Source of the DNA: Terriglobia bacterium
GTDB taxonomy: Bacteria; Acidobacteriota; Terriglobia; JAJPHL01; JAPKYU01
Direction of reading: 5' to 3'
Length of the DNA stretch: 25,410 nt
Assembly (NCBI GenBank): GCA_047514915.1
Contig: JAKZXP010000324.1
Location: 1 to 25,410 of the forward strand
Below, in pieces: positions 1 to 25,410 of this stretch. How positions within the stretch are numbered: the stretch's first letter is position 1; every line of letters begins with the position of its first letter. Position numbers and translations under genes: made by a program. The notes beneath the pieces were generated by a model, which was not told where the DNA came from, ran no database searches, and worked only from the letters and a program-made list of their open reading frames with translations.

Positions 1-720
1 GCCCGGGGGATTGGAAAGATACAGCACCGGATCCCCCTTGCTGCGGAAGGGCACCCCTTGATAGACGGAGGGCAGAAACCCGCTGCTAAAGTTCTGCGTC
101 CCCGCGCTGGCGCCTGCTCCGGAACTGAGCACTACGAAACCTGGCAGGTTTTGCGACTCGCTGCCCAAACCGTAGGTCACCCAGGCTCCCATCGAGGGAC
201 GACCCGGGAGCGGGCTCCCACAGTTGATCATCAACTGACCTGGGTGGTGGTTGATCTGATTGGTCTGCATTGAGCGAATCAGGGAGATGTCGTCAGCGCA
301 GGTGGCCAAATGGGGCAGCCAATCAGAAATCTCGATCCCTGATTCTCCGTGGGGCTTAAAAACCCGCGGGCTGGCCCAGATCTTAGCCGTAGGCTGGATG
401 AAGGCCAGGTTGCCCACTTGCTTCCTCATCGACTCAGGTAAGCTCTGCCCTTCCCACTTCTTCAATTCCGGCTTGGGGTCGAGCAGATCGATCTGGCTCG
501 GCGCCCCGGCCATGAACAGGAAAATCACATTCTTGGCCTTGGGGGTAAAATGGGGCAGCTTGGGTTGCAGCGGATTCACATCGGGCAATCCTTCGCTCAG
601 GGTTCCGGCCGACCCTTCCAGCGCCAACAGATGCCAGAAGGCGATCATCCCTATGCCGCCGGCACACTCCTGTAGAAAACTCCGACGGTTTTGTATGCGC
701 TGGAACTCTTGAAAGTCCAT
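1..720 (-). CDS. DUF1501 domain-containing protein with Tat signal (partial, 3' end beyond left edge)
   Basis: Manual translation from ATG at 720 (3 nt after the upstream TGA; GGAG just upstream) gives MDFQEFQRIQNRRSFLQECAGGIG...AKNVIFLFMAGAPSQIDLLDPKP...GRPSMGAWVTYGLGSESQNLPGFVVL...FLPSVYQG, open to position 1. The GGPS/GAPSQ-D-xDPKP and GxWxxYGLG motifs are DUF1501-type, and NRRSFLQ is a twin-arginine motif. Absent from the ORF track because it has no stop in the window. Confidence 0.9.
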   Translation of the reverse strand, partial: MDFQEFQRIQNRRSFLQECAGGIGMIAFWHLLALEGSAGTLSEGLPDVNPLQPKLPHFTPKAKNVIFLFMAGAPSQIDLLDPKPELKKWEGQSLPESMRKQVGNLAFIQPTAKIWASPRVFKPHGESGIEISDWLPHLATCADDISLIRSMQTNQINHHPGQLMINCGSPLPGRPSMGAWVTYGLGSESQNLPGFVVLSSGAGASAGTQNFSSGFLPSVYQGVPFRSKGDPVLYLSNPPG

Positions 721-723
721 GGC

Positions 724-3429
724 TCACTCCCTGGTAATGAACTCATCCAGATTCAGCAGCACGCTGCTGAGACCCACCCAGGCAGCGGCTTCGGCAGGCT
801 CCACCCCGTCCACCCCCTGAGCGGGGAATACCTTCTCTATGGACTGAGGATCGCGCTCGAGAACTTCCTTCCGCTGCTGGTAATACTGGATGAGGGGATC
901 TTTCTCCGCCGGACGGGGCTTGCGGGCGAGACACAGCCGGAAGGCATACTCAATCCGGTCACTTAGACTTCCGGGTTTCTCTCGTAGCACCCGGGCAGCC
1001 AGGCCCTGCGCCGCCTCGAAAAAGACCGGGTCGTTCAGCAAGTTTAAAGCCTGCAAGGGGGTGGTGGAGCGCTCCCGCCGGCTACAGGAACTCAGCGAAT
1101 CCGGCGCGTCAAAGGTCGTCATTTGCGGATAGGGCACCATCCGTTGGAAGAAGGTATAGAGGCCCCGGCGATAGCGGTCCGCTCCCTGGCTCTCGTTCCA
1201 GAAGATCCACTCGTTCATGCCAAAGCCGAGTTCCAGGACACTGGCAGGTAGCGGCGGGCGCACGCTCTTGCCCCCGATGGCCGGGTTCAACAGGCCACTG
1301 GCCGCCAGCGTCACGTCCCGGACCAGCTCCGCCGACAAGCGAAGCCGCTGTTGACGCGCCAGTAACTGGTTGGAGGGATCGCGCTCTTCCAGCTCCGGGC
1401 GGATCTTCGACGACTGCCTGTAGGTGGCCGAGGTCACCAACAGCTTGTGAACCTTCTTCACGTTCCAGCCGTTGTCCATGAACCCCACCGCTAGCCAATC
1501 CAGCAGCTTCCGATGCGCAGACGGTTTGCCCCGGGTGCCAAAGTCCTCGGAGGTTTCCACCAGGCCCCGGCCAAACAACTCCTGCCACATCCGGTTCACC
1601 GTCACCCGCGCCGTCAGCGGGTTCTCCGTCGATACCAGCCATCGCGCCAGGCTGAGGCGGTTGGCGTGACCATTGGGGGAACGCAGGGGCGGTAGGAACG
1701 CCGGCGTATTGGGTTGAACCTCTATGCCCGGACGATCCCAAACGCCCCGAATGAGTAAATGCGTCTTAGGAGGATTAGGGTTCTCGTTCAGGGTCAGCGC
1801 TTCGCTCAGCGCCGGATATTCCTCCTTTAGATACTCCAGCTTTTTCCGCAGCTCTTTAAACTTTTTTTTCTCTTTTGGTCCAAAGTCAGGTGGAGGCCAC
1901 TTGACCAAGTGATCTACGAGCAGGTCCTGCACCTTCTGGGAGCGTTGAGCGGGGGGAATCCGGATGAGGTCTTGCGCGCCGTCGGTCCCGTGGTCGGGGT
2001 CAACAGCTAGGTAGTGCCATTCGACTTGCCACGGGAGACTGGCAGACTCTAGATTGTCGCCGGTTTCCAGCATCTTCTTCTCCCACTCTGGATAGAGTTT
2101 CGGCACACCGTAGTCGGCCAATAGCTCCCGTCTCTTCTTGTCATACTCGGGCTTCCGCAGAAGGTAGGGTCCCAACTCCCCGGGCAAAGGGGCTTCAATG
2201 TTGACTTCCTGGCCGGTATCAAAGAAGGCGTACAGTTGGTAATAGTCTTTCTGGGTAACGGGATCGAACTTATGGTCGTGACACTGCGCACAACCCACCG
2301 TCAGGCCCAGCCACACAGTGCCCAGAGTATTGGTGCGATCCAGCACCTGCTCGTTGCGCCGCTGTTCCAAAGGCATGCCGCCTTCGCGGTTGGTCAGGGT
2401 CTGACGCAGAAATCCGGTCGCGACCTTCTGTTCCACCGTGGCGTTGGGCAGCAGGTTACCCGCCAGTTGCTCAATGGTGAACTGATCAAAGGGCATATTG
2501 CGGTTCAGCGCGTCGATCACCCAATGACGCCAGCGCCAGGCATGGGATCGGGCCCTATCGTTTTCGTAACCGTCGCTCTCGCCATAGTGGGCCAGATCGA
2601 GCCAATGGCGGGCCCATTTCTCCCCGTAATGGGGCGAGGCTAGCAGCCGGTCCACCAAACGCTCATAAGCGTCAGGCTGGTTGTCGGCCAGAAATTCATC
2701 GATTTCGCGGGGGGTAGGCGGCAGGCCACTCAGGTCCAGACTCACCCGCCGGATCAGCGTAGTGCGGTCAGCTTCCGGCGAAGGTTCAATCCCTTCCACC
2801 TCCAGCTTAGCCAGCACAAAGGCATCGATGGAGTTTCTTATCCAAGTTCGATTCCGGGCCCGATTCCGGACCTGAGGCACGGCAGCCCGTTGCGGCGGTA
2901 TGAAGGCCCAATGGGTCGTCTGGGGTTTCTCGCTCTGAGCCACTTCTGGACTGGGGGCCGCCTGCTGCTCAGGCCACTCGGCTCCTTGATCAATCCATGC
3001 CCGCAGGAGCCCCACTTGCTCGGGGGTGAGCTTTTCGCCCACCAGCGGCATCACCAAACCTTCCTTGTCTTTGTCTTTCTTCACCCCCGCTACCATATGG
3101 ATCAGCTTACTCTCGGCACTGTTCCCCAACAGGATGACGGCGCCTGAGTATCCACCCGCCAGGGCAGCCTGTCGACTGTCCAGCCGCAACCCTCCCATCT
3201 GCTTCTCTGGCCCGTGGCAGGACTCACACCTCTCTTTGAATAGGGGACCGACATCGCGCCCAAAATCCACCTGGCTCTTGGCCGGCGGCGGCAGCGCCCC
3301 CTCATCGGTCTCGCCGGCCGGCTGCGAGCCTGCCCATGCTGAGACGGCCACCAGGCAGCAAACCAAACCCCAGATTCGAAGCCAGGTTCGAAGCCAGATT
3401 TGAAGCCAGATTTGAGGATTGTTACGCAT
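724..3429 (-). CDS. PSD1 and planctomycete cytochrome C domain-containing protein (PSCyt1 + DUF1549 + DUF1553)
   Basis: ORF 724..3546, trimmed to the ATG at 3429 (GAGGT RBS, followed by a signal-peptide-like segment ending VSAWA). CxxCH at RCESCHG and GCAQCHDHK; DUF1549 motifs (IDAFVLAKL, YGEKWARHWLDLA, FDQFTIEQLAG); DUF1553 motifs (PLTARVTVNRMWQELFGRGLV, STTPLQALNLLN, LLNLDEF). Confidence 0.9.
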   Translation of the reverse strand: MRNNPQIWLQIWLRTWLRIWGLVCCLVAVSAWAGSQPAGETDEGALPPPAKSQVDFGRDVGPLFKERCESCHGPEKQMGGLRLDSRQAALAGGYSGAVILLGNSAESKLIHMVAGVKKDKDKEGLVMPLVGEKLTPEQVGLLRAWIDQGAEWPEQQAAPSPEVAQSEKPQTTHWAFIPPQRAAVPQVRNRARNRTWIRNSIDAFVLAKLEVEGIEPSPEADRTTLIRRVSLDLSGLPPTPREIDEFLADNQPDAYERLVDRLLASPHYGEKWARHWLDLAHYGESDGYENDRARSHAWRWRHWVIDALNRNMPFDQFTIEQLAGNLLPNATVEQKVATGFLRQTLTNREGGMPLEQRRNEQVLDRTNTLGTVWLGLTVGCAQCHDHKFDPVTQKDYYQLYAFFDTGQEVNIEAPLPGELGPYLLRKPEYDKKRRELLADYGVPKLYPEWEKKMLETGDNLESASLPWQVEWHYLAVDPDHGTDGAQDLIRIPPAQRSQKVQDLLVDHLVKWPPPDFGPKEKKKFKELRKKLEYLKEEYPALSEALTLNENPNPPKTHLLIRGVWDRPGIEVQPNTPAFLPPLRSPNGHANRLSLARWLVSTENPLTARVTVNRMWQELFGRGLVETSEDFGTRGKPSAHRKLLDWLAVGFMDNGWNVKKVHKLLVTSATYRQSSKIRPELEERDPSNQLLARQQRLRLSAELVRDVTLAASGLLNPAIGGKSVRPPLPASVLELGFGMNEWIFWNESQGADRYRRGLYTFFQRMVPYPQMTTFDAPDSLSSCSRRERSTTPLQALNLLNDPVFFEAAQGLAARVLREKPGSLSDRIEYAFRLCLARKPRPAEKDPLIQYYQQRKEVLERDPQSIEKVFPAQGVDGVEPAEAAAWVGLSSVLLNLDEFITRE
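2849..2872. repeat. 12-bp tandem duplication x2 (in-frame, RNRA/RNRT)
   Basis: cgattccgggcc / cgattccggacc. Confidence 0.7.
3370..3417. repeat. 12-bp tandem repeat x4 (in-frame, QIWL/QIWL/RTWL/RIWG in the signal region)
   Basis: ccagattcgaag / ccaggttcgaag / ccagatttgaag / ccagatttgagg. Confidence 0.85.
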
Positions 3430-3524
3430 GGACCTCAACCTGAGAGACTCGTGTACTGCCTGCTCACACACTCCTCCGCTAGTGCTATTGTACATTTCCG
3501 TCCTCGGGGGTTCAAGCATCCCTA

Positions 3525-3550
3525 GGGGATCAAACCTGGGGATCAACCCT
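3525..3550. repeat. 13-bp tandem duplication x2 (intergenic)
   Basis: ggggatcaaacct / ggggatcaaccct. Confidence 0.75.
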
Positions 3551-3833
3551 GGCGGACAACGCGGGCATCAGCCCGGCTTTCCCCCTGGACGACTTCTGAG
3601 CAGCTAGGGCGCACTGCTGACAGCCACTGGCCTGTGGGTATGGCTCCGAACGAGTCGAGCCCCCGGTACCGGCGCGGCGGGTATCTGGTGTCCCGGGGCA
3701 AGCAGCGCGGAACCGTTGCCTTTTGCGGAGTCTTCAGCTATCTTTGATGCGCGCCGCGGCAAGGGCCACGGCAAGATAAAGATGTGCTTGCGTCATCTGC
3801 GCGGGAATTCCAGACAGAGAAGGAACCTAGTTC

Positions 3834-4529
3834 ATGAACGTGATTGCCAATACCTACCTTGATGCCATTGACCAGCAGGTTGCCACGCGCAGCCTTTTGC
3901 TACATCCCTTCTACCAGAGCTGGACCCAGGGGAAGCTCAGTCGCGATGCTCTCGGCGACTATGCCGAGCAGTATTACCATCACGTTGCGGCCTTCCCCAC
4001 CTACCTATCCGCCCTGCACTCCCACACGGAGGACGCCGTCGTCCGACGGCACATCCTGGCCAATCTGATGGACGAAGAGGCTGGCACCCCGAACCACCCG
4101 GAGCTGTGGCTTCGCTTTGCCGAAGGCGTGGGCCTGAATCGGGAACAAGTGCAGCAGGCGAAACTGTGGGACGAGACCAAAAGCCTGATTCATACCTTTC
4201 GCAGAATCTGCCGTGACCGCAGCCCGGCCGATGGTGTGGCGGCTCTTTATGCGTATGAGAGCCAAATTCCCGCTGTGGCAGAAACCAAGATTGACGGATT
4301 GAGGAAATTCTACAGTTTCCGGGACGAGCGCGGCCTGGCTTACTTTCGCGTCCATGTGGAGGCGGATCGCGAGCACGCTGCGGTCGAACGCGGGGTGCTG
4401 GAGTCCTACCTGAACGAAACTACAGCGACCTCGGCCACCGAATCGGTAGGCGAGGTGCTTGACGCGCTGTGGGCGTTGCTGTCAGCAGTCTGCCGGCGCC
4501 ACGGCATCGCCTGTCCGACTGCGTCCTGA
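3834..4529 (+). CDS. CADD (CT610)-like heme-oxygenase-like dimetal oxidase, putative p-aminobenzoate synthase (TenA/PqqC superfamily)
   Basis: 231 aa, collinear with my recollection of Chlamydia CT610: HPFY27, Y43, Y47, NLMDE81...NH88, Y141-E142-SQIP, K152, Y170, H174, D178, H181. AAGGAA upstream. Confidence 0.85.
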   Translation: MNVIANTYLDAIDQQVATRSLLLHPFYQSWTQGKLSRDALGDYAEQYYHHVAAFPTYLSALHSHTEDAVVRRHILANLMDEEAGTPNHPELWLRFAEGVGLNREQVQQAKLWDETKSLIHTFRRICRDRSPADGVAALYAYESQIPAVAETKIDGLRKFYSFRDERGLAYFRVHVEADREHAAVERGVLESYLNETTATSATESVGEVLDALWALLSAVCRRHGIACPTAS

Positions 4530-4706
4530 CCCGCAGACCTGAACCCCTGGTCTGGCCCCTGCTTGGCTATGACTTTCTTTCCCGCGTGGTGCGTCCGTAC
4601 GGCGAGAATGGGCGGCGAGAATGGTAAGCTGGTATGGGAAGACCTTTGATGGAGAGGGTTGTACCTTTGAGTTTGGCTTCTTGTTTTCTCCTGGCGAGGT
4701 GAAGCC

Positions 4707-5579
4707 ATGGACCCCAAGCCCGAGGCCGCAAGCAAGATTTCTGCCCCGCTGATTCTCGATCGCAAGCTGCGTGGGAAAAAGATCACCTGCCTGACCGCGT
4801 ATGACTATCCCACAGCCCGGTTGGTGGACGAGGCGGGGATCGACCTGATTCTTGTGGGAGATTCCCTGGGCCAGGTGGTGCTGGGCTACGAATCCACCAT
4901 TCCGGTGACGGCGGAGGAAATGCTCCACCACCTGCGGGCGGCGCGCCGAGGGACGCAGCGCGCCCTATTGGTCGTTGATCTCCCCTACGGCTCCTACCAC
5001 CCGAGTGAAGAAGAGGGCCTGCGGACCGCCATTCGCTTTTTCAAGGAAGGAGGCGCCGAGGCCGTGAAAATCGAAGGGGGCAAGAAGCGGATGGGCCTCA
5101 TTCGCCGTCTGGTCGAGGCCGAAATTCCTGTGATGGGCCACATTGGCTTAACCCCCCAATCGGTTCGCGCCTTCGGCGGTTATCGTGTGCAAGGCAAGAC
5201 CACCGAATCGGCCAACGACGTGCTGGCCGACGCCCAAGCTGTGGAGGACGCCGGCGCATTTTCCATCGTACTGGAAGGTATTCCGAGGGAACTCGCGGCC
5301 ATCATCACCCGACGGCTGCGCATTCCCACGATCGGCATCGGCGCCGGGCCCGAGTGCGACGGCCAAGTCCTGGTGATTCACGACCTTCTGGGCTTGAGTT
5401 TTCAGCCACAAGCAAAGTTTGTGCGGGCTTACGCCGATCTCACACAGACGGCGCGGGACGCGTTGGTGCGATTCCGCAACGACGTCCTGGTGGGCCGCTA
5501 CCCGAGCGACCGAGAGTCATACCACTGGCCAGCGGGCTTGCGCAAACAGTTCGAGAAAGTGGACGTAAATAAAATATAG
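4707..5579 (+). CDS. panB: 3-methyl-2-oxobutanoate hydroxymethyltransferase
   Basis: LTAYDYPTARLVDEAGIDLILVGDSLG, DLPYGSY, AVKIEGG, GHIGLTPQS, PTIGIGAG, GQVLVIHDLLG; GAGGTG RBS. Confidence 0.97.
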   Translation: MDPKPEAASKISAPLILDRKLRGKKITCLTAYDYPTARLVDEAGIDLILVGDSLGQVVLGYESTIPVTAEEMLHHLRAARRGTQRALLVVDLPYGSYHPSEEEGLRTAIRFFKEGGAEAVKIEGGKKRMGLIRRLVEAEIPVMGHIGLTPQSVRAFGGYRVQGKTTESANDVLADAQAVEDAGAFSIVLEGIPRELAAIITRRLRIPTIGIGAGPECDGQVLVIHDLLGLSFQPQAKFVRAYADLTQTARDALVRFRNDVLVGRYPSDRESYHWPAGLRKQFEKVDVNKI

Positions 5580-5690
5580 GTTCCGCAAGGCGTTCAACCC
5601 GGCCTTACCGCAGCTTCCCGCTCCAAGCCGCTTGAGGCGGACCTTGGTTAGCCGGTCAGCTCCCCACACAGTTGCCTGAGGCGTAGGGCG

Positions 5691-6611
5691 ATGCGTCTTT
5701 TCACTTCCATCACGGAAATGCAGGAGTTCGTCGGCCAGACTCGGGGCGCTGGCAAGTCGCTGGCGCTCGTTCCCACTATGGGGGCGCTGCACGAAGGCCA
5801 CTTCAGCCTGGTGCGCGAGGCCAAGCGGCACTGCGACGCGGTGGTGGTCTCGATGTTCGTGAACCCCACACAGTTCGGACCCAGCGAGGACTTCACCCGC
5901 TATCCGCACAATCTGGAAGAAGACCTGGAACTCCTCCGTCCCTACAACGTTGACGCGACTTTCGCCCCCAGCACGGCGGAAATGTACCCGGAAGGATTCC
6001 AGACCTTGGTGGAACCGGGCGCCCTCGCCGCTCCTCTTGAAGGCGCGTCTCGTCCCGGTCATTTTCGAGGCGTTGTCACCGTGGTCCTGAAACTGTTCCG
6101 CATCGTGAGTCCGGACGTCACCTGCTTCGGCCAGAAAGATTTTCAGCAGGCACTGGTAATCCGCCATATGGTGAGAGATTTAAACCTGGGCGTTCGTTTG
6201 ATCATCTGCCCCATCGTCCGGGACCCTGACGGGCTGGCGAAAAGCTCGCGCCATGCCTACATGAGTCCTGAAGACCGCCAGACGGCGCTTGTACTCAACA
6301 GCAGCCTCCGTCGGGCCAAGGAACTCGTCGAGGCGGGACAAACCGAGGCACAGAGTCTGCTGGAAGAAATGCGGAAGGTCTTCGCCGGAGAACCGCGGGC
6401 CCGCCTTGATTATCTTGCCATCGTCGATCCAGTCCGGTTGCAGCCTGTCGAGCGCGTCACGCCCGGCTGCGTGGCGCTAGGAGCAGTATGGGTTGGACCG
6501 GCGCGATTGATCGACAACCTGATTTTCGGCCCGTCCGGCGCCAGTGAGGAAATGCTTCTTGAACTAGCGCTAAGCCGACCTGAAGTAGCTGAGCGCGCCA
6601 CGGATTCTTAG
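5691..6611 (+). CDS. panC: Pantoate--beta-alanine ligase
   Basis: VPTMGALHEGH (HIGH-like), FVNPTQFGPSEDF, RPGHFRGV, FGQKDFQQ, PIVRDPDGLAKSSR, RLIDN. Confidence 0.96.
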   Translation: MRLFTSITEMQEFVGQTRGAGKSLALVPTMGALHEGHFSLVREAKRHCDAVVVSMFVNPTQFGPSEDFTRYPHNLEEDLELLRPYNVDATFAPSTAEMYPEGFQTLVEPGALAAPLEGASRPGHFRGVVTVVLKLFRIVSPDVTCFGQKDFQQALVIRHMVRDLNLGVRLIICPIVRDPDGLAKSSRHAYMSPEDRQTALVLNSSLRRAKELVEAGQTEAQSLLEEMRKVFAGEPRARLDYLAIVDPVRLQPVERVTPGCVALGAVWVGPARLIDNLIFGPSGASEEMLLELALSRPEVAERATDS

Positions 6612-6664
6612 CAGGGTAGCAAGTTTCAGAAGAGGTGGCCGGCCGTATCTTTGCGGTCTGGGTC

Positions 6665-8521
6665 TTACTTTGCCCTGGAGAATACCACCAGCTCAACTCC
6701 GACGATGACACCGCGACCGGGCATGGGAATTCCGGCAATCTCCTCGTAGGCTGTGTTCGTCAGGTTGCTGAATTGCAAGAACGGACGGAACCGGCCGCCG
6801 GCTCGGGCCAGATATAGGTCCCACAGAGCATAGGGATCGCGGGCGAACCTCTTTGTGGCACCTACCCGCGTGCGGGCGAGCAGTCCGTGCGGCAGCAGCG
6901 CCCGCCAGGAAACCACCGCAGCTTGGGATGGGTAGTTGAAGACATAGCGCGAAGGAAATCCGAGCAAGTCCGATTGGGCACCGTGCAGGGCCGAGTAGCG
7001 GAAATCAAGCCAGTGGGAACGAGCCACAACTGTGTTGACGGAGGCTTCCAGTCCGGTGAAGCGGAGACGCTGAAAATTGGTCGCCCGCCAGATATCGTCG
7101 GGAGAGCGCCGCACCCAGTCAATCCCGTCGCGCTCCCGCCGCTGAAACACCACAACCTCCCCACGCAATTTTCTCCCGGCGTTCCAGTCCAGGCCTCCCT
7201 CATAACTCCAGGCTTTCTCCGGCCGTAAGTCGGGTGAACCCTGATTGGCGGGGTCGTGATAGTAGAGGTCGGTATAGGAGGGAAGGCGGAAAGCGCGGCC
7301 GACACTTCCCCGAAGCTTGAAGTGCGGCGAGAGCCAGACCCCAGTGCTGAAAGTGGGGCTGAACTGGCTGGCCGAAGAGCTGTAGACCTCCTCCCTGACT
7401 CCCAGCGTGAAGGAGAAGCGGCGCACCGCCCGGACGTCTAGCGCCAGGTAACCGGCCCCGCGCGAGCGGGAATGTTGGCCCAGGTTGTTGCTATCAATCG
7501 AATCGCGATAGCCCTCCACCCCGTAATGAAGCTTGATGTTCTGCCGCAGGGGTTCTTGTCGGCGCAAGCTGACCTGAAAGCTCCTGGCCGCGTGTCGGTT
7601 GGTGAAAACTTCCGGGCGGTCCCGGAACAGGACAAACAGGTCCGTGTGCCGGCGGAACGCGAACGACGCCTCCGTGCGCGGCCCTAATTGCTGTCGCACG
7701 GCGGCGTACCAGGTCTTGGTGCGTTCCCAGGAGTTGAAATTTCCGTAGAACTGGTCGGCCCCGAAGGGGCGGTCATTGTGCGCCAGGGTCAGATCGGTCT
7801 CGCCCAGCCGGGACGACAGGTCCGTCGTCGAGCTGATCGATAGGTTGCGGTAGTCCCGGTTGGGACTGAACCCGGAGGAAAAATCCCGGGAGAAACTGAT
7901 TTGTTCGGCAACCCGTCCCCGGACCAAAGACAGCGTGCCCCGCTGCTGGTTCACTCCGAAGTTGCCCACCGAGCTGCGGAGGCGGAACTCTGAAAATTCC
8001 GGCGTTTTGGTGATGATGTTCAACACCCCGCCGACCGCGTCCGACCCATAGAGCGTCGAGCCAGACCCGCGCAGGATCTCCAGACGGCTGACTGCGGACA
8101 GCGGCACCGGGATGTCCATGTTGTGGTGCCCCGACTGCGCGTCGTTGATCCGCACCCCGTCCAGCAGAATCAGCGTCTGGCCGAACGTTCCCCCCCGGAT
8201 CGACAAATCCGACTGCACTCCGTTCGGAGCGCGGCTGCGCAGATCCAGCGACGGATCCAGCCGCAAAAGGTCTGCCAGAGTATTGGTTACCAACTCCAGT
8301 TCGCTGACATCGAACGCGCTCACTGAGCGGTCCCGGTCTTCCAGTGGGATTGGCTCGTAGCTACCGGTCACAATGACGGACTCGTGCCGCGTGGGCTCCT
8401 TCTCTCTGTCTGACGCCTTGTCTGACGCCAGGTCCGACGGCAGTTGGTCATCCGACGCCAGGGCAGAGGAGCAGAAGAGCAACAAGAGCAGAAACAACAT
8501 CAGCACAAATATTAAACCCAT
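6665..8521 (-). CDS. TonB-dependent outer-membrane receptor (BtuB-like architecture, substrate unknown)
   Basis: ORF 6665..8596; the start was moved to MGLIFVLM.. (8521), which gives a clean signal peptide. TonB-box-like ESVIVTG; plug motifs SIRGGTFGQTLILLDG and RLEILRGSGSTLYGSDAVGGVLNIIT; barrel motifs NPDL-like (GSPDLRPEKAWSYEGG) and C-terminal SNLTNTAYEE..MPGR. Confidence 0.88.
   Translation of the reverse strand: MGLIFVLMLFLLLLLFCSSALASDDQLPSDLASDKASDREKEPTRHESVIVTGSYEPIPLEDRDRSVSAFDVSELELVTNTLADLLRLDPSLDLRSRAPNGVQSDLSIRGGTFGQTLILLDGVRINDAQSGHHNMDIPVPLSAVSRLEILRGSGSTLYGSDAVGGVLNIITKTPEFSEFRLRSSVGNFGVNQQRGTLSLVRGRVAEQISFSRDFSSGFSPNRDYRNLSISSTTDLSSRLGETDLTLAHNDRPFGADQFYGNFNSWERTKTWYAAVRQQLGPRTEASFAFRRHTDLFVLFRDRPEVFTNRHAARSFQVSLRRQEPLRQNIKLHYGVEGYRDSIDSNNLGQHSRSRGAGYLALDVRAVRRFSFTLGVREEVYSSSASQFSPTFSTGVWLSPHFKLRGSVGRAFRLPSYTDLYYHDPANQGSPDLRPEKAWSYEGGLDWNAGRKLRGEVVVFQRRERDGIDWVRRSPDDIWRATNFQRLRFTGLEASVNTVVARSHWLDFRYSALHGAQSDLLGFPSRYVFNYPSQAAVVSWRALLPHGLLARTRVGATKRFARDPYALWDLYLARAGGRFRPFLQFSNLTNTAYEEIAGIPMPGRGVIVGVELVVFSRAK
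8407..8442. repeat. 12-bp tandem repeat x3 (in-frame, N-terminal linker of the TBDR)
   Basis: tgtctgacgcct / tgtctgacgcca / ggtccgacggca. Confidence 0.65.
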
Positions 8522-8640
8522 CTGCGTCCAGCCGGGTGAGGATTCTTTAGCGTGCGGGTTTCTTGATTGGAACGCCGGGACCAGCGGTGAGCGCACAAGC
8601 TTCTGTCTTTGTTTGCCATTGGCAGAGGGGTGTCATAGCC

Positions 8641-8779
8641 CTAGCAGGGTGCTGAAAAACTGATTCTGTGGACCGCTTGCTTACGCGCGCGGCTCGGTAA
8701 CCACTGGGGAATCAGTCGAGCTGATTCAGAGCCGCGACCATTAGCGAGCGGTTTCCCGAGTTTTTCAGCACCCTGCTAG
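8641..8779. mobile_element. 139-bp MITE-like non-autonomous element with 21-bp perfect terminal inverted repeats (including the flanking CTAG)
   Basis: ctagcagggtgctgaaaaact (8641-8661) is the exact reverse complement of agtttttcagcaccctgctag (8759-8779). CTAG at both ends could be a 4-bp target duplication. No ORF inside. The ends resemble IS1182/IS5-type termini (from recollection, not searched). Confidence 0.75.
8672..8752. repeat. REP-like inverted doublet nested within the MITE
   Basis: accgcttgcttacgcgcgcggctc (8672-8695) matches the reverse complement of gagccgcgaccattagcgagcggt (8729-8752) at 19/24 positions. Each arm is itself a CCGC...GCGG hairpin. Central stem gaatcag/ctgattc at 8709-8727. 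Confidence 0.65.
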
Positions 8780-8817
8780 ATAGAAATTGAGCAGCGGTCG
8801 AAGAACACGTGCCACCA

Positions 8818-8877
8818 TTAGCGACTGGCGTGTTGGCGAGCGGTGTGTTGGCGACCGGTGTGTTAGCGAGCGGTGTG
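8818..8877. repeat. 15-bp tandem array x4 spanning the stop codon of the upstream small gene
   Basis: ttagcgactggcgtg / ttggcgagcggtgtg / ttggcgaccggtgtg / ttagcgagcggtgtg. Confidence 0.85.
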
Positions 8878-9120
8878 TTGCGCTATGCTGGCTTCCAGCT
8901 CAGGGACCTCCCGCATCAGCTCGCTTAGCGGTAGTTCGCCTCCAAGGCAGTCGAGGGCTCTCCGGCCACTTGCATCGCAGACGACGACTGCCATCGGTTC
9001 CTTGAAGCCCCAGGTCCAAATCCGGGAGCGCAGCTCATGCCTGCCGGAGTAGACCTTCTCGATGGGGATAATGGTTACCCCTGAGACGGTTACGGCTCGA
9101 CCGGCGTGCAGGCCGCTCAT
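8863..9120 (-). CDS. Small hypothetical protein, divergent YtfJ/GerW-like
   Basis: 85 aa from the ATG at 9120, which overlaps the DUF2953 stop (ATGA coupling). AGRAVTVSGVTIIPI...EPMAVVV aligns by eye with VGEPIIAGENTLIPL...KPVAVIV of the neighbouring YtfJ. Confidence 0.7.
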   Translation of the reverse strand: MSGLHAGRAVTVSGVTIIPIEKVYSGRHELRSRIWTWGFKEPMAVVVCDASGRRALDCLGGELPLSELMREVPELEASIAQHTAR

Positions 9121-9689
9121 TTTCGCCTCGACCGAACCAGCATCCACGCCGCACCCAAAGTGGCGGGTGATAGCAGGAAAAGGACGCTGAGGTAAGCGAG
9201 CTGGATCGGGATTAACCGGATCGTCCCCCGAGCATCGGCTTCAAAACATTCGTCCGTAAAGGTGGGGTCCAGTCTGATAGTCACCCTGGGGCTGACTGTC
9301 AGAAGGCCGGTCAAGGGTCCTGCAATGGCCCACAGGTATCCGGTCTCTGCCGGATCATCCATCCCTATTCGGAGTCGCAGGTCGCAAGCGCGGACACGCA
9401 CCGACTTCAGAAGGTCTCCGCCAAACCGCAACGAGCGATGTCGGAAGGCAGAGCTGCGAAAGGTAACCATCACACGGCGAGCAAAGCGAGCCCGGGCTAG
9501 ACGCTTCTTGGGCGGCCGCGGCAGCCGTGGCCGCCGGGAAGGCATCCGGAACCGGAGCAGGCCGTACATCCACCCTACGAAAACCTCGGCGCGGAATGAT
9601 TCGCGCCGCTGAATCCGGAAGACAAGATCCACTGGGATGGCCAACAGCAAAACCACACCCAGCAGGCCTACGAAAGCCCAGAGGAACAT
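9117..9689 (-). CDS. DUF2953 domain-containing membrane protein
   Basis: N-terminal hydrophobic anchor, LRIGMDDPAETGYLWA (G-xxD-PAxTG motif), hydrophobic C-terminus; GGGAGG RBS; sits in the usual position next to ytfJ. Confidence 0.78.
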   Translation of the reverse strand: MFLWAFVGLLGVVLLLAIPVDLVFRIQRRESFRAEVFVGWMYGLLRFRMPSRRPRLPRPPKKRLARARFARRVMVTFRSSAFRHRSLRFGGDLLKSVRVRACDLRLRIGMDDPAETGYLWAIAGPLTGLLTVSPRVTIRLDPTFTDECFEADARGTIRLIPIQLAYLSVLFLLSPATLGAAWMLVRSRRK

Positions 9690-9703
9690 GGGAGCCCTCC
9701 CTT

Positions 9704-10060
9704 CTATTCGGAGGTCTCTTTGGATCGCTTCTGGGTGGCCTTGCCGATGGTCTCGACCAGCTTCTCCAGCACCGGAGAGGCGCGGCGCTTGATCGGCTCC
9801 ACGCGCACGCCTTCCTTGGTGATTACAATGACGGCCACGGGCTTGATCCCACCTCCGGCGCCCGCCGCGCCGCCGCCGCCCTCCCGCTTTTCGGCTTCTT
9901 TTCCCTGGCCGCTTCCCGCGCCCAGGCCGAAGCCAAGACTGACCAAGGGAATCAGCGTGTTCTCACCGGCTATAATGGGCTCGCCTACCACTTTCTTGGT
10001 GTCTAAGAGACGCTCGATCTCTGCGAGCATAGTCTTCGCAATCTGTTCCACGTCCGGCAT
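9704..10060 (-). CDS. YtfJ/GerW family protein
   Basis: TKKVVGEPI...TLIPLVSLGFGLGAGSG...GGGGAAGAGGGIKPVAVIVI; AGGAGGT RBS. Confidence 0.9.
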   Translation of the reverse strand: MPDVEQIAKTMLAEIERLLDTKKVVGEPIIAGENTLIPLVSLGFGLGAGSGQGKEAEKREGGGGAAGAGGGIKPVAVIVITKEGVRVEPIKRRASPVLEKLVETIGKATQKRSKETSE

Positions 10061-10170
10061 AACTACCTCCTGTTCTGTCGAGCCAACAACCCGTCCTCAC
10101 ACCGCGGGAATTCTCATGCTTGCCACGCTGCAATCTGCCGCCCGATTCTCGAGGGGCCGCAGGACGACGC

Positions 10171-10194
10171 GCCAGTCTAACAGCCAGTCTAACA
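10171..10194. repeat. 12-bp perfect tandem duplication x2 (intergenic)
   Basis: gccagtctaaca x2. Confidence 0.85.
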
Positions 10195-10295
10195 GGGAGA
10201 AGGCCATGGTCGCTAGGCGGCGGGAGCAAGGCCCTGCACGAGTCCTTCTCCGGGAAAACCGTCGAATCAAAGAGACAATCCACGCCAGAGAAGCG

Positions 10296-13200
10296 CTAGG
10301 AGGGCAGAGAGATGCCTACACCCGTCCCGGCTGCAGTGGCTCGCGTGGGAGCTAGGCACAAGGTGCCGGAAAAGGCGCAATGAGAGCAATGTGCTGCTAC
10401 CTCCGGCGGGAAATGGGCCTCCCGCTGCGCGGCGAAAAGCTCCCCCACCAACCGGCGCGCTTCCTCGAGCGCTTCAGGCGTCAGTTCTACGCGATGCGCT
10501 ACCCCGGGCGCCAGGAAAAACAGGACCGCTTCGCGAGGCAAGTCGCCGAAGGCGGCTTCCACCAGCAGAGCGTAGAGGAGCATTTGGACCCGGTAGTGGG
10601 CCGCCTCGATTTCCACCTGGTCGGCAGAGATGTCGTTCGTCTTGTAGTCCAGGAGCAGGTCGGGGCGCCCGTTGGCGAAGGTGAGCAGGTCCAGCGTGCC
10701 CCGCAGGAAACCGCCCGGTTCCTGGGGCCCCGGTTTCTGAGGCCTGGGTTTCTGAGGCCTCGGTTCCTGAGAAACGATCCCAGCCGCCATCACCGGCAAC
10801 TCGCGCCGGACATCACCCGCCGCCATGGTGCGCTGCCCGTATGCGCTTTGCCGGAAACGCTGTGCCAGGCGCTCAGCTTCGGCCCGCAGCGACGAAGGCA
10901 GAGGGGCCAGCGCGCCCGAACCGAGGGCCAGCACACGGTGGACCGCCCGCCCAACTTCCGTACGCGGAAACTCGTCGTCCATGCGCTCCGCAGCTTCATC
11001 GCGTGCCTCCGCGCCTGGCGCTGGATCGGGAAGACCGCCTCTGGCAGCACTCTCGTATCCTAGCCCGTATCCCGGCCCGTATCCCAGATAGCGGCTCAAG
11101 TAATAGCGGCGCGGGCAGCGGTGGAATTCTACGACATCGGTGACGGCGGCGAGAAAATCGCTGCGCTCGGCTTGCGGCGGCGCGGCGAGCGCCTTCTTGA
11201 CCAGTCGGCGGGCGTCGGCTTCCGCTTCCCGATCCAGTGGTATGTCCAGCGGGCTGCCGGCAGCGAGAGCCATGCGGTAGCGCTCCGCAATGGTCAGCTC
11301 TTGTTGAGATGCTGCTCCAAGTTCTTCGTCAGTAGCCAGCAGTGCCACGGAGAACCCCTCGGGCTTGCCGTCCACAGGAAGTGTGTGCCATTGGCTATCC
11401 ACTTCAACGCGATCCTTAGCAATCCCGTAACTGTCGCAAATCTGTTTCAGGGCATGTCCCAGCTGGAAGCCCTTTCGCGTCTTGTTCAAGCAGCCGCTCA
11501 AGATCAGGTGTTCCTGGGCGCGGGTCACGGCAACGTAGAAAACCCGATTTCTTTCCGCCTGCTCGCGGCGTTCCAACTCCTTCTCGATCCTCTCCAGGCC
11601 AGGCGATTTCACAGTCTCGGCTCCCTGGTCAAGCTTCACGCCCAGACCGAGTCCTGGCAAGAACTCCAGTGCGCTGCTCCGCGGGGGCGGTCGTCGGGTC
11701 AAATCTGGCAGTACCACCAGGGGGAATTCCAGCCCCTTGGCAGCGTGCATGGTCATCAGGCGAACGGCATTCTCGGCAGCCGAATCCAGTTGCGCTTCCC
11801 CTTCGCGAACGCCTTCGACATGGAAGCGGTCCACTGCCTCTGAGAATTCTTGGAGCGAACCGAAACCGGCCTTTTCCAGCGCCTCCGCCACCGCAGAAAG
11901 TTTCTTCAGGTTGGCCACCTTGCGGCGCCCATTGGGTTCGAGCAACAGCGTGGTGTCGTAGCTGGTGGCTTGGACAATGTTGCGCACCAGTTCGGCCAGG
12001 GGGCGCCAGGGGCCCTCGCCGCGCAACCGCTCCAGCAGGTTTCGAAACTCGCGCAGGCGCTCGGCATCTTCGGCCGGCAGGTTGGCGAGGGCCGGCAGGT
12101 TGGCGAGGGCGGGCAGGTTGGCGAGGGCGGGCAGGTTGGTGAGCGAATCGGTCTCCTCCAAGATGTCAGCAAGAACGATGTCAGCCAGAACCTGCCCCTC
12201 CCGCGCGTGGGCGTGCTCGGCAAGCAGATAGAGCGCATCGTCACTCAACCCAAACATAGGCGAGCGCAGGGTGGCCGCCAGAGCAATTTCATGGCGGGAA
12301 TTGTCAAGCACCCGCAGGAAACTCACCACATCGCGCACTTCGCGGGCTTCGTAGAAGCCGCGGCCCGTTTCGGAGAAATAGCGGATTCCCGCATCTTCCA
12401 GGGCACGCTCGTAGGTCTTGATGTCGGTAGCGCTGCGAAACAGCATCGCCACATCACCGTAGCCTAGTGGCCGGCCATAGTCGTCGCGTTTCCGGTTGGT
12501 GATGCGCAGTGACTCGGAATCGATCAACTGGCGAATGCGCCGCGCCAGGTGCCGGGCCTCGAGGGGCTGGATGTCGGGCTTCTTGCCGCGTTCGACGCCC
12601 ACCAGCAGGATTTCCACCGAGGGCTGCTGCTTTGGCGCAAACGGGGAGCCTACCGCGAGCGTCACAAAGGGCGTGCTGGCGCTGCGAAACCTTTCCTCGA
12701 AATGGCGGTTTACGGCATGAATGATCTCGGGACGGCTGCGGAAATCATCTCGCAGGTCCACCTGGCCTTTGAATCCCCTCGCCTCCTTCCAGGCCGCTTC
12801 GAACCCAGCCGGATCGGCGTTGCGGAAGCCATAGATGGACTGGGCCGGGTCGCCGACCACGAACAGCCGGCAGTGGAGAGCCACGGACTGGATGATCTCG
12901 CTCTGTACCGGGCTGGTGTCCTGATACTCATCCACCAGAATTTCCTGAAAGCGCCTGCTAACCCGCCCGGCCACATCGGGCCAGGCGCCCAGCATGCGAC
13001 GCGTCGACTGTTCCAGATCTTCGAAATCCAGGGCGGAAAGACGCCGCTTGCGCTGGTTGTAGGCGCGGTGCAGTTCGCCTAACAAATCGGCCACCCTCTC
13101 GCGCTGGTGGGAGGCGCGATGCTCCGCCTCAGTGTCCTCCTCGGTCAGCGGGAAATCCGAAGAAAGCAAGCTGGCCTTGTCCTGCGGGTCGCCCCCGTGC

Positions 13201-13706
13201 CGGCGGATCGTGTCATAGACGTGCAAGACCAGACGGTCGTACTTGTCTTTCTTGAAGTGGCGGACAAATTCCAGAAATTGTTCTGGCCTGCTCCGGCGGC
13301 ACTCCTCCAAAACGCTGTCGAGTGTGGCCTGCTTCAGGACTGCCGAGCGGATCTCGTCCAGCACCTGAAAGCGGGGATCCACACCAGCCTCAATGGCGTG
13401 TTCCCGGAGGAGCCGCGCGCAGAAGCCGTGGATGGTGGAGATGTAGGCCCGCTCCAGGCGCCGGCGCTCCTCCTCCAGGCCCAGCCGTTCTAACAGTTCG
13501 GCGAGGCGGCCCTTCACCTCAGCAGCAGCGTTTTCCGTAAAGGTGATGGCGAGCGTGCGGGCCAAGTCCAACCGGCCGTCGAGCACTCTGTGGGCGATTC
13601 GTCCCACCAGCACGCGCGTCTTGCCTGAGCCCGGCCCGGCCTGCACGCAGAGACGCCAGGCGTCGCTGGTGATGGCAGCGAGCTGCGACCCGGTCAGCGA
13701 GTCCAT
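10296..13706 (-). CDS. addA: AddA-like UvrD/SF1 helicase with C-terminal PD-(D/E)XK nuclease
   Basis: AGPGSGKT, ITFTENAA, STIHGFC, VDEYQDT, VGDPAQSIYGFR, DDFRS, TMHAAKGLEF, RVFYVAVTRA, then GTLDLL...LLDYKTN. Start set at MDSLTGSQ (13706), which overlaps the addB 3' end by 13 nt; the alternative ATG is at 13736. Confidence 0.88.
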   Translation of the reverse strand: MDSLTGSQLAAITSDAWRLCVQAGPGSGKTRVLVGRIAHRVLDGRLDLARTLAITFTENAAAEVKGRLAELLERLGLEEERRRLERAYISTIHGFCARLLREHAIEAGVDPRFQVLDEIRSAVLKQATLDSVLEECRRSRPEQFLEFVRHFKKDKYDRLVLHVYDTIRRHGGDPQDKASLLSSDFPLTEEDTEAEHRASHQRERVADLLGELHRAYNQRKRRLSALDFEDLEQSTRRMLGAWPDVAGRVSRRFQEILVDEYQDTSPVQSEIIQSVALHCRLFVVGDPAQSIYGFRNADPAGFEAAWKEARGFKGQVDLRDDFRSRPEIIHAVNRHFEERFRSASTPFVTLAVGSPFAPKQQPSVEILLVGVERGKKPDIQPLEARHLARRIRQLIDSESLRITNRKRDDYGRPLGYGDVAMLFRSATDIKTYERALEDAGIRYFSETGRGFYEAREVRDVVSFLRVLDNSRHEIALAATLRSPMFGLSDDALYLLAEHAHAREGQVLADIVLADILEETDSLTNLPALANLPALANLPALANLPAEDAERLREFRNLLERLRGEGPWRPLAELVRNIVQATSYDTTLLLEPNGRRKVANLKKLSAVAEALEKAGFGSLQEFSEAVDRFHVEGVREGEAQLDSAAENAVRLMTMHAAKGLEFPLVVLPDLTRRPPPRSSALEFLPGLGLGVKLDQGAETVKSPGLERIEKELERREQAERNRVFYVAVTRAQEHLILSGCLNKTRKGFQLGHALKQICDSYGIAKDRVEVDSQWHTLPVDGKPEGFSVALLATDEELGAASQQELTIAERYRMALAAGSPLDIPLDREAEADARRLVKKALAAPPQAERSDFLAAVTDVVEFHRCPRRYYLSRYLGYGPGYGLGYESAARGGLPDPAPGAEARDEAAERMDDEFPRTEVGRAVHRVLALGSGALAPLPSSLRAEAERLAQRFRQSAYGQRTMAAGDVRRELPVMAAGIVSQEPRPQKPRPQKPGPQEPGGFLRGTLDLLTFANGRPDLLLDYKTNDISADQVEIEAAHYRVQMLLYALLVEAAFGDLPREAVLFFLAPGVAHRVELTPEALEEARRLVGELFAAQREAHFPPEVAAHCSHCAFSGTLCLAPTRATAAGTGVGISLPS
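10715..10774. repeat. 15-bp tandem repeat x4 (in-frame, SQEPRPQKPRPQKPGPQEPG)
   Basis: ccggttcctggggcc / ccggtttctgaggcc / tgggtttctgaggcc / tcggttcctgagaaa. Confidence 0.85.
11055..11087. repeat. 12-bp tandem repeat x~3 (in-frame, GYGPGYGLGY)
   Basis: gtatcctagccc / gtatcccggccc / gtatcccag. Confidence 0.75.
12076..12140. repeat. 18-bp tandem repeat x3.5 (in-frame, NLPALA repeats)
   Basis: ggcaggttggcgagggcc / ggcaggttggcgagggcg / ggcaggttggcgagggcg / ggcaggttggt. Confidence 0.92.
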
Positions 13707-16700
13707 GCCCGCGCGCGTTGTCCCGGAAACTCCCATTGCTTTACCCGGCAGACGTCGAAAAAGGCGCAGTTCTTACAGCGCTCGGGAAACTTCGGAAAAA
13801 CGGCGATCTCTCCATCGCGGATTCTCTCCGCGTGTTGCTTCATCCATTGGCGGCCTTGCTCCATCATTTCCCGGAACTGTGGCGGGTCCAGGCAAATGGC
13901 TTTGGCCGGAGGGGGCTGCTGGAAGATCTGGTCCAGGAGGGCGGAATCGTAGATGCCACGCCGGGAGAGAGTCTCGGTTTTCAGCGGGTAGAGTTCCGCG
14001 CCGGCGGGCACCAGGCCGAATCGCTCCTGAAGTGCCAGCAGGTAAACGGGGAATTGGAGCTCCAACCCTTCCTGGATCTGGTCCCAGCTTTCTTTCTTGA
14101 AAGCCTTTGCGTTGTACTTGAAATCTACGACAAGGCCCAGCTTTTTGTCCCCGGCAGGGACTACCTCCACCCGATCCAGCCGCCCGAGGACGCGAATGAT
14201 CGTGTGGTCTGCGAGCGTCACTTCCAGTGCCGGCGCGCCGTCCGCGTAGCCGAATTTCAGCTCAATGTACTCCGGGCGTATCGCGGTGCGGTACCTGTCG
14301 CCGTGCTGCTGCTCGAACGCGGCGAAGCGCTCGAGGCACCGGCGCAGCTCCTCGCGCTCCTTGGCAGCAAGGTGACTGGGGGGGATGTCCCTGGTCTTCT
14401 TGCGGAAACACTCCTCTAACACTTCGTCGATGGGCCGGCTGCGGCCACCCCGTTCCCAAGCCTCGATGGTGGCGTGGGCGATCTTGCCGGCCAGCTGAGG
14501 GTCAATTTCCTTTGGAACGGCGGGGCCCTGAAGCTTGAGCGACTCCTGGGCGAAGTACTTGAAGGCGCACTCGGCAAAGGTACGGAAGCCAGAGGCGCTG
14601 AACAGGGTAGCGCGCTCGCGTAGCCGCGTCCGCACCGCTTCCAGCTGCAATCTGCCGGGTCTGGGGGCTAGGGCGGAGGCGGCGCGGCGGGTGGCTCCGA
14701 GCGGGCGCAACTCTTCATACAAAGCAAGAGCGCGGCTCATTGCTTCAGTCCGGGCTTCAGTCCGGGCTTCAGGCCGGGCTTCAGGCCGGGTTTCGGGCCG
14801 GGCTTCGGGCCGGGACGCTCGCGCTCCCAGTTCCAGGTGGGTCAGGGCCAACAAGTCGTCCGTGCCGGTGGCCAGCTCGGCCGGGCAGGCGATTGCCGAA
14901 CGGTGCCACTGTAGGTTGCGGTACGCCGGAGATTCGAGCAACGGCCTCAACCCGCGCAGAAGAGACGAGCGAAGCTGTGGAGTTCCGTCGGCATCCGACA
15001 GCGGGTAAGTGAAATACAGGCGGTCTCGCGGCCGGGTGGCAGCGACGTAGAACAGCAGGCGCTCTTCCAGGCGCCGGTGGGCGGTGGTGGGTAGAGCAAG
15101 CCCACCGGTCTTCTCCAGCGCCTTCCGGTCGTCGTCATCCAGAAAGAGCGGATCACGAATCGGCGCCGGGAACTCGTTCTCCACCAGCCCGACGATGAAC
15201 ACCGCGCCCAGTTCCCACTGGCGGGCTTCAAAAGGGTTCATCAGGGTCACGGCGTCCTGGCGGCGGTCGCGGACCGAGAACTGGTCCCTTGCCAGCAGTA
15301 ACAACAGCAGCTCGCGGAATTCGGGAAAGCTCATCGGGCCGGCATGTTCCGCCTGAGCGGCGACCGAGATTTCGCCCAGCAGCGACTCTATCCGCCGAAA
15401 CGCAACGGCCTCGGCCCTCAATTCCAACGCACGCTCCGGGCGCAGCCGGTCGGGAATTTCCCCCAGGAGTGTGAACTCGCGCCAGAGACGCAACGTCCAG
15501 GCAGCCAGCTCGCTGGCATCATCAAGCCTGGCCAGCTCCGATGTAAACGCCGCCAGCCTCTCCAGAATATCGGCCAGCCGGGTTCCCTGGGTGACGCAGT
15601 TGTCCCAACGGCCCTCGCGGACTTCGGCTAGCCGCGCAATGGCGCGGTACTCAAATTTTTCCACCAGCTTTCGGCTGCGCAGAGGGCTGTAAGGTGATTT
15701 CAGCCAATGAAATACCGATTGCGGGCGGCTGCCGGGCTGAAACAAATCCAGGCAGAGTCGTAGGTGGCGCCCGGCGGCCGTGTCGGCCGGAGAGACAGGA
15801 ACAAAGGCCCGCAGCGGAATCCCCAGGTGACGGAATACGCCGCGTAACAGGGGTAAGTATTCGCCGGGGCGCCGGGCAATAATGCCGATTTCGCGGTAGC
15901 GGAAGCCGCTGCGTCCCAGGCGCAGAATCTCACGCCCGATGAGCTCGGCCTCATTCCGGCGGTCTGCAGCTGCCCAAAGCGAAAGCGCGCCTTCCTGCGC
16001 CCACAGCGGCGCCGGGGCCTCAGCTTGACCCTCGCGCAGCCCGAGTTCGACCGCAGCCAGCGATCCGGCCCGCGGTCGGTGGTTGGCGTCGATCCACAGC
16101 TCGCGAAAGCCAAGCGATTTCAGCCAGGCGCGGGAACGCTCCGCCTGGTAAAAGAGATCGCGTTTCTGCGGGTCCAGCGTCAGCGTTACGACGGCCACGG
16201 GCGCATGGGGCAACAAGGCCATCAACAGGGCCCGCTGCTCTGCGGTGAAGTCGGCAAATCCATCTAACAGGAGGAGTCTGAGGGGCAGGGCGCCCCCGGC
16301 AAGACTTTCCAAAGCAGGGGAGAGGCGCTGGGTCGCATCAACGCCGGCCTGGCGCAGAGCGGCAAGGTAGGCCCGAAAAAGTTGCTGAAAGGCATGATGG
16401 CGCGCTGAGGGTGCAGCCTTGCGCAATACAGCTTCCAGTGTGTCTGGCTCCACTCCGGCGCGACGCGCCTCTTCCAGCGCATCTCCCAGCGCTGTACGAA
16501 AGCCAGGGAAATCCCGCACCGCATCCAAGTAAGGCAGCGGCAGCTCCCGAAGCAGGCGGCGGAGCAGCAGCTCCCGGCGCGCGGCGCTCAACTCTGCGGG
16601 TGATCCGCTGTCGCTTCCCCCCGCCAGCAGTGAATCTCCCGGTGCACCACAACGGCTTTCTGAAAACAGGCGCTCCAGCAGGTCGTGAAAGGTGCAGACC

Positions 16701-16939
16701 GCTGCGTCCGAAAAGCCTCGAAGGCCTCCTTCGCGCAGCACCAAATTGCGGGTGTGATCGCGGTAGCTGGCGGTGGGCACCAGCAGCAGCGTTTCGGCCG
16801 CGCCCCCGGCCTGCATCGCTTCGACAAATCTTTCGCGAAGCCGGTGGCTTTTTCCGACGCCAGCGGGACCTAGCAGCAGTTGGCGGTCGGTTCCCTCCCC
16901 TCGGTCGGCGCCCGACAAACAGTTCCCTCCATTCGTCAC
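13694..16939 (-). CDS. addB: AddB-like inactive-helicase/nuclease subunit with Fe-S-staple PD-(D/E)XK domain
   Basis: N-terminal Walker A GPAGVGKS; degenerate helicase motifs (LLLDGFADFT, VFIVGLVENEFP, ERLLFYVAATRP); nuclease ECAFKYF...GRLDRV...VVDFKY...RCKNCAFFDVC; GTG start; directly upstream of addA. Confidence 0.87.
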   Translation of the reverse strand: MTNGGNCLSGADRGEGTDRQLLLGPAGVGKSHRLRERFVEAMQAGGAAETLLLVPTASYRDHTRNLVLREGGLRGFSDAAVCTFHDLLERLFSESRCGAPGDSLLAGGSDSGSPAELSAARRELLLRRLLRELPLPYLDAVRDFPGFRTALGDALEEARRAGVEPDTLEAVLRKAAPSARHHAFQQLFRAYLAALRQAGVDATQRLSPALESLAGGALPLRLLLLDGFADFTAEQRALLMALLPHAPVAVVTLTLDPQKRDLFYQAERSRAWLKSLGFRELWIDANHRPRAGSLAAVELGLREGQAEAPAPLWAQEGALSLWAAADRRNEAELIGREILRLGRSGFRYREIGIIARRPGEYLPLLRGVFRHLGIPLRAFVPVSPADTAAGRHLRLCLDLFQPGSRPQSVFHWLKSPYSPLRSRKLVEKFEYRAIARLAEVREGRWDNCVTQGTRLADILERLAAFTSELARLDDASELAAWTLRLWREFTLLGEIPDRLRPERALELRAEAVAFRRIESLLGEISVAAQAEHAGPMSFPEFRELLLLLLARDQFSVRDRRQDAVTLMNPFEARQWELGAVFIVGLVENEFPAPIRDPLFLDDDDRKALEKTGGLALPTTAHRRLEERLLFYVAATRPRDRLYFTYPLSDADGTPQLRSSLLRGLRPLLESPAYRNLQWHRSAIACPAELATGTDDLLALTHLELGARASRPEARPETRPEARPEARTEARTEAMSRALALYEELRPLGATRRAASALAPRPGRLQLEAVRTRLRERATLFSASGFRTFAECAFKYFAQESLKLQGPAVPKEIDPQLAGKIAHATIEAWERGGRSRPIDEVLEECFRKKTRDIPPSHLAAKEREELRRCLERFAAFEQQHGDRYRTAIRPEYIELKFGYADGAPALEVTLADHTIIRVLGRLDRVEVVPAGDKKLGLVVDFKYNAKAFKKESWDQIQEGLELQFPVYLLALQERFGLVPAGAELYPLKTETLSRRGIYDSALLDQIFQQPPPAKAICLDPPQFREMMEQGRQWMKQHAERIRDGEIAVFPKFPERCKNCAFFDVCRVKQWEFPGQRARAWTR
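14742..14813. repeat. 12-bp tandem repeat x6 (in-frame, RPEA/RPET/RTEA)
   Basis: gcttcagtccgg x2, gcttcaggccgg x2, gtttcgggccgg, gcttcgggccgg. Confidence 0.92.
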
Positions 16940-17059
16940 CGTGATTCTACCGCAGCCCGGGTGGATCTGCGCGGATCGCCTGGCGCGCCGTCTGTAGCTT
17001 TGTTCCTACAGCTTGGTCCTGAATCCTGCCACCCCATCCGTTGCCAAGACCTGACCTCC

Positions 17060-17085
17060 GTATTGACGAGGGGTATTGACGAGGC
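17060..17085. repeat. 13-bp tandem duplication x2 in the addB/XRE divergent intergenic region
   Basis: gtattgacgaggg / gtattgacgaggc. Confidence 0.8.
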
Positions 17086-17125
17086 TTACGGGAACGGTCC
17101 GAAGGGCGAAGAAAAAATTTCCCGC

Positions 17126-17154
17126 TTGGCTGCGGGACGGGGCTGCGCTATATT
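17126..17154 (+). promoter_or_regulatory. Possible sigma70-type promoter for the XRE gene
   Basis: TTGGCT-N17-TATATT, 21 nt upstream of the ATG; no SD sequence in the short leader. Confidence 0.4.
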
Positions 17155-17175
17155 CTGCCAAGCTCAAATTGCGCG

Positions 17176-17505
17176 ATGAATATCGGCATCGCAATCCGCA
17201 ACCTTCGCCAGAAGCGCAGCCTCTCCCAGGGAGACCTGGAGAAGCGGACGGGGCTGATGCGCTGTTACATCTCGCGCGTAGAAAACGGGCACACGGTTCC
17301 CAGCATCGAAACCCTCTCCCGGATTGCGCGGGCCCTGGAAACGCAACTGGTGGACATGTTCTTGGGGGCCAACGCCCCTTCCGGCAACGCAGAACCCAGC
17401 GAGCAGGAGTTCCTGGAGGAGATGCGGCGCCACCTGCCGGTACTCTCGCCTGAGGAGCGAGAGCAGATCCTGGAAATGATTCGCCGTTTGGCGGGACCCG
17501 CCTAG
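17176..17505 (+). CDS. XRE-family helix-turn-helix transcriptional regulator
   Basis: IRNLRQKRSLSQGDLEKRTGLMRCYISRVENGHTVPSIETLSRIARAL is an HTH_3 pattern. Confidence 0.92.
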   Translation: MNIGIAIRNLRQKRSLSQGDLEKRTGLMRCYISRVENGHTVPSIETLSRIARALETQLVDMFLGANAPSGNAEPSEQEFLEEMRRHLPVLSPEEREQILEMIRRLAGPA

Positions 17506-17509
17506 CCGT

Positions 17510-17549
17510 TGCTGGGCTTGGCTAACGGGTGCTGGGCTTGGCTAACGGG
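17510..17549. repeat. 20-bp perfect tandem duplication x2 containing the lipoprotein stop codon
   Basis: tgctgggcttggctaacggg x2. Confidence 0.9.
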
Positions 17550-18426
17550 GCGTGGCGACCATCCTGCGGGGCATCGCCTTGAGGGCCTTTTCCAAGTCGG
17601 CCTGTAGCTCCTTGGCCGCCGTTGTGGTTTCCTCATCAGGCTCGAGCGCCAGCACCTGCTCGGTGGCCTTGATGGCACGCTTCCGCACCACCTCCAGAAC
17701 GCTCGGCTCACCCAGCCCTGTGCGATCAAAGATGGGAGATAACTTTTCCATCATGGTGGCCATAGCCAGCAGGAAACGCGCCGGAGGCACTTCGACGCGG
17801 CCCGATTGCAACGCTTTCTGGGCTCCGGCAGTATCATCGGCCGAGGTCAACACAGTGCTGACCGCTCGCACCACTCCACGATCCAGCGTTTTGACCTCGA
17901 CTGGCCTGCGTTGCTCCACTCCCAGGTCCAACCCGTCATAGACGCGGTTCAGTTCAGGCACTGGGGCGGCACTGCCTCTGGGGAAGGGAAACTCCACCAC
18001 CACCGGCTGCTCGGAAGAATCCTTGAGGAACGCCTCGGAGGATTCCAGCATGTAGAAGGCGTGCCTGCCGGCTTCCTTCAAGTGCTCCGTTTTTTGCCGC
18101 AGAAAGGCGGTCTTGTTGGCACCGGCACGCTTCGAGCCAGCAGAGTAGGCTTCCGCTATTTCCAGGTGGCCGTGGGCGAGTCCGGCCGTCAGGATGGTTC
18201 GCCAAACGCGCGCACTTGGCACGTAGGGGCTGCCCTCGCTTCGTTCCAGCTTCTCCAGGTGCTCGACCGTCTTCTCCAGGTCGCCGGCAGCGAAGGTGTC
18301 CCGGGCCGCCTGGTGCAGCCACTCCGGTGAGCCGCGGGCAGGACCGCTGGGAGAGCAAGCGCCAGTCACCAAACAGAAGGTCACCAGACAGAAAATGCCA
18401 ACCAGAAATAGCGTTCGCTGCACCAT
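17542..18426 (-). CDS. Hypothetical lipoprotein
   Basis: 294 aa; AAAGGAG RBS; basic N-terminus, hydrophobic core and lipobox-like VTGA-C; the mature part looks helical. Confidence 0.75.
   Translation of the reverse strand: MVQRTLFLVGIFCLVTFCLVTGACSPSGPARGSPEWLHQAARDTFAAGDLEKTVEHLEKLERSEGSPYVPSARVWRTILTAGLAHGHLEIAEAYSAGSKRAGANKTAFLRQKTEHLKEAGRHAFYMLESSEAFLKDSSEQPVVVEFPFPRGSAAPVPELNRVYDGLDLGVEQRRPVEVKTLDRGVVRAVSTVLTSADDTAGAQKALQSGRVEVPPARFLLAMATMMEKLSPIFDRTGLGEPSVLEVVRKRAIKATEQVLALEPDEETTTAAKELQADLEKALKAMPRRMVATPR
18365..18394. repeat. 15-bp tandem duplication x2 (in-frame, FCLVT x2 in the signal peptide)
   Basis: gtcaccaaacagaag / gtcaccagacagaaa. Confidence 0.7.
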
Positions 18427-18592
18427 GAGCTATGCTCCTTTCCCCGGTGCGAGCAAGAGTCGGGTTAGGGCACAAAAGCTACCGACATCACCGTCGCTTA
18501 GACTAGACCAATTCGCCTGGGCGGGCAACACCTCTTCGCTCCCTCACGAGTCGAGTTGGCCGCCTCGAACCTTGGCAAGGCGGCGTTGCGAT

Positions 18593-18634
18593 CATCTTGG
18601 AACTGGCATCCTGGAACTGGCATCCTGGAACTGA
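18593..18634. repeat. 14-bp tandem repeat x3 (intergenic)
   Basis: catcttggaactgg / catcctggaactgg / catcctggaactga. Confidence 0.88.
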
Positions 18635-18695
18635 GCTTGCCGCGGACCGACAGGCAAGGGCGATCAGCAGGTTCGAGCTTGACCGGTCCGTGCTT

Positions 18696-18721
18696 TCTAT
18701 TTACAGTCTCTATTTACAGTC
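18696..18721. repeat. 13-bp perfect tandem duplication x2 (intergenic)
   Basis: tctatttacagtc x2. Confidence 0.85.
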
Positions 18722-18762
18722 TGGGTGGCTCTGGGAGCCTAGTCTGGCACTTAAGAGGGTTT

Positions 18763-19113
18763 ATGCGTTGCACGATATTACAGATCGTCAGAAGGTGCGC
18801 TGCCATTCTGGCAATGGGGTGCCTGATCGCCTCACCGGCCGTTGCGGAGACCTGGGAGGGATGGCTCAGCGATGTGGCGTGCAAAGGCCAGGATGTGAGC
18901 GCACATCCAGTCAGTTGCATGGTCGGTTGCGCCAAGACGGGGTTCGGACTGGTGCAGCGGAACGGTAAGTTCCTGAAGTTTGACGAGTCCGGGAACAAGG
19001 AAGCGCTGGAACTGTTGAAGGGCACTAAGAAGGATGAGAAGGAGATTGAGGTAAAGGTTACGGGAACGCTGAAGGGTGGAACCATCGAGGTTGGCTCGAT
19101 CGATCCTCGCTGA
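18763..19113 (+). CDS. Small secreted hypothetical protein with a C-x7-H-x3-C-x3-C motif
   Basis: ORF 18556..19113 trimmed to the ATG at 18763 (AAGAGGG RBS); signal peptide ending SPAVA; LSDVACKGQDVSAHPVSCMVGCAKTGFG...VKVTGTLKGGTIEVGSI. Confidence 0.75.
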   Translation: MRCTILQIVRRCAAILAMGCLIASPAVAETWEGWLSDVACKGQDVSAHPVSCMVGCAKTGFGLVQRNGKFLKFDESGNKEALELLKGTKKDEKEIEVKVTGTLKGGTIEVGSIDPR

Positions 19114-19264
19114 CGCATCGAGTCACCGGGCGAGTTCTTGCGGTTCTTATGCGGCGATGAAGACGCCGGAGTGATGGCCATCGGGCGAAACTGCCGCTGC
19201 TTGCCACCGCAGGAGGGCACCGAAGTTCCGGACACGAATCCATTGGAAGGAGAGCCTGCAAGCA

Positions 19265-20971
19265 ATGTCCCAACGTCCGTTTATTGTCGCGCTCGTCGCC
19301 CTGGCGGTGCTTCTTGTTACGACCGCGCGCACCACGCCACCACCAGCAAACTCCGGCCTCGTCGATCTTACGCTTCTGGTGGCGGCAGACTTCCCGGGCA
19401 CCTGGCCTAAGAACGATTGGCCACTTTTCCAGATGTCCCATTACCTTCGTATTGGCCCCAAAAGCCCCTACAACAGCGACGTTTTGCTCCTCGAGGGGAA
19501 TGTCGGCACGCAACTCGACACGCCGCCGCACTCGATTCCCATGCCTGGTTCCGGCCTCCCCAACGCCGGGCCGGCTGGTCTCCTGTTCGCGGAAAGCGTC
19601 CCACCCTGGCAGTTTGTCGGAGAGGCCTGTGTGATCAACGTTGCCCACCTGCGGGACCGCGCAGCCAAGGGGCACAGCCCCCTGATCCAAACCAGCGACA
19701 TCCAGGCATGGGAGAAAAAGCACCGGCCGCTGGGACCAGGCGACGTGGTGATCTTCGCCAGCGGATATAGCGATGCCTACTACCTTCCCCTGCCCGAGGG
19801 CAGGCGGTTTATCGCCGATCCGCTGGAAGGGCGTACGCCCGCCTGGCCTGACCCCACTCCCGAGGCCATGGAATATGTGGCCAAGCGGGGCGTGATGGCG
19901 GCGGCCACCGACAGCCCGAGCATGGGTCCGATTCCCGATTATGCCGACCCAACGCATACGGCCGGGCTGAAGTATGGAATGATCTGGACCGAAGGGGGAA
20001 CTGGGTTCGGACAACTGCCGCCGACAGGAGCCTTGTACGGCGTGCTCTCTCCGAAATACGTGGGCGCCATGGCCACCGAGGCGCGCGCCTTGGCGGTCAT
20101 CGGCTCGCCCCTGGCGGGGCAGTTGATTGAGTCAGCCCGCAAGAAGAGGGTCGTGGATCTTTCGGTGATGTTTGCCGACAACCTGCCCCTGTGGTGGCCC
20201 GGAACCGGATTCGGCAATCATCGCCAGCGCCTCCTGACGGTGCGGCATGCCTATGATCCGAAAACGGAGGCCTCCCACATGGTGCACATCATGGACGCCC
20301 ACACCGGCACTCATCTTGTTCCGCCGGTCTACTCTTTACCGCCCCCCGGCTTCTCCAACAGCAGTTACTCGCCCGAGGTGCAACGCTGGCTGGCCGAATA
20401 CGAAAAACAGTTTGGTCCTCGCGGCACAAGTGAGGTGACCGTGGAAAAGGTGCCTGTCTCGCAGACCAGCGGGTGGCTTCGGGTCATTGATGTGCGAGGA
20501 CTGGCCGGCTCCACGGACCGCAGCAAGTGGCCTGCGGCGCCCGAAATCCAGTCCGCCCATGTGGCAGAGTATGAGAAAAAGAATGGGGCGCTGCAACCGG
20601 GCGAGATCGTGGTCTTTCAGACCGGTCACAGCCAGCGTTGCGTACCGTCGGAAAAGGACCCGAAGGCCACTGGCTGCCTTGACGATCCCATCAACGGCCG
20701 TAGCGAGGGCTGGCCAGCGCCTGGGCCGGAAGTCATCGTCTATTTGGCCGGCAAGGGGATCCGGGCTGTTGGCATTGATGCGCCCACGCTCGGAGGCGTG
20801 GAGCCCCGTCGCGCGCTGATGACCTACTGGGCACTAGGCAGCAAGGGCATGGCTGGCATTGAGTACCTGACCAATCTTGAACAGCTTCCTGGGAAAGCGT
20901 ATCTGCTATTTGCCGCGATCAAGGTTCGCGACGCTCACGGCTCGCCCGGCCGGGCCCTCGCCCTCTACTAG
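19265..20971 (+). CDS. Secreted tandem cyclase-family (kynurenine formamidase-like) protein, two domains
   Basis: Signal peptide. Domain 1: VDLTLL...NVGTQLDTPPH...GDVVIFASG...ATDSPS..H..TEG. Domain 2: VDLSV...HTGTHLVPPVY...GEIVVFQTG...GIDAPT...IEYLTNL...GSPGRALA. AAGGAG RBS. Confidence 0.85.
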   Translation: MSQRPFIVALVALAVLLVTTARTTPPPANSGLVDLTLLVAADFPGTWPKNDWPLFQMSHYLRIGPKSPYNSDVLLLEGNVGTQLDTPPHSIPMPGSGLPNAGPAGLLFAESVPPWQFVGEACVINVAHLRDRAAKGHSPLIQTSDIQAWEKKHRPLGPGDVVIFASGYSDAYYLPLPEGRRFIADPLEGRTPAWPDPTPEAMEYVAKRGVMAAATDSPSMGPIPDYADPTHTAGLKYGMIWTEGGTGFGQLPPTGALYGVLSPKYVGAMATEARALAVIGSPLAGQLIESARKKRVVDLSVMFADNLPLWWPGTGFGNHRQRLLTVRHAYDPKTEASHMVHIMDAHTGTHLVPPVYSLPPPGFSNSSYSPEVQRWLAEYEKQFGPRGTSEVTVEKVPVSQTSGWLRVIDVRGLAGSTDRSKWPAAPEIQSAHVAEYEKKNGALQPGEIVVFQTGHSQRCVPSEKDPKATGCLDDPINGRSEGWPAPGPEVIVYLAGKGIRAVGIDAPTLGGVEPRRALMTYWALGSKGMAGIEYLTNLEQLPGKAYLLFAAIKVRDAHGSPGRALALY

Positions 20972-21008
20972 GTTACGGTAGGGCCATGACGTTACGGCAA
21001 GGCATGAT
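20972..21008. repeat. Degenerate ~19-bp tandem duplication just after the cyclase stop
   Basis: gttacggtagggccatgac / gttacggcaaggcatgat. Confidence 0.55.
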
Positions 21009-21019
21009 TCGCCAAGTCT

Positions 21020-21035
21020 GCCCCGGGCCCGGGGC
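21020..21035. terminator. GC-rich perfect 16-bp palindrome, possible terminator stem
   Basis: gccccgggcccggggc about 50 nt downstream of the cyclase stop; no U-tract, so the function is uncertain. Confidence 0.3.
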
Positions 21036-21051
21036 TCCGATGAGATTGCGG

Positions 21052-21080
21052 TTGCCGTTGCATTAATTCGGTGCTAGGTT
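21052..21080 (+). promoter_or_regulatory. Probable sigma70-type promoter for the DsrE gene
   Basis: TTGCCG (21052-21057)-N17-TAGGTT (21075-21080) with extended -10 TGn; GGGAGGT RBS follows at 21111-21117. Confidence 0.5.
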
Positions 21081-21122
21081 GCCAGCGGGGTTTCGATCAC
21101 TGTTCTCCGTGGGAGGTTTACA

Positions 21123-21494
21123 ATGCCTAAGACTCTGGTCACGGGTATCCATGGCGTGGAAGATCCGACCAAAGCAGGATTGGTCTTCGTTGTTGCCAAG
21201 GGGGCCAAGGGGGCCAAGGAGGCCGGGCATGAGGTTGCCATTGCTCTGGTGGGCGATGGCGTGATTGTCATGAAATCCGCGGTGCGCGACAGCATCGTGC
21301 CGGTTGGGCTGCCGCCGCTGAAAGAGCTGTTCGCCTTTGCTGTGGGCAACAAGATTCCCGTATATGTTTGAAGACTTTGCGGGAAGGCCCGTGGGGTCTC
21401 CGAAGAAGATTTCCAGGGGATCAATGCCTCTTGGATGGATCCTAAACGTTACGCCCAGCTGGTTGCGGAACACGACCGCGTAGTGAGTTTCTGA
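21123..21494 (+). CDS. DsrE-family protein, probable selenoprotein (UxxC; TGA 21369-21371 read as Sec83)
   Basis: The frame continues past the TGA: IPVYV-U-RLC-GKARGVSEEDFQGINASWMDPKRYAQLVAEHDRVVSF-stop(21492-21494), giving 123 aa. This matches the DsrE C-terminal pattern V-C-x-x-C-x-x-ARG...D-x-V-x-x-F. The N-terminal half has DPTKA and IALVGDGV motifs. Confidence 0.88.
21195..21221. repeat. 9-bp tandem repeat x3 (in-frame, AKG-AKG-AKE)
   Basis: gccaagggg / gccaagggg / gccaaggag. Confidence 0.75.
21372..21408 (+). promoter_or_regulatory. Putative bacterial SECIS element
   Basis: Hairpin GGA(21382-84)-A-GGCCC / loop GUG / GGGUC-UCC(21399-401). The apical loop starts with G at 21391, 19 nt after the UGA, consistent with the bacterial SECIS model. 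Folded by eye only. Confidence 0.65.
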
Positions 21495-21644
21495 AGTAGC
21501 CTTCTGCCAGCTTAGCGGAGGGAGCCGGGTACCTATCCGCCTCCACTGCAGCCCACCCGTCGTAATCAATCTCGCGGAGCACGTCTTAGAGTTGCAACTA
21601 CGGGGGGTTTTCAGTGCGTGGCAGTAGCCGGGCTCGATCGTCTA

Positions 21645-22940
21645 TCAGGCCTCCTCGCCCAGCGCTTCGGCATCTTCTAGCTTGACGGCTCCTTTGCCCC
21701 GTTGCTGCAGCACTAACAACGCAAAAGCGAGGGCCAGTAGGGCAGGCAGGGCCACCAGATGTCGCAATGTGGCCGAGCCGGCCGCAAGCTGCACCGTCGT
21801 CCAGTGGGCCGCCTCGGCCGTGCCCGCAGCCGCATCTCGCAGCATTTCCACCGTTGTCCCGAGCGGCAGGGCGCCGGCGAGTTGTTGGTCATAGATGCGG
21901 CCGACCGAGGGGAGGGCCACGCCGGCGGAGGCCATGCCAGCACCGCCGATGAACGCAAGGCCCAAAGCGCCCGAGACGGGCAAACGTTCCGAGACAAAGC
22001 CCAGCAGCGTCGGCCAGAAATAGCAGACTCCCAAAGCGAAAATGGCCGCCGCGGCCAACGACGTCAGGCCGCGCGCGTAACTCATCGCATAAAGCCCGAT
22101 AGCCGCGAACACCGTTGCGAACAGAAGCAGCCCGGGGGTGGTTAGCAGCCGCACCATCGGGCCGACGACCAGCCGGCCCACCATCATGATGCTACTCACC
22201 CACACCAGGACCAAGATGCCGGGAACGCCGGAGTTTTCCAGCAACAGCGCGATCCACTGGTTGGTGCCAGTTTCCGTAGCGGCGGCCAGAACCATGCACA
22301 AGATCATGAACAGGAACAGCGGCCGAACGCACTCGGCAAACATTTTGCGGGTCGAGATCCCCGAGGCCACGCGCTCGGTCGCGGGGAATGGCTGGCGGAA
22401 AAACATGAGCCCGTAGATTACAGTGGGCACCAGCAGGATGGCTGTCTGGATTTGCCAGCCGGCGCCCAGGCGCTGCAGCAGGTAGGCGACCAGGCCGCCA
22501 ATGACGATTCCGCCGGGCCACCATGCGTGGTACTGATTCAGCTTCTTGGTCTTCTCCTCCGGATAGAGGGTTGCCACCAGAGGATTGGTCGCTCCTTCCA
22601 CCAGGCCGTTGGCGATACCGATCAGAAGCGTAGAGAAAACCAGAGACCAGAATCCGACCGAGAAGATGGTCAGCACCGTGCCCAGGGCGTGGCCGAGCCA
22701 GGCCCCCGCCATCAGCCGGCCCATCCCCAGCACGTCACACAGGGGGCCGGATAAGAACAGCGACAACATGGTGCCCCAGAAGGCGGCGCCGGCGATCCAT
22801 CCCAACTGCGTGCCGCTCAGGTGAAATTCCTGGCCCAGCTCGCTCATGATGGCGCCGCGAACGCCGAACGCCATGGCGGTGACAATCAGCGCTACGCAGC
22901 TTGCGCTATACAAGCGCGCCGCGTTGGGCTTGCTCTTCAA
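21645..22940 (-). CDS. MFS transporter (sugar/FucP-like)
   Basis: About 12 hydrophobic segments; motif A-like GPLCDVLGMGRL; GLVEGATNPLVATLYP, WPGGIVIG, FWPTLLGFVSERLP; TTG start with AAGGGGG RBS. Confidence 0.88.
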   Translation of the reverse strand: MKSKPNAARLYSASCVALIVTAMAFGVRGAIMSELGQEFHLSGTQLGWIAGAAFWGTMLSLFLSGPLCDVLGMGRLMAGAWLGHALGTVLTIFSVGFWSLVFSTLLIGIANGLVEGATNPLVATLYPEEKTKKLNQYHAWWPGGIVIGGLVAYLLQRLGAGWQIQTAILLVPTVIYGLMFFRQPFPATERVASGISTRKMFAECVRPLFLFMILCMVLAAATETGTNQWIALLLENSGVPGILVLVWVSSIMMVGRLVVGPMVRLLTTPGLLLFATVFAAIGLYAMSYARGLTSLAAAAIFALGVCYFWPTLLGFVSERLPVSGALGLAFIGGAGMASAGVALPSVGRIYDQQLAGALPLGTTVEMLRDAAAGTAEAAHWTTVQLAAGSATLRHLVALPALLALAFALLVLQQRGKGAVKLEDAEALGEEA

Positions 22941-23088
22941 TAGAGTCCCCCTTTCTCCCCCGCCATGGATTTTCCCTGGGGTCTCGGATGAGATCCGCCT
23001 GCTGAATGTAAGCCTTGTGTCTGCTGCAAGGGAACTGTGGTGCCCAGGCCTCCCGCCCTGTGCGGATGGCGGACTGGCTTAGCTTCGC

Positions 23089-23130
23089 TCTTACGAATCT
23101 ATCTTACGAATCCACGCCCGAATCCACGCC
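23089..23130. repeat. Two adjacent duplications at a gene 3' end: 13-bp period (stop codon copied) and 12-bp period (GVDS x2)
   Basis: tcttacgaatc at 23089 and 23102; cgaatccacgcc at 23107 and 23119. Confidence 0.8.
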
Positions 23131-24003
23131 GGCCATTGCCATCGCCATCGTCCCCAGCGTCGAATAGTCTTCCTTCTCCCGGCCGGCGGCCATCAGCGCA
23201 TTGACCAGCTGTTGCACAATGGCGGAGACAGGTACGGGAACGTCATAGAAAAGCGCGGTCTCCGTAACGATTCGCATGTCCTTCTGGTACATCCGCGCCT
23301 CAAAGCCGGGGACATAGTTGCGCTGAAGAATACGTTCACCATGAACTTCCAGCACCCGGCTGGAGGCAAATCCGCCCAGCAGGGCCTCTCGCACTTTTGC
23401 CGCGTCCACTCCAGCTTTGCGCGCCAGGGCAAAAGCCTCGCCTACGGCCGACAGGGTTCCACCGATGACCAGTTGGTTGCAGGTCTTGCACAATTGCCCC
23501 GCCCCGGATGGGCCAATGTGAACTATCCGCTCTGGATTCCCCATGGCAGCAAAGATGGGGCGCACTCGTTCCAGCACAGCGGGGTCGCCGCCTACCATAG
23601 TGACCAGGGTGGCATTGATGGCTCCGATCTCGCCGCCGCTGACCGGTGCGTCCAGCATGCTGGCGCCGCGTGCCGCTGCCTGCTCGGCCAGTTGTCGCGC
23701 GACCACGGATGAAATCGTACTCATGTCCACGATCACCGCGCCGGGCCGCAGACCTTCAAACACGCCCTGTGGCCCGGACAGCACCAGAGTGACGTCGGAG
23801 GAGTCGGGCAGCATGGTGATGAGCACCTCGCACTGCCGCGCCACCTCGGCCGGGCTGCCGGCCGCCTTGGCTCCCGCCGCCACAAGGTCCTCTACGGGTG
23901 GCCGGCTGCGGCTGTGCACCACCAGGGAGAATCCTTTCTTAAGCAAGTTCTTGGCCATCGGGCGGCCCATGCGCCCCAGACCGATGAATCCAACCGTCTG
24001 CAT
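23104..24003 (-). CDS. NAD(P)-dependent beta-hydroxyacid dehydrogenase (2-hydroxy-3-oxopropionate reductase, GarR/GlxR-like)
   Basis: VGFIGLGRMG, DMSTIS, LDAPVSGG, GAGQLCKTCNQ (catalytic Lys), F...KD; AGGAGGAGG RBS. Confidence 0.9.
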   Translation of the reverse strand: MQTVGFIGLGRMGRPMAKNLLKKGFSLVVHSRSRPPVEDLVAAGAKAAGSPAEVARQCEVLITMLPDSSDVTLVLSGPQGVFEGLRPGAVIVDMSTISSVVARQLAEQAAARGASMLDAPVSGGEIGAINATLVTMVGGDPAVLERVRPIFAAMGNPERIVHIGPSGAGQLCKTCNQLVIGGTLSAVGEAFALARKAGVDAAKVREALLGGFASSRVLEVHGERILQRNYVPGFEARMYQKDMRIVTETALFYDVPVPVSAIVQQLVNALMAAGREKEDYSTLGTMAMAMAGVDSGVDS

Positions 24004-24108
24004 CGGCTCCTCCTCCTAAGACGTTGCTCCGCTCTGCAAACAACCCCCGTCCTCTTGCCAGCAAAATGGGGATACAGTATAGTACGCCGCGGTTCGAAAC
24101 ATACTTTT

Positions 24109-24886
24109 ATGCCAGCGCGAAAGCTGGAAAGCCGCGTAGCGGTAGTCACCGGAGCCAGCCGTGGCATCGGTCAGGCGATTGCCTTCGGCTTCGCTTGCGA
24201 AGGGGCGGCTGTTACGGTGACAGCGCGCACCGAGAGCGCCTTGAAGTCTCTGGTGGAGCGGATCCGGGGAATGGGGGGCAAAGCAATTGCGATTCCCGCC
24301 GACCTTGCCCAGGCCGAGGCGCCCCAGCGGATCGTCGAACAGACTCAAGCGGAGTTTGGAACCATCGACATTCTGGTCAACAACGCCGGGGTGGGCAGCA
24401 GCGCCGATCCCCGGCCCATGGTCGAGTTCAACGACGACTTCTGGCATCGCACCCTGGCGCTCAACCTCACCGCGCCGTACCTGTTGTCGAAGGCGGTGCT
24501 ACCCATTCTGCTGAAGAAAAAGAGAGGCCGGATCATCAACGTGGCCTCGATAGCCTCGAAGATGCCCTCTCTCCATGGAGTGGCGTATACAGCTTCCAAG
24601 CACGGGCTGTTGGGCATGACGCGAGTGCTCGCCCTGGAGGTGGCCAGCGAGGGCATCACGGTGAACGCCATTTGTCCCGGGCCTGTGCGCACCGTGATGA
24701 ACGACCTTCTACGATGCGGACCGCCTCGGCCTGAGCGTGGAAGAGCTGGAGTCACGCGTGACCCCCATTGGCCGCCGCTTGGAACCCGACGAAATGGTTC
24801 CGCTGGCCGTCCTCCTGGCCAGCGACGAGTCGGTGGCCATTACTGGACAGGGGTTCAACGTTTGTGGGGGCATGCTAATGTATTGA
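24109..24886 (+). pseudogene. SDR-family oxidoreductase interrupted by a frameshift at ~24706-24709 (real lesion or assembly error)
   Basis: Frame A: TGASRGIG, NNAG, NVAS, YTASK, NAICPGPVRTVMND(24705). After 4 nt (cttc), frame B from 24710 reads YDADRLGLSVEELESRVTPIGRRLEPDEMVPLAVLLASDESVAITGQGFNVCGGMLMY-stop, which is a canonical SDR C-terminus. Confidence 0.85.
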
Positions 24887-24887
24887 C

Positions 24888-24913
24888 TCGCCAACTGTCG
24901 CCACCTGTCGCCA
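24888..24913. repeat. 10-bp tandem repeat x2.5 (intergenic)
   Basis: tcgccaactg / tcgccacctg / tcgcca. Confidence 0.65.
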
Positions 24914-24940
24914 GAGTGGCAGGGACTCAGAGGGAACAGC

Positions 24941-24974
24941 ACGGAGGCCAGATAAATACGGAGACCAGATAAAT
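24941..24974. repeat. 17-bp tandem duplication x2 copying the ALDH ribosome-binding site
   Basis: acggaggccagataaat / acggagaccagataaat, immediately followed by cATG. Confidence 0.85.
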
Positions 24975-24975
24975 C

Positions 24976-25410
24976 ATGAAAATGTACATTGCCGGCAAGT
25001 GGGTAGACTCGCCCCAGATGTTGTCCGTGAAGGCGCCCTATTCGGGGCAGGTCGTTGACCGTGTTCCCGATGCGACTTCCCAGCAGATTGATCAGGCCTT
25101 GGCGGCGGCGGAAAAAGGGGCAGCGGCGATGGCTCAGTTGACGGCGTACGAGCGCAGCCAGATCATGCTCCGTGCCGCCGACTTGCTGCAGGCCTCCGTC
25201 GAGGACTTCGCACAAACCATCAGCCTGGAGGAGGGCAAGCCGCTGGTCGAGTCACGTGGCGAGGTGGGCCGGATGCCGGACCTCATGCGCCTCTCCGCCT
25301 ACGAGGGCGCGCAACTCCGAGGCGAGACTCTGCCGCTCGATTCGCAGGCGGGCGTCCGGGGCAAGTTCGGCTTTACTGTCCGGGTGCCCTGCGGGGTGAT
25401 CGTCGCCATC
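24976..25410 (+). CDS. Aldehyde dehydrogenase family protein (partial, runs off right edge)
   Basis: Manual translation: MKMYIAGKWVD...PYSGQVVDRVP...ERSQIMLRAADLL...TISLEEGKPLVESRGEV...RVPCGVIVAI, an ALDH N-terminus ending just before the PW/FN motif. Absent from the ORF track. Confidence 0.92.
   Translation, partial: MKMYIAGKWVDSPQMLSVKAPYSGQVVDRVPDATSQQIDQALAAAEKGAAAMAQLTAYERSQIMLRAADLLQASVEDFAQTISLEEGKPLVESRGEVGRMPDLMRLSAYEGAQLRGETLPLDSQAGVRGKFGFTVRVPCGVIVAI

Follow-up and report, generated by a model that had tools for sequence, protein, structure and literature searches.

What purpose might a gene for a self-consuming 4-aminobenzoate (pABA) synthase serve directly upstream of panB and panC, two genes of pantothenate synthesis? 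The question is raised by a contig of 25,410 nt (hereafter the window, meaning this whole stretch of DNA), which belongs to the 1.9-Mb MAG of an uncultured Terriglobia bacterium (Acidobacteriota), with 342 contigs and 62% completeness. The original prediction described a CADD-type protein placed with panB-panC instead of with fol genes, and offered either a folate-precursor/pantothenate cofactor cluster or a repurposed CADD paralogue as the explanation. We consider it likely that the gene encodes a genuine pABA synthase whose neighbourhood is incidental, or linked to it only weakly. The features that bear on this reading are the following.

Upstream of CADD, in divergent orientation: PSCyt1/PSCyt2/PSD1 protein
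3716..3744, plus strand: candidate CADD promoter, consisting of TTGCCT (3716-3721), a 17-nt spacer and TATCTT (3739-3744)
3834..4529, plus strand: CADD/PabS-type self-sacrificing 4-aminobenzoate synthase, a heme-oxygenase-like dimetal oxygenase of 231 aa (TIGR04305)
4530..4706, plus strand: CADD-panB spacer of 177 bp, variable in its proximal part
4707..5579, plus strand: panB, 3-methyl-2-oxobutanoate (ketopantoate) hydroxymethyltransferase, 290 aa (PF02548, 364 bits)
5691..6611, plus strand: panC, pantoate--beta-alanine ligase, 306 aa (PF02569, 337 bits)
Minus strand, convergent on panC: TonB-dependent receptor

The identity of the three plus-strand genes is secure, with family assignments at E-values of 1e-50 to 1e-110 that rule out chance. 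Both pan genes are full-length: panB scores 325.4 bits on TIGR00222 (cut-off 207.55) and 366.7 bits on NF001452, again over the cut-off, and panC scores 309.1 bits on TIGR00018 (cut-off 212.75). The most upstream in-frame start of panB, at 4707, lies on the same strand as CADD and 177 bp past its stop at 4529, which bears out the orientation and distance first described. The window contains no fol gene anywhere in its 25,410 nt, and no pqqABDE genes.

In a profile search, the ORF at 3834-4529 scores 281.9 bits on TIGR04305, the CADD model, against a curated cut-off of 200. On sister models the same ORF reaches only 70.6 bits against 240 (PqqC, TIGR02111) and 55.3 against 500 (BesC). Its best PDB match by phmmer is 1rcw (CT610; E 6.7e-50), and further matches include 8va9 and 9pj4 (E 6.9e-49 for the latter), both named '4-aminobenzoate synthase'. 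The AlphaFold2 model of the protein (pLDDT 93.9, pTM 0.90) is a heme-oxygenase-like helical bundle and superposes on CtCADD: Foldseek aligns it with 1rcw and 8va9 over 212 columns at TM 0.94-0.95, rmsd 1.4-1.5 Å and 40% identity. The same model matches structures of PqqC, BesC, UndA and TenA at 14-24% identity and rmsd 2.5-5 Å. Family score, fold and best solved relatives (CT610/CtCADD and NePabS) all confirm a CADD-type protein of 231 aa, and the gene, present once in the window's genome and once in each same-genus genome, is an ordinary further member of a known family with a curated NCBIfam model. Public data contain upwards of 6,900 homologues (E ≤ 1e-20); several of these have been automatically named 'pyrroloquinoline-quinone synthase' by JGI, a label that is wrong for the CADD clade.

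The residues on which the CADD reaction depends are all in place. A hand count of the translation finds Y27, Y43, Y47, E81, H88, Y141, E142, K152, Y170, H174, D178 and H181, and also W92. The phmmer alignment pairs residue 6 with residue 6 of CT610 (1rcw) and contains a lone one-residue gap late in the sequence. The two proteins therefore share their numbering, and every residue listed in the original prediction occurs at the number given there. These positions comprise the six dimetal ligands (E81, H88, E142, H174, D178, H181), the sacrificial Tyr27 that provides the carbon scaffold, the amine donor Lys152, and the aromatic relay residues Y43, Y47, W92, Y141 and Y170. None of the 13 varies across 73 homologues drawn from Acidobacteriota, Verrucomicrobiota and other groups. 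The roles of Tyr27 as scaffold donor, of Lys152 as amine donor and of the aromatic relay are experimental findings for CtCADD and NePabS (PMC9522330; PMC11965152). The window's W92 would correspond to Trp99 of NePabS, judging from a constant offset of 7 between the two proteins (K152/K159, Y141/F148, Y170/F177). In NePabS, replacing the two Phe residues beside the metal site by Tyr, as found in CADD (Y141/Y170), shifts the preference from Fe/Fe to Mn/Fe (PMC11965152). Since Tyr occupies both 141 and 170 in the window protein, we predict by analogy that its cofactor is Mn/Fe.

By analogy with CtCADD and NePabS, this dimetal centre would activate O2, and a radical would travel via the aromatics Y170/Y141, Y47/Y43 and W92 to Y27, whose side chain would then be cleaved and oxidised to the carboxylate. 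K152 would donate the amino group, and one pABA would be released per polypeptide. The product would supply dihydropteroate synthase (FolP); the genus possesses folP, folK and folC and lacks PabB. PanB uses 5,10-methylene-THF, and the sole tie between pABA synthesis and PanB would be an indirect one, through consumption of this folate.

Gene content across the genus is consistent with such a role. Because the window's own MAG is 62% complete, and folP was not found in it (an absence that carries little weight at this completeness), the argument rests on three relatives of the same genus (G001, G002 and G003; 96-97% complete). In profile searches of these genomes, folP, folK and folC all score over their cut-offs; each genome holds one CADD and one TrpE/PabB-type match, which is TrpE. 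The window's genome likewise has a single TrpE/PabB-type gene, identified as TrpE by TIGR00564 (582 bits, over cut-off) and situated in an aroE-trpE-trpG-trpD cluster. A search of the same genome with Pfam PF01063 (pabC) recovered one class-IV aminotransferase, a match of no consequence because PabB is absent. The check for pab genes that the original prediction proposed speaks for a pABA synthase, with PabB not found in any of the three relatives.

The wider phylum sample fits an either/or distribution, in which CADD takes the place of PabB. CADD matches at E ≤ 1e-30 occur in 29 of 385 high-quality genomes (one carrier, G063, is an unpublished genome that enters the carrier tallies alone, with no claim resting on it). 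Neither a PabB over cut-off nor a second TrpE/PabB-type match occurs in any of 34 CADD-carrying Acidobacteriota, whereas of 35 class relatives lacking a CADD match at family level, 6 have a PabB over cut-off; the genomes are related rather than independent, and the counts are given without a statistic. Further, PabB and CADD are both missing from more than 20 high-quality genomes of class relatives, so the absence of PabB is not by itself proof that CADD is the source of pABA. Taken with the family model, fold, catalytic residues and the presence of folP, folK and folC, the PabB-less gene content leaves the identification as a CADD-type self-sacrificing pABA synthase well supported.

The foremost alternative holds that CADD-panB-panC is a functional, co-transcribed cofactor module, in which the single-turnover output of pABA is tied to the opening, folate-dependent reaction of pantothenate synthesis. 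The three genes share a strand, PanB draws on a folate cofactor, and G001, G002 and G003 preserve the order CADD-panB-panC with an oppositely oriented TonB receptor after it, so that it occurs in four of four genus genomes. A folK-X-panB arrangement in another Terriglobia genome, G014, also indicates that fol and pan genes can sit together in this class. Against this, the conserved order represents one evolutionary event among close relatives, and it disappears outside them. We surveyed the best 80 of about 590 or more CADD loci in a species-level genome collection, of which 69, the window included, yielded a CADD ORF fit for comparison. PanB occupied +1 and PanC +2 only at the window and two loci, those of G001 and G002, and the adjacency is absent from the 66 other loci, which span at least five phyla. 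The same picture emerges when CADD and PanB coordinates are set side by side for 34 acidobacterial carriers: the two genes are adjacent in the window's genus only. Among the 31 other carriers, two have no PanB match and 29 hold both genes, none of them adjacent; the genes are separated by 18 kb or more, or fall on different contigs. The original prediction had named an adjacency seen in no relative as evidence against itself, and outside the genus this is what the survey returned, even as the adjacency held throughout the genus. The placement of CADD ahead of panB-panC is synteny passed down in a single genus. The CADDs of G001, G002 and G003 are 96%, 93% and 82% identical to the window protein. 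The survival of the adjacency down to 82% identity is compatible with weak selection for linkage.

Elsewhere, CADD keeps quite varied company. In Chthoniobacterales/Udaeobacter (Verrucomicrobiota) its neighbours are TreS-Mak, an ECF sigma factor, HtrA, RecG, RecJ and FabI. In other Acidobacteriota they include two-component systems, a GFO oxidoreductase, Ada, Memo, MacB, PNGase, Nramp and PurD, and in G014 the gene order is trpE-rhodanese-CADD. No fol gene occurs among the annotated neighbour clusters of the 69 loci (annotation covered the commoner clusters and left out the rarer ones), nor beside CADD in G014, G032 or G026. The phrase 'instead of fol genes' is also misleading, because the genus does not group its fol genes into a cluster that could include CADD; in G001 they and CADD lie scattered (folP at C10:485k, folK at C10:622k, CADD at C10:1225k and folC on contig C2).

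A quick maximum-likelihood tree unites the four CADDs of the genus with support (SH-aLRT 98) and places them amid further acidobacterial lineages; the Verrucomicrobiota clade is nested deeper, and the Terriglobia CADDs of G026 and G032 have very long branches. Nothing in these sequences suggests a recent foreign origin of the window's CADD gene. We also attempted to reconstruct its insertion upstream of panBC from the family-level relatives G004 to G008. PanB of G005 and G006 is 43-47% identical to that of the window, with neither panC nor any other shared flank beside it, and G004, G007 and G008 gave no match to the window PanB query. The comparison was uninformative, with PanB either distant or unmatched.

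The spacer between CADD and panB also bears on co-transcription. Its one terminator-like hairpin (4553-4569) is weak, with five pairs, and falls within shuffle expectation; neither the spacer scan nor RNA folding revealed a convincing terminator between the genes, so read-through from CADD into panB could occur. However, spacer length varies among the four genus genomes (155, 177, 177 and 220 bp), with indels directly past the CADD stop, and their alignment shows an unchanging block at about 4657-4687, just ahead of panB, as would be expected if panB had its own promoter. This block may be a panB promoter or operator. The candidate CADD promoter at 3716-3744 matches 8 of 12 sigma-70 consensus positions, under the scan threshold of 9 of 12, and a consensus scan of the plus strand gave nothing convincing. 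Its block is nonetheless conserved in all four genus genomes, with indels in the neighbouring sequence, and we infer from this pattern that it may serve CADD. The simplest reading of these patterns is that CADD and panB probably have separate promoters.

A riboswitch or other regulatory RNA around CADD and panB was considered and rejected: an Rfam scan of the whole window at gathering thresholds gave no matches, a permissive scan of 3400-5800 gave chance-level matches only, and folding against shuffles indicated no unusual stability (z-scores of 0.26 for the 5' leader and 0.65 for the spacer). No common regulatory RNA that might serve a module was thus found in the Rfam scans. Confined to one genus and absent from the 66 loci and 29 genomes described above, the proposed folate-precursor/pantothenate cofactor cluster is a weak proposition, and we regard it as unlikely. 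It is quite unlikely, too, that CADD is co-transcribed or co-regulated with panBC within this genus alone, in an arrangement that arose once and ties a stoichiometric supply of pABA to PanB as a consumer of methylene-THF. If it were, the locus would constitute a small folate-pantothenate supply module in one Terriglobia genus. The adjacency is probably without special significance, and any metabolic rationale for it would be indirect at most.

Any reading other than a genuine synthase in an incidental neighbourhood, or a co-regulated module, strikes us as very improbable. In one such reading CADD is a paralogue put to a new use, yielding some other product for pantothenate or another pathway. 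The neighbourhood, with no folate genes, would suit it, as would the chemical diversity of the HDO superfamily (PMC9522330). Yet CADD is single-copy, its score exceeds the curated family cut-off, and the 73 homologues show no change in either sacrificial residue, the six metal ligands or the relay aromatics. To our knowledge, pantothenate synthesis requires no aromatic or tyrosine-derived precursor. Moreover, the genus has folP but yielded no further known source of pABA. Repurposing, the second explanation in the original prediction, is accordingly most improbable. That the ORF in fact belongs to the PqqC or TenA family, as its Pfam PF03070 match (TENA/THI-4/PQQC, 105 bits) and the JGI name of several homologues might suggest, is ruled out for practical purposes by the PqqC score under cut-off, by structure comparison (17-24% identity and rmsd 2.7-5 Å for PqqC structures, against 40% and 1.5 Å for CADD), and by the full set of CADD dimetal ligands together with the Tyr27/Lys152 pair.

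A genuine pABA synthase with an incidental neighbourhood adds Terriglobia to the hosts of a non-canonical, enzyme-consuming route to pABA. With PabB in none of the 34 sampled carriers, the locus also supports the view that in many soil bacteria the CADD route is simply a substitute for PabB. Little can be read from the panBC neighbourhood, which consequently implies no new pathway or mechanism.

Among known systems, the window protein most resembles CtCADD (CT610) of Chlamydia trachomatis, a Mn/Fe 4-aminobenzoate synthase (PDB 1RCW, 8VA9, 8VAG). Both have 231 aa and identical numbering; both share the six metal ligands, Y27, K152, Y43, Y47 and W92, and both have Tyr at 141 and 170. The two differ in setting, as the host of CtCADD is an intracellular pathogen with the gene in a folate gene cluster (PMC9522330), whereas the window's host is a free-living soil acidobacterium with the gene beside panBC. 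CtCADD has been characterised biochemically, and the window protein is known from its sequence and predicted fold. NePabS (NE1434) of Nitrosomonas europaea, an Fe/Fe 4-aminobenzoate synthase, belongs to the same family, has the same sacrificial Tyr/Lys pair and also comes from an environmental bacterium. It carries Phe at the two metal-adjacent positions (F148, F177) and prefers Fe/Fe, whereas the window protein has Tyr at both, as in CADD. The 9pj4 chain, whose entry names no organism and which is probably NePabS given its insertion and numbering offset, has about 10 additional residues after helix 3 that the window protein lacks. More distantly, PqqC, BesC, UndA and other HDO/TenA-fold proteins have the seven-helix heme-oxygenase-like fold in common with the window protein, which at 14-24% identity falls far under their family cut-offs. 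These enzymes act on free small molecules, whereas the substrate of CADD is its own residues.

Many homologues of the CADD clade (the CADD/PabS-type self-sacrificing pABA synthases, TIGR04305) recovered from public data at 62-68% identity (P0009-P0123) carry the automatic JGI name 'pyrroloquinoline-quinone synthase'. Judged by model scores, this name is wrong for the clade.

Among the class-level relatives examined (G004-G040), more than 20 high-quality Terriglobia genomes encode a single TrpE-type gene, with no PabB scoring over the cut-off and no CADD. Terriglobia that lack both PabB and CADD may be auxotrophic for pABA or folate, or may use a further route.

In G014, a further genome of the Terriglobia, folK and panB are arranged head to tail on a single strand with a 225-aa ORF between them:

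L036 (G014:C34:87603-90989), about 1-1900, all on the same strand: folK, 225-aa ORF, panB

This is a linkage of folate and pantothenate genes, separate from that of the window. Elsewhere, in three Acidobacteriaceae loci, a gene for an Nramp (MntH-like Mn/Fe) transporter and purD occur no more than three genes from CADD:

L080, L096 and L108 (Acidobacteriaceae/Silvibacterium): Nramp and purD, at roughly 700-5400 bases downstream from CADD

The proximity of Nramp to CADD could reflect a tie to the Mn/Fe cofactor of the enzyme, or it could be chance.

One compared locus, L072 (DATLPS010000032.1), is titled Candidatus Limnocylindria, Chloroflexota. Its gene order (ECF sigma, TreS-Mak, CADD, HtrA, RecG, RecJ) is the same as that of the Udaeobacter/Chthoniobacterales loci, and in the tree its CADD falls within the Udaeobacter/Chthoniobacterales CADD clade. 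The contig is probably a mis-binned member of the Verrucomicrobiota.

Around CADD and panB-panC, the window carries several further genes:

724-3546, minus strand: 940-aa PSCyt1/PSCyt2/PSD1 ('planctomycete cytochrome C') protein, divergent from CADD
10296-16939, minus strand: two large overlapping genes, encoding a 1146-aa protein (UvrD helicase and PD-(D/E)XK) and a 1081-aa protein (AddB_N and PD-(D/E)XK)
19265-20971, plus strand: 568-aa protein with a PF04199 'putative cyclase' (kynurenine-formamidase-like) domain, matched in two stretches

In two genomes of the same genus as the window (G001 and G002; loci L037 and L038), the PSCyt1/PSCyt2/PSD1 gene has two more genes in tandem beyond it, a second paralogue and one of 482 aa. 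The overlapping minus-strand genes of the window, for their part, look like a helicase-nuclease pair of the AddA/AddB type.

Follow-up and report, generated by a model that had tools for sequence, protein, structure and literature searches.

The plus-strand region 21123-21494 of the window, the whole 25,410-nucleotide stretch of DNA that was analysed, is very probably a single gene encoding a 123-residue protein of the DsrE/DsrF fold, in which the UGA at codon 83 is decoded as selenocysteine (Sec); we put the probability of this reading at about 0.92. The window is contig C324 of the host MAG (1.9 Mb in 342 contigs, 62% complete). The gene was compared with 90 homologous loci at 43-98% identity, 6 of them from species-representative genomes and 80 from metagenome contigs, with the rest fetched by protein identity. 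The argument draws on the family and fold of the protein read across the UGA, on a constrained and covarying hairpin just downstream of it, on the conservation of both the UGA and the frame that follows, and on the Sec machinery of the host and its genus.

Reading frame, family and fold

The following features of the gene are used throughout.

21123-21494, plus strand: full coding sequence of the predicted DsrE-like selenoprotein, 123 amino acids and the real stop codon TGA (21492-21494), translated with TGA = U
21111-21116, plus strand: Shine-Dalgarno-like GGGAGG, read off the sequence, with a 6-nt spacer to the ATG at 21123
21195-21221, plus strand: 9-nt in-frame repeats GCCAAGGGG, GCCAAGGGG and GCCAAGGAG, encoding A-K-G repeats, one unit more than in the closest relatives
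21369-21371, plus strand: in-frame UGA, predicted Sec codon (U83) and first residue of the UxxC motif; TGA in 89 of the 90 homologous loci
21378-21380, plus strand: TGC codon for Cys86, second residue of the UxxC motif, invariant in alignment A2 (with the U of L027 counted as C)

Translation confirms the layout from which the original prediction started: an ORF of 82 amino acids (21123-21371) is closed by the TGA at 21369-21371, and the same frame runs on for 40 sense codons to the TGA at 21492-21494, which completes a protein of 123 amino acids. The motif at the in-frame TGA reads U83-R-L-C86, with Cys86 being the likely resolving cysteine of the UxxC pair. The homologous genes terminate at the equivalent 3' position, with TGA, TAA or TAG as the stop codon. 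The gene had also been credited with expression signals of its own. The ribosome-binding site holds up, with GGGAGG located 6 nt before the ATG, but the promoter-like elements are not supported, a sigma-70 consensus scan of 20900-21700 having yielded 0 sites. A single terminator-like match at 21167-21185 falls within the gene and was discarded as being at chance level.

Compared with all homologs, the repeat run at 21195-21221 amounts to a 3-residue insertion. The copy number of the GCCAAGGGG repeat varies, so that the database forms have 76, 79 or 82 amino acids, the one in the window being the longest. The repeats fall in the helix formed by residues 15-34, where the confidence of the structural model drops to 85, and the contigs assembled from one public sequencing run (X15) break at this stretch.

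The protein matches the Pfam DsrE family (PF02635) over residues 28-123, that is, across the TGA, with an E-value of 3e-13 and a score of 50.3 bits against a gathering threshold of 22.7. The AlphaFold2 model, which was built on an alignment of full-length relatives, reaches a pLDDT of 96 and a pTM of 0.89; in this model, U83 ends the strand 80-83 and the helix 84-89 follows directly. The top 13 PDB matches of the model are all DsrE-fold proteins (TM 0.66-0.79), the best ones being 3pnx, YchN (1jx7), DsrEFH (2hy5), 3mc3 and TusBCD (2d1p). A HMMER search over 1.84 billion cluster representatives (50% identity) produced 330 relatives, the best 150 of which were classified by their state at the U column:

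CxxC at the U column: 47 of the best 150 of the 330 cluster representatives
gene call ending exactly at the U column: 42 of the best 150 of the 330
SxxS at the U column: 15 of the best 150 of the 330
W or G at the U column: a few of the best 150 of the 330

At least one of the W entries is a product of translation with TGA = W (L112, labelled 'with_TGA=W'). Among the aligned, more distant full-length relatives (n=38), Cys occupies the U column in 24 and CxxC is present in 23, and some distant relatives carry Ser or Gly there. The profile of this alignment matches the solved structures 3mc3, E. coli YchN and TusD and places Sec83 in the column of the TusD Cys within '..NICVAAALRRG..', which is the persulfide-carrying Cys78. 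The proposal that the TGA sits where DsrE proteins have the first Cys of the motif thus agrees both with the CxxC class among the best 150 of the 330 representatives and with the aligned Cys of TusD.

The RNA hairpin downstream of the UGA

A stem-loop with a G-initiated apical loop had been predicted 19 nt past the UGA. It is the structure denoted hairpin B in the list below, in which nt 1 is the U of the UGA.

21382-21401 (nt 14-33), plus strand: hairpin B, the proposed SECIS; its stems can be formed in 65 of 65 unique Sec-type homologs
21387-21398 (nt 19-30), plus strand: RNA core GCCCGUGGGGUC, conserved and encoding Ala-Arg-Gly-Val; synonymous variation suppressed
21372-21399, plus strand: alternative hairpin A, 12 bp (nt 4-15 with nt 20-31), loop AAGG at 21384-21387; the MFE fold in the window sequence

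Hairpin B consists of a 5' arm at 21382-21390, from which A 21385 is bulged, a loop G23-U24-G25 at 21391-21393 and a 3' arm at 21394-21401. Its energy is -10.8 kcal/mol in the window and -10.1 kcal/mol on average over the 65 unique Sec-type sequences, 64 of which form it at -5 kcal/mol or better. The core GCCCGUGGGGUC occupies nt 19-30 in almost all homologs, and the third-position entropy of the corresponding codons, +6 to +9, is 0.00, 0.67, 0.65 and 0.99 bit, respectively (75 unique sequences), compared to about 1.4-1.9 bit for four-fold degenerate Gly, Pro and Val codons at other, comparably conserved positions of the gene. This low synonymous entropy indicates that a constraint at the RNA level is added to the constraint on the protein.

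Covariation points in the same direction. In the core of hairpin B (nt 17-22 with nt 26-31), 80% of the cells are paired, compared to 76% in shuffled alignments, with the caveat that this core is nearly invariant, so that most of its pairs are unable to show covariation. The pair 18-30 is GC in 33 sequences, CG in 7 and AU in 2, and A-U, G-U, C-G and G-C all occur at the pair 17-31. The covariation score of hairpin B is reached by 0 of 500 shuffles, a count that, like the other shuffle counts given here, is not a probability because the homologous sequences are related. The lower stem is paired in two registers, depending on the clade: the clades with CGC...GCG adopt a second one, in which U29 is bulged, and behave in the same way. 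G23 is invariant in 57 sequences.

Hairpins A and B overlap and are mutually exclusive, and in the window sequence hairpin A is the more stable of the two by 5.5 kcal/mol. Compared to shuffled sequences, the region does not stand out in its folding energy (z = -1.15). The case for hairpin B above the chance level is, therefore, comparative and does not come from the fold of a single sequence; with respect to the predicted folding after the UGA, hairpin B does form locally, but the MFE structure is hairpin A and the overall energy is unremarkable.

It could accordingly be asked whether Sec is inserted under the direction of hairpin A, with its AAGG loop, rather than of the G-U-G hairpin. We consider this rather unlikely, even though it is the most probable of the alternatives. 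Hairpin A is the MFE fold in the window and in the nearest clade, with pair probabilities of 0.7-1.0, and a few double changes are found at its pairs 13-22 and 15-20. Across the family, however, its pairing barely exceeds that of shuffles (74.0% versus 73.1%, 57 sequences), 84 of 500 shuffles attain its covariation score, it cannot be formed in 5 of the 65 sequences, and no more than 15 of 66 MFE ensembles contain it. The geometry of decoding provides a further argument. When the UGA is in the A site, the ribosome covers nt 4 to about 15. Judging from this footprint, the 5' arm of hairpin A (nt 4-15) would be within the mRNA channel, so that the hairpin could not exist at the time of decoding, whereas hairpin B would be positioned at the channel entrance. 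The loop of hairpin A (nt 16-19) is also closer to the UGA than the loop of the E. coli element. Hairpin A is, then, probably not the element that is read by SelB.

In the E. coli fdhF SECIS (PMC8659212), the essential upper stem-loop comprises nt 15-31; its loop contains G23 and U24, and nt 17 is bulged. Hairpin B resembles this element in that both lie in the coding sequence immediately past the UGA and present a G23-U24 loop at the same distance from it. A bulged base at nt 17 is shared as well, although in hairpin B it is A rather than U and is not conserved. The loop of hairpin B is of 3 nt (GUG) here and of 4-6 nt in the CCR clade, and other clades differ from fdhF by the U29 bulge on the 3' side. 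On the strength of the comparative signal, the position of the fdhF loop and the ribosome footprint, we take hairpin B (21382-21401) as the predicted SECIS, to which SelB would bind. The constraint, the covariation and the formability in all 65 sequences bear out the stem-loop of the original prediction.

The expected course of events is that, when a ribosome arrives at the UGA, the adjoining downstream mRNA folds into the hairpin at nt 14-33; SelB with Sec-tRNA(Sec) would bind the G23-U24-G25 loop, and Sec would be delivered with no termination. The second UGA (21492-21494), which is followed by no such hairpin, is the real stop. Such a course leaves the current picture of Sec decoding unchanged; the conserved hairpin defines a bacterial SECIS family that aligns cleanly and could be made into a covariance model.

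Generic searches had a different outcome. A scan of 20900-21700 against Rfam at E up to 10 gave no match to a SECIS family, which does not count as evidence against a SECIS because Rfam holds curated families only. Two other matches in that interval were dismissed as chance: one to the mycobacterial sRNA ASdes at 21409-21491, inside the coding tail, which scored 23 bits, under the gathering score of 40, and one to a snoRNA model. RNAalifold, applied to 66 sequences of 60 nt of unaligned length, returned no consensus structure, and the hairpin was then tested as a named structure.

Stop codon, standard residue or Sec

The loci in which the gene is found come from soil, sediment, sponges and Acidobacteriota MAGs, those from genomes being titled 'MAG: Terriglobia bacterium', 'Acidobacteria bacterium' or 'Candidatus Marinacidobacterales'. 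All 90 keep the frame open past the U83 column, and the tail retains the pattern U-G-x-C-G-K/R-A-R-G-V-S/T-D/E-x-D-L ... P-K ... D-R. Outside the hairpin region, the amino acids of the tail are conserved, and its four-fold synonymous sites show 1.4-1.9 bit of variation. Such free synonymous variation under a conserved protein sequence is indicative of purifying selection on the translated product. The expectation that homologs carry Cys or Sec at position 83 agrees with the TGA in all but one of the close loci, and decay after the TGA, which was looked for in close relatives, is absent. The exception, L024, has GGC (Gly) at the Sec column (L024:4238-4240). This gene is full-length and 63% identical to that in the window, and it retains both Cys86 and the GCCCGUGGGGUC core; the Gly codon may reflect a recent loss of Sec.

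These observations weigh heavily against the possibility that the TGA is a true stop, such that the product is an 82-residue DsrE fragment, or the locus a pseudogene, and the downstream frame a remnant. Existing gene calls agree with it: standard callers give products of 76-82 amino acids both for the window and for about 30 homolog clusters, which were retrieved by a word-indexed protein search. None of these cluster proteins extends past the first 66% of the query, and all are therefore truncated at one place. Nevertheless, a remnant would decay, whereas the TGA occupies an identical column down to 43% identity and the 40-codon tail stays open and conserved; neither the Pfam domain nor the confidently modelled fold is complete without the C-terminal third of the protein, and the Cys-type homologs are full length. 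We consider a true stop very unlikely. The short calls, for the window and for the roughly 30 clusters alike, are better seen as the truncation by gene callers that had been anticipated. All database copies that we found are of 76-82 amino acids or have W or G translated at the Sec column, and given that NCBIfam has no family-level model for this subfamily, automatic pipelines will keep mis-calling the gene.

Slightly less probable still is that the UGA is read as Trp, Gly or Cys, through a changed code or near-cognate suppression. Some database entries do show W or G at this column, but these are choices made by annotation pipelines. In the window, TGA closes 4 of the 11 other long ORFs as well as the DsrE-like gene itself, so that it serves as a normal stop and a reassigned genetic code is excluded. 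The tRNA-Trp of the host has a CCA anticodon, and the only UCA anticodon among the 17 host tRNAs found belongs to tRNA-Sec (78.5 bits; SeC(tca) in ARAGORN). Under simple recoding, moreover, a conserved hairpin at the SECIS distance would have no role, and the host encodes other components of the Sec pathway. SelD is present (360 bits), with one in-frame TGA in '..KASGUASKLSPKVL..', at the catalytic Cys/Sec position. SelB is represented by a C-terminal fragment with winged-helix domains 2 and 3, in an ORF at a contig edge. The host SelD is itself a selenoprotein, encoded on contig C333 (L007, minus strand, ORF 1402-2799).

A search for selA drew a blank in the host MAG (62% complete); the gene is present at >550 bits in all 3 same-genus genomes (96-97% complete), and 26 of 31 relatives have a match above the cut-off. 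Two of the 3 congeners and a more distantly related genome of the class carry the DsrE-like gene, each copy with one TGA. The use of Sec by the host, implied by the original prediction, is thus probable from tRNA-Sec, a Sec-containing SelD and the SelB fragment; for selA, the case passes through the congeners. In one relative (G012:C56:5613-6978), the selA match contains an in-frame TGA and is in two pieces; a frameshift, a misassembly or a broken gene could be the reason.

The last alternative, a sequencing or assembly error for TGC or TGT, is negligible: contigs of four public runs from three studies, aligned to 20900-21700, all have the TGA unchanged, and it recurs in two congeners and 86 other loci. 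Two of these runs are from RNA libraries, and the kind of the two others is not on record (one, X15, is guessed to be DNA). That the gene occurs in RNA libraries suggests that it is transcribed, albeit without proving it. The sole difference among the run contigs is A>G at 21372, in the codon after Sec. This change, present in 3 of the 4 runs (X13, X14 and X5), is a strain variant that replaces Arg84, unique to the window, with the Gly of the family consensus and turns the A4-U31 pair of hairpin A into G-U. Sponge metagenomes and metatranscriptomes (X15, X20-X22) are among the runs that contain the stretch, so that the host is probably an acidobacterium that lives in association with sponges.

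Known relatives, predicted function and variants

The original prediction correctly described DsrE-like proteins as a reported selenoprotein family. A DsrE-like protein of PF02635 with a UxxC motif was identified as a selenoprotein family in the Sargasso Sea data, with 2 Sec-containing sequences (Zhang, Fomenko and Gladyshev 2005; PMC1088965), a member has been described in Desulfovibrio vulgaris (PMC1794560), and a 2026 review lists these selenoproteins as functionally uncharacterised (PMC13188914). By the published definition, PF02635 together with UxxC, the window gene as read from its sequence belongs to this family. It shares with the published members the Pfam family, the UxxC motif, a bacterial SECIS past the UGA, the existence of Cys homologs and the lack of an experimentally known function. 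The published members come from Deltaproteobacteria and ocean surface water, whereas the clade of the window gene is found in Acidobacteriota MAGs and in soil, sediment and sponges; it also differs from the published family in that it consists almost wholly of the Sec form (89 of 90) and includes a few UxxU members. The novel aspects are the lineage and habitat of the host, the almost exclusive reliance of the clade on Sec, the clear definition of the SECIS core and the extent of the mis-annotation. A Sec-dependent DsrE-type protein would thereby be added to the Acidobacteriota, including an apparently sponge-associated lineage, with a true product of 123 amino acids that carries Sec at the active-site column.

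Among characterized proteins, E. coli TusD and Allochromatium vinosum DsrE have the same fold as the window protein (TM 0.70-0.79). The active-site Cys of TusD falls in the Sec83 column and is followed by a conserved Arg-Gly, but TusD has no second Cys ('C-V-A-A-A'), unlike the window protein with its Cys86. The closest solved relatives, by profile as well as by fold, are YchN (1jx7; E 1.7e-12) and 3mc3, a DsrE/DsrF-like protein of Sulfolobus solfataricus (E 1.2e-7). The group of these two proteins bears the JGI label 'predicted peroxiredoxin' and, like the window protein, they are single-domain and stand-alone. YchN has the same C-x-x-C-x-x-x-R-G motif. Both have Cys where the window protein has Sec.

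With respect to function, Sec83 would be the attacking nucleophile, which either accepts sulfane sulfur or attacks a disulfide or a peroxide, and Cys86 would resolve the selenenylsulfide formed at Sec83. The fold, together with the UxxC pair and its position at the active-site column, points to a Sec-based role in thiol/selenol redox chemistry or sulfur transfer, and we consider it an even call that the protein is, in the broad sense, a redox or sulfur carrier that works through a selenenylsulfide cycle. The lineage would then be spending selenium on a small putative redox or sulfur-carrier protein. The prediction of a Sec-containing DsrE-family protein truncated by gene callers is thus supported, whereas the sulfur-relay or redox role that came with it is best kept as a suggestion derived from homology.

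Three homologs contain two in-frame TGAs 9 nt apart (U-G-G-U) followed by a conserved tail, namely L027:3326-3337, L089:2040-2051 and L112 (gene at 475-699), and could possibly represent a diselenide variant. The first two are 75% identical to each other and have in common a second hairpin at nt 31-51, of 7-8 bp in L089 and weaker in L027. L112 is without this second hairpin and has an extra in-frame stop near the N-terminus, so that its gene may be broken. If the UxxU reading is true, two UGAs 9 nt apart would be decoded by one SECIS or with the aid of a second downstream hairpin. It is tempting to go further and posit that these stand-alone DsrE-like proteins make up a large clade in which Sec use is almost obligate, with a strongly conserved GCCCGUGGGGUC SECIS core of its own, systematic truncation in the public databases and, in some members, UxxU diselenide centres; in this full form, the proposal is tentative and, on balance, doubtful.

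The protein is a stand-alone one. The neighbors of its gene in the window are a putative cyclase gene upstream, on the same strand, and, in convergent orientation, genes for an MFS transporter and a dehydrogenase. Partner genes of the DsrF/H or TusB/C type are lacking nearby in the window, and no neighbor is common to more than 7 of the 90 loci. With the NCBIfam TusC models, whose cut-offs are 79-94 bits, the protein reaches just 12-13 bits (12.8 where the cut-off is 94), so that neither the DsrEFH/TusBCD partners nor similarity to TusC at the equivalog level is seen at the window gene. The stand-alone location and these low scores together indicate that the protein is not a subunit of a DsrEFH/TusBCD-type hetero-oligomer. 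In L027, chromate-transporter genes are located downstream. In 7 of the 90 loci (L027, L089, L101, L104, L106, L109 and L110), which include both clear UGGU variants, the gene is directly preceded, some 200-300 nt upstream, by a same-strand ORF of about 200 amino acids that resembles SAM-methyltransferases.
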